Virus record (IMG/VR): IMGVR_UViG_3300023283_000017 | Span: 3,370 to 67,369 of that record | From: a virus | Lineage: Duplodnaviria; Caudoviricetes | Length of the DNA: 64,000 nt | Strand: one strand, 5' to 3' | Shown here: one piece after another, positions 1 through 64,000 of the stretch | How positions within the stretch are numbered: position 1 is the first letter of the stretch | Layout of the letters: each line of letters opens with the position of its first letter | Notes under the pieces: model-generated | Told to the model about the DNA's origin: nothing | Databases searched by the model: none | The model's input: the letters and a program-made list of their open reading frames with translations, nothing else | Made by a program: the position numbers and the translations under genes

Positions 1-136
1 GTGCCTCGCGCTGCTCCGTGGATAACTGTCTGGATAGGGTACTTCGCGTCTAGACGATCTAGCACCGCGTTTAAACGAAGGCGGCCGCGATAGTCGCGAC
101 CGCCCGTAACGAGTACCCGGATGGGTTGTCCAGGTG

Positions 137-367
137 TCACCGAACTTCGCCGCGACCCGCCGGGCTGCTGATGATGTGCTCCACGACGTCGCGGGCAATG
201 TCGTCCCATGTCAAGGTTTCGTCCTTGTCGATGATGGCCGCTTCACCGATGAGCTCCGTTAGCCACGTCCGGAGCGTCGCGTCCTCGCGCAGGACGCGCG
301 CGACAATGGCTGTGGTGCAGAAGTTGAGGACGATGCGGGTCAGGACCCGGATGAGAAGGCGCTTCAT
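137..367 (-). CDS. Hypothetical protein (76 aa) downstream of terS
   Basis: ORF track; ATG preceded by GGAG; same strand as the packaging module. Confidence 0.6.
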   Translation of the reverse strand: MKRLLIRVLTRIVLNFCTTAIVARVLREDATLRTWLTELIGEAAIIDKDETLTWDDIARDVVEHIISSPAGRGEVR

Positions 368-444
368 GGATGTCTCCTTATAGAGCTTAGGCGTGAGTGG
401 GGTGGATGGTCAGCGTGAGTGATGATGCGGCAGAAACAAGGAAC

Positions 445-480
445 CCGGTCAGAGCGTCAGCAGATTGACGCTCTGACCGG
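445..480. terminator. 15-bp perfect stem-loop (CCGGTCAGAGCGTCA / TGACGCTCTGACCGG), possible terminator
   Basis: Intergenic inverted repeat with a 6-nt loop; only a weak U-tract on the minus strand. Confidence 0.55.
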
Positions 481-485
481 TTCGC

Positions 486-569
486 TCACGGGCGCCAACG
501 CTTGGCTTCGAGCTCCGCGGCCTTGAGCGTCTGCTGCATCAGATAGACGTAGAAGTGAAGTGGGGTCAT
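486..569 (-). CDS. Small ORF, 27 aa (MTPLHFYVYLMQQTLKAAELEAKRWRP)
   Basis: Read by eye; GGAG RBS before the ATG; directly follows terS. Confidence 0.4.
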   Translation of the reverse strand: MTPLHFYVYLMQQTLKAAELEAKRWRP

Positions 570-593
570 AGGTGATCTCCTGTGTAGGTCGGT

Positions 594-1055
594 TCAGTAC
601 TCATCGCCGTCTTCCTGTTCTGCGCTCTGTTCCAGTTGCTTCGTGGGAAGCCCGAGGCTGCGAGCCATCTCGATGGCTTTCTGCCGGGCGTCGACTGCGC
701 CGTCGTTGGCAGAGGCGTCCTCGACGTCCTTCGGTCGAAGGTGCTGGTGCACGTAGGGCGCGACCTTCGCCGCGGCTGCTGTTGCGAGCGTGTAGTCGGG
801 AGGTACCATGACTTGCGTCCCGTCCTCGTTCAGCACGGGGTTACCGTTCGGGTCGGTAGCCGGGTAACCGCTGAGGGCACGCGCTGCGACCACGGCCATC
901 TGGACGACAGGATCCCAGTCCTTGATGCCGGTGTCGCGCTCGACGGCTTCCTTGATGTTCTCGAGGAGGATGGTGTGCTTGTGCTTCTTGCCGCGCTTGC
1001 TGAGCCCGCGCTTCGACCCGTCTTTCGCTACCCGCTTTTCTACCTCGTTTCCCAT
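594..1055 (-). CDS. terS: Probable terminase small subunit
   Basis: Basic N-terminus; AAAKVAPYVHQHL resembles the AxxxAPYxHxxL motif of siphoviral TerS; co-oriented with the portal at the other window end, consistent with a circular map. Confidence 0.6.
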   Translation of the reverse strand: MGNEVEKRVAKDGSKRGLSKRGKKHKHTILLENIKEAVERDTGIKDWDPVVQMAVVAARALSGYPATDPNGNPVLNEDGTQVMVPPDYTLATAAAAKVAPYVHQHLRPKDVEDASANDGAVDARQKAIEMARSLGLPTKQLEQSAEQEDGDEY

Positions 1056-1194
1056 GCGTCGCAGTACCTTCTTTCTCTTTCCTAGTTACCTAACTCGCTT
1101 ATATCCTAAAAACGGGGATTTCGTCTACCAGTAAGTAAGGTCCGCGGTTCGCGTGCAAAGGAACGTCGGACGACGCGCCGAAGAACCCAGAACG

Positions 1195-1395
1195 GCTCTT
1201 CACGCGTGCGCGTGCAGGATCCCACTAAAACACCTTCAACTGATCACCGTCTCTGGAGCAGAGAAGCTCTTCACGCGTGCGCGTGCAGGATCCCACTAAG
1301 AAACGTTCAACTGATCACCGTCTCCAGACGACCTAGAACCGAGATCTACTGAGCACCATCCCGTCGTCATCGGTGCTGTCTTTGCTGTGATGGCT
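1195..1395 (+). repeat. Non-coding element copy A: two 71-bp tandem units (starting 1195 and 1266) plus GTGCTGTCTTTGCTGTGATGGCT (1373-1395)
   Basis: GCTCTTCACGCGTGCGCGTGCAGGATCCCACTAA and TTCAACTGATCACCGTCTC each occur twice with a 71-bp period; homologous to 33575-33692. Confidence 0.9.
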
Positions 1396-1515
1396 AGGGG
1401 TAGTTTGAAAAAATAAAATGAAGTGCATGCGCGCGCATTGTGTGCGCGGCGCGCGCACGCGATAACGACTAATCGCCTCACGTCAAGACGCAGCGATGGT
1501 AGATTTTAAGGTGCA

Positions 1516-1677
1516 CTAACCGGCGTTTTCGATAACGTCGAATGCCTCACGAACCTCGGAGAAGAACTCCGAGACGTAGTGACCAGCGGTGGCGCCCACC
1601 GCAACTGCGACGACCGCCGAGATGGCGAGGCTGAGGAGCCCCGCGACGACCTGAGCCGAGAAGAATCCGTGTCGCAT
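1516..1677 (-). CDS. 53-aa membrane protein, loosely Flp-pilin-like
   Basis: MRHGFFSAQVVAGLLSLAISAVVAVAVGATAGHYVSEFFSEVREAFDVIENAG read by eye; RBS AACGGAAGGGG; directly downstream of the promoter at 1728-1756. Confidence 0.65.
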   Translation of the reverse strand: MRHGFFSAQVVAGLLSLAISAVVAVAVGATAGHYVSEFFSEVREAFDVIENAG

Positions 1678-1727
1678 CGTTCAGTCCCCTTCCGTTGCTT
1701 ACGTAGCCATTGGTGTGCCACCACAGT

Positions 1728-1756
1728 TATATAACTGAGTTATAGCGTCACGTCAA
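1728..1756 (-). promoter_or_regulatory. Sigma70-type promoter TTGACG-N17-TATATA with operator ATAACTGAGTTAT (1731-1743)
   Basis: Exact 17-bp spacing; the palindromic 13-mer lies in the spacer and -10. Confidence 0.75.
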
Positions 1757-1766
1757 TATGTAGACC

Positions 1767-2330
1767 TTATTCTTCAGACACGCCCCTATGCCTGTCCACC
1801 AGCTCGTCCCACTCGCCGCTCTCGATCATGCGACGAAGCGCCGAGTACTCGACGGCAGACAGCTTGACCGAACAACCTGGATCTACTCTATACGGCGGCG
1901 GATCTTGCTCCTGCGAGTAGTGGTGCGGGTCGGCTTGCGCGTGGCGGTCGAAGATGCCCAGGACCATCTCCTGCAGACGATCTCGCACAGCGTCCAGATC
2001 CTTCACCTTCGGCGGACGGTCGTCCACCCACCAGTCGTTCATCTGCGCGTCACGCAGGACGACGAGCGAGCAGATCGCCTTGGTGATGTGCGACAGGCCG
2101 GAATCCGGATCAATGTCCTCACCCTCGATCCACTGTTCGATGTGACCGAGCGCCGCATCCGCGTAGACGGATCCTCGCACGCCTGCCGACCGGTAGTTGT
2201 GGCGTCCGTACTTGACCGCACCTTCGAGCATGCCGACCGCAACTTCCCACATCACCTGACGCGGAACGACGAAGAACTGGCGCCACTTGCGAACGCCAAT
2301 CGCGTCTTTCGGATTCGTGTCTTTCATCAT
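1767..2330 (-). CDS. DUF5664-type dATP/dGTP diphosphohydrolase-domain protein
   Basis: NPKDAIGVRK...GMLEGAVKYGRHNYR...YADAALGH...DPDSGLSHITKA matches the family pattern; start moved to ATG 2330. Confidence 0.75.
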   Translation of the reverse strand: MMKDTNPKDAIGVRKWRQFFVVPRQVMWEVAVGMLEGAVKYGRHNYRSAGVRGSVYADAALGHIEQWIEGEDIDPDSGLSHITKAICSLVVLRDAQMNDWWVDDRPPKVKDLDAVRDRLQEMVLGIFDRHAQADPHHYSQEQDPPPYRVDPGCSVKLSAVEYSALRRMIESGEWDELVDRHRGVSEE

Positions 2331-2431
2331 GGCGTCACCACGCAAGTGAACAAGCCGACGGCGAGAAACGAAAGAAGGACCCAAGGCAAAGCAATTCGGA
2401 TCCTTTCGAAAATGATGATGAACGGGTGCAT
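2327..2431 (-). CDS. 34-aa hydrophobic peptide (MHPFIIIFERIRIALPWVLLSFLAVGLFTCVVTP)
   Basis: GGAGG RBS; stop overlaps the next ATG. Confidence 0.55.
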   Translation of the reverse strand: MHPFIIIFERIRIALPWVLLSFLAVGLFTCVVTP

Positions 2432-2441
2432 AGAACCTCCT

Positions 2442-2804
2442 TCAGATGTCACCACGGCGAGAAAACCATGTCGTTTCCCCGCCAATTTCCTCGATCATGA
2501 AGGAGCCTTTCTGTAGCTCCTCTGTTACAGCACGACCGATTTTGTAGGCGTGGGTCCACAACTCCCGGATGTCACTAGGAAATCTCGGGTAGTTACGAAG
2601 TCCAACCCGAAGCCCTTTCTCGGATCCGCCTGCATATATGTACTTCGTCTTTGTCACAGAAACGCAAAGACCGACGTGGTCAGCATATTGCTGAACCACG
2701 TTCTCTGCTAACGCGTCGTTGAATATAGACCCAGTCGAGACCCAGACGTCGATGCCGTGAGATTCCGCGACGCGGTAACGCCACTCAGAATGGCACTGAT
2801 CCAT
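2442..2804 (-). CDS. Conserved phage hypothetical protein
   Basis: VGLCVSVTKTKYIYAGGSEKGLRVGLRNYPRFP resembles a recurring phage family; start uncertain. Confidence 0.6.
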   Translation of the reverse strand: MDQCHSEWRYRVAESHGIDVWVSTGSIFNDALAENVVQQYADHVGLCVSVTKTKYIYAGGSEKGLRVGLRNYPRFPSDIRELWTHAYKIGRAVTEELQKGSFMIEEIGGETTWFSRRGDI

Positions 2805-3096
2805 CGCCGCCAAAAGGTTTCTTCGGATCGAACCCGTCTCTCTTTCTTGCATTGGCAGTGGCCTCCCGTAGCTCGCGGCGGAGTTTGTCGGGATCGTTCC
2901 ACGTGACGCGCACGAGGCCGAGTCCCAGGTTGAAGATGATGGTCGAGCCTCCGACGTCCACGCCGAACTTGAAGAACCAGCCACCGCCGAACCGCTGGTT
3001 TCCTGAACCTCGCAGACGCCACCCGAAACCTTGCCACGGCCAGCGGTCAGCTTTCATCCACAGCGAGACGAGCGGGACCTTGCGGTAGCCGCTCAT
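2785..3096 (-). CDS. Hypothetical protein, Trp/Gly-rich
   Basis: ORF track; start overlaps the upstream stop. Confidence 0.6.
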   Translation of the reverse strand: MSGYRKVPLVSLWMKADRWPWQGFGWRLRGSGNQRFGGGWFFKFGVDVGGSTIIFNLGLGLVRVTWNDPDKLRRELREATANARKRDGFDPKKPFGGDGSVPF

Positions 3097-3347
3097 GCGT
3101 CACCTCGCACGGCTTTGTAGTGGTCGACGAGATCACGACCGGCGGGAGTGAGCCGCCATTGGTAAGGTGACGTTGACTTGTCCTTGCAGCAATAGCCGAG
3201 CTCCTCTAGCCGCTTGAGCTTCGGGGCGGCCCAGAACCGAGGACGTCCGGCCTTGCGCGAGACATCCGACGCAGCGGACTCCGGCGGCGCGATGCGGTCG
3301 AACTCACCGAGCGCGAGAAGGCAGTCAACCTGCAGGCGCGTCAGCAT
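3093..3347 (-). CDS. Winged-helix DNA-binding protein (MarR-like)
   Basis: AASDVSRKAGR...KLKRLEELGY...WRLTPAGRDL; start set at MLTRLQ after a GGAG RBS. Confidence 0.6.
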   Translation of the reverse strand: MLTRLQVDCLLALGEFDRIAPPESAASDVSRKAGRPRFWAAPKLKRLEELGYCCKDKSTSPYQWRLTPAGRDLVDHYKAVRGDA

Positions 3348-3627
3348 CGGCTTCTCCTTTCTCTCTTTCGCGTAGAGTGCGGATGGCTTTGTCAGTGAGC
3401 GCATACCCGGCGCCCCTAGGCTCGCCGTCTGCTGACCACAGCCCTTTGACGTGCTCGACGATGCCGCGGTCGCGAAGACTGCGCAGGACGCCGCGCGCGA
3501 TCTCGCGAAGAATGGACTGGAAGAAGTTGAGCGAGAAAGCCCGTGCAGGTTCGTAGGTGAAGGCCCGCATGCGCTCGATTAGGCGGATCTCGACCTCGTC
3601 GAGCGGCGACCAGCAGCGACCGATCAT
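3325..3627 (-). CDS. Winged-helix-like protein
   Basis: VLRSLRDRGIVEH...GYALTDKA wing motif. Confidence 0.55.
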   Translation of the reverse strand: MIGRCWSPLDEVEIRLIERMRAFTYEPARAFSLNFFQSILREIARGVLRSLRDRGIVEHVKGLWSADGEPRGAGYALTDKAIRTLREREKGEADADAPAG

Positions 3628-3761
3628 GCAGTGCTCCCCGACTTTGGCCGACCGGCCTGCTCGTGGCGATTGACGGCTGCGAGCATGAGACTGACCAAGC
3701 AGTCTCGGGTGCGTTCGTGGGCGCCGAACTGCATGACCTGACCCTTGTAGGCGATGACCAT
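3624..3761 (-). CDS. Small hypothetical protein (45 aa)
   Basis: AAGGA RBS before MVIAYKG; stop overlaps the next start. Confidence 0.45.
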   Translation of the reverse strand: MVIAYKGQVMQFGAHERTRDCLVSLMLAAVNRHEQAGRPKSGSTA

Positions 3762-3765
3762 GGAT

Positions 3766-4044
3766 CTATCCTTTCCTTGTGTTGATGAGGACCGACCGAA
3801 CGTGCGATCCGGGTTTCTGCTCCATGACGTGCTGCGCCTCAACTGGGCACACACACGCGGTCTCGAGCCGGTCCCCTGTCATGACGCAGTAGAGGGTCGG
3901 GATCGTGGAGAATCCGAGCCACGTCACGGTTGAGAACTCGTCGGTGCCGAGTGAGACGGCGATACGATGCGCCATCCTCAAGCTGTCTATGGAAGGGAAG
4001 ACCTCTTGCATGCTGGCGGTGTGGACGACGCTGTACTTCTTCAT
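3766..4044 (-). CDS. Hypothetical protein
   Basis: GGAG RBS; downstream of the operator at 4100-4112. Confidence 0.65.
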   Translation of the reverse strand: MKKYSVVHTASMQEVFPSIDSLRMAHRIAVSLGTDEFSTVTWLGFSTIPTLYCVMTGDRLETACVCPVEAQHVMEQKPGSHVRSVLINTRKG

Positions 4045-4099
4045 GTTGTTACTCCAGTTGATTGGTCAGCCACGTTGGTAGCACAGCACCACCACGTTG

Positions 4100-4112
4100 A
4101 TAACTTAGTTAT
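4100..4112. promoter_or_regulatory. Operator ATAACTTAGTTAT
   Basis: Copy of the genome-wide 13-bp palindrome. Confidence 0.7.
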
Positions 4113-4540
4113 GAGGAAGCACCCAACTTCTCGACGATGACCTCGGCCATGCGTTTCGCCGAGCCGAGATTCTCTTGCTGATCGAGCACGGCGCGTGGTA
4201 CGCCCTCCACCAGCCAGTTGAACTTGTCCTCGAAAAGGTACCACCCGCCATCGCGAACGCGAACCCACCAGAAGCAACGCCCACCGGCCTGCTGTCGAGC
4301 CATGAGCCAGTTGCGCTGAAGGGCGAGCCGCTGCTCACCTTTCGACCCGAACCTCACCAGCGTTGTCGGTCGCGCGGGTAGCTGCTTGACGAACTTACCC
4401 TCCGCCCAGAACTCGACGCCGCTGACGCAGCCGTTGGTGTCTGGGATACCAGCGGTAAGCTTGTCCTCGATGCGCTGGACATGCACACCCATGGCTTTGA
4501 GATGCGTTCTCAAGGTTCGGGTCGCGTTGGTCTCGGACAT
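4109..4540 (-). CDS. PD-(D/E)xK nuclease, Holliday-junction resolvase/VRR-NUC-like
   Basis: GIPD...FWAEGK catalytic motif and QRNWL...AGG; start set at MSETNA. Confidence 0.75.
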   Translation of the reverse strand: MSETNATRTLRTHLKAMGVHVQRIEDKLTAGIPDTNGCVSGVEFWAEGKFVKQLPARPTTLVRFGSKGEQRLALQRNWLMARQQAGGRCFWWVRVRDGGWYLFEDKFNWLVEGVPRAVLDQQENLGSAKRMAEVIVEKLGASS

Positions 4541-4551
4541 TGCTAGTGCTT

Positions 4552-4929
4552 TCAGAAAAGTGCCGGTTGCATACAGACGAGCCGTTCCTCGTTCTCGCCG
4601 ACGTCCATGCGCGCGAGGGGCTCGCCATCGGTCGACACGAGAACCCAAATCGCGCCGCGTTGTAGCGTGACTCGCTCGTCGTCGATATAGCGCCCGTCGT
4701 CGCCTGTCGGGTTGAACTCGAGGTTGAAGTGGATCTCGCCCCAGGGGTCACCGGCGTCCATAGTGAACGGGTGGTCTTGCGCGTGGACTGGCGTGTTGTG
4801 GAAGCGAAGAGCGAGGTACTCACACTCCTCGGTCTGCTCCTCCAGCGTGAGAACGGCTGGGTCTTCTTTTGGGCCGTCACCCGTCCAGACGACCGTTGCC
4901 AGGACGACGGCTGCACCTTCGATGGTCAT
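4552..4929 (-). CDS. Hypothetical protein (125 aa), hydrophobic N-terminus
   Basis: C-terminal part of track ORF 4552..5403; GGAG RBS before ATG 4929. Confidence 0.6.
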   Translation of the reverse strand: MTIEGAAVVLATVVWTGDGPKEDPAVLTLEEQTEECEYLALRFHNTPVHAQDHPFTMDAGDPWGEIHFNLEFNPTGDDGRYIDDERVTLQRGAIWVLVSTDGEPLARMDVGENEERLVCMQPALF

Positions 4930-5041
4930 TCGAGCCACTCCTTCAAGACGCGATCTTCGATGGTCGTTGGGTCGCCGCGACGTTCGGCGAGAACGGCTTG
5001 TGCGCCCTCGAGCAGTCCCTCTGCTGGCGATAAGAACTCCA

Positions 5042-5629
5042 TCACGGGTCACCTTTGGCGAAGACGAACTCGTTGAGCCAGAACCGAACGAACTCGCCTT
5101 GCGCGATGGCGTCCGCGAGCGCGTTGTGTACCGTGATGTTGTGGTAAGCGCGGTCCTTGAGTGCACACAAGCGCCTTTCACGTGGCTCGTCGAACTCACA
5201 CAAGGTCGCCAGCACGTCCTCAAGCGTGCGTAGGTCTCGGTGCTTGCGATACGGGATAGGCGGCTCGACGCCGAACGACTCAGCGAGGCTCTCGATGATC
5301 GCGCCGTCGAACGCCGGTCCCTTCGTGTAAACGGGCGGATAGCCCTCGCTCTTGAGCCACCCGCGCAGCATCTCGATGGCGACGGCCGGAGGCACGTCCT
5401 CACCGATGAACGCGTCGAGCTGAGCTTGGCCCTCCTTGGCCATCCACCACTTGAGCGTGTCAGCTGACACGTGGCGCCCGGCGTCGATCTGCGACTGGAC
5501 GTCGAGGTTGACGGAGAAGGTTCGCTCGGAGCTGCCGTCGAGCGACACGGTGCACGCGCCGATGGAAAGGATGACCGCGTCCTTGTGAGTGGACAGGGTC
5601 TCGATGTCTAGTGAGACGGCAAGCGTCAT
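5042..5629 (-). CDS. DEDDh 3'-5' exonuclease (Rv2179c/DUF5051-like)
   Basis: LDIETL, ILSIGA, TLKWW, FDGAII, RDLRTL, HNALADA motifs. Confidence 0.8.
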   Translation of the reverse strand: MTLAVSLDIETLSTHKDAVILSIGACTVSLDGSSERTFSVNLDVQSQIDAGRHVSADTLKWWMAKEGQAQLDAFIGEDVPPAVAIEMLRGWLKSEGYPPVYTKGPAFDGAIIESLAESFGVEPPIPYRKHRDLRTLEDVLATLCEFDEPRERRLCALKDRAYHNITVHNALADAIAQGEFVRFWLNEFVFAKGDP

Positions 5630-5722
5630 ATTGGTTCTCCTACTTAAGCTGTGGTTGCTTTCCTTACAGGAAGGGTCATCAATTGCCTTCCGTAATCTCG
5701 GCTAGTATGGTCGGGTTATCGC

Positions 5723-6184
5723 TCATTTCATCCTCATCATGAGCAACAACGCCGCCAGGGGCGCAGACACGAGCCACAAGCCACCGGGCAGCGGGACGGG
5801 CGCCGTAACCGGGTCGGGCGGGCGCCGGATTAGCTCGGTGCCAGGCTCGTGAACACGGTGCCAGCGGTAGAACACCGTCGCCCACTTTTCCTGCGGCAGG
5901 TGCAGTGGGTCGTCGTAACCGTGAAGCTTGGCAAAGGCGTCGCGGTCGAGCGGCATCGGCTCGTCGGCGCAGGTCGGCGGCAGGCGCGCACCTTTCGCCC
6001 CTGCCCAGGTATCGGGAAGATCAAGTGCTCCTTCCCGGATGCACACGTCATGATAGGGGTCGCTACTCACGGCATTGTAGCTCGCTGGCCACGCGACGAA
6101 GTTGGCGCCGATTTCAGCGCCGACGTAGAACCAGATAGCGCACAGCGCCGAGATACCAAGGCACTCCGTTCGGGTCATCACCAA
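5723..6184 (-). CDS. Exported protein with a VPLPA-CTERM-type exosortase signal
   Basis: N-terminal hydrophobic signal; C-terminus APVPLPGGLWLVSAPLAALLLMMRMK. Confidence 0.7.
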   Translation of the reverse strand: MVMTRTECLGISALCAIWFYVGAEIGANFVAWPASYNAVSSDPYHDVCIREGALDLPDTWAGAKGARLPPTCADEPMPLDRDAFAKLHGYDDPLHLPQEKWATVFYRWHRVHEPGTELIRRPPDPVTAPVPLPGGLWLVSAPLAALLLMMRMK

Positions 6185-6194
6185 CTTCCTTCTA

Positions 6195-6815
6195 CTACTG
6201 AGGCGGCAGTTGCAGGCTCGCGTTGAGATCGTCCCGCTTCACCGCGAGCAGGACTGCCTTCTTCTCGCCGGCGTTGCGGTACTTGTTCGCGAACGCGGCG
6301 ACCTCGGGCCAGAACTCGATGAGCTTGTCCACGGTCGATGCGGCCTCGAGGGTCTTGACCGCAGGAGCCATGGCGCGATGGATCTCCTCCGTGAGCTTGT
6401 CGCGCGCGTGCTCGAGGGTCTCGAACTTGCGCGCGAACTTGCACCCAGCATCATAGACGGCGGCGACGTTGCCCGTGGTCATGTAGTAAGGAATCCGACG
6501 GCCGCCTTGACGGCCGGGCGTCTTCGCCTTCGCCGTTTCCCACGGTTGCGGCAGGAACCGCGTCAAGCCAGCGGACAGCGACAGCATCTTGACCTGGCCC
6601 GCGATCATGACCTTGAACTCGTCGCGCTGCGGGAAGAACCCGTCGGGCTCGGCATTGAGCATTGCCTCGTGACCTTTGAGCACGTCGTCAAGCACGAGGT
6701 TGGTGAAGTCGGTCTCCTCGGTGATCTGGCTGCGGATGCGGTCGAGGAACGCGTGCTCGAGAATATCGCTGAGGATCGCTTCCCGGACGCGGATGTTGAG
6801 GCGAGTTGATGCCAA
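6195..6815 (-). CDS. Nmad5-like protein (nucleotide-modification-associated domain 5)
   Basis: N-terminal TRLNIRVREAI and C-terminal STVDKLIEFWPEV match the family pattern; TTG start after GGAG. Confidence 0.65.
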   Translation of the reverse strand: MASTRLNIRVREAILSDILEHAFLDRIRSQITEETDFTNLVLDDVLKGHEAMLNAEPDGFFPQRDEFKVMIAGQVKMLSLSAGLTRFLPQPWETAKAKTPGRQGGRRIPYYMTTGNVAAVYDAGCKFARKFETLEHARDKLTEEIHRAMAPAVKTLEAASTVDKLIEFWPEVAAFANKYRNAGEKKAVLLAVKRDDLNASLQLPPQ

Positions 6816-6929
6816 GATGTTCTCCTTGGTGCAGCGGCTTAGCGTGCTGCGCAGCCTTTTGGGTTTCGGGGTTGTGCCGCGTCGTCATAGGGCACAGTGA
6901 ACCGCCGCCTGAGCGACGAGATGAGCGCG

Positions 6930-7382
6930 TCAGATGACGCCAGTGGCAGAAAGGGCCACGTAGATGACCGCGCACCAGAAAGCGACGACGCCGAACACTA
7001 GGGCGATGACGCCGGCTCGGATCGAGCGGATCTCAGGTTTGGTGGCCGGCGGCAGTTCAGGCTCTCGCGACGCGCTCTGCTGGAACAGGAACCCCTTGGC
7101 CATCCGCTTCGACCAGCTCGGGTCGAGCATCATCTCAACGTCATCCTGGGACGCGATGTCCAGAAGGATCTTCTCTGCTCGCTGGCACCGATGCTCGAGG
7201 CCCTGTAAGCGGGTAGCGGCCTCGGCCGCGAGCGTCTCTGCGACGTGCTCACCGATGCAGACGCCATTCTCCTCGTCCGCGCCTGGGAAGTTGCGCTGGT
7301 CATCCTTGAACCACGGGTAGCCGAGAGCTTTGCCCAGCTCCTGCTGTATTTGGTCCTCTAGATCGTAGAGATCCTTGCTCAC
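6930..7382 (-). CDS. Hypothetical protein with a C-terminal TM helix
   Basis: GTG start after GGAG at MSKDLY; C-terminal VIALVFGVVAFWCAVIYVALSATGVI. Confidence 0.6.
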   Translation of the reverse strand: MSKDLYDLEDQIQQELGKALGYPWFKDDQRNFPGADEENGVCIGEHVAETLAAEAATRLQGLEHRCQRAEKILLDIASQDDVEMMLDPSWSKRMAKGFLFQQSASREPELPPATKPEIRSIRAGVIALVFGVVAFWCAVIYVALSATGVI

Positions 7383-7383
7383 G

Positions 7384-7650
7384 TCACTTCTCCTCTGGGA
7401 AAGCCGACCGCAGTGCCCGAGACACCAGCCGCCAGACGTTGTAAGATAGCCGGGGATAGTCGCTGACCTCCCCGGTTCGTTGAGGTCTTGCCCACGTCGC
7501 GCGGATGTTGTCCGCGTCTCTCTTGTTTGCCACCTTGGCGGTGTAGTTACCGCGTTCTGCGGTGCCACCGACGTTGGCGATGATCATCTGACCCAGACGG
7601 GTCACGCCACCCGTCCGAGCCGAATAAAGGTCAATCGTCACGACCAACAT
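7384..7650 (-). CDS. Conserved phage hypothetical protein
   Basis: ORF track; AGGA RBS; NVWRLVSRAL C-terminus. Confidence 0.65.
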   Translation of the reverse strand: MLVVTIDLYSARTGGVTRLGQMIIANVGGTAERGNYTAKVANKRDADNIRATWARPQRTGEVSDYPRLSYNVWRLVSRALRSAFPEEK

Positions 7651-9256
7651 AGTCCTGCTTCTCCTCTTTCACGTCGGTGACCTCGACCAGGGTTTGCTTC
7701 GCGCGGGTCACTGCGACATAGATCAGGTTGTTCTCCTGCGCGATCTGCCAATCGAGGCGCGCCATGTCGGACGGCATGAACGCCTCACGGTCAAGCAGAT
7801 ACACGGTATCCCACTCGAGGCCCTTGGATTTGTGGCAGGAGCACAGCGTGAGCATGCCGGACTCCGACACGCCGTCTGCGAACATCTCGAGGATCATCGA
7901 CTCGAGGTCCGAAACGCGGTCGATCTTGCGCTCACGTGCGCGCTCGATCAGGACGAACAAGGTGCCGACCTCGTCGTCGATACGGTCGGCCTTGTCCTGG
8001 TTGTCCTTGTCGAGTGCCTTCTTGACTTCGCGGTCGCGATACTCCTTGAGCTTGGTCTCCAGGCCGTTGATGGTTTTCACCGACTTCCAGCGCGTCGCGA
8101 GCTTGACGAGGCCCTCGCCGATTGAGCGACCCTCGATCTTGGCCGCGATGCCTTCGCGGATCAGCTTGAAGCACAGGCCGACCAAGTACTTGTTGTAGCG
8201 GCACAGTATCGCGGTCTCGGACGGGTCCACGTTCGGGTCGTTGGCTTGCAGGTTGTCAATCAAGTCCATATAGGGCAGAGTCAGGACCGCGCCTTCAGGC
8301 GCCGTCTCGTGCGCCTCGATGTGAGAGACCCAGTTTTTCGCGTGTGCAACGATGGCCTTCGGGCACCGGTAGGTGACGGTCAGTGGCAAGCTCGTCGCTT
8401 TGAGGCGGGTCTTGATCTGCTGAAGGGAGTCGTTGTCCGCGCCCGTGAAGCCGAAGATCGCTTGGTGCGGATCACCGACGGCGACAAGGCGACCGCTGGG
8501 TTTGAGGATCTTTTCGGCGAGCGCGCGACGCGCGGGGTTGGTGTCCTGCGCCTCGTCAACGAGGACCCAGTCGTAGCCCCAGGCGCGGCACTTCGGGTCC
8601 AGAGGCATATAGATCATGTCGTCGAAGTCGATGACCGACGTTGCGCGCTTGCGCGACCGCTTCAACGCGCACTGAGCGAACTTCACCACGGTGTCCATGC
8701 TGCACCCATCAGGCAGCTTGCCGTCCAGGTCGAACTGGTAGATCATCTCGAACCACACCGACGGGTCGCGCTCGTCGATGAGGAAACCCATGCCGCGGTT
8801 CTTCGCCATGGACACGATGGCTTTGACCATGCCCGCGATCTCGCGAAGGTCCGACCGACGCTCTTGATCCGCGCCTTCACGCTCCTGGATCAACGTGTCC
8901 ACGATGCGATCCATCTTCTTGTCATCAACGTCGATCTGGTGGCCCTTGTGATTCCACAACCACACCTTCATGCCGAGTGAGTGGAACGTGCTCGTGTCGA
9001 GTTCGCGACCACGGCTGATCAGCTCTGGGAACTTGGGCTTGCCGCCGGCGTCGCGCTCTTGCACCTTGTCCTTGATCTCGTTCGCCATCTTCTTGTTATA
9101 GACGCCGAGCCAAACGCGGCCCGGCATCTTCGAGATGCCGTTGAGGATGGTCGTCGTCTTGCCCGCGCCCGCGACGGCCTCGAGGATAGCATGACCGGAG
9201 CCACCGGTGACCCAATCGTAGAACGCTTGCTGGGCGGGAGAGGGTTGGAAAGGCAT
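7631..9256 (-). CDS. SF1A UvrD/PcrA-like helicase
   Basis: AVAGAGKTT, STFHSLG, VDEAQD, GDPHQAIFGFTGA, TYRCP, HKSKGLEW, YVAVTRAK. Confidence 0.92.
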   Translation of the reverse strand: MPFQPSPAQQAFYDWVTGGSGHAILEAVAGAGKTTTILNGISKMPGRVWLGVYNKKMANEIKDKVQERDAGGKPKFPELISRGRELDTSTFHSLGMKVWLWNHKGHQIDVDDKKMDRIVDTLIQEREGADQERRSDLREIAGMVKAIVSMAKNRGMGFLIDERDPSVWFEMIYQFDLDGKLPDGCSMDTVVKFAQCALKRSRKRATSVIDFDDMIYMPLDPKCRAWGYDWVLVDEAQDTNPARRALAEKILKPSGRLVAVGDPHQAIFGFTGADNDSLQQIKTRLKATSLPLTVTYRCPKAIVAHAKNWVSHIEAHETAPEGAVLTLPYMDLIDNLQANDPNVDPSETAILCRYNKYLVGLCFKLIREGIAAKIEGRSIGEGLVKLATRWKSVKTINGLETKLKEYRDREVKKALDKDNQDKADRIDDEVGTLFVLIERARERKIDRVSDLESMILEMFADGVSESGMLTLCSCHKSKGLEWDTVYLLDREAFMPSDMARLDWQIAQENNLIYVAVTRAKQTLVEVTDVKEEKQDYVGRDD

Positions 9257-9309
9257 GTCAGTCTCCGTTGCTCGGTTGATCGGTAAAGCCGCAGCGCGAC
9301 CTTACCAAA

Positions 9310-9338
9310 CGTATAACCGAGTTATTGCCCGACCGCAA
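9310..9338 (-). promoter_or_regulatory. Promoter TTGCGG-N17-TATACG with operator ATAACCGAGTTAT (9313-9325)
   Basis: 17-bp spacing; upstream of the helicase gene. Confidence 0.7.
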
Positions 9339-9357
9339 CCGGTCGCTGTAAGCTTGC

Positions 9358-9819
9358 CTACGACTTATCCTTCGCGACCTTCGCGAGAACCTGGGTGTTA
9401 GCGTCGAGGACGCCGGCGAGTCCCTTCAGGGCGTCTTCCATCAGGAGCGGCCGCCCGACAGTGGAAGCCGCTGAGGCGATGGTTTCTGTGGCCGGGCGGC
9501 CATGCTTGAGCGCGACGCGCAGGTTCTGAGAGCTGGCCTCGAGAATGTCGTCGTCGTGCTGATCCGAACCGTTGGTGCACACCGCGAGCCACATATTAAC
9601 CGCGTACTGCGCGGCGTTGAGGATCGCATTGAGGCGCATGAGGTCTTCCGGCGACCGAGCCATCTCGGCTTGCAAGATCGCCCAGATACGCGGCGCGACG
9701 CTCTGGGTCACATCCTCCATACTCTCCGCGATGCCTTCCTGGAAGAGCTTCTTGCGCTCTTCGTCGCTCATGTTGGCGAGGCCGTTCAAAATAGAATGCA
9801 TGTCAAAGTCGTCGCTCAT
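9358..9819 (-). CDS. Hypothetical helical protein
   Basis: Start set at MSDDFD after a CGGAG RBS. Confidence 0.65.
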   Translation of the reverse strand: MSDDFDMHSILNGLANMSDEERKKLFQEGIAESMEDVTQSVAPRIWAILQAEMARSPEDLMRLNAILNAAQYAVNMWLAVCTNGSDQHDDDILEASSQNLRVALKHGRPATETIASAASTVGRPLLMEDALKGLAGVLDANTQVLAKVAKDKS

Positions 9820-9894
9820 CGTGTTACTCCGTCGGTTGGGTCGCCCTAGCATATTGCCAGGGCGACGGTCAGGCATCAAGTAATCCTTGAGGAC

Positions 9895-10479
9895 TCACCC
9901 AACTTCCATGGGCGTGGCACAGTCGGGGTTCGGACACTGGACAAACGTCACGTGCTCGATCCACTTGACGGTCGTCCGCATAACGAACTCGCACTCTGGG
10001 CACGTGCACTTGACCATGCGGGTCGTCTGCTTCTTCGCGCCGTCCTCCTGGGTCAGCTCCGCATGAGGCAGCGGGCCGAGGCTTTCGACGATGGGATCCG
10101 CTCAAGCGTGCCAATCGCTCGTCGGGACGGTCGCCGTGGCCTTCCCACCGAGACCGAGAGCCTTCATCGCCGCCTTGAACTTCGGACCATGACCTTCCTC
10201 GAGGCCGACAGCCGCGTGGATCAGTTCGTGAGTGTGGACGTCGGCGATGCGCGACGCGCACCCGAGCTTTGGTGTAATGAAGATCTCGAAGCAGCCATCA
10301 CCCGAGCACCTGGAGTCCCAGCACTCGCCGATGCGCGAAGAACGCGCGCCTTTCGACGTGAATCCGACTGAGACCCGGATTTTCTCGGGTATGGGGTAGC
10401 CGGCCCGCTTGAACACGGGCCGGGCGCGGCGGGTGAACTCGTTGAGCCAAGCCTCGCGGGTCTTGAAGTTGTGCGGCAT
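9895..10479 (-). pseudogene. SprT-like zinc metalloprotease with a C-terminal Cys-rich domain, interrupted by in-frame TGA at 10102-10104
   Basis: HELIH and GHGPKF motifs; the same frame continues 68 codons past the stop (LGPLPHAEL...KKQTTRMVKCTCPEC...CPNPDC). Confidence 0.7.
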
Positions 10480-10490
10480 GTCGTCCTCCC

Positions 10491-10793
10491 TCAGCGCAGG
10501 ACTACAAACGCGAGGCCGTTCTCGCGCTCGGCGGGTGTCACCGACAGGTTGATCTGGGCGCCGCGCTGGTCGACGAGGACGCGTCCCACATCGTTGAGCG
10601 CCTCCATGAACTTCTCGCGCGAGATCGTGATGCAGGTTCCGCCCTGGAACCCACGACCCTCTTCGTCAGGGATCGGCAAGAACGCGCAGATGTGAACCTG
10701 GAACCGGACGCGATTTTCAAGGTTGCGCACGAACTTGACGGCTTCGGCGGTCGAATTGAAGAACAGCTCTTCGTCCTTGGTGATGCGTGACAT
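10491..10793 (-). CDS. Early hypothetical protein
   Basis: AACGGAG RBS; directly downstream of the promoter at 10821-10855. Confidence 0.7.
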   Translation of the reverse strand: MSRITKDEELFFNSTAEAVKFVRNLENRVRFQVHICAFLPIPDEEGRGFQGGTCITISREKFMEALNDVGRVLVDQRGAQINLSVTPAERENGLAFVVLR

Positions 10794-10820
10794 TGTAGGT
10801 TGCTCCGTTGCTTCGTTGAT

Positions 10821-10855
10821 ATAACCAAGTTATATCCGAGGACACCGGATTGCAA
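10821..10855 (-). promoter_or_regulatory. Promoter TTGCAA-N17-TAACTT with operator ATAACCAAGTTAT (10821-10833)
   Basis: Same architecture as 61975-62009; CGTTTAAACG abuts the -35 at 10857-10866. Confidence 0.7.
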
Positions 10856-10868
10856 CCGTTTAAACGCA

Positions 10869-11138
10869 TCAGGCGGGAAAATCTTTACCTGGCACCAAGA
10901 GCCGGCCCGTGCTACCGCCCGTCGGGTTGTGGATCACCTCGGGACGCTCCATGTTGGTGACGAGCGCAGCCTCATAGTCGACGATCTCGTAGTCGATGCG
11001 CGGGTTGGCATTGACTGCGGCGACAAACCGCGCACAGCCGTCAGAGCCGCCGCCGACCTCGACGATGTCCGCCTCCTCGATACCCGCCTTAGGCGTGCCC
11101 GGTTTATAGCGCTTGACGATGCGAATCTTATTGCTCAT
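10869..11138 (-). CDS. Hypothetical protein (89 aa)
   Basis: C-terminal part of track ORF 10869..11543; GGAGG RBS before MSNKIR. Confidence 0.6.
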   Translation of the reverse strand: MSNKIRIVKRYKPGTPKAGIEEADIVEVGGGSDGCARFVAAVNANPRIDYEIVDYEAALVTNMERPEVIHNPTGGSTGRLLVPGKDFPA

Positions 11139-11574
11139 ATGGGTCCTCCATTTCCAGAATGCCGACCTTAGAGTCGCGTGCCATTGCTCTCGCGGCGGCG
11201 AAGCTGTCCTCGAACCGCTGTGCGAGCGCGTTGGGGACGGGTTTCGTGATGACCGAGGCGACACCTGCCTGGATGAGCAGCCCCATGCAGTTGGCGCACG
11301 GATGGTGCGTGACGTAGGCCGTGGCTCCTTCGGTGTTGCCGACCGCGTTAAGGACGGCATTGGCTTCCGCATGCTGCACCATGAGGTATTTGGTGTTGCG
11401 GTCGTCATAGCGCTCAGCGGAGTCCTCGACGCCACGCGGGAAGCCATTGTAGCCCATGGCGACCACGCGGCGCTTGTCGTCGACCAGAACGCAACCGACT
11501 TTCGTGGACGGATCTTTCGACCATGCAGCGACGTGTTCGGCAAGGGTGAGGAACCTAGAGTGCCATTTCAGCAT
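11128..11574 (-). CDS. dCMP deaminase
   Basis: WSKDPSTKVGC, GYNGFPRG, HAEANA, PCANC zinc motifs. Confidence 0.93.
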   Translation of the reverse strand: MLKWHSRFLTLAEHVAAWSKDPSTKVGCVLVDDKRRVVAMGYNGFPRGVEDSAERYDDRNTKYLMVQHAEANAVLNAVGNTEGATAYVTHHPCANCMGLLIQAGVASVITKPVPNALAQRFEDSFAAARAMARDSKVGILEMEDPYEQ

Positions 11575-12497
11575 CGTCTTTTCCACTTCTCTAAGGTGAT
11601 GACGCGGCACAATATGTCGCTGATGTGGTTGTAGTCATAGGACGGGCTCTCAAAAGCCATCAGAACGCCGCGTGCCCAGCGGTTGTCGGGCGCGTTGAGT
11701 ATCACCTGCGTTGCGTAAGCGCGAACTTGCTGCCGAATGGACTCCGGCGGCGTGTCGCTGAGTTGTGTCAGCACCTTGCACACCTTGGCGAAGGAGAAGT
11801 CGGGCTTGATGATGAGGCGCGCGAGGTCAACTGCTTCCTTGGCAGAAGATGCTCGGCTCAACGCGCCCTCGGCTTCGGCGCGCGACGTGGTGTGCTTGAC
11901 AGCGGTCAAGTTGACTAGGGCTTGCCGCGGCGAACCGCGCGCCTCCATGACCGCTACGTCGAGGACGTCCTCGACGAGGTCGAGCGACTCTTTCTCGGCT
12001 ACCGATGCGATGAGCCGCAAGAGCGGGCGATATGGGACCTCCTTGAGCGAGTAGCACACGCACCGAGTCTGGACCGTTTCAGGGACTTTTGCGCCTTCGG
12101 TCGTGCAGAAGAACCAGTAGACTCCGGTTGGAGGCTCCTCGATGATCTTTAGAAGCGAGTCCCAAGCCTGACGCGACAGTCGATGGGTTTCGTCAACGAT
12201 GATAGCGCGATTGCCACCATCCAGGGACGTGTAGTTGGCTCGATCTGCGACCGCGCGCATGGCATCCACGCCAGTATGGCTTGCCGCGTCGATCTCGTCT
12301 ACTGCGGTGCAGTTCAGCTCTGCTGCGGCGAGACGGGCGAGTGTGGTCTTTCCCGTACCAGAGGGCCCCTGGAACAAGAATGCCTGTTGTCTGCCTTCTG
12401 ACAGAACGCGCGCGAGGCCGTCCTTCACGTGCTCCTGACCGACGACCTCATCGAGCGAGGTAGGTCGGTACTTAGTGTGCAAGGCGTCGCCAGTCAT
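11568..12497 (-). CDS. AAA+ clamp-loader subunit (DnaX gamma/tau-like)
   Basis: KYRPTSLDEVVGQEH, GPSGTGKTT, EIDAASHTGVD, DETHRLS, LLKIIEEPP, TRC. Confidence 0.88.
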   Translation of the reverse strand: MTGDALHTKYRPTSLDEVVGQEHVKDGLARVLSEGRQQAFLFQGPSGTGKTTLARLAAAELNCTAVDEIDAASHTGVDAMRAVADRANYTSLDGGNRAIIVDETHRLSRQAWDSLLKIIEEPPTGVYWFFCTTEGAKVPETVQTRCVCYSLKEVPYRPLLRLIASVAEKESLDLVEDVLDVAVMEARGSPRQALVNLTAVKHTTSRAEAEGALSRASSAKEAVDLARLIIKPDFSFAKVCKVLTQLSDTPPESIRQQVRAYATQVILNAPDNRWARGVLMAFESPSYDYNHISDILCRVITLEKWKRRC

Positions 12498-12699
12498 CTC
12501 GTTGCTCCCATTCACCGTTGATTTTCTGCTTAACGTCTACCACACCACTCTGGGCGAGTTCAAGCACGACTTGAGAAAGCTTCCACAGCACGCGGTTGCG
12601 TTTGAGGTGATCACCGAAGATCGACACCTGCGCAGTACCGTCGAGCGACACTACGAACAGGAAGTCAGGGTCTTCGTCCGGTAGTTCTTCTTCCATCAC
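12472..12699 (-). CDS. Small hypothetical protein
   Basis: ORF track; start overlaps the polymerase stop. Confidence 0.5.
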   Translation of the reverse strand: MMEEELPDEDPDFLFVVSLDGTAQVSIFGDHLKRNRVLWKLSQVVLELAQSGVVDVKQKINGEWEQRDDWRRLAH

Positions 12700-14690
12700 T
12701 TTGCCTCATCCCAGTTGCTACCCAAGGTTCCGTCAGCTAGAACAGGCACCTCCAGCGTCACTGCCTGCTCCATGATGTGTCGAAGCTCCTCAAACGCCTC
12801 GTGCCCCTCTTTCGTGCGAGGCACTGACGAGTTCAGTTCATCATGAACTGTGAGGTGCGGCACGAGCACATTGAACACGCCGGCGTCCCACGCGTCGACC
12901 ATGGCCTTCTTCATCAGGTCGGCGGCCGAACCTTGAAGCAGGGCGTTTAGCGACTTGTGAGTGAACGACCGACGTGGGCGCTTCGTGACGCGGCGCGTGC
13001 TGAGAACGGCGTCTAGCAGCTTCTCGTCCACAAGCTCCTTGACAACCTCACCCTTGTCGCCCCGGTACTCTACCTCGAAAGTCGGGAACCGACGCTTTCG
13101 ACCGAGTATGGTGCGGATAAAGCCGCGCGACGCAGCAGCGCTCGACGCGCGCTCGAGCATGGATCGGATGAAAGGCGCGTTCGCGTGGAACTTGTCCATG
13201 ATCGCTTGCGCGTCGGACATCTCGACGCCGAGCGACGCAGCCAGCTTCGGCACCCCCATCCCGTAGACGACGCCGAAGTTCACGTTCTTCGCCTGCTTGC
13301 GAGGCACACCAGTCAGGTCAGACGCCATCTGGTGGAAGTCGGTGCTCGGGTCCTGACGGTACATGCGAACTGCTTCCGAGGCGTCGATACCTTTGGTGCT
13401 GGCCGCGTAGTGCACGAGCAGTCGGTACTCGATCTGCGACCAGTCGAGCGACCCCCATTGCATCCCCTCTTCCGGTATGAACATGGAGCGCATGAGCGGT
13501 CCGAGTTCAGGATGGCGAGCCGGGATGTTCTGCAGGTTCGGGTTAGAGCTCGAGAAACGACCGGACACGGTCCCTGACTCGTCTGACTTGAGCTGGTTGA
13601 ACATGCAGTGGATGCGGCCGCCAACGTGCCCCTGCAGGATGTAGGAGTCGATGAAGGTGCCGGCCGTTTTGTCATACTCGCGCGCCCGCATGATTAGTTG
13701 CGCGATCTCGTGGTTGCACGCCTTCAGCCAGTCTTTCTTGAATGATGGCTTGCCCGTGGCTGTCCTCTCGTACTCAAGTCCTAGCGCGTCGAAGCCAACA
13801 GAAATCGAGTCCGCCGACCAGATGTCCACCGACGTGCCCGCCATGTCGCGCAGCTTTGCCTCGATCTCGGCCTTTTCCTTGCGAAGGCGATCCGACGAGT
13901 CCTCGGCTTTCTTGACGTTGACGCGCACCCCTTGGTAGCGCATTTCCAGGAGCAGCGGCGTCAATGCGGCTTCGATACGGAAAAGCTCGAGCAGTTCGTC
14001 CTGTTCAAGCTTCGACTGCTGCTTGTCGAAGACCCGCCAAGCGAGCGTTGCGTCATCCTCGGCGTAGACAGATGCGTGCGACGGATGCACCCGGTGCATG
14101 TTCTCGATGTAGCCTTGGCCGTAGAGCTTGACCAACTCGTCGTAGGACTTGGTGAGGTTCAGGTAGTCTTTGCAAAGCGCATCGAGCTTGTAGGTTAGGC
14201 GGTTCTCGTCGATAAGGGGCTCTGCTATCTGCACGTCGCGGAACTTCGCCTTCGGGAACACGATGCCGTGACGCGTGCGCAGCCAGTCTAGGTCGTACTG
14301 CAGGTTGGCGCCGACGATCTCACCTTCGAACTTCTGAGCTTCCTCGGCAAGCCGAGCGTAGAACTTGTCCGGGTCTTCGACGTTCGGGCCGACCTCGTGC
14401 TGAGTTGGGTAGTAACACGCGTCTTGTTCAGCATAGGCTATGGACACACCGACGACCTTGCCGTCCTTACGATGCGCACCGGGCCCGAACTGGTCGATGC
14501 CCGGGTCATGCGCCTCGATGTCCAGGCCAATGCGCTTCAGGCCGTCGATAGAGCGGTACTCAGGAGGTGCGTAGTCGCGGGGGAGCTCTCGAGGCACCTC
14601 AAAGTGCTTTCGCGCTTTCGCGGGTGTCTTCTGCTGCGGTTGAACATGCGCGAGATCAAAGAGACCTCCGTCGACTAGGCCGACCATCAA
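12696..14690 (-). CDS. polA: Family A DNA polymerase with a 3'-5' exonuclease domain
   Basis: LDIEA (Exo I), ANLQYD, TVSGRFSSSNPNLQNIP, DWSQIEYR (motif A), KQAKNVNFGVVYG (B), VHDEL (C). Confidence 0.96.
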   Translation of the reverse strand: MMVGLVDGGLFDLAHVQPQQKTPAKARKHFEVPRELPRDYAPPEYRSIDGLKRIGLDIEAHDPGIDQFGPGAHRKDGKVVGVSIAYAEQDACYYPTQHEVGPNVEDPDKFYARLAEEAQKFEGEIVGANLQYDLDWLRTRHGIVFPKAKFRDVQIAEPLIDENRLTYKLDALCKDYLNLTKSYDELVKLYGQGYIENMHRVHPSHASVYAEDDATLAWRVFDKQQSKLEQDELLELFRIEAALTPLLLEMRYQGVRVNVKKAEDSSDRLRKEKAEIEAKLRDMAGTSVDIWSADSISVGFDALGLEYERTATGKPSFKKDWLKACNHEIAQLIMRAREYDKTAGTFIDSYILQGHVGGRIHCMFNQLKSDESGTVSGRFSSSNPNLQNIPARHPELGPLMRSMFIPEEGMQWGSLDWSQIEYRLLVHYAASTKGIDASEAVRMYRQDPSTDFHQMASDLTGVPRKQAKNVNFGVVYGMGVPKLAASLGVEMSDAQAIMDKFHANAPFIRSMLERASSAAASRGFIRTILGRKRRFPTFEVEYRGDKGEVVKELVDEKLLDAVLSTRRVTKRPRRSFTHKSLNALLQGSAADLMKKAMVDAWDAGVFNVLVPHLTVHDELNSSVPRTKEGHEAFEELRHIMEQAVTLEVPVLADGTLGSNWDEAK

Positions 14691-15505
14691 GCCATCCCCG
14701 CATACAGGTGAGCTTGAACCTGGAACCGCAGACCGTTCGCGACCGCGTAGCGGGCAGTGTGCTCGTGGTTCGCTTGGTTGGTAGTCAGGTCAAGCAGCCC
14801 GGGTTCCCAGAAGGAGATGACTTCCTCGACAGTCGAGCGCTGCTCCATGGACGTCGCGTTGCTCGTTCGCATGACTTTCGCTTTCCGAGGTTCGCGCGCG
14901 TAGACGTTCATAGGCGAGACGAACACGTCGCCCGGGCTACTTAGGTTCCAGTCGAGCGCCCAGTCGGGAATGGACGAGTAAGGGGACGATGGGTCCGCGC
15001 ACATCACGAACTTGAGACTGTCCGCGCGCTCGAGAACCTCATCTCGCGGCGTCAAGTAGCGCGTGGCCACGCCTCGCTTCTCCATGCACTTCGGCGACAC
15101 GACTAGGTGGACATCGTCGGGAAGCGGTTGCAGAAGCGTGCCGTTGCTCTCGATCTGGATGTTGCGCCACAGCCCAACTTGCGTCTCGAGCCACTCGCCG
15201 AGCTCTTTCTGGAGCAGCGGCTCGCCGCCGGTGATCACCAAGACGTAGTCCTTCGCTTCGAGCGGCGTCTCGAATACCAGGTCGCCCAGATGGTCGTTTA
15301 AACGGTCGAAAGTCAGCCAGTCTCCGGAGTCGAAATAAGTGTCGCAGAAAGAGCACGCCAGGTTGCACTTCGCGAGGCGCACGAAGACGGCAGGAAGGCC
15401 CGAAAATGGACCTTCCCCTTGAAGCGTGACGAAGCAGGAAGTCACGTGGAGAACGCCTTCTTCGGCAAAGTGTCGCTGACCCACTCGCTCGTTGAGGCCG
15501 AACAT
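14687..15505 (-). CDS. queE: 7-carboxy-7-deazaguanine synthase (radical SAM)
   Basis: TLQGEG...AVFVRLAKCNLACSFCDT (CxxxCxxC), ITGGEPLLQ, IESNGT, VSPK. Confidence 0.93.
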   Translation of the reverse strand: MFGLNERVGQRHFAEEGVLHVTSCFVTLQGEGPFSGLPAVFVRLAKCNLACSFCDTYFDSGDWLTFDRLNDHLGDLVFETPLEAKDYVLVITGGEPLLQKELGEWLETQVGLWRNIQIESNGTLLQPLPDDVHLVVSPKCMEKRGVATRYLTPRDEVLERADSLKFVMCADPSSPYSSIPDWALDWNLSSPGDVFVSPMNVYAREPRKAKVMRTSNATSMEQRSTVEEVISFWEPGLLDLTTNQANHEHTARYAVANGLRFQVQAHLYAGMA

Positions 15506-15895
15506 TCAGGACCTCGCCGCTAGACGCTTGGCTCGATCCTCGGCCGTCTCGCCGGAATACCAGCGGCCGTTGGCGCGCCGCTTCTGGTCGTTGAGGCGCT
15601 TTTTCCACTCCTTGGCCGAAACCCCGTAGACGTCGATCACGTCCACGTCACGCCCGCGCTTGTTCTTGCGCTTGATCACCGTCCCATCCTTGCGACGTGC
15701 GGTGTGCTCTGTTCGCGGGATCGCGACGACTTTGGGCTTGCAGCCGAGCAGGACGCTGTCCGGAATACCGCGGGTCTGAAGGTGCGGGCCGATCTGGTTG
15801 ATGCCCATGGTCGCGAGTAGGCGCCCCATCGCACCCGGGATCGCGCCGCTCTTGTCGTCGCGCATCTTCGACATGAGTTTATCGAATAGTTGCAT
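15506..15895 (-). CDS. Basic hypothetical protein
   Basis: ORF track; K/R-rich; tightly packed between neighbours. Confidence 0.6.
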   Translation of the reverse strand: MQLFDKLMSKMRDDKSGAIPGAMGRLLATMGINQIGPHLQTRGIPDSVLLGCKPKVVAIPRTEHTARRKDGTVIKRKNKRGRDVDVIDVYGVSAKEWKKRLNDQKRRANGRWYSGETAEDRAKRLAARS

Positions 15896-15898
15896 AGG

Positions 15899-16873
15899 TT
15901 ACTCCTGTCGCGTGCGGCCTGCGATGAGGCCAAGTGAGCCCCGGGCCGTGCGAAACGGAACCGGAGACGGATAGCGGTCAAACCCGATTTCTTGAGCTCG
16001 GGACATGACCGCGGTGAGATCCTTCGTGCCGAACAGGGCCGAGTTCTCGAGGTCACCGAGATTGGTGTCTAGGGACTCGCTGTGCTCGATGTGACGCAGC
16101 GTAGTGTAGATGTGGTTCGGGTTGATCTCGATGAAGCCGTCTGAGTAACCGACGGCCGACATGAAAGCACTACGGTACTGGTCACCGATGCTCTGCAACC
16201 CGGTCCAGTCGTTGACGCTGTCCACCATGTGGACAGCCTGATCTGGCATTTCAGGGTTCATGCGAGCCGCATGCGCCCAAGACCCGTCTCGGAACTCGAG
16301 CAAGACGCTGCGCTTGTCATGCCCCCACGCCTCGAGATCCGCGCGTCTGAGGCGGATGTAATCGACGACAGCCCGTGGTAGGGTGACACCGTGGAGACCC
16401 GAGCTTTGCCGCAGCTCTGAGCGCAGCAGAACGGTGCTATTCGTTGCGGTGATGCGGCAGCCATCGAACCGCGCGCTACTCGACCAAGGACGCGACGGAT
16501 GACCTTCGGTGAAAGGCCAGACGTCGTCTAGCGCGTCGCCCAGGTCTTCGGGGTCTGCAATAGGAGATGTCTCGATGTCTGGCTTGGTCACTTCGCGCTC
16601 AGCGGAAAGTCGCTTCAGCCGAGTGTTTCCGTTCTTCGACTTCAGGGTGACGTAGGACGCCCCGACTGACAGCTCAGCATCCGGGACCTTGCGGAAGGCG
16701 AAGTCGAGGTCAACTCCCGTGACAGAGAAGTCCTTGGCATCGACCGGTATGCTGACCGCCATGATCGCGTTCTTCGCTTGCAGTCGACCCTCCTTGACCG
16801 TCACAGCGGCGTCCGCATCAAGCACGGCTTGGAAATCGCACGCGTGCTTGACTAGCGCAAATTGTTCTCGCAT
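15899..16873 (-). CDS. Putative sliding clamp (DNA pol III beta-like)
   Basis: 324 aa of repeated beta/alpha character; ITATNSTVL and TLPRAVV resemble beta-clamp segments; lies among clamp-loader, polymerase and exonuclease genes. Confidence 0.5.
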   Translation of the reverse strand: MREQFALVKHACDFQAVLDADAAVTVKEGRLQAKNAIMAVSIPVDAKDFSVTGVDLDFAFRKVPDAELSVGASYVTLKSKNGNTRLKRLSAEREVTKPDIETSPIADPEDLGDALDDVWPFTEGHPSRPWSSSARFDGCRITATNSTVLLRSELRQSSGLHGVTLPRAVVDYIRLRRADLEAWGHDKRSVLLEFRDGSWAHAARMNPEMPDQAVHMVDSVNDWTGLQSIGDQYRSAFMSAVGYSDGFIEINPNHIYTTLRHIEHSESLDTNLGDLENSALFGTKDLTAVMSRAQEIGFDRYPSPVPFRTARGSLGLIAGRTRQE

Positions 16874-16884
16874 GCTCGTCTCCG

Positions 16885-17520
16885 TTACGTGCTCGGCCAG
16901 TTCTCTGGTAGGCGCCAGAGGTTGTGGCCGGCGTCCTCAATCGCCCACAGCACGGCGGCACAAGCCTCGACGTCCACCATCGCATCATGCGCCCCTTCAA
17001 AGCCCATTGGATCGACCAGCGCGCGGTATGACTCGTCTAGAGTCGGGAACTTGAAACCGTACTTGCCGGGCAACTGTAGCACCGGCTCGAGGGTCTTCAT
17101 AGTGCAGAACTTGGGTGTTTCCCAATATGCTTGTTGAGGCGCCGCGATGCGCGAGTAAGCGGCGCGCATGATCGGATCATCAAACCCCATGTTGTGCGCC
17201 ACGATGCGGTCCGCTTTCTTCACCATGTTGTTGAACGCGGCGACGCCGACCTTGTAGGTCGTCCCTGCTCGGTCGACCGTCTCTTGAGTGATCCCGGAGT
17301 CGATGAAGAACTTCTCGGTTGGTATGGTCGCAACGCCGCCGTGCGCGTCGAGCGGTTCCATGAAGTAAGAGCAGTGCGCCACGGGACGACGGCCCCAGTA
17401 AAGGATAGCGGCGATCTGCACAAGCGACGGCTCTTGAGTGAGCGGTACGTTCTTTCCTTTAGGTCGCATGCCGTTGGTCTCTGTGTCAAAGACGAGCGTG
17501 GTCACATCAGTCATGAACAC
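16885..17520 (-). CDS. DEDDh 3'-5' exonuclease (DnaQ/epsilon-like)
   Basis: FDTETNG, LVQIAA, VAHNMGFD, CTMKT, AHDAMVDV. Confidence 0.88.
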   Translation of the reverse strand: MFMTDVTTLVFDTETNGMRPKGKNVPLTQEPSLVQIAAILYWGRRPVAHCSYFMEPLDAHGGVATIPTEKFFIDSGITQETVDRAGTTYKVGVAAFNNMVKKADRIVAHNMGFDDPIMRAAYSRIAAPQQAYWETPKFCTMKTLEPVLQLPGKYGFKFPTLDESYRALVDPMGFEGAHDAMVDVEACAAVLWAIEDAGHNLWRLPENWPST

Positions 17521-17941
17521 CCTCTTTGTGCTTGGTGGCGCGCGACTCAGAGTCCTGCCGCCAGTCTCCCCACTCTCGCAACTCGTTCTTGTCGCGTTTG
17601 GTCGTGAGCACGCTCAACGCACATTGCGCGATGAAGTCGCTCGTAGGTTCGCCGTAGCGCACAACGATCACCCCATCTTTGACGAGTTTAGGCTCCTGAT
17701 CCAAACCCAAGATCCGGTAGTGCTCTCGAAGATACTCGCGGACCGAACGCAGCAGGCCGTCCTGCGCGAGTAAGACGATGTCCGCCCATTCTCCTGCGCG
17801 GTCATCATGGGTCTTGGCGGATTCAACTTCGTTAATCTCCTCCTCGATGTGTGCAAGCACGCCGGCGCGGCGCTCCCCCGGACCGAACGCCATGCGCCCC
17901 CACGCACATTGCCGTGCCAAGAAATCAAAATGGTCAGACAT
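17507..17941 (-). CDS. DUF550/MazZ-type dATP/dGTP pyrophosphohydrolase
   Basis: AFGPGERRAGVLAHIEEEINE...EWADIVLLAQDG...KRDKNELREWGDWR. Confidence 0.8.
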   Translation of the reverse strand: MSDHFDFLARQCAWGRMAFGPGERRAGVLAHIEEEINEVESAKTHDDRAGEWADIVLLAQDGLLRSVREYLREHYRILGLDQEPKLVKDGVIVVRYGEPTSDFIAQCALSVLTTKRDKNELREWGDWRQDSESRATKHKEGVHD

Positions 17942-19142
17942 AGTAGGTGAGCTCCTCTTCGGCTCTCGTCACCACGGTGTAGAGCCAGCGTCTGCGTTGT
18001 AGTCGGTCGTTTACGCGCATCCGGTCGTCCGCGATGACGACGTGGCGCCATTGAGAGCCCTGCGACTTGTGCCCGGTGATGCAGTAGCCGTAGTCGAAAG
18101 CTTGAACGCCATCAGCACGAAGGAAAATGGTGCGCTGCTCATAGTTCTCCTGGAAGAGCCCTGGGTCGCAGATGATCTGACCTTTCGTCCCATCGTAGTC
18201 GACTTCCAGGTGCAGCAAGTTGCCTTTCTTGAACGAGTCACGCGCGGCACGGCACGTCACCCCATTCAAGTATCCCTTATCATGGTCGTTGCGGCGACAG
18301 ATCAGCTTGTCGTCGGCGAGTGGGTACTTGTCGGTGAATCCGATGAACTTGCGCATGGCGCGAGTAAGGCGGTGCCTCGATTGGTTAGAGCCCGTAATGA
18401 CCTGCCCCGCGTTCAGCGCAACCTCCATATCCCACTCAGACTTGCGCTTGATCCTGACCAACCCGTCGCCGAACTCACCGAACTTCACACTGCCGCCTTG
18501 CCTGATCTCGTTCGCGAGCCAGATAATGGGGCTGTCAGCGGCTTGCCGGTGAATCTCCTCGAGGACGAAGTCGTAGTCGTTAGATGTCAGGTGCGCCTTG
18601 CCCTTGACAGGAGGAAGCTGCCCTGGGTCACCCAGATACAGGACCGGTACTCCATAGGACTCGAGGTCCTTGCCCATACGAGCATCTACCATGGAGGACT
18701 CGTCAACTATGACAAGATCAGCATCCTCGATCTCGCAGTCTGATTTTCGCTCAAAAACAGCAGACGATTCTTCCGTTGCTTTGTTGAGCTCACGTTGCCA
18801 GGTGCTCAGCTTCTGCTGGTCGGGTTGCTGCTTCTCGGCTTCCTGCTCTATCAAGCGTTGCAGCTCTTCGACCTGCTCCTGACCGACGTTTCCTTTCGGC
18901 TGGTAGATCAGCTTGTGGATCGTCGTCGCGCCAGGGCATCCTTTCTCGCGAAGAACAGAGGCGGCCTTACCGGTGAAAGCCGCGAACTTGACCTCACCGC
19001 CTAGGCTTTCCGCGATGTGACGTGCGAGCGTCGTCTTACCAGTGCCTGCGTATCCGCCTAGTGCGAAACGCGTCGTTTCCCTGTTCTTGAGCCACCTGTC
19101 GATCTCGAGTAAGGCGCGTTCCTGACCCGGTGACCAATCCAT
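17934..19142 (-). CDS. SF1B Dda/RecD2-like helicase
   Basis: GYAGTGKTT, AFTGKAA, TIHKLIY, DESSMV, GDPGQLPPV, EIHRQA, ITGHKSQGSQW; ATG overlaps the dpdA stop (TAATG). Confidence 0.9.
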   Translation of the reverse strand: MDWSPGQERALLEIDRWLKNRETTRFALGGYAGTGKTTLARHIAESLGGEVKFAAFTGKAASVLREKGCPGATTIHKLIYQPKGNVGQEQVEELQRLIEQEAEKQQPDQQKLSTWQRELNKATEESSAVFERKSDCEIEDADLVIVDESSMVDARMGKDLESYGVPVLYLGDPGQLPPVKGKAHLTSNDYDFVLEEIHRQAADSPIIWLANEIRQGGSVKFGEFGDGLVRIKRKSEWDMEVALNAGQVITGSNQSRHRLTRAMRKFIGFTDKYPLADDKLICRRNDHDKGYLNGVTCRAARDSFKKGNLLHLEVDYDGTKGQIICDPGLFQENYEQRTIFLRADGVQAFDYGYCITGHKSQGSQWRHVVIADDRMRVNDRLQRRRWLYTVVTRAEEELTYYV

Positions 19143-20443
19143 TATAGTCCTCCGAACAGGAACTGCTGTGCTGGTTCCTTCTTGTAGTCCTTCGCCCACT
19201 CAGCGAACACAACGAACTCAGCCATGCAGATCAGGTTGCGAACGCGCGAGTCCCACCGGCAGACCTCGAAGGGAAAGCCTAAGCGCTCGACGCGCTCCCG
19301 AACGTAGGCCTGCTGCTCCTCGGGTAGAGTCCAGAAGTGCTTGCCTTGGTCAGCCAAGTGTCCTCCGAACAAAGGAAGAGCGTCCTCATGAACACCGGCG
19401 CGAATGAGGGTGTCCGAAACGTCCGCGCAGGACGTATCTACGGTGCACCCGAGCTCTGCTGCGCTGACAAGCGACCCGTCACTCGTGCGCGCCCGAGCCT
19501 CGACGCTGATGCTCACCCCTTCGAGCGAGACAAAGTAGTTCATATAGTGCGGCTCTGCTTTCCGACCTCCGGTGTGCGCTTGGTCATGGAAGATGTCTAT
19601 CATACCGAAGCCGCCGTGCTGCACCCACGCCGCGGAGTCGCCCGAGTACCAAGGCACGTTGCGCACCATTCGATTACCGGTCGTCGCGAGGCCGTGGGTG
19701 ACGATGTGCGGCCAACGGTCCTTGATGATTGAGTGCGCGTCGCGTGACCAGTCGACACGCTTGCCCTCTGGTAGGTCGTTGCGCGGCGAGACACAGATGT
19801 AGTTGTGTTTGCCGTCTACCTGCTCGACGCACTCACCGAGACGGTCGAAGCTCTCCCCTTGGTGAAAGACGGGCAGGATGATGTTGCCGAACTCCTCGGT
19901 CAGGAGCTTGTAGTTGATATCTGAGATGCGGACCGCTTCCTCGATTTCTTCAGGGGTCGGATCGCGGCCACGTTCCCCTGGGATGACGTCCAGGTTGATG
20001 CCCCAGATCTCATCGAACAGGCCGTCTGCGGCTTCGATGAACCGGGAGTACTTGCGCTTCACGTCGTCGACTGTGACGGTCTCACCTTTGTTCCAAGCCG
20101 TGAAGGCGCCGCTATCAAGCAGGATGGCTCTTGGGTAGGGCTTGCCGCGCAACGTCTGGCAGACGCGCTCCAGGATCTCAGTCGTGTCCCAGTCTTCCGA
20201 GCGCGCAAACTCCTTCTGCTGTTCGCGTCGCTGCGCGTCGCGCTTCTTGATGTTATCGACGTGCTGAGGATACGCTTGCAAGTAAGCGTCCGCGTCGAGG
20301 ATCCCAGCGTGAAGGTCCTTTACCCACCGCAGGACAGCTTTCTCATAGTCCCCGTGCATCGAGAAAAGCCGGTGCGTGTTCATACGGTTCTCGACGGTCT
20401 GGTAAGGATCGTTGCGCGGCGTGCCGGACATATACAGATGCAC
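19142..20443 (-). CDS. dpdA: DpdA-type DNA-guanine transglycosylase (TGT fold)
   Basis: LDSGAFTAW, NLDVIPG, PVFHQGE, HGLA, PWYSGDSAAW motifs; context of que genes. Confidence 0.85.
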   Translation of the reverse strand: MHLYMSGTPRNDPYQTVENRMNTHRLFSMHGDYEKAVLRWVKDLHAGILDADAYLQAYPQHVDNIKKRDAQRREQQKEFARSEDWDTTEILERVCQTLRGKPYPRAILLDSGAFTAWNKGETVTVDDVKRKYSRFIEAADGLFDEIWGINLDVIPGERGRDPTPEEIEEAVRISDINYKLLTEEFGNIILPVFHQGESFDRLGECVEQVDGKHNYICVSPRNDLPEGKRVDWSRDAHSIIKDRWPHIVTHGLATTGNRMVRNVPWYSGDSAAWVQHGGFGMIDIFHDQAHTGGRKAEPHYMNYFVSLEGVSISVEARARTSDGSLVSAAELGCTVDTSCADVSDTLIRAGVHEDALPLFGGHLADQGKHFWTLPEEQQAYVRERVERLGFPFEVCRWDSRVRNLICMAEFVVFAEWAKDYKKEPAQQFLFGGL

Positions 20444-20454
20444 TGGTGCGTTCC

Positions 20455-20634
20455 TCAGCTCACCAGGTCGTCGACTTGTCGCTCGAAGTCGTCGCGCGCC
20501 TCGTCGAGGTTGTCTATGGACGTTTTGCTCATCGCGTTGCGAAAGCGAAATGTTGCCTCGATGAGTTCCCGCGGAATTTCTGCGTTGCTCGCTGTGTTAT
20601 CGAGGAACCTAGACTGGGCGTCGGTGAAATACAT
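20455..20634 (-). CDS. 59-aa acidic hypothetical protein
   Basis: Read by eye (MYFTDAQSRF...RQVDDLVS); AACGGAG RBS. Confidence 0.6.
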   Translation of the reverse strand: MYFTDAQSRFLDNTASNAEIPRELIEATFRFRNAMSKTSIDNLDEARDDFERQVDDLVS

Positions 20635-20673
20635 GGCTAGCTCCGTTACTGTGTCGTTACAGTAATTTGAGTG

Positions 20674-20703
20674 AGGCCCGCCTTCAACACCAAAAGCGGG
20701 CCT
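20674..20703 (-). terminator. Stem-loop AGGCCCGC / GCGGGCCT after queF
   Basis: 8-bp inverted repeat just after the queF stop; no clear U-tract. Confidence 0.4.
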
Positions 20704-20711
20704 TACCTGGA

Positions 20712-21185
20712 TCAGTGCGGTTCGGGCATATGCGCGTCCGAGCCGCGCTGGTACTCCATGCTAGGATTGATCGAGATGCCGCCGCGAGGAGTGAACTCGC
20801 CGGTGACGCGCATCCACTGTGGATCGAGGAGCGTCACGAGATCGCCCAGAATGCGCGCTACGCAGGCCTCGTGGAAGTCTTGGTGGTTGCGGAAGGAAGC
20901 GAGATAGAGCTTCCAGGACTTCGACTCGACGCACCACGAGAGCGGGACGTACTCGACGACGATCCGAGCGAAGTCCGGTTGACCGGTCTTCGGGCACAGC
21001 GACGTGAACTCCTTGGGGTCCTCATAGCCACCGAGCTGGATCACCGGAAGACCGTTCGCGAGAAGGTTCATCGGGTTGCGGAAACGCTCGAGAAGGTCGC
21101 TGTCGGCCGGCTTGAAGTTACCGAAGTCGGACGACCCCGACCCGAGGTGCTTGAGGCTGGTTGCGTCGGAAGACGTTTTGCTCAT
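20712..21185 (-). CDS. queF: preQ0 reductase, unimodular type
   Basis: [15 protein letters not shown] (catalytic Cys/Asp), QueF motif [18 protein letters not shown]. Confidence 0.92.
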
Positions 21186-21189
21186 GTTG

Positions 21190-21843
21190 TTACTCCAGGA
21201 ACAGAGGGTGTTGATGGGGTCCGGTCTCGACGTATTCGATGGCCGGCTCTAGTCGATGGGGCACCTCGAAGTACTCCATCCACGTTCGCAAGCGACGCAG
21301 CCGCCTTGCCGCGTCAGCCGTCGTCTCCGCGTCAGCGTCTGTCATCTCGCACAGTGCCCCACGCTCGCCGTCGATCCTGAGCATCGCCCAGCCACGACCG
21401 AAGAGCTTTTGGGTGAGATGGTTCGGCTTGTCGTCCGCCGCGAACTCGAGAAAGCGCATGAGCTCGAAGTCGCAGGAGAACGGTTGCAGGCCGTGAATGC
21501 CGCACCGACCGAACAACTCGCCTTCCTCGCGGATGACGTTTCGGCAGTGGTAGCTCTCGTGATCCGATTGCAAGTCGGACCAGATGAGGAAGCTCTTGCC
21601 ATTCACCTCGACGTAGCGCTCAACGAGGTCTAGCGGAGGCTTGTCCTCGGTAGGCAGGTAGTCGAGCGAGAAGCGAGGACAGCAACCGGCGCAGCGGGCG
21701 GGACACGTGAAGCCTCGGAAGATCTTAGGCGACACGCGGACGGCTTTCGGCGTGTAGGTCTTGCCTTTGTAGGTAAAAGGCTGCGCCGCCATGACGGCAA
21801 AGTAGGTGCCGACGACCTTGTCCAGTGTGTCGCGCTGCGGCAT
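21190..21843 (-). CDS. Cys-rich putative Fe-S protein (YkgJ/FliB CxxCxxCC-like)
   Basis: [11 protein letters not shown] and C...[11 protein letters not shown]; 8 Cys; ATG overlaps the folE stop. Confidence 0.7.
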
Positions 21844-22787
21844 CAGATTGGCGTCGTCGTCTTGGCTAGCATCAGGAACTCCTGGCGAGCATCAGGTTCC
21901 TGCTTGATGCAACCACGCAGAGCGGAGGTCGTCGTCGAGCACCCACGGTGCTGGATCCCTCGCGACTCAACACACATATGGCGTGCGCGCAACAGGACGC
22001 CTACTCCCTTCGGTTCGAGGCAGTCTTGAAGGGCGTCCGCGATCTGGTTGGTCAATCGCTCCTGCACCTGCAGGCGCCTCGCGTAGAGGTCGACCAGTCG
22101 GTTCATCTTGGAAAGTCCCAGGACCTTACCATTCGGGATATAGGCGACCGACGCGAGGCCGAAGAAAGGCGCCATATGATGCTCACAGTGCGAGTAGAAC
22201 GGGATGTCTACCTCGATGACCATCTCGTCTACGCCCTCGGCACCATCCGTGAACACCTTGAGGACTTCCTTCGGGTCGCGAGTGTAGCCGGAGAACCAGG
22301 TCTCCCATGCTTTGACGACACGCCGCGGCGTCTCGAGCAGTCCTTCACGCGTCGCGTCGTCGCCGACGACCTCGAGGGAACGCGTCACCACATCGAACGC
22401 GCTCTCGTCGTGGTCGTCGATGACTTCCCATGGGAACACGAGCCAGTCGGGGTTCATGACAAGACCGACCTTGTTCTCGTGCTGAGGGCTTTTCGCGAAC
22501 AAGGCGAAGAACGGCTTGCCGGCGGCGCGGTGCCGAGTCATTGTCGACCCCGAGTCGATCAGGTCGTCCACAATGACATCTGCCTCCGCGAGATCACTCG
22601 TCGCCATGATGTTGACCTTGGTCGACCGCTCAGCTGCGCGCTGCAAGGCGAGCAACGCGGGCACCCCACCGCGAGGCACTGGATATGCCTTGATCTCGGC
22701 AGGCGCAAGAGCGGCGCGCTCTATGCGGTTCATGAGTAGAGAGGCCGCTTGCGCGACCTCCCCATAGGTGACGATGCGCTTGGTCAC
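21843..22787 (-). CDS. folE: Fusion of an N-terminal purine phosphoribosyltransferase (Gpt-like) and a C-terminal GTP cyclohydrolase I
   Basis: PRT: [26 protein letters not shown]. FolE: [33 protein letters not shown]. Confidence 0.92.
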
Positions 22788-23629
22788 GCAGGCACCTCCT
22801 CGAGCTCTGCTTCCTGCACGAGCGAGATGTAGTCGTCGACCGTCCAGGTGTTGCGGTTGCCCGCAGGCCCACGTTCCACGACCTCGCGCGCAACGTCGTA
22901 GTTCGACGACGCGGGCAGCTCACCCAGCGACTCGCACGCCGCGCGGAGCCAGATCGGGTCCGCGACACCTGCGGCCTCGAACCCCCGCTCCCGGAGCTTA
23001 GTCGCGTGGTCGGCGCCCGTGGGCGGATACTGACCATCGTAGGCGGTATGGGAGTAGGCGAGCGCGTTCATGCACCCAGGCAGGCGACGCGCGAGGTGGA
23101 CGCTCTCCGCCTTGGTCAGATCCATCAGCGGGGTGTGGATCTTGCAGGGGCCGATGGCGCCGTCTTGACCCGTGAACGTCCCGCGATTGATAGTCTCCTC
23201 GAGCGAGTCGATGAAGGTCTGACGGCAGTCGGGATAGCCGCCGAAGTCCTCCTGGCAGACACCGGTCACCATGTTGTGGCAGCCGTTGACGTAGGCGCGG
23301 TTCGCCGCGATGGTCAGGAACAGCTGGTTCCGCATGGGAACGAAGGTCTTCTCGAGGCCGCCGGGCAGGTTGCCGTCCTCATACTGCTCGAGGGCGTTGT
23401 CCGACACGAGCGGCGAGGTGCCTTTCAGGATGGGGCCAAGTTCGATGACCTCGTGGGAGTCGGCTTTGGCGAGTTGCGCGATCTTCACCGCCGCGTCGAT
23501 CTCGGCACGGTGGCGCTGGTTGTAGTCGAAGGTGACCGCGTGAACCTCGAGGAAGTTCTGCTTTGCCCAGAAGAGGGCGGTGGTCGAGTCCTGCCCACCG
23601 GACAGGACGACGAGTGCTTTGCTAGTCAT
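22784..23629 (-). CDS. queC: 7-cyano-7-deazaguanine synthase, variant without the Zn cysteines
   Basis: [34 protein letters not shown]; start set at MTSKAL. Confidence 0.92.
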
Positions 23630-23667
23630 GAAGTGGTTTTCCTTTCCTGGTACCCACCACAGGTGAA

Positions 23668-23683
23668 GCACGTTTAAACGTGC
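23668..23683. promoter_or_regulatory. Perfect 16-bp palindrome GCACGTTTAAACGTGC upstream of queC
   Basis: Seen directly; member of the GTTTAAAC family. Confidence 0.7.
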
Positions 23684-23764
23684 GATTGAACGTGAAACGC
23701 GGCGCCACGTAAGCGCCGCGTCAGTCACGTTATGGTGCGCGCCCCGCGGGGCGCAACCGATGAG

Positions 23765-24376
23765 TTAGGACTTCCTGCCTTTTGCCTCGAGCGGCGCATC
23801 ATAGCCGTCGGGAAGGACGAGATGGTAGCGAGCCGTGTCGCCTTCCCACTCGGTGCGCACGCCGTAGCCCTTCTGCCGAACGTCATAGTACAGGGCCGAA
23901 CGGATGGAGTTGTCGTCCCACGAAACCCCATCCCGCCGGACGCAGACGGCGCGAAGGTCGTCCATCGTGGCGCCTTTCGTGAGCAGGTCGATGATGGCTT
24001 GCTGCTTCGACCCGACGCGCGCCTGGATCAGCGTGGGCATTGGATCGACGTTGATCTCGCCGGACTTGCGCGACTTGCGCTGCTCCTTGGGCTGTTCCTT
24101 CGGCTCAGGTGCCTTCTCCTCCAGGTCGGGCTGGATGATGAACCCGGTCAGCTCCTCACCGACCACGTTCTTGGCTTCCGAAGGCGTCAGATCCACGAAA
24201 ACGACGATGCCAAAGCGGCCATCAGCGGTCTCGCGCACGTCGGTGCCGGTCGCGAAAAGAACGTCGCCGTGAGCGTCCGAGTGCTTCGCCAGGTCGCGCT
24301 TGACGGCTTTCCTTGCGCCTTTTGCGTCCGAGAAAGTGCGTGGCTCGTCTGCGTGTGCGATGAATTGGGTAGCCAT
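23765..24376 (-). CDS. DNA-binding protein with a C-terminal winged helix (DUF3489-like)
   Basis: SKQQAIIDLLTKGATMDDL...WDDNSIRSAL...GYGV; AACGGAG RBS. Confidence 0.6.
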   Translation of the reverse strand: MATQFIAHADEPRTFSDAKGARKAVKRDLAKHSDAHGDVLFATGTDVRETADGRFGIVVFVDLTPSEAKNVVGEELTGFIIQPDLEEKAPEPKEQPKEQRKSRKSGEINVDPMPTLIQARVGSKQQAIIDLLTKGATMDDLRAVCVRRDGVSWDDNSIRSALYYDVRQKGYGVRTEWEGDTARYHLVLPDGYDAPLEAKGRKS

Positions 24377-24406
24377 GGTAAGTCTCCGTTGCTTGAGGTT
24401 GATGGA

Positions 24407-24619
24407 TCAGCGTGCGGTGTAGCCGCAATGAGTGGCGGCAAGTTCAGGATTGCACCGCACGAATTGCGCAAGGTCGAGTTCCTTGTGCATCTGCGCTTGG
24501 CTGTCGAAGTGCGGTGACACGCGCTCAATCAGTCGCAGACCTTCTTTCGGAGTGATCTGCTTCGCAGCCATCGCTGCGTAGACCTTGTTGGCATAGGTTG
24601 CGGCTTTGCGACTGGTCAT
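24407..24619 (-). CDS. Small early hypothetical protein
   Basis: AACGGAGG RBS; first gene after the promoter at 24638-24674. Confidence 0.65.
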   Translation of the reverse strand: MTSRKAATYANKVYAAMAAKQITPKEGLRLIERVSPHFDSQAQMHKELDLAQFVRCNPELAATHCGYTAR

Positions 24620-24637
24620 GTCGTGTCCTCCGTTGCT

Positions 24638-24674
24638 ATAACTAAGTTATATGCGACGAAGGAGGCGGGTGCAA
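24638..24674 (-). promoter_or_regulatory. Promoter TTGCAC-N17-TATAAC with operator ATAACTAAGTTAT (24638-24650)
   Basis: 17-bp spacing; the operator covers the -10 and start region. Confidence 0.75.
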
Positions 24675-24703
24675 CCGGAAGTCGCACCCGCTACCTGAAA
24701 AGT

Positions 24704-25150
24704 TTACCTTTTGAAGACGGCCGAGTTCGCTCCGTGCTCCATCACCTCGACAGAAGCCAAGCGAACGCGGTCGCCGTAGCCGGCATCCTTGAGCCAAATC
24801 TCTGTGGTCTCGAAGATGAGCTCCGCGAACGCCTCGCACCCGTTAGCGTAGGTGACTACCATGTCGATGATGCCGCGGGCGTCGGCCTCCCGGAACCAGT
24901 CGATGTGCGGGTCATCATGAGCGACCAGCGTCTTGTGGTCGAAGGTGTCCTCGAGCCGACCTTTGAGCGTCTTGAGCGACCCGAAGTCGACCACCCAGTT
25001 GCGCTCGTCGAGGCTGTCGGCCTCGAAGACAAACTTGATCGCCAGGGCGTAGCCATGAAGGAAGCGGCAGTGGGAATCCGCTCGCCACTGACGGAAAGCG
25101 GCGGAGAGGCCGAGGTTGTGCCCGTAGGTCTTCGTCGACTGGTAGGTCAT
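24704..25150 (-). CDS. queD: 6-carboxytetrahydropterin synthase
   Basis: SHCRFLHGY, WVVDFG, FDHKTL, VMEH. Confidence 0.9.
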   Translation of the reverse strand: MTYQSTKTYGHNLGLSAAFRQWRADSHCRFLHGYALAIKFVFEADSLDERNWVVDFGSLKTLKGRLEDTFDHKTLVAHDDPHIDWFREADARGIIDMVVTYANGCEAFAELIFETTEIWLKDAGYGDRVRLASVEVMEHGANSAVFKR

Positions 25151-25734
25151 CAGAGGTGCTCCTTGAGATTCAGCTCACCCCAGTGGGTGAACCAGGTGAT
25201 GCCGTTCGCACTGGCGTCTGAGCGCTGCCGGCTGTTGTGCGACGTTTGCCGCATGAAGGTTTTGTGCCCCGCACGGACCCCGATCAACGCGTTCTTGAGG
25301 TTGTCCTCAACCCAGATGCAGGGAGGGTTGAACGCGCGAAGAATCTGCTCCTTCGATTGACCGAGGTCGAGGCAGATGACGGAGTCGAAGACGTCCCCAA
25401 AGTGCTTCTGCAGGTTTGCTTTGCGCATCTGCACTGTAAACCAGTCGCTAGAGCAGGAGGTTACGACGTGCAGGCGAGCCCCTCCTTCATACAAAGAGGC
25501 GATGGCTGGTTCGGCACCCTCTACCGGTGGTAGGTCACCGAACGCGCGCGACGAGTTGAAGTCTTTGATTAGCCGGGCCGTATGTTGAGGATCCGTGCCG
25601 AGCCAGTCGTCCAGGACCCACTCCTGCGGACCACGCGGACAGATGTAGCGTTCAAGTGTGCTGCTGCAGTGGGCCTTGAACCCTTCGAGCCAGTTCAGAA
25701 GAACGTCATCGCAGTCAAGAAGAACAGTTTTCAC
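25150..25734 (-). CDS. HAD-family 5'(3')-deoxynucleotidase-like hydrolase
   Basis: LLDCDDVL (DxD), VTS, WVEDNLKN. Confidence 0.8.
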   Translation of the reverse strand: MKTVLLDCDDVLLNWLEGFKAHCSSTLERYICPRGPQEWVLDDWLGTDPQHTARLIKDFNSSRAFGDLPPVEGAEPAIASLYEGGARLHVVTSCSSDWFTVQMRKANLQKHFGDVFDSVICLDLGQSKEQILRAFNPPCIWVEDNLKNALIGVRAGHKTFMRQTSHNSRQRSDASANGITWFTHWGELNLKEHL

Positions 25735-27248
25735 ATCAGTATCCTTTCTACCCGGTAGTTGGCTCTCGCCTTTGAGTCAAGGAAAATGAGCCGGTTTCTC
25801 GCGCGCGACATGCCAACGAACAGTGCGCGGAGCTCTTCAGGGGACTGGTCGATCCACGACTGGTAAGTTCGCGCCGTCAGCTTCTGCCACAGCACGACGT
25901 TGTCTGCTTCGCCACCTTTTACCGCATGGATGGTGGAAGCTGTTATGCGAGGTGGCGCTATCAGGCTCTCGTCGCGCGCTCGCATGGCCTGGATGTATTC
26001 GCGCATACCGGCAGAGATCGAGAGAGTGTCGAGCCAAGAGGCGGACGCGTCGAAACCGGTGCAGCACAGGTCAGCGAGCGAATATGTCTCAGACGCGTCG
26101 AACACGGGCGCTGAGCTGGGGCGATTGCGGGCCGGGATGTGTTCCCAGACGTTGCGAAGCGCGTCGCCGGTGAACCGCTTACCTTTTCGAAGGTTCTCGT
26201 AGACGAGAACGGCCTTGACTGACGGAGTGTCTACCGACGACTGCATACCGTCCTTGGTAGGGGACCAATAAGGAAATCCTTCTTGGCGAAGCCACTTGGT
26301 CAGCGAGCGCACTAGCGCGTTTGTTCGCGCAAGCAGATACCACGTGCCTTCTTTCATGTCTAGTGAGTCGAGGCTGGTGGTGTAGTCGACGTCTCCGCCT
26401 TCTACACCAGGCTCCCAGTCTTTCGGGTACCGATCCTGCACAAGAGATATGACCTTCTCGCACGCACTATAGGTTGCGCGATTGAGTCGATAAGACACAG
26501 GCAAGACGCGCCGGTCGGCGTCTAGGTTCAAGAAGTGTTGTATGTCGGCTCCGGCCCACGTGTAAATAGCTTGGTCGTCGTCACCAGCGAAATATACGTC
26601 GCGCGCATTCTCCATCATCTTCTCGACCATGCGCCACTGCAACGTTGACAAGTCTTGAGCCTCGTCCACGATGAGCAGCTCAAAACTGGGAACGCTGGCC
26701 TCCTTGTCGAAACGCTCGATCATGTCGGTGAAGTCCACGACGCAAGCTTCTTCCTTGAACTCCTGAAAGTCGTCGGCGATCTTCCTGACGTAGGCAAGCT
26801 CTAGACCAAGATCGACGGTGACGTCTTCCAGTGGTTTGCGCTTGATACGCGACAGCGAGATAGCGTTTAGTGCTTCTTCGTCGGTTGTCCTTGCTGCCGG
26901 GATGACCTGGTCAAATTCGTCGATCCACTCCTCTGACAGGTTCAACCCTTCGGCCTTAGCATACTCGCGCAACTTCACGTTGTCGAGAATCTGGGACCTG
27001 TCCGCATCAATGTGTGAGAACGCGAACGAGTGCAGTGTCTTGAAGTGTGGTATTTCCTCTTGTGAGATGCCGAACTTCTCGACCATGCGAGATCGCGCCT
27101 CCTGCGCAGCTTTGCGCGTGAAGGCGACAAAAGCGATCCTGTCTGGTGGCACACCGTCCGCGAAAGCCTTCTCGACGATCTCGAGCAACGCGGTCGTTTT
27201 GCCGCACCCAGGTCCGCCCAAGATGAGTGTCGGTCTAATCCTCCCCAT
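25731..27248 (-). CDS. SF1A UvrD-like helicase
   Basis: GGPGCGKTT, FTRKAA, TLHSFA, DEAQDLS, GDDDQAIY, TIHAVKGGEADNV. Confidence 0.9.
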   Translation of the reverse strand: MGRIRPTLILGGPGCGKTTALLEIVEKAFADGVPPDRIAFVAFTRKAAQEARSRMVEKFGISQEEIPHFKTLHSFAFSHIDADRSQILDNVKLREYAKAEGLNLSEEWIDEFDQVIPAARTTDEEALNAISLSRIKRKPLEDVTVDLGLELAYVRKIADDFQEFKEEACVVDFTDMIERFDKEASVPSFELLIVDEAQDLSTLQWRMVEKMMENARDVYFAGDDDQAIYTWAGADIQHFLNLDADRRVLPVSYRLNRATYSACEKVISLVQDRYPKDWEPGVEGGDVDYTTSLDSLDMKEGTWYLLARTNALVRSLTKWLRQEGFPYWSPTKDGMQSSVDTPSVKAVLVYENLRKGKRFTGDALRNVWEHIPARNRPSSAPVFDASETYSLADLCCTGFDASASWLDTLSISAGMREYIQAMRARDESLIAPPRITASTIHAVKGGEADNVVLWQKLTARTYQSWIDQSPEELRALFVGMSRARNRLIFLDSKARANYRVERILM

Positions 27249-28989
27249 CTTCGTCGGTATCTTCGCGTTCGACCGCCATGAGAGACTCGAGGTCTTGTAG
27301 CCAGACGATATAGGGTTCAATCTGCTTGTTGCCTCGGTGGGTGTTCTTACCTACTTTCACACCGAAGTCGCTTCTCAGGATGTCGGAGATGATGGACTTC
27401 TGGACGTTGATTCCGTTAGCCCTGACGAGATCCGTGAAAGACCCTAACTTGAACTCGAAGTAGGTGCCGTCGGGCGTGTCAACGCGCAGTGCGCGCCCGG
27501 CGTGGATGCCCGCGTCGTTCTTGCCTTTCTCAATACCTTTATTGGTCACGAAGTCGTAGAGAAGGTTGAGCAGATCAGACCTCAAGTCGGTCCCCGGCGC
27601 AGGTTCAACCGTGTCTGCTTTCGCCAGTAACCGACCGATCATGTCTCGGAACTTCTGTTCCTGCATTGTTGGCCACATCTCGTCTGTGTCGTTGATCACC
27701 TTCCTCGCAAAAGCGGATTGCGAGTACAGCGTCTCGACGTCCGGGATATGCACTCGCTTCCCGTTCACGTTAAGGTAGTATTGTTTGTCCTTAGACTGGA
27801 CGATAGTGAACCCGGAGATCTCGGACTCGTCGTTTTGCCCAGTTCCAACGCCAAAGCGACGCTTGAGGCACAGCTTACGATTGCAGAAGGACTTAAGTGG
27901 GTCTTTTGTGCACTGGTACCCCCACTTGCCTTTCGCCCCTTGGTTTGCCAGTCGCTGCATAGCGGCGTCACCGAGACCCTTAGTCTCTGAGTCCCAGTCA
28001 GAACCGTGCAATAGCATGCCCCAGTGACCTTGGGCCTCGCTGAGCTTCGCGTAGAGGTGCGTTGCGTCAACGTTAGCGTCTGCATCGTTCTTGGACATGC
28101 GTCGCCTAAGATACAGGGCGACGTTGAAGAACGTCACATCACGCGCGCCTTCACGCAATTGCGGATATGTCAACTCCATCTTCTTGCGGTATTGATCTTC
28201 GTTAATCACTCCTTCGCGAAACTCCTTCTCGATCCTCTCACGCTGCTCGGGACGGTCTGAGCAAAGCGTCTGCAGGCAAGGAGGTCCGTCCTTGAAAAGG
28301 GCTGTCTGGTCTCCGTCGGCCCTTTGGTCCTTAGCTCCCGGGTTCGTGTTCTCGCGAAGATAGTCGTCCGTGACCAGAGCAGCTTGCGCCTCTGCAAGGT
28401 CGAGGAACTGCTCAAACTCGATTTCCAGGAACTCATAAACGGATCCCTTACGGTTCGGAACGACCGCGCGTCGCGTGTCGCCGAAGTAGGGCAGGTTGAT
28501 CCAGTTGCCGGTATCGCCTTCGCTGTGACGTTCGGTCTGCTTTGGAAAAATCTCGGAGCTCGACACACCCAGCATGGCTGCATGAGACTTGAGGTAGTTC
28601 GCTGCAAGCTTGGCCGACACGCCCTCGGCCGAGAACAACCATACGTGGATGCCGCCAGACTTGGAACGAGTCAAGATCAGTGGGGTGTCGAATAATGCGA
28701 GTGCGACGTCTTCATGGGTCAGCTTCTTCTGTTCTTTTTCGGCCTGACCGTAGACGTCGATGTCTATCGCCGCGAAATTGACGCGGTCGTCTTCCTTCAA
28801 CGGGATGACGCCAATACCGACCCGTCCTTCGACGTGCGACGTATAGACCTCCTGCGTGATGGCCTCGTCTGCCGTTCTCGCACGGCCCGCGACTTTCTCT
28901 CCGGGTTCCACGGATCCCGTTATGTCATAGCGCCCATAGCGCTTTGAGTACCCTTGGAAAAGGCGTGCGAAACGTTCGGCGTTTGTCAA
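27235..28989 (-). CDS. AEP-superfamily primase(-polymerase)
   Basis: IDID, RSKSGGIHVW, EIFPKQ, GNWINLPYF, PPCL; TTG start after GGGAG. Confidence 0.8.
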   Translation of the reverse strand: MTNAERFARLFQGYSKRYGRYDITGSVEPGEKVAGRARTADEAITQEVYTSHVEGRVGIGVIPLKEDDRVNFAAIDIDVYGQAEKEQKKLTHEDVALALFDTPLILTRSKSGGIHVWLFSAEGVSAKLAANYLKSHAAMLGVSSSEIFPKQTERHSEGDTGNWINLPYFGDTRRAVVPNRKGSVYEFLEIEFEQFLDLAEAQAALVTDDYLRENTNPGAKDQRADGDQTALFKDGPPCLQTLCSDRPEQRERIEKEFREGVINEDQYRKKMELTYPQLREGARDVTFFNVALYLRRRMSKNDADANVDATHLYAKLSEAQGHWGMLLHGSDWDSETKGLGDAAMQRLANQGAKGKWGYQCTKDPLKSFCNRKLCLKRRFGVGTGQNDESEISGFTIVQSKDKQYYLNVNGKRVHIPDVETLYSQSAFARKVINDTDEMWPTMQEQKFRDMIGRLLAKADTVEPAPGTDLRSDLLNLLYDFVTNKGIEKGKNDAGIHAGRALRVDTPDGTYFEFKLGSFTDLVRANGINVQKSIISDILRSDFGVKVGKNTHRGNKQIEPYIVWLQDLESLMAVEREDTDEDGED

Positions 28990-29053
28990 GACGTTCTCCC
29001 AGTTGCTAAACGTCACGGGCGACACGTTTAAACGTGCCGCCCGAAGTGCTCGA

Positions 29054-29929
29054 TCAGAATGGTACTTCGCCGCTGTCGTCGGTGTCGGCCGACGAGGGGT
29101 CGACCGGGTTCTGCTCGCCCTCGGCTTTCGAGAAGTCGACCTGGTGCTCGCCGGCCTTGACGCCTTCCAAGAACGACTTGGCTTCGTGGAACAGGTCCAT
29201 CCGGCCTTCGGTGACCACGTCCGAATACTTCTCGAACTTCCAGACGTACCACGACCCCTGGTCGTTGGTGCGCTGCTGCGTCGTCACGTTCCAAAGAGCG
29301 AAGAAACGCGGTGGCTTGCGCCCGTCAGGGAGACGCTGCTTGTCGATCATCGCATTGAAGTCCTTGGACGGCTTGATCTGGGTCGAGGCCATGGTCAAGA
29401 CCGCCGGCCAGAACGAGCCATCGGACTCGATGACGAACACGAAATGGGTGTGTGTATCGTTGAGCTGGTTGCCCGGCGTGCCGACGGGGCTGCCTTCCTG
29501 GATGATGTCCAAGTTGGACTCGTTGCGTCGCGTGATCGCGCCGAGGCCGGCCTCGACGGGATGCTCCTGAATGAAACCGCCGCCTTGCGAACGAGGAACC
29601 CACTCGATGAAGGACCGCTTGTAGTGGATCGGCAGGATCCGCACGCCGGTCGTCGGGTTGTCGTCATCGTCGCGCGTCTTCCAGAGCTCTTGCGTGACCG
29701 TGTTGAACAGGTCGGAAGGCTCGGCGCCCTTGATGAACTCGGGCTTGCCCTTCGTGCACTGCGGCGAAAGCTGCTGCAAGATCTGCAGGAAGGGAATGGA
29801 CATATCGTCCTTGCTCATCGTCTCCTGGTGCTGTTCGCCGGCGCTGGCGAGCTCATCCAGAAATTCGGCAGGGAGTTGGGTTTCCTTGGGCTTCGACACC
29901 GCAGTGCCTGCCTTCTTCGCTTCGGCCAT
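29054..29929 (-). CDS. Probable single-stranded DNA-binding protein
   Basis: IPFLQILQQLSPQ, FIEWVPR, MASTQIKPSK, NDQGSWY; acidic tail ending in F; next to the primase. Confidence 0.7.
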   Translation of the reverse strand: MAEAKKAGTAVSKPKETQLPAEFLDELASAGEQHQETMSKDDMSIPFLQILQQLSPQCTKGKPEFIKGAEPSDLFNTVTQELWKTRDDDDNPTTGVRILPIHYKRSFIEWVPRSQGGGFIQEHPVEAGLGAITRRNESNLDIIQEGSPVGTPGNQLNDTHTHFVFVIESDGSFWPAVLTMASTQIKPSKDFNAMIDKQRLPDGRKPPRFFALWNVTTQQRTNDQGSWYVWKFEKYSDVVTEGRMDLFHEAKSFLEGVKAGEHQVDFSKAEGEQNPVDPSSADTDDSGEVPF

Positions 29930-29954
29930 CAGAAATCTCCTTCTTGGACCTTCG

Positions 29955-30497
29955 TTACTTCACCGTTGCTTTGGTGAATTGGAACGCACCGAAGATAGAC
30001 AAGTCGTCGGACTTGCCTTGCGCGATGCGCGTGCGGAGCGCCTTCTTCACAGTGGCCGTTGGTATGTCTTCCTCCACCGATGCCTTGACGCCCATCTCCT
30101 CCGCAGCAGACAGAAGCGCTTTCGCTGCGTTGTCGTTGCCGCGGCCTAAGTCGGCGGTGAGCTTGTTGCTGACCGCCGCATCATAGCCCCAGGACCGCAT
30201 GATCGAGATGACCGAGGTCTTGTGCTTCCGCGGAACCGAAACCTTGAGATCTTCTTCATAGGAAACGGTCATCCCGTTGTCGAGCTTGAAGCTACCAATG
30301 CCGGCGGCTTTCAACGCCGCGGGCAGTTCGTTCTCTTGCACGCGGCGCAGTTGCTCTTTCGCGTCCTTCAGCGAGGACTCGATCTTCGAGACCTCAGCCT
30401 CCAGTTCGAGTTGCTTGGTCGCGAGAGCGCGAACGTCGGCAAGATCGGTAGAAGGCTGCTGACCAGCCTCTGCGAGTTCGTCCAGGTCGTGGTGCAT
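29955..30497 (-). CDS. Conserved coiled-coil replication-region protein
   Basis: LEAEVSKIE...ELPAAL...SFKLDNG; start set at MHHDLD after AACGGAG. Confidence 0.65.
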   Translation of the reverse strand: MHHDLDELAEAGQQPSTDLADVRALATKQLELEAEVSKIESSLKDAKEQLRRVQENELPAALKAAGIGSFKLDNGMTVSYEEDLKVSVPRKHKTSVISIMRSWGYDAAVSNKLTADLGRGNDNAAKALLSAAEEMGVKASVEEDIPTATVKKALRTRIAQGKSDDLSIFGAFQFTKATVK

Positions 30498-30511
30498 GTT
30501 GTCTCCGTTTG

Positions 30512-30859
30512 TCAGTGGTCGAACAGTTGAATAGACACCGGTGCGTAGGCGCGCACAGCGCGATCCCACATCAGGTAGTTGAACTTTCCGTCGGTGTAGT
30601 CGGCAAGGATGCTGGCTGCGATAACCATACCGAGAGGATCACCACCGGCCCAGACGATAAAGTCACCGCTGTTTGCTTCGGAAAGGACGCGATGAGCCCT
30701 GTCGATGGCTCGCTCACGATCTCGAACTGGAGGCGGATTGTCCGCGGTGAAGATGTAGACGACTTCTCCAAACATAGAAGCCGGGCTTACGTCGTAGGTT
30801 GCGCGACCTTCAGGCACGCGACTCTCATCGGGCTCGTTGACGATAAATACTTTTGTCAT
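30512..30859 (-). CDS. Conserved phage hypothetical protein
   Basis: DVSPASMFGE, GGDP, LMWDR...Y pattern; AACGGAGG RBS. Confidence 0.7.
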   Translation of the reverse strand: MTKVFIVNEPDESRVPEGRATYDVSPASMFGEVVYIFTADNPPPVRDRERAIDRAHRVLSEANSGDFIVWAGGDPLGMVIAASILADYTDGKFNYLMWDRAVRAYAPVSIQLFDH

Positions 30860-30894
30860 CCGTTGTGCCTCCGTTGTGTTGCTGTTCTACGTAC

Positions 30895-32664
30895 TCAAAC
30901 GCTTTCGGTCAACCACGACTTCAGAACGTCACCTGAAACTGCGGCGGACACGTCGCGCTTGTCCTTGAGTGCGCGCAACTGCGGCCTGTCTATCGTCCCT
31001 AGGCACTCGAGGTCGGTGATGGTGCAAGTACCGTTCTGACCGATGCGGTGAAAACGATCCTCGGACTGAAGGCGCAATCCTAGGTTGAAGGAGTTGTCAA
31101 AGTAGATCATATCCTGAGCTTGAACCAGGTCGATGCCAGTGCCGGCCGACATTGGGTTGCCTAGGAAGAACTTACAGTTGCCTTCTTGGAACTTCTGCAG
31201 GTTTCGTGCTTTCTGGTCGGCGGAAACGCCACCATGGTATTCGACAACCGACGCCTCGCCATATGCCTCGCGCACAGCAGCCGCGATCTCACGCAGACAG
31301 TAGCGCTTGTGTGACCAGATGATGCCCATGCCGCTGATCTTCTCCAGCTCCTGCATCAGTGCACTGATGCGTGGGTTGCTGTCGTCAAGCGGTATCCCCG
31401 GAACGTCCTCAGCCATCGGGTCTGCATCGTCAGGAACAACGAACCCGCAAGCGATCTGCTGCAACCTGACCAGCTTCGTCATCGCCATGGTCGCCGTCAT
31501 CGTTTGACCACTCTCGAGCTCGACGAGAAACTCCTCGCTCATCGACTTGTAGGCTTTGCGCATCGCTTCGGTCATCTCGAAGGAGCGCATCCGGTAGGTC
31601 TTATCCGGTAGGTCCAAGCAGTCGGCTTTAACAAGCCTTGACCTGAATGGGTCAAGCATCTTCCTGAGCTCTTCCTCGTTCTTGAACCCGGTGACCGTGG
31701 TGACAGGTTTCTCAACCTTCCGCGACTTCTTCGTCGTCTTGTCGTACTCCCACGTCTCATAGGTCTTGTCGCCGACTTGCTCTTCGACCGCAAAGTGTGC
31801 CTTGAACGCATGGTAAGGCATATTCTGCACGATCTTCGCATCCAGGAACGTGTACTGGGACCATGCGTCGAGCGTCGAGCCGGTGGACAGTGTGCCGGTG
31901 GTGATGTAGCGGCGCTCCGCCATCTTTCCGAGTTTCATGACCGTTTTGGTGACGGCCGCTCCCGGTGTCTTTATGTGGTGGGACTCATCGACGACGATGG
32001 CAGCTTTGCGCGAGCGAAGGAAACGCTCGCAGAACTTCTTTCCTTTGGCGCGGTGCACAGACTCGAAGTTGATGGTCGCCACAGCGAAGCGGTCGCTCTT
32101 GTCGATAGCAGTCCGGCTGCGCGTGTTAGATCCATACCACATGCCAGCGTCAACGCGATCCGGGTTCCAGAAGGCCGCGTGCCATTTGCGTTTAGGAAAG
32201 TGAGTCGGAACCTCGTTTTCCACCCATTTGCGGTGAACACCTTTCAGCGTGATGACTAGAAGAGCATCAATCTCTCCTTTCGCGTAGAGCCATTGACACA
32301 CATCTAGAATCGTCTTCGATTTACCTAAGCCCATCTCCCACTCGAGCGCAAAGTAAGGTAGATCTTTGATATTTGACCACCACTCACGCTGGTGGTCGTA
32401 GGGCTCGGTCACGAACTCGAACTCGACGGGCTCCTTTTTCTGCGGCTTGTAGAAGTGTGCCCACGCGAAACGGCACCCAGAGTGGAAAGCATCCTTCCCT
32501 AGCTCCTCAACCAAGGTGTCGAGCGCGTACCGAGTGGGAACGAACAGGAGCCGATTACCATGGTACTCAACGGTTGTGTTTAAACGATCACCGACGCGTC
32601 GGGACTCATCGTAGTCGAGCCCCTCGACGACGCCACGCGAGTTCTCAACCAGAACCTCAGGCAT
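30895..32664 (-). CDS. SF2 SNF2-like helicase
   Basis: PYDHQ, EMGLGKS, DESHHIK, TGT, GTGIDL, QSEDRFHRIGQ. Confidence 0.92.
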   Translation of the reverse strand: MPEVLVENSRGVVEGLDYDESRRVGDRLNTTVEYHGNRLLFVPTRYALDTLVEELGKDAFHSGCRFAWAHFYKPQKKEPVEFEFVTEPYDHQREWWSNIKDLPYFALEWEMGLGKSKTILDVCQWLYAKGEIDALLVITLKGVHRKWVENEVPTHFPKRKWHAAFWNPDRVDAGMWYGSNTRSRTAIDKSDRFAVATINFESVHRAKGKKFCERFLRSRKAAIVVDESHHIKTPGAAVTKTVMKLGKMAERRYITTGTLSTGSTLDAWSQYTFLDAKIVQNMPYHAFKAHFAVEEQVGDKTYETWEYDKTTKKSRKVEKPVTTVTGFKNEEELRKMLDPFRSRLVKADCLDLPDKTYRMRSFEMTEAMRKAYKSMSEEFLVELESGQTMTATMAMTKLVRLQQIACGFVVPDDADPMAEDVPGIPLDDSNPRISALMQELEKISGMGIIWSHKRYCLREIAAAVREAYGEASVVEYHGGVSADQKARNLQKFQEGNCKFFLGNPMSAGTGIDLVQAQDMIYFDNSFNLGLRLQSEDRFHRIGQNGTCTITDLECLGTIDRPQLRALKDKRDVSAAVSGDVLKSWLTESV

Positions 32665-33502
32665 GCTCGTTGCACACCACAACAGGAACGCCGAAGTCCC
32701 CGGGCTTGGTGGTCATATCGTAGAAAGCAGTAGGCGCATAAGCTTGGACGATGTCCAGGATCTCGCACGCAAGGCGCCGAATCTCGAGGTCTGCGCCGGC
32801 GCCTCCACGAAGCCAAAGGAAGTGACGAAGAAGTCGCAGGTTCGGCGTCCACAGGAGCCGCGTCTCGGCCGCGTTCGGCAGGTGGGATCGAGCCGCTTCG
32901 TTCGCGCGCTTCCTGATGGTGGTAATCGACGTGACGCCTGGCGAGTTTTCCTTCATCGCGCGGGCGAGGTCGTTGTGCAGCTCCTGGTAGTTCTTGCGCG
33001 ACTCCTCGCACTGAGAAGCAAATTCGACCATGAGCGGATGTTTCGCGTGAGCGCCGCCGCAGATATGAGCGAGAAGCGGTGGGACCACGAAGTTCATGGA
33101 TTTGGACGGGACGTAGCGCTGCGACTCCTGAGAGATAGCGACGCCGACACGGTGGCGCACCAGCTCGTGGGTCAGGCTGCGCGACACGCCCTGGATGGTC
33201 AGGTTGATGCTGGAATGCTCGAGCACCGAACCGTGCCCCATCTCGATGATGTTCTTGATGTAGTCCTCGCGAGTGCGCCCCGCGTCCCAACTGCGGTAGC
33301 AGTGACGGCCGCCGAACTCGGCCATACGCTCGAGGGCGAAGTCATCGTCGGCGTCCTCCCACAGCTTGGCGAGCGGCGTTTGCGCGTCGGGCAGCATGTG
33401 CAGATCAAGCGCGTTGTGGTGCATCCACTCCATGAGTCCCGTCTCGTTGAACTTGGTCTGACCGATGACAGTGACGTGCGGGCTCCAGATCAGGTCAGTC
33501 AT
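32657..33502 (-). CDS. thyX: FAD-dependent thymidylate synthase
   Basis: GHGSVLEH, VSRSLTHELVRHR, SQESQRY, RSHLPNA, NLR; start set after AACGGAGG. Confidence 0.95.
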   Translation of the reverse strand: MTDLIWSPHVTVIGQTKFNETGLMEWMHHNALDLHMLPDAQTPLAKLWEDADDDFALERMAEFGGRHCYRSWDAGRTREDYIKNIIEMGHGSVLEHSSINLTIQGVSRSLTHELVRHRVGVAISQESQRYVPSKSMNFVVPPLLAHICGGAHAKHPLMVEFASQCEESRKNYQELHNDLARAMKENSPGVTSITTIRKRANEAARSHLPNAAETRLLWTPNLRLLRHFLWLRGGAGADLEIRRLACEILDIVQAYAPTAFYDMTTKPGDFGVPVVVCNEHA

Positions 33503-33574
33503 GTATCCTCCGTTAGTATCGTCCCAGTTCGTAACCGTTCGCGTGAGCGCGTGCAAGTTGTTTCCGAGAAACGC

Positions 33575-33692
33575 TCAACTGATCACCGTCTCCAGAGCAG
33601 CTCTTACGCGCGCGCGTGCAGGATCACCCTAACTGACCTTCAACTGATCACCGTCTCTGAAACTGGGAAGTGCTGTTTTTGCTGTGATGGCT
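33575..33692 (+). repeat. Non-coding element copy B, homologous to 1195-1395
   Basis: TCAACTGATCACCGTCTC twice (33575, 33640), GCGTGCAGGATC, GTGCTGTTTTTGCTGTGATGGCT (33670-33692). Confidence 0.9.
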
Positions 33693-33797
33693 GACCGTCT
33701 CTACGATTACCCCAAAACGGTTCGCGCGCGTGTGATGCGCGCGTGCGTGACGCGCGTGAGATCAACCAACTGGTACCTTACTTACTGCTCGCAAATT

Positions 33798-33810
33798 ATA
33801 ACTCGCTTAT
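33798..33810. promoter_or_regulatory. Operator variant ATAACTCGCTTAT between the divergent thyX and HTH genes
   Basis: One mismatch from the palindrome; overlaps a minus-strand TATAAT (33795-33800). Confidence 0.65.
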
Positions 33811-33843
33811 GCTAGTTGGGTTCGTGATGCGCAAGGAAGAAGT

Positions 33844-34047
33844 ATGACTCCAGAGGACTTCAAACGCAAGCAGTCAGCCCTCAAATGGACCAACACCAAG
33901 ATGGCTCGACACTTGCGCAAGACACCTCAGTCGATCTCCAACTACCGCACTGGGCGGCAGCAGATCCCCGAGCATGTTGAGTTCCTTCTAGAGGCCGCGA
34001 TGAAAAGCCTCAGAGACGCGTCAACTAAGTCGACCCCGTCGTCATAG
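33844..34047 (+). CDS. Cro/XRE-like HTH regulator
   Basis: WTNTKMARHLRKTPQSISNYRTGRQQIP HTH signature; one of few plus-strand genes. Confidence 0.85.
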   Translation: MTPEDFKRKQSALKWTNTKMARHLRKTPQSISNYRTGRQQIPEHVEFLLEAAMKSLRDASTKSTPSS

Positions 34048-34054
34048 GCTCCAC

Positions 34055-34372
34055 TCAAGGATCCCCATTCTCTGACGCGCTCTGACGCGCTCTACCGGCA
34101 ACGCGACCATCACGCTCGACGTAGTACTCTTCGAGCGCGTCTTTGAGGTCGCCACACTCGATCAACGAGCCTCTGTCTCGAAGCCAGAACGTCTCGACCT
34201 CTGCTTGTGTGAGGTCGCGCTCTGGAAGTACCACCGGTCCGACGCAACCGACGCGCAGCTCTGCGGGTGCAGGTTCAAGCACAGGTGCCGCATCACTCGA
34301 CGGCATTGAGTCGCCGCACGCTACCAGCAGAGATAGCACGGCGATCAGCGTCAGGGTCAGCTTGCGCTTCAT
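34055..34372 (-). CDS. o-spanin (Rz1-like lipoprotein)
   Basis: Signal peptide with lipobox LVAC; Pro-rich; overlaps the i-spanin 3' end. Confidence 0.75.
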   Translation of the reverse strand: MKRKLTLTLIAVLSLLVACGDSMPSSDAAPVLEPAPAELRVGCVGPVVLPERDLTQAEVETFWLRDRGSLIECGDLKDALEEYYVERDGRVAGRARQSASENGDP

Positions 34373-34640
34373 CAACGAGTTCAGAAATCTTCGCATCTCG
34401 TTCTTCCTTCTGTTGCTCGAGCGATTTGATCCGATCACGCGCGGCGCTTAGCGCTGCCTCGTTTGCGCGTTTCTGGCGACTTACTTCTTGCTCGACCTTT
34501 TCTTCCCATACGGCTTTGGTGTGCTCGACACCTCGGTGGTAGGCTTGATGATCAAGATACCATGCCGCAGCAGCTATAACCGTCATCAGCGCACCGGCTA
34601 CTAACATTTCTTTAGGCACGAAGTTTAGCAACTGGCTCAC
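34293..34640 (-). CDS. i-spanin (Rz-like)
   Basis: N-terminal TM, coiled coil, C-terminal DPDADRRAISAGSVRRLN. Confidence 0.75.
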   Translation of the reverse strand: MSQLLNFVPKEMLVAGALMTVIAAAAWYLDHQAYHRGVEHTKAVWEEKVEQEVSRQKRANEAALSAARDRIKSLEQQKEERDAKISELVDEAQADPDADRRAISAGSVRRLNAVE

Positions 34641-34868
34641 CTATGACACGATGACCGTTTGAAAAGATCCGGCCCTGAGCGACGGGCCAAGGTCCACGGT
34701 GCTCAGCACTTCTATAATGACCCGAGACGCCCGGACGGCGTCCTGGCCTCCTCCGCCAGTGCGGAGGGCCTCTATCGTGCTCCTGGAAACTCGGACGGCG
34801 TCCTGGCCTCCTCCGCCAGTGCGGAGGGCCTCTATCGTGCTCCTGGAAACTCGGACGGCGTCTGCCAT
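34641..34868 (-). CDS. 75-aa tail-associated protein made of 20-aa repeats
   Basis: DAVRVSRSTIEALRTGGGGQ twice plus a degenerate third unit. Confidence 0.65.
   Translation of the reverse strand: MADAVRVSRSTIEALRTGGGGQDAVRVSRSTIEALRTGGGGQDAVRASRVIIEVLSTVDLGPSLRAGSFQTVIVS
34732..34862. repeat. Perfect 60-bp tandem repeat, about 2.2 copies
   Basis: Positions 34741-34800 and 34801-34860 are identical. Confidence 0.97.
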
Positions 34869-35926
34869 TAGTCCACCTCAAACCCAAACTCGGCGGAGTT
34901 TATGCCGGACTGCGTCCACGCTGCACCGGTGTCCGGGTCAGTGCCGAAGAACTCGCCGTGTAGCGCGTATGCTTGCTGAGCCGTGATCGACTCGCCGACC
35001 GTCTCGCTCGTGCCTGACTTAGCCACGGGCGAGAAGGAGATGGTGCCTGTGTCGGGGTTCTTTGCGTGGACTCTTAACTGGACGCCCTTAATCGTGCTCC
35101 AGCCGGTCGTCGAAAAGTTCGGGAACGTGTAAAGATCCCGGTCCCCACTAGTCCCGCTTTCCACGTAGGTCGTATCCTTGTCGAGATCCTGCTCGTCCAC
35201 CTCCACGTAGTTGCTGCCCCCGCCTTGAGGCACGAAGTCGCTACTGGCCCCATCACCGTCCGGGAGCGCCGCGTCTATGCGGTGAGGCCCTAGCTTTCCG
35301 GTGAGGCCCGTTCCGGTGTCGTCCCATATAACTATATCATCCCAGTATGTAAAACCCGTTGTGAAAGACTTACCTTGCATCCCTACCCTCTTAAGGAACT
35401 GCATGTTGCTAGGTCCTCCAGGATCTGAGTTAGTATCCCCAGAAAAGTCGAGCTCTAGGTTGTCGTTTATCCACACCTTCAGGACGCCGCTGGCGTCGTC
35501 GGACGTAACCTCAAACTCTAAGTGGATCCACTCATCGGTCGGCACGACGTAGCCCGTGCTGTTGTCGCTACTCAGGAAGATACTGTCGTCGAAGACCGAG
35601 AAGTAGATCACGTTGTCGGTGCCAACGTATAGCCCGAGGCTATAATCGTCACCTGAGTCACTGCCGTAAATTCGCAGGATTGGCTCCGCGGACGGCACGT
35701 CGGAGGTCTTAAACCACATTGCGGCGCGCAGCGTTGTGGTCGTCGGCGAGCTAGCCAACGGCGCTGAGAGGACGTCATCATCGAATACGCCGAAAGTATC
35801 TCCCCCAAAACGTCCTCCACCTGCGTTGTAAGTCAGGTCGGAGGAGGACCCCTCCCAGGTCCAGCGCTTTAGGAAAGCGTCTTTGCTTCCGTAGGTGTCG
35901 AAGCTTTCCATAAAAAGTACCGCCAT
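34868..35926 (-). CDS. Tail or receptor-binding protein with a LamG/ConA-like domain
   Basis: MAVLFMESFDTY start, EWIHLEFEV...LKVWIND, WDDIVIWD. Confidence 0.65.
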   Translation of the reverse strand: MAVLFMESFDTYGSKDAFLKRWTWEGSSSDLTYNAGGGRFGGDTFGVFDDDVLSAPLASSPTTTTLRAAMWFKTSDVPSAEPILRIYGSDSGDDYSLGLYVGTDNVIYFSVFDDSIFLSSDNSTGYVVPTDEWIHLEFEVTSDDASGVLKVWINDNLELDFSGDTNSDPGGPSNMQFLKRVGMQGKSFTTGFTYWDDIVIWDDTGTGLTGKLGPHRIDAALPDGDGASSDFVPQGGGSNYVEVDEQDLDKDTTYVESGTSGDRDLYTFPNFSTTGWSTIKGVQLRVHAKNPDTGTISFSPVAKSGTSETVGESITAQQAYALHGEFFGTDPDTGAAWTQSGINSAEFGFEVD

Positions 35927-36648
35927 CAGATAGCACCTCCAATTGTGTAGGACACGTCCGCGATGCCGTTAACGGTCCCCGGCGACACCACGTCGAGCCG
36001 GTCCCCAGCAGACACCGCCTGCTGCGACGATAGCGTAAAGCTCGCGGCCGAGGAGCCACTGAGGAAGGTCATCGTTCCAACGGAAGTCCCGTTTAGCTGG
36101 ATGTCGAAGTCGGTGTCGGCGCTCGGCGCCGTCCCGGCATGTCCGGACGCATCCGGAAGGCCCGAAGGAAGCGTGAAAGCCCTGTTGGCCAGGAACCTCA
36201 GGAGGATCGTATTCGTTGGCACCGCTCCGCCGGTGAAGCCTCCAACGTCCACGGTGCCGCCTCCGCCTCCGCCTCCGCCTCCGCCAACCGAGTAGAGGCC
36301 GTCGGCGGTGCCGTCAGTGTAGATCACGATGCCGCTACCAGGGTTGACCGTGACGGTCGTGGACCCTAGGGCGAGGTCGAAGTCCTCCGTATTCGACGAC
36401 GGTGCGCGAATGACGCTAAGTTTCTTCACCGCCTGCAGTGTCAAGGTGCGACCGCTGGTCGTCGTGGACACTTCAAAGGCGAGATGCCTTCGGTAGTCCG
36501 CCGCCGTTACGGTGACGTCCGACGCGTCGAGGTCTATCGTCTCTAGCTCCGTGATAGCGGCGTCTAGCTGGCCCGAGGCGTCGTTGATAGTCACCTCCTT
36601 CTGCTGCTGGCCCGCAGCGACCTGGGAGATGTTTAGGTTGTTACTCAT
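35926..36648 (-). CDS. Tail fibre-like protein with a DUF2793-like N-terminus
   Basis: GQQQKEVTINDA...LD N-terminus; poly-Gly linker. Confidence 0.65.
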   Translation of the reverse strand: MSNNLNISQVAAGQQQKEVTINDASGQLDAAITELETIDLDASDVTVTAADYRRHLAFEVSTTTSGRTLTLQAVKKLSVIRAPSSNTEDFDLALGSTTVTVNPGSGIVIYTDGTADGLYSVGGGGGGGGGGTVDVGGFTGGAVPTNTILLRFLANRAFTLPSGLPDASGHAGTAPSADTDFDIQLNGTSVGTMTFLSGSSAASFTLSSQQAVSAGDRLDVVSPGTVNGIADVSYTIGGAI

Positions 36649-36651
36649 GGT

Positions 36652-39600
36652 CTAGACCTCTATTTCCGCAACTTTGCTCGGGAAACCTCGGTCCACTTGG
36701 GCGCTGACCTGGTAGACCCGAAAGCGGAGCCGCCAAATGTCTTCTTTCACCTCTACGCTTGCGCTGTCAACCGACACGTTGACCGACGAACCTGACTCAC
36801 GATTACCGACCACTCTCATCCTGCACGTGCGAGCGCCAATCGGGGGCTTCGCCTCCAAAGTCACTTGGGTCCAGGAGCCATCGTCCGCGGGATCTAGAGG
36901 CGTTGTGGAGTCTGTGCTCATCACGTTGCCCACAGCGTCCCTCCATTCCGCGTGCACTGTCACCGTGTCAGTATCTCCGAGAGAAGACGCCACGTAGACG
37001 CCGAGACGGAGCGTCACGTTGCGGTCCCTTATACCTGCCGCCATGGCTGAAAGATCGAGGTCTTGACTTACCTCAACTCTCTCCATGGAGGTTTCCTCCA
37101 TGGAGAGCCAGTTAGACCCGGCTTGTGCACCGGCGATGTTACCATCCGTTCCGGTTCGGACCTGTAGAGCATCGCCACCTTCTCGCGTCGTCCAGCCGGG
37201 TACCGTTTCCCCTGCGCTGGTGGTTGCGCTTTCGAAGCCCGAGTTAGAAAGGAATGAACCAGTCAGATCAACGAACCCCGTCGTTGTCGGAAAATCGCTA
37301 CTCTGGTCCACTGAGGTATAGGTATAGGACTTCGAAGTCAACCCATCTACCGTCCTGACGACAACGCCCGCAGCATCGACGATTTCCAGGTCGTATTCCT
37401 CAGAGTCTTCCGCCAACGCCACCTCACCTGTAAAGTCCCGCAGGGCACCGTTCACGCGAGCACGGCGTTCCCAGCTCAAGTCTATGTCCGACCCGAGCGA
37501 CCCGGACGCTGCTAGTTGCACAGGCGCGTATGGCTTAAGGTCGTCACCGTCACCAATACGAGCGAAGGTGCGGCTCTGCTCGAACGATTGGCCCTCGCCC
37601 ACCGCCGAATAAAACCGCTCCTGTCCTACCTCGTCTAGAGACAGAAGTAGCCGGTCAAGTGCTTCTGGCTCGATCAGCATAAAAAGCTCACCAGACGGAT
37701 GTGCGTCTCGCCCCTCAGTCCCGCGCCGACCTCGTAGGAGGCCGGTCAGGGAGTAGGAACCGTCTGAATTTTCCACAGCGTCTCGAAACTGCACTACCTC
37801 TAGATTAGAGCCGTCGCGCTTAAACACAAGCGCAGCATTTGCGCTGTTCAACATTTCCAACTGGCTCACGCCGCTCAATCCAATATCCTGGTTGGTCGTG
37901 AGTATAACTTGAAGTTCATTGTCCTCGTCTGTGGCAAACGGCGAAACGGATGGGGCTAGGGGCTTGGCTAGGACGCCCCACGTGGCCTCTGCCACGGAAG
38001 AGCCGACCTGGGAGAAGTTGGCGTTGTCGGCCGACTTGAACAGCGTACCGGCATTCCATCCAGGTTGACCGAGGCCGGCGAGGGCGTAGTACACCGTCGA
38101 GAACTGCCTTGCTGTGTCGTCTCCATCCCGCAGCAGGACCGTCGGCAAAACGAACCCTCTGGTAATGGCCGAAGTGTTAAAGTCTTGCTTCAACGGGCCG
38201 TCACCATTGTCCGCCGTTGCGTCCGAGTTGTACTGGGCCGGTTGTTGGCTCAGGGCGCTCATTTCCATCACCAAGTCAGCGCCGATCTCAACCTGGGTCA
38301 GGCGTGTCCGGAAGATTGACCCGTTGTCGAGGCTGACGTCTACCAGGTCCCCGGGATCTAGGTCTAGGAACGTCCACGGTAGGCGGAAGCTGTAAGAAGT
38401 GCGCTCCTGCCATGCGCTGATCAAAGCCTTCTCGGCCGACTGCTTCGCGGTTTCCGAACTGACAGCCAAAGGAAGTCCTGTGTTGACCTCTGAGCGAGAT
38501 GACACGGTCTCAACGGGCGCGCGCAATCGTCTTGCTGAATGGGCCTGCTGCTGGTAGTCGAGGGCCGGATCCATATAGGTAAGGGTCACTCGCATAGGAA
38601 GCTCTACTTCCTGTATGCGGCTTTCTCGGAAGAATTCCCCTGACTCGTCGTCTAGGGGTGCTAGCTGATCCTCCAGGATGGTTCTATCGGCAGAGGACCC
38701 TTGTCGAAGGACGAACTTGAGAACGTCGTCGCTTTCAATGGCATCGAAGAAGAACATCTGAGCGAGCTGTTCTAGGCTCGCACGAGCTGTCGATTGACGA
38801 CCTATCACGTAACCAGGCAGATCTATACCATTCAAGTCGCTCACATCTACGTCTGACGACGCTAGTCCCGATTGAAGACACAAATCTTCCACCACGGCGT
38901 CGAGCTGTCCTCCGTCGCCCGACCCGCGGAAAAGCTTGTATTTCCTGCTAACGTCGTAGACTATTCCCGTGCGACTGTCCCAGTACTGAAAGTGCGTACT
39001 CAAGTGGTCGTCAGGGATCCACACACTGTCTTCTTCCTCCAGGATGATCGAGCCGTCGGACAATCTCATGACGTAAGTCTTGGCACCGCCAATCAGAGCC
39101 CACAGCCCCGCCGTGACGTCTGAATGACTAAGACCGTTCTTTTCATTCCTGACGTCCGGCACCGCAGTTTTCCAGATGATCGAGCCGTCGGACGAGTCAA
39201 CTTTGAATACGTAGGAGTTATTGCTTGGAGCAACAGTTTGTTGAAGTATCACACTATCGTCGGTCGGATCGTAAAGAGGAGGTAGTACGGCGGTGAATTC
39301 TGTTGCGCCGGCTTCTAAATCTGTTGCAGAGTAAGAGCCAATTTGCTCGAACTCGAAGCTCGTAGCTTGACGGAATCCTCGAAAAGTGCCTTTATATAGG
39401 TTGAAGTCAGGGCCTCCCGCTAACGACGAGCCAGTCGTTACATAGCACTCGCCAGCAGAATCTGTAACTGCTCCTTGGCACGCGCCATGCGTCCGACTAT
39501 CTGCGATTGGTTGGAAGGTGTCACTATCCCAGACGTACTCGAGTACCCCGCCTGTGGTACGCAAGACAGACACGCTATTGAAGAATGCGCACAAGACCAC

Positions 39601-40674
39601 GGCTGACTCGCCATAGCCCGTGAGCACGGGCGCAGATTGCCCAGTGGGTGTGAATGGTACCTGTGTTTCGCTAGAAAAAATAGAATTTCCTGTTTGGCCG
39701 AAAGTGGCTTGGACTTCAAGCGCGTCCGGGTCTAGCAGCGCCAGTTTGACGCTGTTAGAGATGCCGCTTTGGAGGAGGATGTCGCCTTCCGGCGTCACCA
39801 CGAGCGGGTTAGCCGCTATATCTGGTTCCTCTATAAGCTTCTGCCGAACCTCTCGACCCGCGCGGAGGTCGATGATGCGCAAAACCTCGTCGTTAGCGGG
39901 AGTCTTTCCCCGAGCGTAGAGTCTCGACCGGGCGTCATCGACGTAACCGTGGTCCTTATCGAATTCGTTGGCGATACCTCCCTCGGCAGTCGTTATCAAG
40001 TCGTAGTCTTCTGTCGGGTATTCGTCGGACGCCGCGTCGGTCAGCTCCGCCGTTATGCTCGGGACCCTGTTGCCGAAGTCCTTTAGCGGGAGCCGGTCGA
40101 AGACGATATAGCAGAGCCCTCGATAAGCCGGAGTGTTTGACTCACCTTTGTCCTGAACTATGATGCTGTCAGGCTGTTGGCTTTCGTCCCCGGAATAGAA
40201 GCGGAAGCTCAAACCTACCTTCGCTATGTCGTCGGAGTCCGACGTCTTGTCATAGATCAGCTTCCCGTCGGCCCACATCCGCAGGACGTCCGCCTTCGGG
40301 CCCTCACCGAACGCCAGCGCGAAGGAGGCGAAGTACTCGTAGGTAACGCTGGTCTGCTTTGCCCCACCGCCGCCCTTGCCACCGACCTTGCGAGACTGGA
40401 CGTTCTTCGTCTCCTGTATGCCCGTGCTCCATATCATGTTGCCGCTCAGGCGGATGCGACCGAATGATCGAGGCACTACGGCGCCGTAGGCCGAGGAGGA
40501 TACGGTAAGGTCTCCAAGCCGAGGTCCTTCGGTGCGACTGTCTGGAGCTTCTGGCGAGAACAGAGCAGCGCCAAGCGCCGAGCCAAGTAGCCAGCCAGCC
40601 TGCGGTGACCCGAACAGTCCTCCTACCGCCGCCCCAGCACCGGCGACTATTAGCTGACCAACGCTACCCGACAT
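36652..40674 (-). CDS. GTA-like host-specificity/central tail-tip protein
   Basis: EGPRLGDL...SSAYGAVVPRSFG, PAYRGLCYIVF, ELPMRV...DYQ, LLRGRRGTE; C-terminal beta-sandwich. Confidence 0.88.
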   Translation of the reverse strand: MSGSVGQLIVAGAGAAVGGLFGSPQAGWLLGSALGAALFSPEAPDSRTEGPRLGDLTVSSSAYGAVVPRSFGRIRLSGNMIWSTGIQETKNVQSRKVGGKGGGGAKQTSVTYEYFASFALAFGEGPKADVLRMWADGKLIYDKTSDSDDIAKVGLSFRFYSGDESQQPDSIIVQDKGESNTPAYRGLCYIVFDRLPLKDFGNRVPSITAELTDAASDEYPTEDYDLITTAEGGIANEFDKDHGYVDDARSRLYARGKTPANDEVLRIIDLRAGREVRQKLIEEPDIAANPLVVTPEGDILLQSGISNSVKLALLDPDALEVQATFGQTGNSIFSSETQVPFTPTGQSAPVLTGYGESAVVLCAFFNSVSVLRTTGGVLEYVWDSDTFQPIADSRTHGACQGAVTDSAGECYVTTGSSLAGGPDFNLYKGTFRGFRQATSFEFEQIGSYSATDLEAGATEFTAVLPPLYDPTDDSVILQQTVAPSNNSYVFKVDSSDGSIIWKTAVPDVRNEKNGLSHSDVTAGLWALIGGAKTYVMRLSDGSIILEEEDSVWIPDDHLSTHFQYWDSRTGIVYDVSRKYKLFRGSGDGGQLDAVVEDLCLQSGLASSDVDVSDLNGIDLPGYVIGRQSTARASLEQLAQMFFFDAIESDDVLKFVLRQGSSADRTILEDQLAPLDDESGEFFRESRIQEVELPMRVTLTYMDPALDYQQQAHSARRLRAPVETVSSRSEVNTGLPLAVSSETAKQSAEKALISAWQERTSYSFRLPWTFLDLDPGDLVDVSLDNGSIFRTRLTQVEIGADLVMEMSALSQQPAQYNSDATADNGDGPLKQDFNTSAITRGFVLPTVLLRDGDDTARQFSTVYYALAGLGQPGWNAGTLFKSADNANFSQVGSSVAEATWGVLAKPLAPSVSPFATDEDNELQVILTTNQDIGLSGVSQLEMLNSANAALVFKRDGSNLEVVQFRDAVENSDGSYSLTGLLRGRRGTEGRDAHPSGELFMLIEPEALDRLLLSLDEVGQERFYSAVGEGQSFEQSRTFARIGDGDDLKPYAPVQLAASGSLGSDIDLSWERRARVNGALRDFTGEVALAEDSEEYDLEIVDAAGVVVRTVDGLTSKSYTYTSVDQSSDFPTTTGFVDLTGSFLSNSGFESATTSAGETVPGWTTREGGDALQVRTGTDGNIAGAQAGSNWLSMEETSMERVEVSQDLDLSAMAAGIRDRNVTLRLGVYVASSLGDTDTVTVHAEWRDAVGNVMSTDSTTPLDPADDGSWTQVTLEAKPPIGARTCRMRVVGNRESGSSVNVSVDSASVEVKEDIWRLRFRVYQVSAQVDRGFPSKVAEIEV

Positions 40675-41098
40675 GGTCGATCCCCTTAAAAGCGAAGCAC
40701 GCCGTCAGTTTGTTCATCCACTCTCCTTGGTCGAGGCGTTCCTCCACTACCTTGCGGGCGTGCGCGTAAGCGTGCACTATGCTCAGGTCTCCAGGTGCGC
40801 CGGCCGTGATCGCGGAATGGCACGGGAAGACGTTGTCTCGGAACAGTAACACGTCTCCTGGTTGGACGTTAACCGGAGATTTCTGGTCCATGTTGGCTTT
40901 GAAGTGCGAGAGGAAACGATGACCTACGGTGTGGCGCTGGTAATCGCGGGTATCGTAGTCCGCTAGTCCCATCTCACGAGCCACTACGATGACGAGGCCG
41001 GCGCAGTCGATTCCGTTGCGGCTACGTCCTTGGTGCCGCCATGGCACCTCTAAGAAGGATCGAGCGTGCTCGACGACCTGCTCTCGCTTACTTAGCAT
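40664..41098 (-). CDS. NlpC/P60 tail peptidase (GTA g14-like)
   Basis: VPWRHQGRSRNGIDCAGL, PGDVLLF, HSAI. Confidence 0.9.
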   Translation of the reverse strand: MLSKREQVVEHARSFLEVPWRHQGRSRNGIDCAGLVIVVAREMGLADYDTRDYQRHTVGHRFLSHFKANMDQKSPVNVQPGDVLLFRDNVFPCHSAITAGAPGDLSIVHAYAHARKVVEERLDQGEWMNKLTACFAFKGIDHVG

Positions 41099-42191
41099 CC
41101 GGGTACCGAGTCAGGTCATCAGGGCCAGGCACGTGAGGCTCTCCACGAAAGTTCCAAATGTTACCGCGGCTAGACGGGAAGTCTCGGGAGCCGGGAATAG
41201 CGAACTTACTCGAGCACGTGCTCGTCCTCTTGTCGCATCCTGGAAACAAGCGCACCTTGTCTCCTGAAGCTGGTAGGAATGGGGCAGCGAAGAACAACGT
41301 GATCCTCTGAGCGGACGAGTCCCAGGCTCTTATCTCGATTGAAAGCCCCTGGTTGGGGCCCGTCTCAAAGGTGAGCGCTCCACCGTTGAACCAGTTGTCC
41401 GATGCTCGAGGCTCTGATAGACCGGCAAGATCCAAGGTGAACTCGTCCACGACCGTATCAACAGCCGCGTTCCTCGTCCATGCCTCCCGTGCAGTCCACA
41501 CCACGGTACCGTCCGACGTGGTGTTACCGACTGTCGTGTCGAAGGTCGGCTCGGACGTCGCGCTCGTTCCCTCCGTTGTGCACTCGTAGATGCGATTTTC
41601 GTAGGTTTCCTGGCCAGAACCCGCTGCGGTGGGCACCTTTACGAATGTCCCCAGCGAGTAGTCAGTATCATTCGCACGTTCGGGTGGTTGCACCGGAACT
41701 TTGCACCTAGAGTCGCCAAGGTCTGCCCGACACTCAGGTTGATACATCTCACCGAGCTTCTGGTCGAGGGCCTGGGCCAAGCCGCGCAGCTCCGCTCGAA
41801 AGACTCCTTGCTCGGTGAGCGTGACCTCGCCAATCCAGCCGCGGCGCATCTTGAGTGCGCCATCAGAAATCGACGCCCAGTTGACCAGAAAAATGCGGAC
41901 TTCCGCGTAGTCGAAAAGCCCGGCCCGCAAGTCAGTGATGCTGATCTGATCGCTAGACAGCACTCCTTCTAAGTCGACGTTGTCCACGGAAAATGAAGCC
42001 GAGCTAGTGACGGCCGTTCGAAGATAAGAGGCCTCGGCTAAGTAAGTGTTGCCCTCAAACAGGATGTCGCGGTCGTGATCAGTGAAGTAGAATTCCTGAC
42101 CGTCCTTACGTATGACGCGCCAGCACGTTGCTAAGCTCGTGGTCTCTTCGTCAAGGTGGTTGCGAAGAGCGGAAGAAATGTTCTTGACCAT
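41088..42191 (-). CDS. DUF2163/BR0599 baseplate hub protein (GTA g13-like)
   Basis: TCWRVIRKDG...FTDHD, CRADLGDSRC, GCDKR...C, NFRGEPHVPG. Confidence 0.9.
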   Translation of the reverse strand: MVKNISSALRNHLDEETTSLATCWRVIRKDGQEFYFTDHDRDILFEGNTYLAEASYLRTAVTSSASFSVDNVDLEGVLSSDQISITDLRAGLFDYAEVRIFLVNWASISDGALKMRRGWIGEVTLTEQGVFRAELRGLAQALDQKLGEMYQPECRADLGDSRCKVPVQPPERANDTDYSLGTFVKVPTAAGSGQETYENRIYECTTEGTSATSEPTFDTTVGNTTSDGTVVWTAREAWTRNAAVDTVVDEFTLDLAGLSEPRASDNWFNGGALTFETGPNQGLSIEIRAWDSSAQRITLFFAAPFLPASGDKVRLFPGCDKRTSTCSSKFAIPGSRDFPSSRGNIWNFRGEPHVPGPDDLTRYPDAK

Positions 42192-42817
42192 CAGATGCTC
42201 ACCAATGTTTCGCGGACCTCTATCAGGTCGATTGAAGGAAGGGTCACCGCTCCAGCGAAAAAGGCTCGCAGATCTAGTTTATCTGTATCAAAGCGCACCG
42301 GAACGTCGAACTCGGTCACAAGGCCGACTTGCACACCGTTAGCAGGCGCGGTCGTGAAATCCACGACTCCCGTTGATGTATCTACGGTGAAGCCAGAAGT
42401 TTGCTTCGTTCCGTCGAGGTAGACGTCAACAGAGCCGGTGACCAATCGTGTTAGCGGTCGACTATAAGTCTGTGAACCTGACGAGTACTTGCGCACAGCT
42501 TGAAACTTGTCCTTCGCCCCGTCGCCTATACCGATTATCTCTGGCGACGACGAACTGCCAGCCTTGAAGTCCGTCCAGTCCTTGAACCGGAAAGAGTGTG
42601 CGCGACCCTGACGTGAGTAGAAGAAAGCTAGGACGTCCTCAGCATCCTCCTGCGATTGGATGCCATAGGAGATATCCCATTCACCGCGCGACCGCTCCCA
42701 GTTGATGTTGCGCTTCTCGAAGCCAGAGGAAAGCGTCAGGATGGACGTCTTAAAACGTGGCCCTCCCTGGGCGCCGCTCTCGATGTAGTCGGGGAGTCTT
42801 ACGTCATGAAACGCCAT
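42191..42817 (-). CDS. DUF2460 distal tail protein (GTA g12-like)
   Basis: FHDVRLP, SGFEKRNINW, FRFKDWTD, FDVPVRFDTD. Confidence 0.92.
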   Translation of the reverse strand: MAFHDVRLPDYIESGAQGGPRFKTSILTLSSGFEKRNINWERSRGEWDISYGIQSQEDAEDVLAFFYSRQGRAHSFRFKDWTDFKAGSSSSPEIIGIGDGAKDKFQAVRKYSSGSQTYSRPLTRLVTGSVDVYLDGTKQTSGFTVDTSTGVVDFTTAPANGVQVGLVTEFDVPVRFDTDKLDLRAFFAGAVTLPSIDLIEVRETLVSI

Positions 42818-45429
42818 TAGTTGTTCCTCCGGCGTGCCCGATTGAGCTGAGATGCGCCTCGGGCCATGATCTGACCTTGTGAGCGCTGGAAGCTATCAGC
42901 GTCAGGGGTCTGAATATAGAAGTTCTGAACGATGGTGGTACTACCACCCGCGTCCTCGCCGTTGTTGATGGCCTCGAGCGTTGAACGGTTGCGCTTGGTC
43001 GCAGCCGCGTTGACAACGAACTCGCCATCAGAGACCGCAGCCAACCCAGCGTCTGACCGGGGACCTCCAGGCGCGCGCACCATTCCCCCATCAGCGAAAG
43101 CCCCCAGCGTCTGACCCGCTATGGCTGCGAGAGGGTTGGAACCAAAACCGCCTCCGAAACCACCGAAGCCGCCTCCAATGATCGCGGTCAAGGCTTGGTC
43201 CGTCAGGATCTTGATGCTGAGCTCGGTCAGAGACGCAATGAGGTCGCCTATCGCCTGGCTCGCTACCTTCTTGATTGAGTCACCGAAGCTCTCGGTTCCC
43301 GTGATCGCGTCGGAAATGGCTTGCGAGTAGCCCCGAGACAGTGTGTTGAACACCTGACCGAACGCGGCGCCCGCCTCGACTTCAAACGAGCGCACGCCGT
43401 CGGTCATCCGGCCTAGTTCAACAAGAAAGCCGTCTGCAAAGCCGCCACCGCCCGCTTCGGTCTTGAGTTCCATCATGCGGAGCCGCGTATCGACGAGCTC
43501 TCGGTTGAACACACGAGCACCGATGGCGCCTTTCTGGTACAACGCGGTGAGGTCGTTTAAACGCGTTTGCAGCTCTGCGGTCGGGTTTGTAAGTTCCTGC
43601 AATAGCTGCTTCTGCCGCTTGAGGTCCTCGTTCAGATCTTTGTTCTTTTTCGACGCGCGTCCGGCAGCCTTACCGGCCTCGTCGACCGCGTCGCCCGCAC
43701 TGTTAGACCCTGTCTGAACGTCGCTGAAGGTTCGGTTGAGCAGCTCGTTGGCGTTCGCCGCTTCCTTTGCGTCCTCCTTTACCTCCTCAAGGTTCTTCGA
43801 GAACTCGTCTTTCAAAGACGAGGCCGCACCCGAAACAGCTTCACCGAACTCACCCACAAAGTCACGCTGCTGGTTGCTAAATGCGGTAGTGATGGCGTCC
43901 CCTGCAGTGGCCAAGTCAGCGACGAGGCCGCGCGTGTCTGCTCGCAGACCGTCGAGATCAACCGTAAGCGCGTTTCGGATTGATGCGCCGACATCTTCCG
44001 ACACGCCGGGAATGAAGCCAAGGGCGTCTCCTAACGCCCCGAGACCCTTGACCAGCGCGTTGATGATGCCCTCGACGGCACTCACCACGACGTTGCGAGC
44101 ACCTGCCATCGCAGCACGAAACACAGCGGGGATGCCTTTCGTGATGGCGGGGCGAATAGCAGCTACCAGACCGACGAAGAGGCCGATATTGATGTTGATC
44201 GCTTTCTTCACGAAGCCGACGATTCCGTCCAACGTGATACCCCAGTCGTCGAGGAACCCGCTGAGCCCGGTGCGGATGCGCTCGAAGAACGCGCCACCAG
44301 CGTCAACCATGGTGCTGAAAGCGGCGCTTGCAATCTCGGTCAATCCACTCAGAACGCCTGCGACTGTCATGATACCGGCTTTGACCATCTGCCAGACGCT
44401 AGCCGTCTCGCCGCCTACTGCTACCGTGGTGTCCCCGAACGCGCCTATTGCTGCTGTCGCACCCGCGATGGCGACGGTCAGAAGTCCAATAGGGTTGGAG
44501 GCTAGGGCAAGCGTCAGAGAGGCAACGCTGCGGACAAGAACTGTTCCGATGATGATGGCTAGGCCGGCCGCCGCTCCTGCGACGGCCTCGAAATTGTCGG
44601 CGATCTTCAGTATGCCTCGTGCGAACACTTCGCCAATCGCGCCCGCATTGTTGAGGTTGCGCGTGAAGTCCAGCACCTTGTTGTTGAGGACGGTGAAAGC
44701 GTTGCTGATAGTCGGCGTGATCTGGGCGAACTCTTCATCCAGGTTTGAGTTCTGGAAAGCCGACACGATCAGGTCCGCTGTCAGCTTGCCTTCCGACGCG
44801 AGATCCCGAAGATCACCGCGCGTGACGCGCGCGCCTTTCGACGTCCGGTTCAGCTCTTGGACGACGACGTCTAGCAGCTTCGGGATGTTCTCGGACACTG
44901 ACACGAACTCGTCGCCTCGAAGAGCACCCGCGGCAAGACCCTGCGCAAGCTGCCGGAGTGCGGCGGCACCCTGCTGCGCATTAGTACCCGAGATGATCAA
45001 GGTCTGGTTCAGCTTTTCAACCAAGCCGAGCTGCTCTCGATAGGTAAGGTTGAGCCCCTTGGTAGCGACACCCAGCTTCTTGAACACTTCCGCGTTGTCC
45101 GCGATGCTCGTGCGCGTGCGCTGCGAAATCTTGAAGAGCTCATCGTAGACAGCGTTGAGTTCACCCGTCGTGTTAGTGACCAAGCGGAGCTGGTTGTCTA
45201 TCTGAGTTGTCACATCCAGCAGCCTCGAGAATTCTCGGACAGCTAGACCGACGCCGACAGCGGCAAAGGCGGCTTGAAGGCCGCCGATGCCGTTCTGAAG
45301 ACGCTCGAACTGCGATTCCGTGCGCTTGGCTTTGCGACCCGAGCGGTCGAGCGCACCATCAAAGTCCCGGAGGCCCTTAACGCCCGGTCGAGAATCGACC
45401 CCTACGCGTAGAGTGCTTTCCTGGACCAT
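42817..45429 (-). CDS. Tape measure protein
   Basis: 870 aa, Ala/Gly-rich helical; QLAQGLAAGALRGDEF tape-measure motif; C-terminal FADGG...GGPRSD. Confidence 0.93.
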   Translation of the reverse strand: MVQESTLRVGVDSRPGVKGLRDFDGALDRSGRKAKRTESQFERLQNGIGGLQAAFAAVGVGLAVREFSRLLDVTTQIDNQLRLVTNTTGELNAVYDELFKISQRTRTSIADNAEVFKKLGVATKGLNLTYREQLGLVEKLNQTLIISGTNAQQGAAALRQLAQGLAAGALRGDEFVSVSENIPKLLDVVVQELNRTSKGARVTRGDLRDLASEGKLTADLIVSAFQNSNLDEEFAQITPTISNAFTVLNNKVLDFTRNLNNAGAIGEVFARGILKIADNFEAVAGAAAGLAIIIGTVLVRSVASLTLALASNPIGLLTVAIAGATAAIGAFGDTTVAVGGETASVWQMVKAGIMTVAGVLSGLTEIASAAFSTMVDAGGAFFERIRTGLSGFLDDWGITLDGIVGFVKKAININIGLFVGLVAAIRPAITKGIPAVFRAAMAGARNVVVSAVEGIINALVKGLGALGDALGFIPGVSEDVGASIRNALTVDLDGLRADTRGLVADLATAGDAITTAFSNQQRDFVGEFGEAVSGAASSLKDEFSKNLEEVKEDAKEAANANELLNRTFSDVQTGSNSAGDAVDEAGKAAGRASKKNKDLNEDLKRQKQLLQELTNPTAELQTRLNDLTALYQKGAIGARVFNRELVDTRLRMMELKTEAGGGGFADGFLVELGRMTDGVRSFEVEAGAAFGQVFNTLSRGYSQAISDAITGTESFGDSIKKVASQAIGDLIASLTELSIKILTDQALTAIIGGGFGGFGGGFGSNPLAAIAGQTLGAFADGGMVRAPGGPRSDAGLAAVSDGEFVVNAAATKRNRSTLEAINNGEDAGGSTTIVQNFYIQTPDADSFQRSQGQIMARGASQLNRARRRNN

Positions 45430-45763
45430 CCTTAGGCTGCTTCTTCCTCATGGCTTCGATGTAGGCCACATCGCAGATTTGCACGTAGTAGAGCAGATCT
45501 TCTCGGTCTTCGATGCGGTCGAACCCCATGAGTTCGGCGTAAGCTAGCACCTCAGAAACCGGGATCGCTCCGAGTCCTTCAGTAAACACACTACGCGAAG
45601 TGCTCAGGTGGTGAAAAGCATAGAGGTAGGTACTTGCGTGAAGTGTTGGGGTAGGACGCGATTGCAGTGCTTTCGGCGTCTCACCCCGAGCTGTCATCTT
45701 CTGGAGAGTGGCGACCTTGTCACCCCACTCCACTTGCCACTTCACGCAGTCGCGGAGTTTCCC
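45377..45763 (-). CDS. Tail assembly chaperone GT extension, reached by -1 frameshift
   Basis: Slippery G GGA AAC at 45763-45757; the -1 frame reads KLRDCVKWQVEWG into track ORF 45377..45745. Confidence 0.75.
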   Translation of the reverse strand, partial: GKLRDCVKWQVEWGDKVATLQKMTARGETPKALQSRPTPTLHASTYLYAFHHLSTSRSVFTEGLGAIPVSEVLAYAELMGFDRIEDREDLLYYVQICDVAYIEAMRKKQPKDGPGKHSTRRGRFSTGR

Positions 45764-46149
45764 GAGGTCTTCTCCCGCTGCTCAGCCTTGAAGTTCGCGA
45801 TCTTGCGTGCCTCGGCGATGACGCGGTCACGCAGCCACTTGATCTCAGTGACGAGGCGAAGCGCGTTCTCGTAGGAGTACGAGAGCTCCTCCTCATCGTC
45901 ATAGACGTTCTTCCAGTCCAGGATGATGTGCTGCGCCATGAGGCGCACCATGATGTCTTCCTGGTCGTCCTCGGGTACTTCGCGGCCGAGATCGGTGTAG
46001 GGCTTCGTCTCACGACGGAACGCCTCGACGAACTCGGGGTTCTCGAGAGACGCGATCTTGAACGCGGCGCCTGCACCGAAGTCGACCCAGACCCCGTGGA
46101 TCTGCTTGTCTTCGTCGGTGCGGAAGTCGTTGATGTTGAACTTGGTCAT
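45742..46149 (-). CDS. Tail assembly chaperone (G)
   Basis: Between tail tube and tape measure; GVWVDF, IILDWKNV. Confidence 0.85.
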   Translation of the reverse strand: MTKFNINDFRTDEDKQIHGVWVDFGAGAAFKIASLENPEFVEAFRRETKPYTDLGREVPEDDQEDIMVRLMAQHIILDWKNVYDDEEELSYSYENALRLVTEIKWLRDRVIAEARKIANFKAEQREKTSGNSATA

Positions 46150-46173
46150 GATGTTCTCCTAGTCGGGTTAGGT

Positions 46174-46202
46174 GGGAGGAGGTGACCCGACCACCTCCTC
46201 CC
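46174..46202 (-). terminator. 11-bp stem-loop after the major tail gene
   Basis: GGGAGGAGGTG / CACCTCCTCCC; no U-tract. Confidence 0.5.
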
Positions 46203-46223
46203 TGCAGTGCGCACTACGTCGGG

Positions 46224-47429
46224 TTATGCGGCGAGACGGCTCACTTGGTACTGGTAGGTGCCGGTCGAGTCGATGAGCCCTTCGAACTCGGCAGAAGCAA
46301 AGATGTCCTGATCGCTGCCACCGGCGACGATCTCCATCTGGGTGTACTTCGCGCGCGGGATCGTGACGACGTAGACGTTGCCGTCGGCGTCCTTCGCTAG
46401 GAAGGACAGCGAGAACGTGGTAGCTGCACGGAACTTGTCGAACAGAGCCGAGTTCTCGAAGTAGAGCTCGATGCTGCCAGTGAGAGACAGGCGACCCGCC
46501 TCGACACCGACGAACCCGAGTTGCCCGACGGCTTCCTGACCACGGAGCTGGTTGTCGAGGCTGACCGACAGCTCGTTGAAGAAGAAGGTGCTGTTGCCGG
46601 GATCACCGTCGAAGACGATGGACGCGATGTTGTCGACTGCGTTGAGCACCTTGTTGGTGTTCGCGCTGTTGACCGTCGCGCCAGAGAACTGCGACTCGCC
46701 CATCTGCGCGTCCTTCGCGAGCACAGAGAACGTGGTCGTCAGGATCGACCCGGTGGACAACTCGAGCTCCCACGTCGCGATGCGCGCGCCCGTGAAATTC
46801 CAGAATTCCGGCGTCGCAAGGTCGGTAAACGCCTTCTGGATCGTGAAGGACTTCTTGGTCGTCCCATTCTGGACGTACTCGAGCGGCGTGAGAGTGATGG
46901 AGTCGCCAGCGCTTTCGGTTGCGAAGTCGGTCATGGGCAGGACGGTGATCTTCGATGCGGAGTCGATGGACTCGATCTGCGCGTAGAAGGTTCCGGCCGT
47001 GGTGAAGCCTTCGACCTTGAGAAATTGGCCGACGCTCCAGGATTGCGCTGTGAAGTCGGTGCTAGTCGACTCGATTTCGTAAACGTTCGGCGTCCCGGCC
47101 GTTTTCGTGAGCGAGATGTCGGTGGCCGCGGACACGGTCGTTCCGGTCGTGACCCAGTCTGAGAACATGGCTCCCGCGATGAACGAGTCGAAGGTTCCGT
47201 AGGACCATTCCGCGTTGATTTCCCCACCCGCAGACGAGGACACCTGAATGGTGTCTGCCGTCATACGGTCCGCGCGGATCTCATCGGACGTCGTAAAGTC
47301 GGCGTTGTAGTTCAGGGATTCCGACGTGAACCGAACGGGCTCAAGCGTCGGCGTGGACGGCGTGGCGCCCCAAGTCGTCTCTTCGACCTGACGGACCGCC
47401 ACCCGATTGGAAGTGCCAAACTCAGGCAT
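46224..47429 (-). CDS. Major tail tube protein
   Basis: EETTWGATP, VRFTSESL, SDEIRADR, LTGSIELYF; position in the tail module. Confidence 0.88.
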   Translation of the reverse strand: MPEFGTSNRVAVRQVEETTWGATPSTPTLEPVRFTSESLNYNADFTTSDEIRADRMTADTIQVSSSAGGEINAEWSYGTFDSFIAGAMFSDWVTTGTTVSAATDISLTKTAGTPNVYEIESTSTDFTAQSWSVGQFLKVEGFTTAGTFYAQIESIDSASKITVLPMTDFATESAGDSITLTPLEYVQNGTTKKSFTIQKAFTDLATPEFWNFTGARIATWELELSTGSILTTTFSVLAKDAQMGESQFSGATVNSANTNKVLNAVDNIASIVFDGDPGNSTFFFNELSVSLDNQLRGQEAVGQLGFVGVEAGRLSLTGSIELYFENSALFDKFRAATTFSLSFLAKDADGNVYVVTIPRAKYTQMEIVAGGSDQDIFASAEFEGLIDSTGTYQYQVSRLAA

Positions 47430-47447
47430 TTCAGCTCTCCTTGCTTC

Positions 47448-47858
47448 CTAGGTGAAGTCGTCGAACCTGAAGGGCGCAACGACGTTGACTTGGTACCATT
47501 TGTCTTCCACACCAACCTGCCGAGCATACGGAGGCACCAAGAACCGCACGCCCGAACTTGCATCGCTCCAAGACCGGAATACCGCTTTCGCGGTATCAGC
47601 GAGCTCGAGAGCTTTACCTTCTCCAGTGCCCGACGGCGTGAAGATCTGCACCGTGACCTGACCTTGGTTGCGCTCGACATTGTTTCCAGGATCGCCGAAC
47701 GACGCCCAACTAGCGGACGCGTCTTCTACGGTCAGGCGCACCCAAGGTGTTTCACGAGGCTGCTTGAAAGCGACGTTCGGGTACTGGACGTCTGTCAGAG
47801 CGCCCCATTCGTCGCTGAAGCGTTGCCGGATGGCTTTATGCGCGTCGGCGAAGCTCAT
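47448..47858 (-). CDS. Tail terminator protein
   Basis: VQYPNVAF...PWVRL...GQVTVQIFTPSGTG; synteny. Confidence 0.75.
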   Translation of the reverse strand: MSFADAHKAIRQRFSDEWGALTDVQYPNVAFKQPRETPWVRLTVEDASASWASFGDPGNNVERNQGQVTVQIFTPSGTGEGKALELADTAKAVFRSWSDASSGVRFLVPPYARQVGVEDKWYQVNVVAPFRFDDFT

Positions 47859-48271
47859 CGCGTGATGCTCCCGCCAAACTGCGCGGCAACAGCGTTCAGG
47901 TTCAGGTCAACCATGCCTTGAGGCGCTTGCTGCGACGACCCATTCTCAAGCGGTAGGATGTAGGGCAGGTTGTTGGTGAACCAGACGACAGAGCCGTATT
48001 TCGCACCTGCAACCACCGAGTTCAAGCGACCAGAGGCTTCGGCTCCGGTTTTATCCGCGGCGTCCAAGTCGATCTCGTTTGACGGTGTGTTGATTGAGGG
48101 AAACCAGTTACCGCGAGCTCGACCGGTGTCGACCGGCGTTCCTAGAACGATCCGGGTATCCAAGTCGAGTGTGATCTTTCGGAAGATCAGCTCGGCTTGC
48201 TCACGCGTCACGTCGCCGAACTTGCGCAAGTCGATGGCGAATTCTCGTGCTGACTTACCTCTAGGCATCAC
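47855..48271 (-). CDS. HK97 gp10-like neck/tail completion protein
   Basis: TPVDTGRARGNW, NNLPY...LENG.S.QAP.GM. Confidence 0.82.
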   Translation of the reverse strand: MMPRGKSAREFAIDLRKFGDVTREQAELIFRKITLDLDTRIVLGTPVDTGRARGNWFPSINTPSNEIDLDAADKTGAEASGRLNSVVAGAKYGSVVWFTNNLPYILPLENGSSQQAPQGMVDLNLNAVAAQFGGSITR

Positions 48272-48657
48272 TGCACCGCCATCTTGTAGACGAGAGCGAC
48301 GCCTGCAGGTGCGACCGGATTGATAGCCAGGATCCTGTACTCGTTACCTCCCACCACCACGAAGTTGTCAACCGCGGGGGTGACGTCTGCAGCAGCAAGG
48401 TTCTTGGCTTCGAGCAAGAACACGGCGTTGGTCGACGCGAGCACTTCCTCCGAGAACTCGCGCGCCTTGCTTCGCACGCTGGTTTTGATGGGTAGGTCCA
48501 GCAGCTTCACCGCGGTGTCGGTAGGCGTTCCTTGCGTCGTCTTGCCGGTTTCGTTGTCATAAGTCTCCGCGGCATACACGCGGTAGATGCCCGACTGGCC
48601 GAACTCGTCAATCAACGGTGCCACTGTGTCGTCGCGCAGGTCAGTGTAGAAGGTCAT
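48268..48657 (-). CDS. Head closure (stopper) protein
   Basis: Size, synteny and beta-rich C-terminus (EYRILAINPVAPAGVALVY). Confidence 0.65.
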   Translation of the reverse strand: MTFYTDLRDDTVAPLIDEFGQSGIYRVYAAETYDNETGKTTQGTPTDTAVKLLDLPIKTSVRSKAREFSEEVLASTNAVFLLEAKNLAAADVTPAVDNFVVVGGNEYRILAINPVAPAGVALVYKMAVQ

Positions 48658-49142
48658 GCTCGTGACAGACCTCCGGTTTTAGAGCGGATCAGCGGCGATA
48701 GCAGCTCGATGACGTGCGACGCGATGTCTCCGCCTTGCAAGCGCCGCTTTGTATCGAACTCGAGCTCGACAGCGCCTTCCACTTTCTGACGCTTGATCGC
48801 AGCATTGCTGTCGGTCAAGACGCCCTCTACATCGAAGGTGCCTTGACGGATCAAGTCGGCGACGATGGCGGTGGCTTCTTCAACCTGCCAGGGGATCGAC
48901 TCGTCGTCGAGCTGAAACTCCTCGACGTAGGCGTACTTTCGCGGCCACTTGAGGCGCTGCGCTGCGGTTGCTTTGTCGCCGATGTAGGACCACTTTCGGT
49001 CGACGTAGTCGGTGGCTTTCCGGATGTAGACTTCACGGTCGGAACTCGTCTCAGCCGCCCACGCGGTGTTACCGCGAGCGCTGTGGTAAGCGTTCACGGT
49101 GGCGAGATCAACATAAGCATCTGTTCCGACGGTTAGGGCCAC
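48654..49142 (-). CDS. Head-tail adaptor (DnaT-like family)
   Basis: AYVDLA...YHSARG, ATDYVD, Q.L.WPR. Confidence 0.75.
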   Translation of the reverse strand: MALTVGTDAYVDLATVNAYHSARGNTAWAAETSSDREVYIRKATDYVDRKWSYIGDKATAAQRLKWPRKYAYVEEFQLDDESIPWQVEEATAIVADLIRQGTFDVEGVLTDSNAAIKRQKVEGAVELEFDTKRRLQGGDIASHVIELLSPLIRSKTGGLSRA

Positions 49143-49213
49143 GCGCGCAAGCCTCCTGTTTGCGGGATCCTAACCAGTGGCTCGTATCACCGCAACCCGA
49201 GATGGCTTGACGA

Positions 49214-49226
49214 ATAACTTAGTTAT
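49214..49226. promoter_or_regulatory. Operator ATAACTTAGTTAT inside the late operon
   Basis: Exact copy; intergenic between the A1-like gene and the adaptor gene. Confidence 0.7.
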
Positions 49227-49234
49227 TGGAATTC

Positions 49235-50878
49235 TTAGGTGCCGGCCCGCCACTTTCCATTGTAGCAAGTGACGATGGCTCGCTTGCCGTTCGCGTAGGT
49301 AACGACGAAGGAGTGAGACCACGCAGAAGGCCCCTTGTTGTACTCAAGACGCAGCTTCGTGAAGGTGCCTGCGACGTAGAGACCATCCACGATCTTTGCC
49401 GCGTGAGTGTGCCCCGTGTTGGCTTTGCGTCCCATCTTAGACAGGTTCAGGGGCGAGCCTCGCGACCCGTTCGGCCCGAGGTGACCGTGCATACCGCATT
49501 CTATGCCGCCAGAGCCGTCGTCACACAGGACAAATGAGTCATCAGGGCCCAGGAACAAGACGTCTCTAGATAGCCCCTCACGCCTCAGCGCTTCGCGCAT
49601 GACGTGGTGCGTATCGTCGCCTTCCTGTATCGCGCGATACTTGTCGAGCTGGCATTCCAGGAAGAAAATGGCGTTCTGAGGATCGCACCGGTAGTCGCTT
49701 TCGCGAAGCCATCGTTCCAAGGCGTTGTCGTGGTTCGAGTCGACCACAACCGTGGTGCACCACGGCCTCGAGATATCTTCGAGAAGGAGTTTCACTCGAC
49801 GTATCTCAGCGCGCACGTCGTCCTGACGTTGCTGCCACCGTTTAAACATCTGGTGTGGGTCATCGCGCTCGTGGTGGTTGCGAGAGCGGAAGTCGAGCAC
49901 ATCATGCGCGAATTGGTGGCGAGGTTGCAGCGTGTCGAGAATGCCGCCCTTCGAGAATGCGAGGTCGTAGATCTCTTGGTCGATGACCTCGCAGTGAAGG
50001 TCGCCCCAGTTGACTCCTTCAACGCTGCCTTCTTGGATTTCGCCTTCAGCAACGCAAACGACTCCTTGCGGGGTCACATCGTAGAAAGACCCATCGTTGT
50101 TCGCGTTCAGTTGCCGAACGAACCAGTCACCATCGTGGTCGATCTCGACGATGACAGCCCCGTAGGAGTGGTGAAATTCAGCTTGCAGACCGGACTTCTT
50201 CTGGATGTAGTTCATCAGCGTTGCTGTGCCGGTCGTGTAATTGAACTTCGCGCCGTCTTCAGCCGTCCCAGGGATGCTCTCAAGGGCAAAGCGAGCGTGA
50301 GGGAAAATCGCGGAGCTGCGCCCTGCGTATGTCTCGAAACCCGACAGAGGGCGCTTCGCGGTCGGGAGGATGTTTACCTCACCACAGAACATGAGCATGG
50401 GGGCGAGCTCGAGACGGTCGTCGCAGACGAAGTCGTCGAAGACGGGGTCGAACCACAGCTCTTCGGTGTCGTCCTCGTTCGGACCTTTCTCGGGCTTGAC
50501 GGCTTTCGCGCCGTAGGACGAGCGGTTGTAGGAGTAGCGAGACACCTTCAAGTCGGCGCCAACGTGGTCGGCGTATGTGACGAGGTTCTCAAAGAACGGA
50601 ACGTGAGCGTCAGTGTTGTTCTGGATCGAGGTCAAGATGTAGCGCTTCACACTGCCTTTCTTAGGCAGCGGCATCTTGACCGTCTGGTAAGCGTGCACTT
50701 TGCCGCCAGAGATGGGCTTGTCATACTTCAAGCCGAGCTCGCGGGACGCGCGCTCAAGTCGGTATTTCACTGCGCCGCGGCTGATGCCTAGCTCTCGAGC
50801 CGTCGCGCGCATTGATCCCCGGAACCTGCTGTAGGTCTCAAACACAAGCTCCGGGGCCAAGTCGAGCTTCTTCGCCAT
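49235..50878 (-). CDS. T5 A1-like metallophosphoesterase/nuclease with an N-terminal HTH
   Basis: GDLH, HD, SNHD, MHGH, GHTH calcineurin-like motifs; C-terminal YNKGPSAWSHS...YANGKR; N-terminal MRATARELGISRGAV. Confidence 0.7.
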   Translation of the reverse strand: MAKKLDLAPELVFETYSRFRGSMRATARELGISRGAVKYRLERASRELGLKYDKPISGGKVHAYQTVKMPLPKKGSVKRYILTSIQNNTDAHVPFFENLVTYADHVGADLKVSRYSYNRSSYGAKAVKPEKGPNEDDTEELWFDPVFDDFVCDDRLELAPMLMFCGEVNILPTAKRPLSGFETYAGRSSAIFPHARFALESIPGTAEDGAKFNYTTGTATLMNYIQKKSGLQAEFHHSYGAVIVEIDHDGDWFVRQLNANNDGSFYDVTPQGVVCVAEGEIQEGSVEGVNWGDLHCEVIDQEIYDLAFSKGGILDTLQPRHQFAHDVLDFRSRNHHERDDPHQMFKRWQQRQDDVRAEIRRVKLLLEDISRPWCTTVVVDSNHDNALERWLRESDYRCDPQNAIFFLECQLDKYRAIQEGDDTHHVMREALRREGLSRDVLFLGPDDSFVLCDDGSGGIECGMHGHLGPNGSRGSPLNLSKMGRKANTGHTHAAKIVDGLYVAGTFTKLRLEYNKGPSAWSHSFVVTYANGKRAIVTCYNGKWRAGT

Positions 50879-50882
50879 TAGG

Positions 50883-51152
50883 TCAGCTCGTGACCATCGT
50901 CTTGAACCCGATCCACAACGCCGCAGCACAGCCAGAAATGAGGAGGGCCAACATCGTGAGCACGCCGCGTGTCCGAAACGTTGCAACAGCCATCCGCCAT
51001 TCTCGCAGGTGCTGAAAGTCCTTCTGCATTTCAATCGGGTCGTCTGAGTCGACACCTATCTTCAGGAAGGCGTCCTGCACGGCTTCTTGCATCAGGGTGC
51101 GAAGCTCGCCGCGAGTTAGATGAATGGCTCGGTTGTCGTCTGGATCACGCAT
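50883..51152 (-). CDS. Small membrane protein, possible holin
   Basis: Single C-terminal TM; KDFQHLREWR motif. Confidence 0.5.
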   Translation of the reverse strand: MRDPDDNRAIHLTRGELRTLMQEAVQDAFLKIGVDSDDPIEMQKDFQHLREWRMAVATFRTRGVLTMLALLISGCAAALWIGFKTMVTS

Positions 51153-51207
51153 AAGCGGCTCCCGTTGCTATTTGAGGAGCGCGATTTTGCACGCCCGAGG
51201 TCGTCGA

Positions 51208-51456
51208 TTACTGGCTGGCTGCGCCCTTCTTGACCTGAGCGGGGTCGGCGCCGGCCTGCTTCGCGGTGTCCAGCGAGCGCTGCTTCTTTTCGTGATCCTG
51301 CTTCGCGGCCTCGACCTGGCGCTCTGCTTCGGCGGCCTCGGCCTTGCGCTCGTCGTAGATCGCAAGCGACGGGTTTGCCGCGATCTGGTCGGCATCGGCG
51401 TAGCCGATGAACTTTCCGTTCTTGGTCACGGGAAAGGTGTTGAGATTCTTCGCCAT
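51208..51456 (-). CDS. 82-aa protein after the capsid gene
   Basis: AACGGAG RBS before MAKNLN. Confidence 0.6.
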   Translation of the reverse strand: MAKNLNTFPVTKNGKFIGYADADQIAANPSLAIYDERKAEAAEAERQVEAAKQDHEKKQRSLDTAKQAGADPAQVKKGAASQ

Positions 51457-51491
51457 GGAGGTACTCCGTTTTGGGTTGGTGAAGACGTTGG

Positions 51492-51517
51492 AGGCGAGGC
51501 TCCTAGGAGCCTCGCCT
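51492..51517. terminator. Perfect 26-bp palindrome after the capsid gene
   Basis: AGGCGAGGCTCCT|AGGAGCCTCGCCT. Confidence 0.6.
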
Positions 51518-51526
51518 TTCAGGTTG

Positions 51527-52756
51527 TTACACCGGTGCGACCGTGGTCGCGCGCTTGACGGCGACACCGAGCATCGGGTCGAGGACCTGCGTGCCGTAGA
51601 GCGCGTCCAGGGCAACGAAGTTCGAACCCGTGCCACCCTCGTACCACATACGAGCGCGGACGGACAGCCCGGACACCGGATCGGTGACGGTCGCCATTTC
51701 GGCGCCGCGGCCGTCGCCCGTCATAGGCAGCGGTGCAAACGCGAGAGCGAACGCATTGCGATGGAACATGAGGTTCCGGAGGTGAGTCGACTCCTCGATG
51801 CTGTCGAGCAGGTTGAACGTGATGACCGCGTCATTCTCTGTGTTTCGACGCAGTGCCGGATAGAACGTGATCGAACCCGCACCGGTCGAGAGCGTCGTGT
51901 TCTGCGTCAGCGTGTAGACCGTCGGGTCGCCGCCGATGGAGAACGTATCACCGATGGACAGGGTCTGGGACCCGGTCATGCCGTCGATTGCCATGGTCGA
52001 CGTGTTCGCGCTGTAGCCACCCGTGTTGTTGACAGCACCGACGACATCGCCGGATCCGTCGGACTTAGTCGCGGTCGAGTCGAGAGCCGCCACTTCCTCG
52101 TCGGCGTTCTGCGAGGCGAAGACCTCGACGCCGAAGCGCTGGCCGAGCGAGCCGTTCATGAGAGCTTGCTCGTTCTCGCCTTGGCCGGTGATCCGCGCCT
52201 CGTGGAAGATGCCCAGGTCGAGGAACGCGGCTTCCATGCCGGCGTCGACCAGGTAGTGGATCATCCCGCTGTCCATTGGGACCTCGTTGTTCCGCAGAAC
52301 CTTGCGAGGACCGGTGATGAAGGACGAGTTCACGGTGCCCGAGACGAAGGACTTAGGGCCGACGCGGGCGCCGAGCGCGTGAAGGTCCTGGTCGATCTTG
52401 TCCGCAAGCGCGTAGGCGGCGGGCGTGATGTGATCATTGATGATCTGGGTGGTCGTGTAAGCCAGCTCCCGGTCGGTGAGCTTGTACTTGACCTCCTGAT
52501 GGTTGTTCAGCGTGATCGCGACGTTCTCGCCGACCACGTCCTGAGCGCTGGTGCCGGTGCCCGCGACGTGCTCTTGCGCCGAGAACTTGGTCGGGCGCTT
52601 GAGATTGATCACGTCGCCCTTCTGGTTGCCGGCGCCGTCACGTTCCTGCTCTGCGCCGCGGTGAACGCGGCCGGCCATGCCCAGCGCTTTCCAGAGCTGC
52701 ATGAGGGCCTCTTGAGCGTAGAACTCCGGGTTGTAGTTCCCAAGAGTGTTTGCCAT
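51527..52756 (-). CDS. Major capsid protein (P22-coat-like)
   Basis: 409 aa; GDVINLKRP, FHRNAFALA, LDALYG; follows the scaffold gene. Confidence 0.9.
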   Translation of the reverse strand: MANTLGNYNPEFYAQEALMQLWKALGMAGRVHRGAEQERDGAGNQKGDVINLKRPTKFSAQEHVAGTGTSAQDVVGENVAITLNNHQEVKYKLTDRELAYTTTQIINDHITPAAYALADKIDQDLHALGARVGPKSFVSGTVNSSFITGPRKVLRNNEVPMDSGMIHYLVDAGMEAAFLDLGIFHEARITGQGENEQALMNGSLGQRFGVEVFASQNADEEVAALDSTATKSDGSGDVVGAVNNTGGYSANTSTMAIDGMTGSQTLSIGDTFSIGGDPTVYTLTQNTTLSTGAGSITFYPALRRNTENDAVITFNLLDSIEESTHLRNLMFHRNAFALAFAPLPMTGDGRGAEMATVTDPVSGLSVRARMWYEGGTGSNFVALDALYGTQVLDPMLGVAVKRATTVAPV

Positions 52757-52840
52757 CTGTCGGTTCCTTTCCTTCGACTGACGTTGCGCGTGAACGCGAT
52801 TCCGAGTTTGGTGTCGCGCTCAACGCGCGACGGTTCGAGG

Positions 52841-53626
52841 TCAGCCCACGATCTGCAAATTGACGCCGGCCTTGTCGGCGGCTTCCTTCGCCTTCCGATA
52901 AGTCTGGACGTCCCGTGCTTGCTCGCGGGTGATGCTGTGGCTGCCGCCACGACCGTTGCCGCCCCCAGCACCGCCGCCACTCGGAGCAGGGAACCAGTGT
53001 GGCGCCTTCTCCTTCATGTCGGCCAGCCACTCGGCGGGCGTCATCGGGTTCTTGCCGTCCTTGCCGTAGACCGTCGATCCATCTTCGTCCTGAGCGACGA
53101 GGTTGCCCTTGTTATCAATCGTGAACACGCCCATGGCGCGGGTTAGAGCATCCTCGACGGCGGAAGGCACGAGACCCAGCTCACTTGCGGCCTGACGGAG
53201 ACTCCCCTCGACCTTGAGCTGCTTGACTTGGGTTTGCGCTTGCTCGAGCTTTTGGTCGCGCTCCTGGATCTGACCCTGAGCTTGCTCGAGGCGCTTCTCG
53301 TAGTCGGTCTTGAGCTTGCTGGTGCGCCGCTCGATGACCTCGTCTGTCTTGCCTTCGGCGAGGAGCTTCGTCTCCTCGTCGTTCTCCATGCGCTGCATGA
53401 TGTTGCGCACAGCTTCCGGGTCGAGCCCTTCCCACTGCTTGCTCACTTCATCCAGCTTCGTCTGGAGGTCCTTCTTTTCCTTGAGGATCTCGTCCTTGTT
53501 CGCAGCGAGCCCGGAGGTGGCCTCCTTGACGGCTTGCTCGATAAGGGGTTTCACCTTCGGATCATCCGGGGTGAGGTCTGTGCCGGCACCGCCGCCGGCG
53601 TTCGGATCGTTCGGTTCTTCGGGCAT
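52841..53626 (-). CDS. Capsid scaffolding protein
   Basis: Coiled coil; GLAANKDEILKEKK, APHWFPAPSGGGAGG. Confidence 0.85.
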   Translation of the reverse strand: MPEEPNDPNAGGGAGTDLTPDDPKVKPLIEQAVKEATSGLAANKDEILKEKKDLQTKLDEVSKQWEGLDPEAVRNIMQRMENDEETKLLAEGKTDEVIERRTSKLKTDYEKRLEQAQGQIQERDQKLEQAQTQVKQLKVEGSLRQAASELGLVPSAVEDALTRAMGVFTIDNKGNLVAQDEDGSTVYGKDGKNPMTPAEWLADMKEKAPHWFPAPSGGGAGGGNGRGGSHSITREQARDVQTYRKAKEAADKAGVNLQIVG

Positions 53627-53745
53627 GATAGCTCCTTAACACTAGCCTCTGGCTTTCGGTTGACCACTCTCGAGGCCCTCGAGGTTACGGTCACTGAGAC
53701 CCTAGTGGGTGTCGCTGCGAGGTGCAAGCAGAACCTAGCAGGTGT

Positions 53746-53802
53746 ATAAGCGAGTTATCCGAAAAAGAAGGTGTTGACAACCACGTGCACCTCGTGTAGT
53801 GT
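53746..53802 (+). promoter_or_regulatory. Operator ATAAGCGAGTTAT (53746-53758) and promoter TTGACA-N17-TAGTGT (53774-53802)
   Basis: Consensus -35; would drive the plus-strand island. Confidence 0.8.
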
Positions 53803-53835
53803 GTAAACATCAACAGCACGCAACGGAGCATCGCC

Positions 53836-54345
53836 ATGACCAACTTCTCGACCATCAAAGCCGCTTTCGACCCGATCCGCGCGGAAGCCAAGCAGTGCTT
53901 CATCGACCGCGTTAACTCGAAGATCGACGCGCTGCGCGACGACGAGGGCACGATCCGCCGCTACCACTTCAAGGACTACTCGAAGCACGCGCTCGCGTCG
54001 CGGTTCATCACCTGGGAAGACAATCGCATGGCGCCTGGCGCGGCGGGTGTCGTCAACAGCGAGTGGCTCGAGAAGAACGCCCAGCAGTTCGCGGACGACC
54101 AAGTCGAGTCGTTCATCGCCAAGCTCGAGGGCAAGATCGGTCACCTCACCGACGTTTCGCTCCAGATGCTCGGCAACGCGGCCTTCACGATCCGCGGCAT
54201 GCACGGCGACGAGCAAGTCACGGTCGAGCAGCAGGTCGTCTTCAAGACGTCGTCGAAAGGCACCTTCTTCCTGCAGTGGCCCGCCCGGATCTACGTCAAC
54301 GGCAAGTTCACCTCGGAAAAGGAGTTCAAGCAGAACTACTCGTGA
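53836..54345 (+). CDS. Hypothetical protein in a plus-strand island, probably early
   Basis: AACGGAG RBS; host-type promoter upstream; strong coding bias. Confidence 0.75.
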   Translation: MTNFSTIKAAFDPIRAEAKQCFIDRVNSKIDALRDDEGTIRRYHFKDYSKHALASRFITWEDNRMAPGAAGVVNSEWLEKNAQQFADDQVESFIAKLEGKIGHLTDVSLQMLGNAAFTIRGMHGDEQVTVEQQVVFKTSSKGTFFLQWPARIYVNGKFTSEKEFKQNYS

Positions 54346-54394
54346 TCAACCCGGGCGCGTCGCGAGGCGCGCCCACCACCAACGGAGACTTACT

Positions 54395-54655
54395 ATGCAC
54401 ATGACTCGTCCCCGCTGGGTCGTTGACGCCCAGCCCCCGCTCACCATGAAGCAGCGCGAGGCCACGACGCGCGAAGCACGGATTGAGCGTTTGCGGCTGA
54501 TCCGCGAGGCCTGCAAGACGGCCGGTATTAAGACCAGGACCTATTTCAACACTGAGCAAGCGGCTCGGGAGTACGCGGAACGGGTCGTCGCACCCATGAT
54601 CGACCGCCTTGGCGAAGAGCCTTATGTCGGTGAGTCAACCGGCCTGAGCTTCTGA
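54395..54655 (+). CDS. Hypothetical protein (86 aa) in the plus-strand island
   Basis: AACGGAG RBS before MHMTRP. Confidence 0.7.
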   Translation: MHMTRPRWVVDAQPPLTMKQREATTREARIERLRLIREACKTAGIKTRTYFNTEQAAREYAERVVAPMIDRLGEEPYVGESTGLSF

Positions 54656-54721
54656 TAGCACCTCGATCACTCAAGTGAGGCCGGACGCCAAGGTGTTCCG
54701 GCCCCACCCGCGCCTCCAACG

Positions 54722-55462
54722 TCACATAAGCCGTGGGCCGGGAAGGGCGCGCCGCAAGAACGCAGGCGCGTCCTCTTGTGCGTCGGCTTCGTTTTCGAGC
54801 CAGTCGAAAGCTTCTCCCCATGCGCGGCACAGATCAGACCTGACGGTGTCTGCGTGGTGGAACTCGAGCGCGCCGACCTGCGGTACCAGACCGGCGTCTA
54901 CCGCCTTCAGCGCCCAAGACAGTCCGTTGTCTGCACGGTTCAAGTCGCTTTGCGACGCGTCGCCCGAGATGACGACTTTCGACCGTTCACCAATACGGGT
55001 TAAGAACGCCTTCATCTCGCCGGGCGTTGTGTTCTGCGCCTCGTCTATTACCATGATCGCGTCATCAAAGGTCAACCCGCGGATGTGCTCGAGAGCCTCG
55101 ATCTTGATTGACCCGTCGTTGAGTGCCTGCTCGTAGCGCTTTGCACTCATCTGGCGCTTGAACGCCTCGACAAGCGGACGAGCCCAAGGCGCCATTTTAC
55201 GCGCAGCATCGCCGGGTAGGAAACCCATGGTGCGACCGACAGCAACGGTTGGTCGCGTCAGGACGAGGTTGTGGTACTGCTTGTTAAAGAGCTGCTGACC
55301 TGCCCACGCGCACGCGAGGTAGGTTTTACCCGTGCCAGCGGGACCCACCGCGATGATACACTCGCGCGTGTTGAGAAGGTCTAGATAGGTAGCTTGCTTG
55401 CTCGTGAGTGGCTGAATCTGCGGCGGTGTCCAGTTTCGCTCTTCCTGTCTTTGCTTCCGCAT
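54722..55462 (-). CDS. phoH: PhoH-family ATPase
   Basis: GPAGTGKTYLA, LTRP, GFLPG, RGLTF, DEAQN, GDASQSDL. Confidence 0.93.
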   Translation of the reverse strand: MRKQRQEERNWTPPQIQPLTSKQATYLDLLNTRECIIAVGPAGTGKTYLACAWAGQQLFNKQYHNLVLTRPTVAVGRTMGFLPGDAARKMAPWARPLVEAFKRQMSAKRYEQALNDGSIKIEALEHIRGLTFDDAIMVIDEAQNTTPGEMKAFLTRIGERSKVVISGDASQSDLNRADNGLSWALKAVDAGLVPQVGALEFHHADTVRSDLCRAWGEAFDWLENEADAQEDAPAFLRRALPGPRLM

Positions 55463-55575
55463 CGAGTTACCACCCATAAGCCGCACCTCCTATCCAGACA
55501 CGTGAACGATACGGCGATCTCGGCGACACGTCGAGCAAACTTCGTGCTTGACGTATCACCAAGTGATAGCAGAAG

Positions 55576-56562
55576 TCAGGACCACCGGTTGATGAGGTAG
55601 ATTGTTGCGAGGCCGAACCCGCCTAGAACAGCAGCGCCGATCACCAGGTTCTGAGCCATGGGATCGAGCGAAGTGAGCAGACCAGTTATACCGCCCGACC
55701 CGAGAACGGCCGTTCCACGGCTGAGGATCTTGTCGATCTGATTCTTCTGGTTTGTGCGCTGCTGCTCGTCTTTGGGTGGGTTGACGCGCAGCGACGTGAC
55801 CTCCTCAAGCTTGCGCTGAGTGGAGCCGCCGACGATACCATCCACCTTCAGCTGGTGACTTTCCTGGAACTCGCGAACGGCCTCGAGCGTCTCACGGCCG
55901 AACACACCATCCACTGTGATCTCGTGGCCGGCGTCAACGAGTAGCTCTTGAACCTTCTCGACAGAGCGACCCGAGCGACCGACGCGAAGGAGCGAAGACG
56001 ACGGGTTGCCTCCCGAGTGGCGTCTGTAAGCGCTTTCGATCAGGCCGGCATAGTGGTCGGGTTGGCCCGAGCCATTGTAACCTCGCGCGAACGAGTACCA
56101 GTCCTGCGAGCGAAGATGGGTGTCCAGACCAGAATTAACCACGAAGGCGACGAAGCCGCGCACTTGAGCATCGGCCGACTTCTCGTAGCCACGAACCATA
56201 TTGGTCGCTGACTCGTAGCCCGCAAGCTCGTGGTTGAAACCCATGGTCTGAGGCGCGCCCCAAGACGATGCTTGATAAGCGGCCTCGGCATCCAGGTTCT
56301 CTGCCATCTTGAACATTCGCGCGCGCCGACGCGCGGTCAAGCTCTTTGACGCGCGCCATGGAGCTTGCTTCTCGCGTGGGCTAAACCCGAGCCGATCCCA
56401 ATGCTGCTCCGGGAAGTGGTGCGGCTCGAAGCGCCGAGGAAGGGAGCCGTCTGACTCGTAAAACTTGCCCGCCGCCTCGACTTCGAAAACGGCCTTGATT
56501 GTCGGTATGTCGCAGCCGAGCTGGTCGGCCACTTCTCTCCAGATTGTCGTGCTAGGCGTCAT
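55576..56562 (-). CDS. Endolysin: DUF3380 muramidase, PG-binding domain and C-terminal hydrophobic tail
   Basis: FEVEAAG, RFEPH, SSWGAPQTMGFNH, YNG; DGVFGRET...FQ...DGIVG. Confidence 0.88.
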   Translation of the reverse strand: MTPSTTIWREVADQLGCDIPTIKAVFEVEAAGKFYESDGSLPRRFEPHHFPEQHWDRLGFSPREKQAPWRASKSLTARRRARMFKMAENLDAEAAYQASSWGAPQTMGFNHELAGYESATNMVRGYEKSADAQVRGFVAFVVNSGLDTHLRSQDWYSFARGYNGSGQPDHYAGLIESAYRRHSGGNPSSSLLRVGRSGRSVEKVQELLVDAGHEITVDGVFGRETLEAVREFQESHQLKVDGIVGGSTQRKLEEVTSLRVNPPKDEQQRTNQKNQIDKILSRGTAVLGSGGITGLLTSLDPMAQNLVIGAAVLGGFGLATIYLINRWS

Positions 56563-56565
56563 GGT

Positions 56566-56841
56566 TCACTCCTCGATGATCTCGACTGTGAGGTCACGCT
56601 CTCTTGCCATATTGAGCACAGCTTGCATGAGCTCGAACTCGTTTCTAGCAGGTCGCGTGACTATCTCGGGTTGCACTGTTCGGCTGGGTTCGGCTCTGCG
56701 AGCCTTAGGGAACGAGAAGTCACCTTCGAGCTTCTTCAGCCACGAAGCCGCGTTCGGTGACCCGCCTGACACCAGCACGCCGCCGTTCTTCCATTCCACT
56801 TCTGTCAGGTGGTCGTCTTCAACGATGACTGCGAACGTCAT
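56566..56841 (-). CDS. 91-aa protein after MuF, possible immunity protein
   Basis: ATG overlaps the MuF stop; small. Confidence 0.55.
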   Translation of the reverse strand: MTFAVIVEDDHLTEVEWKNGGVLVSGGSPNAASWLKKLEGDFSFPKARRAEPSRTVQPEIVTRPARNEFELMQAVLNMARERDLTVEIIEE

Positions 56842-59663
56842 GAGCCACTCCCGTCATAGAATCCTTTGGGACGCTCAACGCCCCAAATGTAGTCCATCAG
56901 TTCGAGCATGGCGGGTTGCCGCTTCTTCCACGCGGACAGGAAAAGATCTTGCTCTTCCTCGCTCTTGCCTACCGCTTCACTGAAGTAGTTCTCTGCGCTC
57001 ATGGTGATATATTCGGAGCTGACTTGACCGTCGTCAAATCCATAAAGTCGACCTTCGTAGTTGTTGAACCAGTCACCCAGGAGATAGTCGCCGTCGCCAT
57101 TTGAGTAGCGACCAGTTCCCTTAGCGTCTCGCTTGATGAACTCGTCGCGCGCAGCGGCTGCGAGCCGGTTCAACTTCGGGTCGTCGGTGTTCCAATCCAG
57201 CGAACCTTTGGGACGTGTAGAGCCGCCGGGCTTTGCACCGGGCTTGAAGCGGAATTTGAAATCCAGGGCGTGGAAGATCTCATGCGCGACGATTGAGGAC
57301 GCATCGTTGGGACTGAACACCAGGTTGCCACGAGTGAAGTCGTAGTAGGCTCGCTCGTTCTTCAGCGTGACGTGCTGGACGACGTCCGACACTTCGGAAA
57401 GCACCCAATCGGGTAGCTTCTTCTGGGCACGAACCAGGTTTCTCTCGCCACGAGGGACGGCCTCTGGTCTAACGTCGTCACCTTTGCGCAGCTTGCCATC
57501 CAGCGTGGCACCTGTTTTCCGCTTCAGCTTGTGCTGCGTCGAGGACCTCAGAACGCGCGTCTCAGCTTCGCGGGCTTGCTCTTTCGTGATCAGCCCGCGA
57601 CGGCGCGCGTCCCAGATGGCGTCGAGCGTAGACAGATCGGGTTGATCGCGTGGTCCGGGCTTGGGCGTCGGCGCTGGCTTGGGCGTCGGTGCAGGTTGCG
57701 GCTCGTCAACAAGGTTGTTCTTGGCCAGCTTCTTCTTGAGCGCCGTCATGTATCGCTTGGGCTTGCCACCATCGACCTGGTTGATGGCGACCATCTTCAT
57801 GTCGTTGAGGATCTTGCTGAGCTCTTGACGCGGAACGCGCTTCATGCTCTCCAGGTCGGGCCACTCGTCGAGGCCGAAGTCGCGAGGATCCAATTTCTCG
57901 ACGTTGTTCACATCAGAGAAGAAGTCGTCCGCCGTCTTGCGCGCCGTGCTGAAGTTGGTCAAGTCGAACTCAGGACTGTCGATTATGCGAACAGGGCCTG
58001 CCTGCTTCTCGACGATCTCTGCCTTGACCACGTGCGGCTTGCGCGGGTCCGTCGACTTGATGATGTTCTTGATCTGCAATTTGGTGTTGCGCGGCAGGAC
58101 AATCTCACCCTCGCGCGCACTCTCGCCCAGTTTCCAGCGATGAAGAGCTTTGGTGCCTTTCGGCGCCGTGATCTCGACAAGGATTGACTCGTCGCCGCGC
58201 GTGAAGTCTTCGGCGACCTCGCGTAGCGCACTTGTGGACATGAACCCCTTGTCTGTGATCGAGTCACCCAGCTTGTCGAGCCCCTCTGACACGTCGCGGG
58301 TCCCGACAAAGTCGTCGCCGAACTTGATTCCGCGGTACAGGATGGTGTCCTGATCAAAGGTGAACGTCTTGGCGAGCTCGTCTAGTTGAGCAAGCTCGTC
58401 CGGGCGTCGTCCGTCGCGCAGCGTGCGGTTGATCGACTCGAATTCCATGCCGGTGTAGCGTTGCAGGGCCTTGTCCTGCTCCGGTGCGAGCTCCATCTGC
58501 CGGCCAGCCAGCGACTTGTACTCGTCCAGCGAGGTTATGCGCTGAGGTTCGAGGTTCAAGTGTGGGTCGATGCTCGACTTCTTGCGCAGTTCATCGAGTG
58601 TGAGCAGCTCACCTTTGTCGTTGGTGAACTTGGTGGGCGTGACGCCTTTGTTCTGCCACATATCGTAGCGCGTCGGTCCGAGCACCTCTATCTGGACGTC
58701 TTTCGGCTGGCGCTTAAGCCAGTCGTAGTAGCTCATGTCTGCTGGAACCTGACCGTCCATCGAGGCGCGCGTCGCGGCGGGCAGGTCGTCAACATCGAAC
58801 CCGAGCTCTCGCCACGACTTTGTGACGGCCACCGTTGTCGAGCGGCAATTCGCATGGGCCGGAGGCCGAGCCAAAGGCGGATCTAGCGCCTCTGATCCTT
58901 CCGGTGGTGTCCAGTCGGCATCCGCCGTCACCGGGCCCACACGCGCGTCTCTCTCGCGGCAAATCGGTGTGGTGCGCGTGTCGAGCGTCGCGACCCAGCG
59001 CACGCCCTTGATGATGTCTTGGTTCGCTTCCCAAACACCTTGCCGTCCCTGGTTGGTCGCGTGGTTGATAGACGTCCGAACGAGCGCTTCTGTGCCTCGA
59101 CGTGATACCTGCCGGACGCCGTCCGTGTAGTTCAAGGCTGAACTACCAACGATCTCACGGATAAGGTCGTCGGTCGTCTCACCTGCGGTGATACCATCGA
59201 CGATACGTCTCCAGGTGCGATCTAGGTCGTTGTTGCGGAGCTGAGCGATCCAGTCGTCGAGTCCGGCGCCGTTGAACGGCTTGAGCTGAGCTGTATTCTG
59301 AAGCACGCCTAGGTTGGGCGTCGTCACGTCGAGGCCGGCTGGCATAATGCGACGGAACGCGTCGCTCTCTAGTTCAGCCGCAGCGCCAGCAGCCTCGCTA
59401 ACCGCTGACCTTACGGCAGGACCAAGCTCTTGGTTGTGGATGGAGGTGATGAGCTCACCGACCTGGGTTCGTAGCGCTGACAGCCTCGCTTCTGTGAACC
59501 TACCCGACCCAATGTCGGCGTTTCGCAGCGTTTCTGCCAACCGTCGATCCACGCGGTTGAGTATGCGCAGAGCTTCGCGAGCTTCCCGGTTCTGAAGGCG
59601 TATCCACCGCACCTGCTGCGCGACCTGGAAGTCCATGAACCGCTCGTTGATACTTTGCGCCAT
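56838..59663 (-). CDS. MuF/SPP1-gp7 head morphogenesis protein fused to ADP-ribosyltransferase and HExxH domains
   Basis: WVATLDTRTTPIC, PPAHANCRST (MuF); YRG, STS, EGE (ART); AHEIFH. Confidence 0.88.
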   Translation of the reverse strand: MAQSINERFMDFQVAQQVRWIRLQNREAREALRILNRVDRRLAETLRNADIGSGRFTEARLSALRTQVGELITSIHNQELGPAVRSAVSEAAGAAAELESDAFRRIMPAGLDVTTPNLGVLQNTAQLKPFNGAGLDDWIAQLRNNDLDRTWRRIVDGITAGETTDDLIREIVGSSALNYTDGVRQVSRRGTEALVRTSINHATNQGRQGVWEANQDIIKGVRWVATLDTRTTPICRERDARVGPVTADADWTPPEGSEALDPPLARPPAHANCRSTTVAVTKSWRELGFDVDDLPAATRASMDGQVPADMSYYDWLKRQPKDVQIEVLGPTRYDMWQNKGVTPTKFTNDKGELLTLDELRKKSSIDPHLNLEPQRITSLDEYKSLAGRQMELAPEQDKALQRYTGMEFESINRTLRDGRRPDELAQLDELAKTFTFDQDTILYRGIKFGDDFVGTRDVSEGLDKLGDSITDKGFMSTSALREVAEDFTRGDESILVEITAPKGTKALHRWKLGESAREGEIVLPRNTKLQIKNIIKSTDPRKPHVVKAEIVEKQAGPVRIIDSPEFDLTNFSTARKTADDFFSDVNNVEKLDPRDFGLDEWPDLESMKRVPRQELSKILNDMKMVAINQVDGGKPKRYMTALKKKLAKNNLVDEPQPAPTPKPAPTPKPGPRDQPDLSTLDAIWDARRRGLITKEQAREAETRVLRSSTQHKLKRKTGATLDGKLRKGDDVRPEAVPRGERNLVRAQKKLPDWVLSEVSDVVQHVTLKNERAYYDFTRGNLVFSPNDASSIVAHEIFHALDFKFRFKPGAKPGGSTRPKGSLDWNTDDPKLNRLAAAARDEFIKRDAKGTGRYSNGDGDYLLGDWFNNYEGRLYGFDDGQVSSEYITMSAENYFSEAVGKSEEEQDLFLSAWKKRQPAMLELMDYIWGVERPKGFYDGSGS

Positions 59664-59861
59664 ATTTCTCAGCTTGCTTCTTGCAGTGGTCGATTTCCCG
59701 GCATACCAAGAACATCATAACATCTAGGATGGCGATGACTAGGCGCTTTTCGAGGAGATACATTTCGGCGCAGAGCGTAAGATCGGGTCTTCCACCTAAC
59801 TTTGCGTTTAAACGCATGGACGCCCACGCAAGTCTTGACGGTGCGCGGGCGTCCTTCGTAA

Positions 59862-59903
59862 TCACTTCTTCTTGCCGCCTTTGCGGCCCTTCCTCATCGG
59901 CAT
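59862..59903 (-). CDS. 13-aa basic micro-ORF MPMRKGRKGGKKK
   Basis: AAAGGAG RBS directly after the nrdJ stop. Confidence 0.4.
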   Translation of the reverse strand: MPMRKGRKGGKKK

Positions 59904-59914
59904 GTGCGCTCCTT

Positions 59915-61804
59915 TCACTCGTCGCACGAGCGAGTGCCCGTGCTAGGGTCATAGTAACACGCGCCAGCCTCCACGTCCACTTGTTCTTTTTCGGCTTCGG
60001 GGACCACGTCGTCGAGAGACCGCATGATCCCGAACCGCTTGCCGTCGAGTCGGAAGGTGGTGCAGCCTTTCGCGCCTGACTTCCAGGCCGACAAGTAGAC
60101 ATCCTTGAACTCCTCGAACCCAACCGCGCTGCCGACGTTGATGGTTTTCGAGATCGACGAGTCAACAAACTGCTGCGCCGCGGCATAGACGCGGATATGA
60201 TCTTGGACGGACAGGTCGTCGGCTCGACGACCGCGGACTCCAAATTCACGGACGCCGTAGTCGTCTATCTCGAAGTAGGACTTGCTGACACCGTCCTCGT
60301 TGATGATCTCACGCACCGTCGAGTAGGAGAAAACCGGCTCGATACCCGACGACATATTGTCCGCGGTCAAGGAGATCGTCCCGGTCGGAGCGATAGAAGT
60401 CAAGTGGCTGTTGCGAATGCCGTGGGCACGGATCAGCTTGATCACGTCATCGTCTAGCACACCCGAGTTGACGAACTGGCTGTCCAGGAACCGGCTGTCG
60501 TAAAGCGGAAACGGACCTTTCTCTGCCGCCAGCTTCGCCGACGCTCGGTAGCACTCGTTGACGAGCACGCGGAGGATCTCCGACTGCTTCTTCAGGTATG
60601 CGCCCGAGCCATATGGAAAGCCCATCGCCTCGATGGCGTTCGCCATCCCCGTCACGCCAAGTCCCATACGGCGCTTGTCCTTCGCCTCTTGTTCCTGCTG
60701 CGCGAGAGGATAGACGGCATCGTCGATAACATTGTCCATCATGCGCACAACGCCTGGGATGTCGGCCTTAAACGCCTCGTAGTCGAAGTGGTACTCTCCG
60801 CCCCACTTGCGGATGTACTTCGGAGGCGCGAAGGAGCCGAGAAGGCACGCGCCATAGGGAGGCAGGGGCTGCTCGCCGCAGGGGTTGGTGGCTGCGATAT
60901 GCTCGCAGTAATGGAGATTGTTCATCTGGTTGATCCGGTCGATGAACAGGACGCCGGGTTCGGCCCAGTCCCACGTCGCCGACATGAGCTTGTCCCATAG
61001 GTGCCGCGCCTCGACGCGACGCACCACCTGTCCATCAAAGACGAGGTCGAAGCAGTCGCCATTCTCTACGGCCTCGAGGAACTTGTCGGTAACAGCGACC
61101 GACACGTTGAACGCCGACAGGCGGTTCTGGATCGACACCTTCTGCGCTAGATCGACGATGAAGTCCTCGAGCTCTGAGAATACCGCCAGGCGCGTCCGAC
61201 CTTCCTCGCTTTCGTCCTTCTCGAGTTCGGCGCGCTTCATGGCGAGAAGCATCTTCGCCTTGCCGGTGTCTTCTTCGAGGGCGGTCGTCTTTGCGTCGAT
61301 AAACTCCTCGATGTCTGGATGGTCGACGCGCAGCACAGCCATCTGAGCACCGCGGCGACCGCCGGCAGACCTTACCGTCCTGCAGGACGCGTCATAGATC
61401 TGCATGAAAGAAACAGCGCCCGAGGCCGTCGACCGCAGGCTCTCGATGAAGGCGCCACGCCACCGCAGCGTCGAGAAATCGTAGCCGATGCCTCCACCCA
61501 TGCGCATGGTGAGAAACGCTTCCTTGACCTTGTCGAGGATGCTGCTCGAGTCGTCTTGGATCGTGCCAGAGACGAAGCAGTTGTGCGCGCAGATGTGCAT
61601 GGGCGAGCCGACTGCGCGTTGCACGCGGCCGGCCGGTATGAACAGTTGATGGAGCAGCGTTAGGTAGACGTCGCGACGGTGGTCCTCGCTGTCGGCAAGG
61701 GTGTCCGCTATGCGGGCACACATCGCCTCGAAGGGTTCGTCTGGAGACACCCTATATTTCTGGACGTGCTGATCAATAGAGACAGGGTGGCTCGGGCCAT
61801 ACAT
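59915..61804 (-). CDS. nrdJ: Class II (B12-dependent) ribonucleotide reductase
   Basis: PAGR, NCFV, GGGIG, RRGA, TNPCGEQ, RRMGLG, IAPTGT, C-terminal C...C; no beta-subunit gene seen. Confidence 0.92.
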   Translation of the reverse strand: MYGPSHPVSIDQHVQKYRVSPDEPFEAMCARIADTLADSEDHRRDVYLTLLHQLFIPAGRVQRAVGSPMHICAHNCFVSGTIQDDSSSILDKVKEAFLTMRMGGGIGYDFSTLRWRGAFIESLRSTASGAVSFMQIYDASCRTVRSAGGRRGAQMAVLRVDHPDIEEFIDAKTTALEEDTGKAKMLLAMKRAELEKDESEEGRTRLAVFSELEDFIVDLAQKVSIQNRLSAFNVSVAVTDKFLEAVENGDCFDLVFDGQVVRRVEARHLWDKLMSATWDWAEPGVLFIDRINQMNNLHYCEHIAATNPCGEQPLPPYGACLLGSFAPPKYIRKWGGEYHFDYEAFKADIPGVVRMMDNVIDDAVYPLAQQEQEAKDKRRMGLGVTGMANAIEAMGFPYGSGAYLKKQSEILRVLVNECYRASAKLAAEKGPFPLYDSRFLDSQFVNSGVLDDDVIKLIRAHGIRNSHLTSIAPTGTISLTADNMSSGIEPVFSYSTVREIINEDGVSKSYFEIDDYGVREFGVRGRRADDLSVQDHIRVYAAAQQFVDSSISKTINVGSAVGFEEFKDVYLSAWKSGAKGCTTFRLDGKRFGIMRSLDDVVPEAEKEQVDVEAGACYYDPSTGTRSCDE

Positions 61805-61850
61805 CGACGATTTCTCCTCATTATCTGAAAGCGGTCGAACCGCGTGCCCG

Positions 61851-61884
61851 ACCCATCATGCGCATCCGTGGACAGTAGTGCAAG
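61851..61884 (-). promoter_or_regulatory. Possible nrdJ promoter TTGCAC-N17-CATGAT
   Basis: 17-bp spacing; operator variant CCAACTCGCTTAT nearby at 61903-61915. Confidence 0.45.
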
Positions 61885-61974
61885 CGCTAGTTCAAGGATA
61901 ACCCAACTCGCTTATACTAGAAAAAAGGTCCGGGACTAAGTAAAATTCTACCTAAAGTCTAGCGAAAGAAGGTC

Positions 61975-62009
61975 TTGCAATCTAACCGCGCATGTTATAA
62001 CTTGGTTAT
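61975..62009 (+). promoter_or_regulatory. Promoter TTGCAA-N17-TAACTT with operator ATAACTTGGTTAT (61997-62009)
   Basis: A-rich upstream tract; same architecture as 10821-10855. Confidence 0.75.
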
Positions 62010-62036
62010 ACCAACCAAACAACTGAGATTGAAACA

Positions 62037-62330
62037 ATGACCCATCCCAACGATACGAGCGTCCGCGTCACCGCCATTATCATGGAAGTGAACTCGACGT
62101 GCCACCGGCCCAATCCCAATCCGCTGATGTACTCGGTCCGCGTACCAGGCCACTCGACGCCTGACACACTGGTCGCCAGTGACGTGCTAATCGAAGTGGC
62201 GTTACAGCGCGCCAGTGAACTCGACGTGCCGGCTTGCAAGATCGTCAGCCGCCTGCGCCTAGCGATGGCGTGGGTTGGTGACGACAGCCGCGGCCGATTG
62301 CACCACATTGAGCAATCCGTCTCGCTGTGA
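62037..62330 (+). CDS. Hypothetical protein in a plus-strand island
   Basis: First ORF after the promoter. Confidence 0.6.
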   Translation: MTHPNDTSVRVTAIIMEVNSTCHRPNPNPLMYSVRVPGHSTPDTLVASDVLIEVALQRASELDVPACKIVSRLRLAMAWVGDDSRGRLHHIEQSVSL

Positions 62331-62437
62331 CGATCACTAGGCAGCCTAGCGAGGCTGCCTCGACAACCTCCCGAAGTCTCGCTAAGATGCCTCAAAGAGC
62401 TACCTGCACTTTTACAGCAAGCAAGAGGAACCTGCTT

Positions 62438-62680
62438 ATGTCCATCTCCCCTATCTCGGTGCAAATCTTCAACCGCGACGGAAGCCACGTCGGCGTGGTG
62501 TCGGTCAGCGCGCAAGAGCCCCTTGCGCCTTTGCCCGTCATCGCACGCGCGGCTTACGAGGCGGCTAACGTCAAGGCCGATGAGCACTTCGCCATCTTCC
62601 CTCACGGCGAGCGACTCATTCGCATTGACGGTGTGTCGCCGCGTCCTACCCGCAACCACCAGGCCCGGAGCGAACCGTGA
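62438..62680 (+). CDS. Hypothetical protein (80 aa)
   Basis: GAGG RBS before MSISPI. Confidence 0.55.
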   Translation: MSISPISVQIFNRDGSHVGVVSVSAQEPLAPLPVIARAAYEAANVKADEHFAIFPHGERLIRIDGVSPRPTRNHQARSEP

Positions 62681-62725
62681 ACTTCATTCTACACCTGAGC
62701 CGGGACACGGGTGCCACGAACTAGC

Positions 62726-62971
62726 ATGCGCGTCGTCCACTACATCGGTTTCCGGGGCGATGAATACCCGAGGGCCCGTCGAGTGTTCGGCGGGCCTGCT
62801 TTCATTCACCGAGTGCATGACCTTCGGGCTTACAGGGAAATCGACTGGGATCAAGACCTGGTCGTGTTCGCGAACAAGGAACGCGAGGACGTGGTGCGCG
62901 ACATTAATACGCCGGATGTCGTTGGGTTCGGGTATACCCCAGACGGGTCAGACAGGACAGACGACGTTTAA
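62726..62971 (+). CDS. Hypothetical protein (81 aa)
   Basis: MRVVHYIGFRGDEY...FGGPAFIHR; its stop lies inside CGTTTAAACG. Confidence 0.6.
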   Translation: MRVVHYIGFRGDEYPRARRVFGGPAFIHRVHDLRAYREIDWDQDLVVFANKEREDVVRDINTPDVVGFGYTPDGSDRTDDV

Positions 62972-63073
62972 ACGACCCACAATGTGCTCGGTTGTGAGTG
63001 GGGTGGTTAAAGCAGCCCTGCCGTCACGCCTGAACACAGGACGACCTCAGCGAGCACCGAGCACGCCTAGGCG

Positions 63074-64000
63074 CTACTGGGACTGCTGACCCGGAGGCGT
63101 CTGCGCTGCTGTGAGGGCCGACGCCATGATGCCCATGGACAGGTCACCGCCCTCTTCCTCGATCAGGTCTTTCTCTTCCTCGTAGTCACGATCCACAGGA
63201 GCGATCTCGCCGCGCTGAAGGTTCTCCCAAAGCGTGCGATGCGAGATCGCTCCAGACTGCCACGCCTTGATGTAGGCGGTCAGCGCTTGCGGCTCGAGGC
63301 GCGTCTCGACCCAGTCCCGATTGAGCGAGACCTTGACCTGATCGGGATCGCCGCCCGTCCATATCGCAGCCGTGCGAAGGGCACGCTCGAGACCCGCCTC
63401 AACCATGTTGACGACGTTGGTCAGCAAGGAAAGCTCGGAGCGACCGCGCATCCGTGCGGTGTCCGACGCCTCGTTACGATTGCGGCCTTCATGGATCATG
63501 CGCGCACCGAGCGCTGCCATGCGGTCCTCTTTGTCGAGCATGGCTTGGCGCTGCGCCTCGATGCCTACACCTGAGAACTCGAGCATCCCGGCCTGCGCAC
63601 CTTCGGGCAGGACCCAGAAGGCGCCGCTGCCAATGGTCGTGGGCTTGCTGTTCTCGCTTATGGCGCCGGTGACGTAGGGAGTGGGCTGCGCGGTCAAGAA
63701 AAGCGCGTGTTCGTAGTCGGCCGAGTTGCGATAGTGGCCGAGGTTGACGTCCACGAGGTCGAGGAACGGTGGCTTCTCGACGTCCGGGCGCAGGTCGTAG
63801 GGGTTGATGAAGACGAAGGGAATGGACTTCAACGGCGCGCCGTTGACCGTCGGGATTGTCCGGTCCTTCATGACCCACTGCGCGCCGTCCTTGTCCTGCT
63901 TCGTCGAGCCGAGCGCAACCCAACGGCGCACCTCGTAGTTGAGATCCTCGTTGAGGACCAGTTCGAGGCGCTGCTCTGCCAGATCGTTCACGTCGTCGTC
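63074..64000 (-). CDS. Portal protein (DUF4055-type), 5' end outside the window
   Basis: NLGHYRNSADYEH...AQPTPY, GSGAFW, MLEFSG, LGARM, EASDTARMR. Confidence 0.88.
   Translation of the reverse strand, partial: DDDVNDLAEQRLELVLNEDLNYEVRRWVALGSTKQDKDGAQWVMKDRTIPTVNGAPLKSIPFVFINPYDLRPDVEKPPFLDLVDVNLGHYRNSADYEHALFLTAQPTPYVTGAISENSKPTTIGSGAFWVLPEGAQAGMLEFSGVGIEAQRQAMLDKEDRMAALGARMIHEGRNRNEASDTARMRGRSELSLLTNVVNMVEAGLERALRTAAIWTGGDPDQVKVSLNRDWVETRLEPQALTAYIKAWQSGAISHRTLWENLQRGEIAPVDRDYEEEKDLIEEEGGDLSMGIMASALTAAQTPPGQQSQ

Follow-up and report, generated by a model that had tools for sequence, protein, structure and literature searches.

The DNA analysed here, called the window below, is 64 kb of a 67,369 bp virus record from IMG/VR that has direct terminal repeats and is rated complete by CheckV. 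On its minus strand, the window carries a long run of genes that includes a helicase, a HAD/NT5C phosphatase, QueD, two small open reading frames (ORFs), QueC and a fusion of a phosphoribosyltransferase-like domain with FolE (PRT-FolE), and continues after PRT-FolE with the gene of interest, QueF, a 59-residue ORF, DpdA and a RecD-like helicase. The gene of interest, designated dpdM on the grounds given below, occupies positions 21190–21843 of the minus strand and encodes a predicted (d)preQ1 N-methyltransferase of 217 residues with a CxxxCxxCC motif and eight Cys. The initial annotation of the locus had described a 217-residue protein with the segment CPARCAGCC, a CxxxCxxC pattern and eight Cys, encoded between folE and queF, and all of these features are present in the sequence. 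CPARCAGCC corresponds to residues 47–55 and reads CxxxCxxCC, so that CxxxCxxC is contained within it. The Cys residues number exactly eight (47, 51, 54, 55, 100, 114, 124 and 165).

The overlap between the dpdM start codon and the folE stop codon that had been pointed out in the same annotation was also confirmed. The junction on the minus strand is TGATG, in which the two codons have one base in common. At the other end of dpdM, a gap of 4 nt separates the gene from the start of queF (TAA-CAAC-ATG), and GGAG is found immediately before the dpdM stop codon. These tight junctions with folE and queF on either side suggest co-translation of dpdM with the pathway genes. Two ORFs on the plus strand overlap the gene (20667–21380 and 21256–21633); the support from homologues is for the minus-strand frame. 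Among word-sharing candidates, 381 homologues of dpdM were detected at E≤1e-3, and their alignments begin at residue 1. Taken together with the 507 representatives found with HMMER (see below), this indicates that 21190–21843 is a genuine gene rather than an ORF that arose by chance in a genome with 60% GC. The GC content is 0.59–0.63 throughout the 7-deazaguanine cluster, and there is therefore no compositional sign that the cluster containing dpdM was acquired recently.

The predicted preQ1 pathway encoded around dpdM

The gene adjoining dpdM, queF (20712–21185, minus strand), encodes a unimodular preQ0 reductase producing preQ1 (PF14489, E 1.8e-32, 111.8 bits; TIGR03139, 137.5 bits against a cut-off of 86.9). 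dpdA (19142–20443, minus strand), 750 nt away from dpdM, encodes a DNA guanine transglycosylase of 433 residues. The protein was detected by no Pfam model, and matched phrog_887, queuine tRNA-ribosyltransferase, with an E value of 5.7e-55. It is 76% and 69% identical to the transglycosylases (TGT) of Pan1 and Dinoroseobacter phage R5C, respectively, and its core is 28–32% identical to DpdA of phages 9g, phiSM and Iggy. With 433 residues, it is longer than DpdA from phiSM and Knocker (240–282 residues). The part that can be aligned with other phage DpdAs is limited to residues ~105–290, and its long extensions at both termini are common only to Pan1, R5C and some metagenomic relatives. The 59-residue ORF lying between queF and dpdA (20455–20634, minus strand) gave no family match, and displays 31–39% identity to Pan1_54 (gp54) and R5C gp85, which are found at the equivalent position. 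Its product may be a small DpdA partner.

On the other side of dpdM, the PRT-FolE gene (21843–22787, minus strand) encodes 314 residues, with the GTP cyclohydrolase I domain at residues 134–308 (PF01227, E 3e-69, 232 bits). Residues 52–122 of the PRT-like part matched phrog_8995, phosphoribosyl transferase (E 4.7e-6), and the xanthine phosphoribosyltransferase model NF006613 (E 1.3e-4). This N-terminal domain spans ~125 residues, whereas the FolE proteins of Pan1 and R5C are plain enzymes of ~190 residues; the domain might salvage the guanine set free by DpdA. queC (22784–23728, minus strand; PF06508, E 3.2e-52) and queD (24704–25150, minus strand; PF01242, E 3.5e-17) encode preQ0 synthase and CPH4 synthase, respectively. 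When the C-terminal part of QueC was inspected by eye, no Cys residues were apparent at the place that corresponds to the Zn-binding Cys cluster of bacterial QueC.

The core cluster contains no QueE, and we considered dpdM as a substitute for this enzyme. This was rejected, as a radical-SAM QueE is encoded at 14687–15505 (minus strand), outside the core cluster and about 5.7 kb from dpdM. This CDG synthase of 272 residues is the sole PF04055 match in the genome (35.7 bits, above the cut-off), and in NCBIfam it is matched best by five models for QueE (E 1e-19 to 3e-12), with none of the scores reaching the equivalog cut-off. With FolE, QueD, QueE, QueC, QueF and DpdA all present, the phage encodes a complete route from GTP to preQ1 together with the enzyme for insertion into DNA. 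The FolE domain, QueD, QueE and QueC would convert GTP to preQ0, QueF would reduce preQ0 to preQ1, and DpdA would put preQ1 in the place of guanine in the DNA of the phage. DpdM would then methylate the nitrogen of the exocyclic aminomethyl group, generating 7-(methylamino)methyl-7-deazaguanine (mdPreQ1), with either free preQ1 or dPreQ1 in DNA as the methyl acceptor. Methylation of preQ1 in phage DNA helps phages to evade restriction enzymes of the host.

Identification of the protein as DpdM

The initial annotation had pointed out that N-methyl-preQ1 in phage DNA is attributed to a protein named DpdM, and had left undecided whether the protein described here is DpdM or a member of an undescribed family. 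The attribution agrees with the study of Cui et al. (2023, Nucleic Acids Res, PMC10516641), in which DpdM was named and CEPG_00054 was linked to 7-(methylamino)methyl-7-deazaguanine. We searched 50,697 phage records with the dpdM protein using tblastn. Matches were obtained in 27 records, and only to DpdM-family genes, those of the phiSM group, the VH7D group, Pan1 and Knocker. In the phiSM group, the match was to CEPG_00054 itself (AGH07802.1; 41–42% identity, E 1e-30), which also adjoins queF. Genes of the Vibrio group VH7D/phi-Grn1/phi-ST2 showed 39–40% identity (E about 5e-26). We take the VH7D protein in this group, AGB06868.1, to be the validated VH7D DpdM, because its Cys numbering agrees with that of Cui et al.; C33 (phiSM) and C50 (VH7D) in their numbering are C34 and C49 here.

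In a multiple alignment (A1), the window protein shows 41% identity to both phiSM DpdM and VH7D DpdM, compared with only 24% between those two. The eight Cys residues (47/51/54/55/100/114/124/165) correspond one-to-one to residues 34/38/41/42/92/102/112/150 of the phiSM protein and 45/49/52/53/120/129/146/222 of the VH7D protein, and each was found in 133 or more of the 135 representatives of the family. In a midpoint-rooted tree of the 135 members, the phiSM and VH7D proteins span the whole tree, so that the window protein falls between two proteins that have been linked to one product. The family is named in no Pfam or NCBIfam model, and its members are consequently annotated as ‘hypothetical’ or ‘YkgJ family’ proteins. 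The window protein itself gave no Pfam or NCBIfam match with hmmscan, and its only PHROGs matches, phrog_16018 and phrog_21666, are both labelled ‘unknown function’.

The predicted structure points in the same direction. An AlphaFold2 model built from an alignment of 49 sequences (pLDDT 92.8, pTM 0.88) gave three significant matches in BFVD, to A0A8F3IQ84 (TM 0.91, 214 residues), A0A4D5ZBK6 (0.85, 304 residues) and M1PXL2 (0.81, 217 residues). Going by length and identity alone, these would correspond to Knocker gp4, a VH7D-type DpdM and phiSM DpdM, respectively. A Foldseek comparison, proposed in the initial annotation, thus finds resemblance to models of phage DpdM-family proteins and to no PDB entry at E≤0.001. 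An exhaustive VIA-align comparison with 48,161 chains gave a best Z of only 2.5, and a profile search of PDB sequences returned chance matches alone (VEGF and RPB3, E≥0.13). The absence of solved relatives accords with the published statement that the DpdM fold is not seen in known methylases (PMC10516641).

Along with its fold, the window protein has the length of 217 residues, the CxxxCxxCC motif, the eight metal-site Cys and the position next to queF in a preQ1/DpdA cluster in common with phiSM DpdM. Motif, metal-site Cys and fold are likewise common to VH7D DpdM, although the latter, with 304 residues, carries inserts that are lacking in the window protein. The window phage differs from phiSM and VH7D in host lineage and phage type, being a Pan1/R5C-like (Nanhaivirus-like) siphophage with ~60% GC, and differs also in the position of dpdM, which is flanked by folE and queF and coupled in translation to the PRT-FolE fusion. 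Among cultured phages, the closest homologue is gp55 of Pseudanabaena phage Pan1 (UXO93770.1, ‘YkgJ family cysteine cluster protein’; 65–67% identity), and gp4 of Mycobacterium phage Knocker is also close (46–47%). Both are encoded inside 7-deazaguanine clusters, and neither is annotated as DpdM. The gene order in the window matches those of Pan1 and R5C (L004 and L069 in our set), but R5C is devoid of dpdM, and dpdM of Pan1 is found between a small ORF and dpdA rather than between folE and queF. Because the gene is absent in R5C and differently placed in Pan1 and the window, dpdM seems to belong to the accessory, movable genes of these phages.

Homology, metal-site Cys, fold and gene linkage (below) all point to DpdM, and an undescribed family is not supported. 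We therefore regard the product of 21190–21843 as an orthologue of DpdM, a tailoring enzyme of phage 7-deazaguanine DNA modification, with a probability of about 0.8. We predict that it N-methylates preQ1 in DNA to give mdPreQ1, in line with the preQ1 N-methylase candidate put forward initially. The identification as such is routine annotation, DpdM and its activity having already been described in 2023.

Predicted metal sites and relationship to YkgJ and FliB

Cui et al. (2023, PMC10516641) described a CxxxCxxCC motif in DpdM and predicted two metal pockets from AlphaFold models. By aligning the window protein onto these sites, we infer two Cys4 metal sites, one formed by C47, C51, C54 and C165, and the other by C55, C100, C114 and C124. 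In the first, three of the Cys are at the spacing found in radical-SAM enzymes, and we examined whether the protein could be a divergent member of that superfamily, replacing QueE or carrying out a C-methylation. One member of the DpdM family alignment (A2) did give a match to viperin, but at chance level (E 0.067). The window protein displayed neither a PF04055 match nor a TIM-barrel-like fold match, a separate QueE is encoded in the window as described above, and in the published DpdM models the site contains a fourth conserved Cys, equivalent to C165, which according to Cui et al. argues against a classical SAM-binding 4Fe-4S cluster (PMC10516641). In addition, their tandem mass spectrometry places the methyl group on the amine (PMC10516641). 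A radical-SAM identity is consequently very unlikely.

The initial annotation had placed the protein in a CxxCxxCC family that includes FliB. In terms of domain content this holds, as a PF03692 domain is common to both, but a direct profile–profile match between the two was not significant. Matches to PF03692 at E≤1 were obtained for 45 of 49 DpdM relatives, covering profile positions 2–70, from the first Cys to the residue equivalent to C124. Scores of P0027 (31.4 bits), P0018 (31.1 bits) and phiSM DpdM (25.7 bits) exceed the gathering threshold of 23 bits. The window protein gave no PF03692 match at E≤1 with hmmscan, so membership holds for the family by transitivity rather than for the window sequence alone. 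Compared with E. coli YkgJ and PF03692, DpdM has ~45 additional residues at the N-terminus and ~90 at the C-terminus, the latter including the eighth Cys. Cui et al. assigned DpdM to DUF3109 with HHpred (PMC10516641); with hmmscan, whose sensitivity is below that of HHpred, no DUF3109 match at E≤1 was found in the window protein, 48 relatives or four phage DpdM-family proteins.

Concerning FliB, we collected 12 matches to NF038110 from sampled genomes of one bacterial phylum, eight of which match the PF03692 span also matched by DpdM relatives. Neither the window protein nor its 49 relatives matched NF038110 or any other NCBIfam model. Comparison of the DpdM (A2) and FliB (A3) alignments with hhalign gave a probability of 3.8% at full length and 4.9% (E 0.008) after trimming, neither of which is significant; the trimmed alignment lines up seven Cys. 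Since PF03692 is all that they have in common and the direct comparison is not significant, DpdM and FliB appear to belong to a common domain superfamily but to different families. Both have an N-terminal C..C..CC and further conserved Cys, eight by the count of each paper. The motif of FliB, including the proteins found here, is CX4CX3CC, in contrast to CX3CX2CC in DpdM, and FliB is about 390–440 residues long with a large additional C-terminal region that is lacking in DpdM. The substrate of FliB is a protein and that of DpdM a base, but in both cases a primary aliphatic amine is methylated.

FliB, the flagellin lysine N-methyltransferase, requires an oxygen-sensitive [4Fe-4S] cluster and converts SAM to SAH (Wang et al. 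2021, PMC8598068). By analogy, at least one site of DpdM probably holds an oxygen-sensitive [4Fe-4S] cluster, with SAM as the methyl donor, as FliB is a PF03692 protein that uses both and also N-methylates a primary amine. FliB would thus be the best available model for methylation of the preQ1 aminomethyl group by DpdM.

Genetic linkage of the DpdM family to DpdA

HMMER searches of 1.84 billion cluster representatives identified 507 DpdM-family members at E≤1e-3, of which 221 remained at E≤1e-30. At 50% identity, the family thus comprises no fewer than 507 clusters. It is a small family with clear limits, and the profile does not extend to YkgJ proteins at large. The initial annotation had reasoned that homologues mostly unlinked to queF and dpdA would speak against a role in preQ1 modification, and we therefore examined 55 IMG/VR loci with a DpdM homologue. 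A queF gene was present within 10 kb in 34 of the loci and elsewhere in the record in nine. The 12 records without queF are all fragments that are at most 36% complete. Likewise, DpdA was found within 10 kb in 30 of the 55 and elsewhere in the record in five, the latter recovered by means of a DpdA profile. The remaining records without DpdA are fragments of at most 55% completeness, plus VH7D, whose DpdA2 is documented by Cui et al. (PMC10516641). The most common order, dpdM, queF, dpdA, is that of the window. The homologues in viral loci are therefore linked to queF and dpdA.

The linkage also bears on the proposal that the gene encodes a generic YkgJ-type metal-binding protein unrelated to DNA modification, or is a spurious ORF, for which one could cite the lack of a Pfam or NCBIfam match and the long chance ORFs that GC-rich DNA yields; this is refuted by the strong association with queF and dpdA, the eight near-invariant Cys across 507 representative clusters and a profile confined to these 507 among 1.84 billion representatives, and we give it the least credence of all.

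In three proteins, DpdM is naturally fused to a DpdA-like transglycosylase, and both domain orders occur. The partner was identified by BLAST against the window DpdA, as Pfam was uninformative on these long fusions. One fusion, P0133, is identical in two independent assemblies (L083:6001–8340 and L084:4094–6433) and adjoins a gene for a large serine recombinase, and preQ1 genes are absent from its surroundings. The other two are P0179 (L082:294–3488) and P0214. In a further set of contigs, the DpdM homologue is paired with a DUF6610/PF20314 gene (E 1e-47 to 1e-53). DUF6610 represents the DpdA4 subfamily, which Cui et al. (2023, PMC10516641) described as confined to archaeal viruses. Such pairs were found here in three contigs of bacterial metagenome-assembled genomes (MAGs) (L065:8898–10633, L066:8177–9458 and L061:1198–3548) and in three IMG/VR viral contigs (L027, L039 and L041). 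When we looked for DUF6610 in the 26 records without DpdA near dpdM, none was found. The two genes of the pair overlap at their stop and start codons in L065 and L066, where no queF, queC or folE is present within 10 kb. None of the pairs in bacterial contigs has preQ1-synthesis genes nearby, and the pair looks like a two-gene module that relies on host preQ1. A host QueF was found in just one of the three MAGs. Mobile-element genes occur close to the DpdM homologue in some of the contigs, a DDE transposase in L065 and a resolvase in L063, the latter without DUF6610.

Published measurements raise the question of whether methylation is the main outcome of DpdM activity. Expression of VH7D dpdM together with dpdA2 in E. 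coli leads to mdPreQ1 formation (Cui et al. 2023, PMC10516641), but mdPreQ1 is a minor species in every published case. In phiSM DNA, it amounts to 212 per 10^6 nt against 3790 for dPreQ1, and across phiSM and the Vibrio phages to about 5% of dPreQ1; in E. coli, it reaches only 9–40 per 10^6 nt (PMC10516641). On addition of DpdM in E. coli, nearly all of the dPreQ1 signal is lost, falling from 2765–3666 to 0–97 per 10^6 nt, without a matching rise in mdPreQ1 (PMC10516641, Table 2). As dPreQ1 drops with no equal gain in mdPreQ1, methylation may not be the principal result. The protein could accordingly belong to the DpdM family with N-methylation as a side reaction, its main role being another conversion of (d)preQ1 or that of an Fe-S or Zn accessory protein of DpdA, for example one tuning what, or how much, the transglycosylase inserts. 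The DpdA fusions and the bacterial contigs in which DpdA is the sole partner also point to a tight coupling with the transglycosylase rather than with a methyl-donor enzyme. On the other hand, mdPreQ1 is not seen in phages or E. coli lacking DpdM (PMC10516641), no alternative product has been seen, and the low yield may perhaps be due to an oxygen-sensitive cluster or poor expression, as with FliB in vitro (PMC8598068). We consider this explanation improbable, though to be taken seriously.

A broader version, to which we give a similarly low likelihood, is that DpdM-family proteins, that of the window included, are not primarily N-methylases but metalloenzymes coupled to DpdA, the principal product or function of which has escaped detection, with the DpdA and DUF6610 modules being self-contained and drawing on the host preQ1 pool. 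It would explain both the trace levels of mdPreQ1 and the loss of dPreQ1 in E. coli when DpdM is added. If this were the case, the DpdA fusions and the DpdA4/DUF6610 pairs in bacterial mobile elements without preQ1 genes would represent a self-contained module for DNA hypermodification.

Returning to DpdM as an N-methylating tailoring enzyme, we found no literature on DpdM or mdPreQ1 other than Cui et al. 2023 and its preprint. The survey described here extends a family published from eight phages in terms of its size, the retention of its Cys residues, its fusions with DpdA and its bacterial DUF6610/DpdA4 neighbours. The large family, the retained Cys, a fold predicted with confidence and unmatched among solved structures, the DpdA fusions and the bacterial DpdA4 pairs make DpdM a good target for studies on the structure and mechanism of metal-dependent N-methyl transfer. 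Our identification predicts that the DNA of the Pan1/R5C-like phage analysed here carries mdPreQ1 in addition to dPreQ1, and Pan1, which has dpdM, and R5C, which does not, provide a natural pair for evaluating the effect of DpdM on phage DNA and on escape from restriction.

Follow-up and report, generated by a model that had tools for sequence, protein, structure and literature searches.

We studied a phage gene located in a window of 64,000 nucleotides (the whole stretch of DNA analysed) and found that its 314-aa product joins two domains: an N-terminal purine phosphoribosyltransferase (PRT), which sequence profiles and a structural model clearly place in the Gpt/XGPRT type, and a C-terminal part that is an intact, canonical GTP cyclohydrolase I (FolE). 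Gpt-derived PRTs, fused to FolE or encoded next to it, were seen in six or more phage lineages that are unrelated to one another. This recurrent pairing points to an overlooked step of the phage 7-deazaguanine pathway, which makes a protective modified DNA base; the step is most likely the recycling of guanine. We give a probability of about one half to the reading that the PRT domain performs guanine salvage, in which it would clear the base released by DpdA and refill the GTP used by FolE. The pathway has been described as FolE, QueD, QueE, QueC and DpdA, with QueF, Gat-QueC, DpdL, DpdM and DpdN as optional members; a phosphoribosyltransferase is not mentioned in key papers on it, and no paper in the library searched pairs DpdA with PRT salvage.

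The PRT::FolE ORF (21843..22787) lies on the minus strand, starts with GTG and ends with a stop codon at 21843-21845; a Shine-Dalgarno sequence, GAGGAGG (22795..22801, minus strand), is located 7 nt 5' of the start. A preliminary description of this DNA had the coordinates exactly right and missed the strand: a plus-strand reading of 21843-22787 was ruled out, as that frame is full of stops. The neighbouring genes are also in the minus strand. The TGA stop of queC (22784..23728; PF06508, 3e-52) shares the sequence GTGA with the GTG start of PRT::folE, and the folE stop is overlapped by 1 nt by the ATG of a gene for a DpdM-like Cys-cluster protein (21190..21843), which contains CPARCAGCC and is 65% identical to a Pan1 protein of the 'YkgJ family'; the motif CxxxCxxCC has been described for DpdM (PMC10516641). 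Further genes are queF (20712..21185; PF14489, 1.8e-32), a DpdA-type DNA guanine transglycosylase gene (19142..20443; phrog_887, 5.7e-55) that aligns with the Pan1 gene annotated as queuosine tRNA-ribosyltransferase, queD (24704..25150; PF01242, 3.5e-17) and the radical SAM gene queE (14687..15505; phrog_2076, 1.2e-46).

The genome that carries PRT::folE together with queE, dpdA, queF, the DpdM-like gene, queC and queD is complete (67 kb). Other products encoded there are a ribonucleotide reductase (RNR), a HAD nucleotidase and a dATP/dGTP pyrophosphohydrolase of the MazZ-like kind. The complete genome gave no match to PF00478, PF00625, PF00334, PF02223 or PF01712, and no guanylate, nucleoside-diphosphate (NDP), thymidylate or deoxynucleoside kinase was found in it, so that a salvage route and a deazapurine route would both need host kinases. 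The fusion is not an assembly artefact. A second contig encodes a fused 314-aa protein with 80% identity (P0003), and an identical 314-aa protein exists in public data (P0002), although its source is unlisted and it possibly comes from the same assembly.

The FolE domain (21846..22388, minus strand, residues 134-314) matched PF01227 with E 3e-69 (232.5 bits vs 27; residues 134-308 on profile positions 5-178 of 179) and the equivalog model TIGR00063 with 218.4 bits, above the cut-off of 181.6. Residues C201, H203, H204 and C272, which we take to be the Zn-binding and catalytic residues of FolE, were invariant in 40 homologues, and Foldseek aligned the domain with the M. tuberculosis, T. thermophilus and human FolEs at E about 1e-21 and target TM 0.85-0.9. 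Identity to the unfused FolEs of Pan1/R5C-type phages was 84-86%, which argues that the PRT is an add-on and that FolE has not been re-tooled. A FolE re-tooled for GMP, with the fusion acting as a channel, was considered and rejected because of this identity and because the domain passes the FolE equivalog model.

The PRT domain (22422..22787, minus strand, residues 1-122) is separated from FolE by an acidic linker (22389..22421, minus strand, residues 123-133), where the pLDDT of the full-length model falls to about 76 (whole model: pLDDT 92.5, pTM 0.77). On this N-terminal part PF00156 gave 13.2 bits, below its cut-off of 26.3, and NF006613 (xanthine PRT) 21.5 bits, below 138; a single-sequence phmmer search against the PDB was weak (0.005). 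Homology was established not on curated cut-offs but on a family profile run against the PDB and on a fold search. The profile, with 52 members, matched the P. horikoshii purine PRT 1vdm (2e-16), Yersinia and E. coli XPRT/XGPRT chains (3e-15 to 9e-14) and Sulfolobus GpT-2 (4Z1O, 1.3e-10); hhalign of the domain with E. coli Gpt gave E 4.9e-10. A fold search with the full-length model retrieved FolE entries only, and the PRT domain was therefore modelled separately. This AlphaFold model (pLDDT 93.6) had E. coli XGPRT (4jls/1nul/1a95) as its closest PDB fold, with probability 1.00 and TM 0.6-0.7. Motifs, profile, fold and the PF01227 and TIGR00063 matches agree with the preliminary description in placing a Gpt-type PRT and an intact FolE in one ORF.

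The type I PRT fold is common to the phage domain, to Gpt/XGPRT (E. coli 1NUL, 1A95, 4JLS; Yersinia pestis 6KP5, 6KQC) and to P. horikoshii 1VDM. The alignment with Gpt/XGPRT is collinear from the N-terminal helix to the C-terminal W-x-x-x-P-W-(D/E), and both share the RGG of the PPi loop, the motif DD-x-x-D-(S/T)-G-x-T, a Lys and a stacking Trp; the phage domain is shorter (about 122 aa vs 152 in Gpt) and fused to FolE. In the pyrophosphate loop VPRGG (22665..22679, residues 37-41; this and the following motifs on the minus strand) R39 aligns with Gpt R37. The PRPP-binding motif [12 protein letters not shown] (22542..22577, residues 71-82), whose residues 72-82, [11 protein letters not shown], are present in the ORF as previously read, aligns D74 and D75 with Gpt D88 and D89, D78 with D92, and SGST with TGGT. 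K99 (22491..22493) aligns with Gpt K115 and, within WLVFPWE (22425..22445, residues 115-121), W115 aligns with Gpt W134 and PWE with PWD. Following Gpt/HGPRT structures, we take D78 to be the general-base Asp, K99 the O6-binding Lys and W115 the stacking aromatic residue. D78, or Gpt D92, comes third among the acidic residues of the PRPP motif and corresponds to D137 of human HGPRT, which acts on the N7 of the purine; 7-deazapurines lack N7.

We compared these residues in 40 fused homologues, whose PRT-domain identity was only about 38-53% (one 72% relative excepted). The PPi loop had R39 in 39 of the 40 and GG in every one; D75, D78, G80 and T82 were present in 40/40, K99 in 39/40, and W115, W120 and E121 in 40/40. 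All the positions that contact substrate in Gpt, D74 included, were invariant or nearly so. Degeneration of the PRPP loop in homologues, which the preliminary description had named as evidence that would speak against its reading, was not seen in this set, and the PPi loop, the stacking Trp, the O6-binding Lys and the N7 general-base Asp were conserved to the same degree.

The phage domain differs from Gpt after strand 2, where the stretch leading to the PRPP motif is 13-22 residues shorter and has no counterpart of R69. What is absent, in the window as in all fused and short-loop viral members, is the equivalent of the mobile loop (Gpt residues 61-78 or so, R69 included). The RGG-to-DD spacing was 35 residues here, 29-40 in the 40 fused homologues and 23-41 in 71 measurable viral loci, whereas cellular Gpts have 51-60 (E. 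coli Gpt, 51). The mobile loop matters for catalysis in HGPRTs, and a PRT domain that has lost it may be slow or may merely bind ligands. Note that the loss of this loop had been missed in the preliminary description.

An exhaustive search of representative proteins with the N-terminal domain recovered 239 proteins, whereas a word-indexed search recovered 3. A survey across phages, which the preliminary description had proposed, found the fusion in 34 cultured phage records, all annotated as GTP cyclohydrolase only, and in 73 of 80 IMG/VR loci. The PRT was inside folE in each of the cultured-phage records with this domain (34/34), and the other seven IMG/VR copies were stand-alone genes within the deazaguanine cluster, four of them directly adjoining folE. 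The statement in the preliminary description that FolE is normally a stand-alone protein does not hold for the many phage genomes in public data in which the fusion was unannotated. Most FolE-bearing records of cultured phages (about 340 of 405) are nevertheless without any such PRT. The fusion partners observed were FolE (some copies with inteins, some ending at contig ends) and, once, QueD; loop-less members also occur as separate genes of 120-160 aa. Among viral loci whose flanks reached 5 kb or more on each side, 30 of 32 had DpdA. In a Brevundimonas phage FolE-PRT adjoins genes for a dNMP kinase and RNR.

The loop-less PRT domain occurs almost exclusively in phages. When one genome from each of 185,579 prokaryote species was scanned with a 10-sequence alignment, the matches listed included a single confirmed fused copy, plus two other short-loop look-alikes at most. 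In a Dehalococcoidia MAG chromosome that bears a fused copy, the 8 kb to each side of it contained no queC/D/E or dpdA, and the 7 kb to each side of one stand-alone member, in a phage contig, were free of deazaguanine genes.

Phages Pan1 (of Pseudanabaena), R5C and R26L (of Dinoroseobacter) share most of the gene set of the window in a partly different order, but their FolEs (187-193 aa) have no PRT domain, whereas the gene in the window has 133 extra N-terminal residues. An unfused PRT hidden in the extra 197-aa gene of Pan1 was looked for and rejected (hhalign probability 0.2). The same PRT::FolE architecture as here was present in the Nipunavirus phages PaMx25, NP1 and JG012, in VpKK5 (Vibrio), in vB_SM_ytsc_ply2008005c (Stenotrophomonas) and in MMDA13 (Sphingomonas). 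These PRT::FolE genes, all of Queuovirinae-like phages, were 50-57% identical to the gene in the window (tblastn) and belong to queE-queC-queD-PRT::folE-dpdA clusters, different from that of the window in gene order and lineage.

The stand-alone Gpt-like PRTs of phages phiST (Cellulophaga), immuto_2-6A (Flavobacterium) and CP220 (Campylobacter) are homologues of the domain in the window (hhalign E 3.6e-21 for phiST) and have in common with it the motifs RGG, DD-x-x-D and W-x-x-(F/Y)-P-W-(E/D). All three are separate genes: that of phiST keeps a full-length loop and is located about 19 kb from the FolE, QueE and QueD genes; that of immuto_2-6A is loop-less and directly adjoins FolE in a deazaguanine cluster that also holds a thymidylate-kinase-like gene; and that of CP220 is near a radical-SAM gene. 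These phages use DpdA3 and have been reported to replace 100% of dG; attempts to test DpdA3 are stated to have failed (PMC10516641).

According to the guanine-salvage reading, one polypeptide would hold two enzymes of the 7-deazaguanine DNA-modification pathway. The FolE part (the C-terminal 180 residues) would open the route to preQ0/preQ1 by making dihydroneopterin triphosphate from GTP, and the PRT part, a phage-specific loop-less derivative of Gpt, would convert guanine (perhaps also xanthine or hypoxanthine) and PRPP to GMP and PPi. DpdA would free one guanine for each deazaguanine that it inserts into DNA. The PRT would remove this free guanine, which DpdA-type enzymes could otherwise re-insert into DNA, and the purine would return, via host guanylate kinase and NDP kinase, to the GTP pool drained by FolE. 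Bacterial DpdA exchanges [14C]guanine into DNA (PMC10164549), which implies that free guanine competes as a substrate. With both activities on one chain, PRT and FolE would be produced in a fixed ratio, but direct channelling would not follow, because two kinase steps separate them; since the substrate of FolE is not GMP, channelling does not account for the fusion. If the domain is a guanine sink and recycler, it would explain how such phages meet a demand for GTP that rivals the pool of the cell (we estimated about 40,000 G per copy of this genome) and how DpdA is kept from re-inserting guanine, and adding it could help in engineering DNA with a high degree of modification.

Several observations argue for guanine salvage. 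Homologous stand-alone PRTs occur in the phages reported to replace all dG, where guanine release would peak. The genes for the end product differ among phages (queF and the DpdM-like gene here, Gat-QueC in PaMx25, a plain QueC in the Stenotrophomonas phage and QueF-L in MMDA13) while the pocket is unchanged, and an unvarying pocket fits one common substrate, e.g., guanine. The preliminary description had offered two roles, salvage of guanine and activation of preQ0/preQ1, and the former seems better supported because of this constant pocket, the presence of DpdA in 30/32 viral loci, a linkage specific to FolE, a consumer of GTP, and the invariant Asp expected to act on N7. Against guanine salvage stand the missing mobile loop, the existence of Pan1, R5C and R26L, which cope without the PRT domain, and the stand-alone member without deazaguanine genes in the 7 kb around it; the MazZ-like dATP/dGTP pyrophosphohydrolase of this genome may also count against the proposed GTP-sparing role.

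An unlikely reading, although the foremost of the alternatives, is a deazapurine PRT similar to TubE and ToyH, the second of the two roles in the preliminary description. It would join 7-carboxy-7-deazaguanine (CDG), preQ0 or preQ1 to PRPP and form a 7-deazaguanine ribonucleotide, either to be turned into a dNTP for the polymerase or to act as an intermediate at the nucleotide level. In vitro, TubE (194 aa) transfers the phosphoribosyl group of PRPP specifically to CDG, and ToyH is its predicted preQ0 counterpart (PMC6112128); the preliminary description had left TubE uncited as a precedent for activation of preQ0/preQ1. Both are stand-alone proteins of about 190 aa from Streptomyces antibiotic clusters (tubercidin and toyocamycin), in which a purine-type PRT is encoded together with FolE, QueD and QueE homologues (PMC6112128), as in the window. 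These clusters differ from the genome of the window, which has neither a ToyE/TubD-like IMPDH-family gene nor nucleotide kinases, and this counts against such a route here. TubE is placed in the broad Gpt/GpT class via its nearest PDB relative, 4Z1O, and the match of our profile to that structure (1.3e-10) is in favour of a deazapurine PRT, yet the profile preferred XGPRT (3e-15) and 1vdm.

A deazapurine PRT would also agree with the kind of replacement reported for some phages: changes made in the nucleotide pool typically lead to full replacement, and homologues exist in all three of the groups reported to have 100% of dG replaced (phiST, immuto_2-6A and CP220; PMC10516641). The failed attempts to test DpdA3 come from that study as well. 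The thymidylate-kinase-like gene of immuto, the dNMP kinase and RNR genes beside FolE-PRT in the Brevundimonas phage, and the MazZ-like pyrophosphohydrolase, HAD nucleotidase and RNR encoded in the window point in the same direction. On the other hand, DpdA is present here and in 30/32 loci; the pocket is constant whatever the end product; the linkage is to FolE, the first enzyme of the pathway, and not to the maker of the base to be ribosylated; and the close relatives without the domain do not need such a route. In addition, the presumed N7 general base D78 is invariant, a residue without a target in bases that have no N7. Less probable still is that FolE-linked Gpt-like PRTs are deazapurine PRTs that feed 7-deazaguanine into the dNTP pool, from which the polymerase would insert it into at least some phage genomes, especially those in which dG is completely replaced, all of which carry a homologue; this would contradict the current view of insertion as always a post-replicative DpdA reaction. 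If deazapurines are ribosylated, the question of incorporation before or after replication would be reopened.

We consider it improbable that the domain is a ligand-sensing or regulatory one. Such a sensor would take up guanine, GMP or PRPP with no reaction following and so adjust FolE activity, an outcome like that of GFRP on mammalian GTP cyclohydrolase I or of PurR, whose PRT fold binds PRPP. Non-catalytic PRT folds with bound PRPP do exist (B. subtilis PurR), and the loss of the mobile loop in fused and short-loop viral members, the almost exclusive linkage to FolE and the confident full-length model are all consistent with a sensor. However, the catalytic residues on both the PRPP side and the base side are strictly kept, the general-base Asp among them; the separate loop-less genes of 120-160 aa and the full-loop homologue of phiST look like independent enzymes; and a FolE with 84-86% identity works without the domain in the relatives.

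General purine salvage apart from DpdA, in which bases from degraded host nucleic acid would supply GTP for FolE and for replication, shares the homology and conservation evidence of guanine salvage and would suit the Dehalococcoidia copy, with no queC/D/E or dpdA nearby, and the stand-alone phage copy, with no deazaguanine genes nearby, but we regard it as the least probable reading, given that the domain is within a deazaguanine cluster with DpdA in nearly all the viral loci and that most FolE-bearing cultured-phage records (about 340/405) are without such a PRT, and it is a broader form of guanine salvage rather than a true alternative.

Guanine recycler or deazapurine PRT, the domain represents a PRT reduced to a minimum, without the loop and readily assayed, and the finding corrects how this gene is annotated in dozens of phage genomes in public data; in that of PaMx25, PRT::FolE is split into a 'hypothetical protein' and folE.

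The interval 21843-22787 held an open frame on the minus strand only, PRT::folE, which encodes 314 residues of a phosphoribosyltransferase (PRT) domain joined to GTP cyclohydrolase I (FolE). Its GTG start, with GAGGAGG 7 nt upstream, overlapped the queC stop (GTGA), and its stop shared one base with the ATG of the next gene, that of a Cys-cluster protein of 217 aa. All three motifs named in the preliminary description were located in the product: VPRGG at residues 37-41, an 11-residue motif at 72-82 and WLVFPWE at 115-121. A fused protein 80% identical to PRT::FolE (P0003) was found on another contig, and public data also include an identical protein of 314 aa without a listed source (it need not be another assembly); an assembly artefact therefore does not explain the fusion. 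The source IMG/VR virus record, of which the window covers 64 kb, is 67,369 bases long, carries direct terminal repeats and has a completeness rating of 100%.

The N-terminal 122 residues fell below the curated PRT family cut-offs of Pfam and NCBIfam. A 52-member family profile, in turn, gave E-values of 2e-16 for a P. horikoshii purine PRT and 3e-15 to 9e-14 for XPRT/XGPRT chains, far ahead of HPRTs, and the domain model (pLDDT 93.6) had E. coli XGPRT (Gpt) as its top PDB fold match. Alignment with Gpt of E. coli MG1655 paired R39 with R37, D74/D75 with D88/D89, D78 with D92, S79-T82 with T93-T96, K99 with K115, W115 with W134 and P119-E121 with P138-D140. Profile, fold match and alignment assign the domain to the Gpt class of PRTs, as had been called from the sequence alone. 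Across 40 fused homologues whose PRT-domain identity was only about 38-53% (one exception at 72%), the paired positions varied little or not at all; the PRPP loop, for which possible degeneration in homologues had been raised, was not degenerate, its motif positions being likewise conserved. Compared with cellular Gpt, the domain is without the mobile loop between strand 2 and the PRPP motif, and the counterpart of Gpt R69 is absent: the spacing from RGG to DD, 51 residues in E. coli Gpt and 51-60 across cellular Gpts, was 35 in the window protein, 29-40 among its fused homologues and 23-41 among viral loci. We refer to this loop-less form as mini-PRT.

The second domain proved to be the intact FolE described earlier: residues 134-308 matched GTP cyclohydrolase I (Pfam, 3e-69), the NCBIfam equivalog scored 218 bits, above its cut-off of 181.6, C201, H203, H204 and C272 were invariant in the 40 homologues, and the PRT::FolE model superposed on solved FolEs in fold comparison. 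The nearest cultured phages, Pseudanabaena phage Pan1 and Dinoroseobacter phages R5C and R26L, have most genes in common with the window in a partly different order, but encode FolE on its own, as a protein of 187-193 aa. The window FolE domain was 84-86% identical to unfused FolEs of phages of this type, 85% to the fused P0003 and only 65-70% to other fused proteins. The PRT module was therefore evidently gained or lost recently in this phage group, and FolE was not re-tooled.

A survey of the fusion among phage genomes showed that it recurs. FolE was matched in 405 of 50,697 cultured phage records, and 34 of the 405 had a mini-PRT, in every case within the folE reading frame; they comprised Nipunavirus phages (PaMx25, NP1, JG012, others), Vibrio phage VpKK5 and relatives, Stenotrophomonas phage ply2008005c with Pseudomonas and Variovorax relatives, Xanthomonas phage DoCa3 and Sphingomonas phage MMDA13. 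The order queE-queC-queD-PRT::folE-dpdA was kept in all four lineages inspected, with queC or queF variants differing. All 34 records are annotated as GTP cyclohydrolase only; the term phosphoribosyl is absent from the main text of the central phage 7-deazaguanine papers, and nothing relevant on DpdA (DNA guanine transglycosylase) or Queuovirinae combined with PRT appeared in the open-access literature searched. In PaMx25 (NC_041953.1, locus L003:6865-7795), RefSeq annotates the fused gene as two, a 'hypothetical protein' (gp38, other frame) and folE (gp37); this looks wrong, since one tblastn alignment in frame with folE extends over the PRT domain, starting at locus position 6902.

In IMG/VR, 73 of 80 examined loci were fused (four with a FolE match extending a few bases beyond the computed ORF end), and the other seven had separate 120-160-aa genes within the cluster, four immediately adjoining folE. 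DpdA was present in 30 of the 32 IMG/VR loci whose flanks reached 5 kb or more on each side; six DpdA queries found none in the remaining two, L083 (fused) and L091 (separate adjacent gene), where the transglycosylase may be divergent or missing. Searched exhaustively, a set of 1.84 billion representative proteins yielded 239 clusters. The best 151 of them, together with three from an earlier search, included 56 with FolE as the partner, some of these with inteins, and one with QueD; no others were found. P0141 (583 aa) and P0181 (585 aa) are PRT::FolE proteins with an intein (Hint and HNH domains) inside the FolE domain.

The window gene lies in a minus-strand cluster: polA (12696-14690), queE (14687-15505), a clamp-like gene (15899-16873), an epsilon-like exonuclease (16885-17520), a MazZ-like dATP/dGTP pyrophosphohydrolase (PF04447; 17507-17941), a RecD-like helicase (17934-19199), dpdA (19142-20443), queF (20712-21185), a DpdM-like gene (21190-21843) translationally coupled to PRT::folE, queC (22784-23728), queD (24704-25150) and a HAD/NT5C-like nucleotidase (25150-25734). 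An RNR gene is located outside the cluster, also on the minus strand (about 60056-61582). It co-occurs with the nucleotidase and with the MazZ-like enzyme, which would trim the dGTP pool. The DpdM-like 217-aa protein was 65% identical to a Pan1 'YkgJ family cysteine cluster protein', and its CPARCAGCC motif matches the CxxxCxxCC pattern described for DpdM (PMC10516641). Together with queF, this gene suggests methylated dPreQ1 (mdPreQ1) as the possible end product.

The most economical reading is that mini-PRT would be an active guanine PRT, to which we give a probability of about one half; it may also accept xanthine or hypoxanthine. Each DpdA event would free one guanine and spend one GTP at FolE. 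Because bacterial DpdA can exchange guanine into DNA (PMC10164549), free guanine would compete with the deazaguanine base. By converting guanine to GMP, mini-PRT would take away this competitor, and host kinases would raise GMP to GTP and refill the pool; searches of the phage genome for PurZ and nucleotide kinases found none. Guanine fits as substrate because D78, presumably the Asp directed at purine N7, is invariant, the pocket is constant across end products and the link is specific to FolE. From its length and a GC content of roughly 60%, the genome is calculated to contain about 40,000 G per copy, and DpdA1 modification is reported to reach 25-30% in its upper range (PMC10516641). With a burst of 50-100, the cost would be on the order of a million GTP. 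Such an amount is comparable to the estimated GTP pool of one cell.

Stand-alone homologues bear on this reading. The best viral fold match of the PRT domain was a 142-aa 'phosphoribosyl transferase' of Cellulophaga phage phiST (L010:28218-28646), homologous by profile comparison (E 3.6e-21), and tblastn with this protein collected its relatives. A separate PRT gene occurs in Cellulophaga phages phiST, phi13:1 and phi19:2 (in phiST about 19 kb from FolE/QueE/QueD), immediately upstream of FolE in Flavobacterium immuto phages (immuto_2-6A, L149:6980-7375), near a radical-SAM gene in Campylobacter Firehammervirus-type phages including CP220 (L148:6992-7405), after FolE and adjoining dNMP kinase and RNR genes in Brevundimonas phages (MaInes, L150:5983-6468), and between queE and queD/folE in Synechococcus phage BUCT-ZZ01 (L151:4908-5369). 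The immuto cluster also encodes a thymidylate-kinase-like gene. Except in phiST, the PRTs inspected were beside or near FolE, QueE or QueD genes. All phiST-type PRTs retain the three acidic residues, the D78 counterpart among them; the loop is long in phiST and absent in immuto.

In phiST, immuto_2-6A and CP220 all dG is reported to be replaced by a 7-deazaguanine (PMC10516641), and every phage group reported with complete replacement had a homologous stand-alone PRT. A nucleotide-pool route, with mini-PRT acting on a deazapurine, could explain this just as well and had also been proposed in the preliminary description; TubE, a purine-type PRT clustered with FolE, QueD and QueE homologues, is specific for 7-carboxy-7-deazaguanine (PMC6112128). 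We consider this route unlikely beside guanine as the substrate, given the constant pocket and the FolE link. That mini-PRT binds a ligand without turnover and regulates FolE would suit the missing mobile loop, but loop-less PRTs also exist as separate genes, as does a full-loop homologue, and we regard regulation as improbable. Purine salvage unconnected with DpdA, a broader form of the guanine-PRT reading, seems similarly improbable.

At least one fused copy occurred in prokaryotes (one genome per species, 185,579 species), in a Dehalococcoidia MAG; the other 52 matches listed were nearly all long-looped like ordinary cellular Gpts, at most two being short-looped. This copy (L093:7950-8858), on a 2.7-Mb chromosome, follows three large proteins of unknown function and precedes two carboxylesterases, and queC/D/E and dpdA were not found within 8 kb on either side. 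Two phage contigs of 38-44 kb carry a 141-aa stand-alone mini-PRT, P0122 (L006/L007:7001-7426), 57% identical to the PaMx25 N-domain; no deazaguanine genes were found within 7 kb on either side, and it adjoins an Acb2/Tad1-hairpin family gene. P0122 may have a different role, possibly counter-defence. In P0269 (263 aa), QueD (PTPS) is fused upstream of mini-PRT; since this protein is probably truncated, a QueD::PRT::FolE triple fusion may exist.
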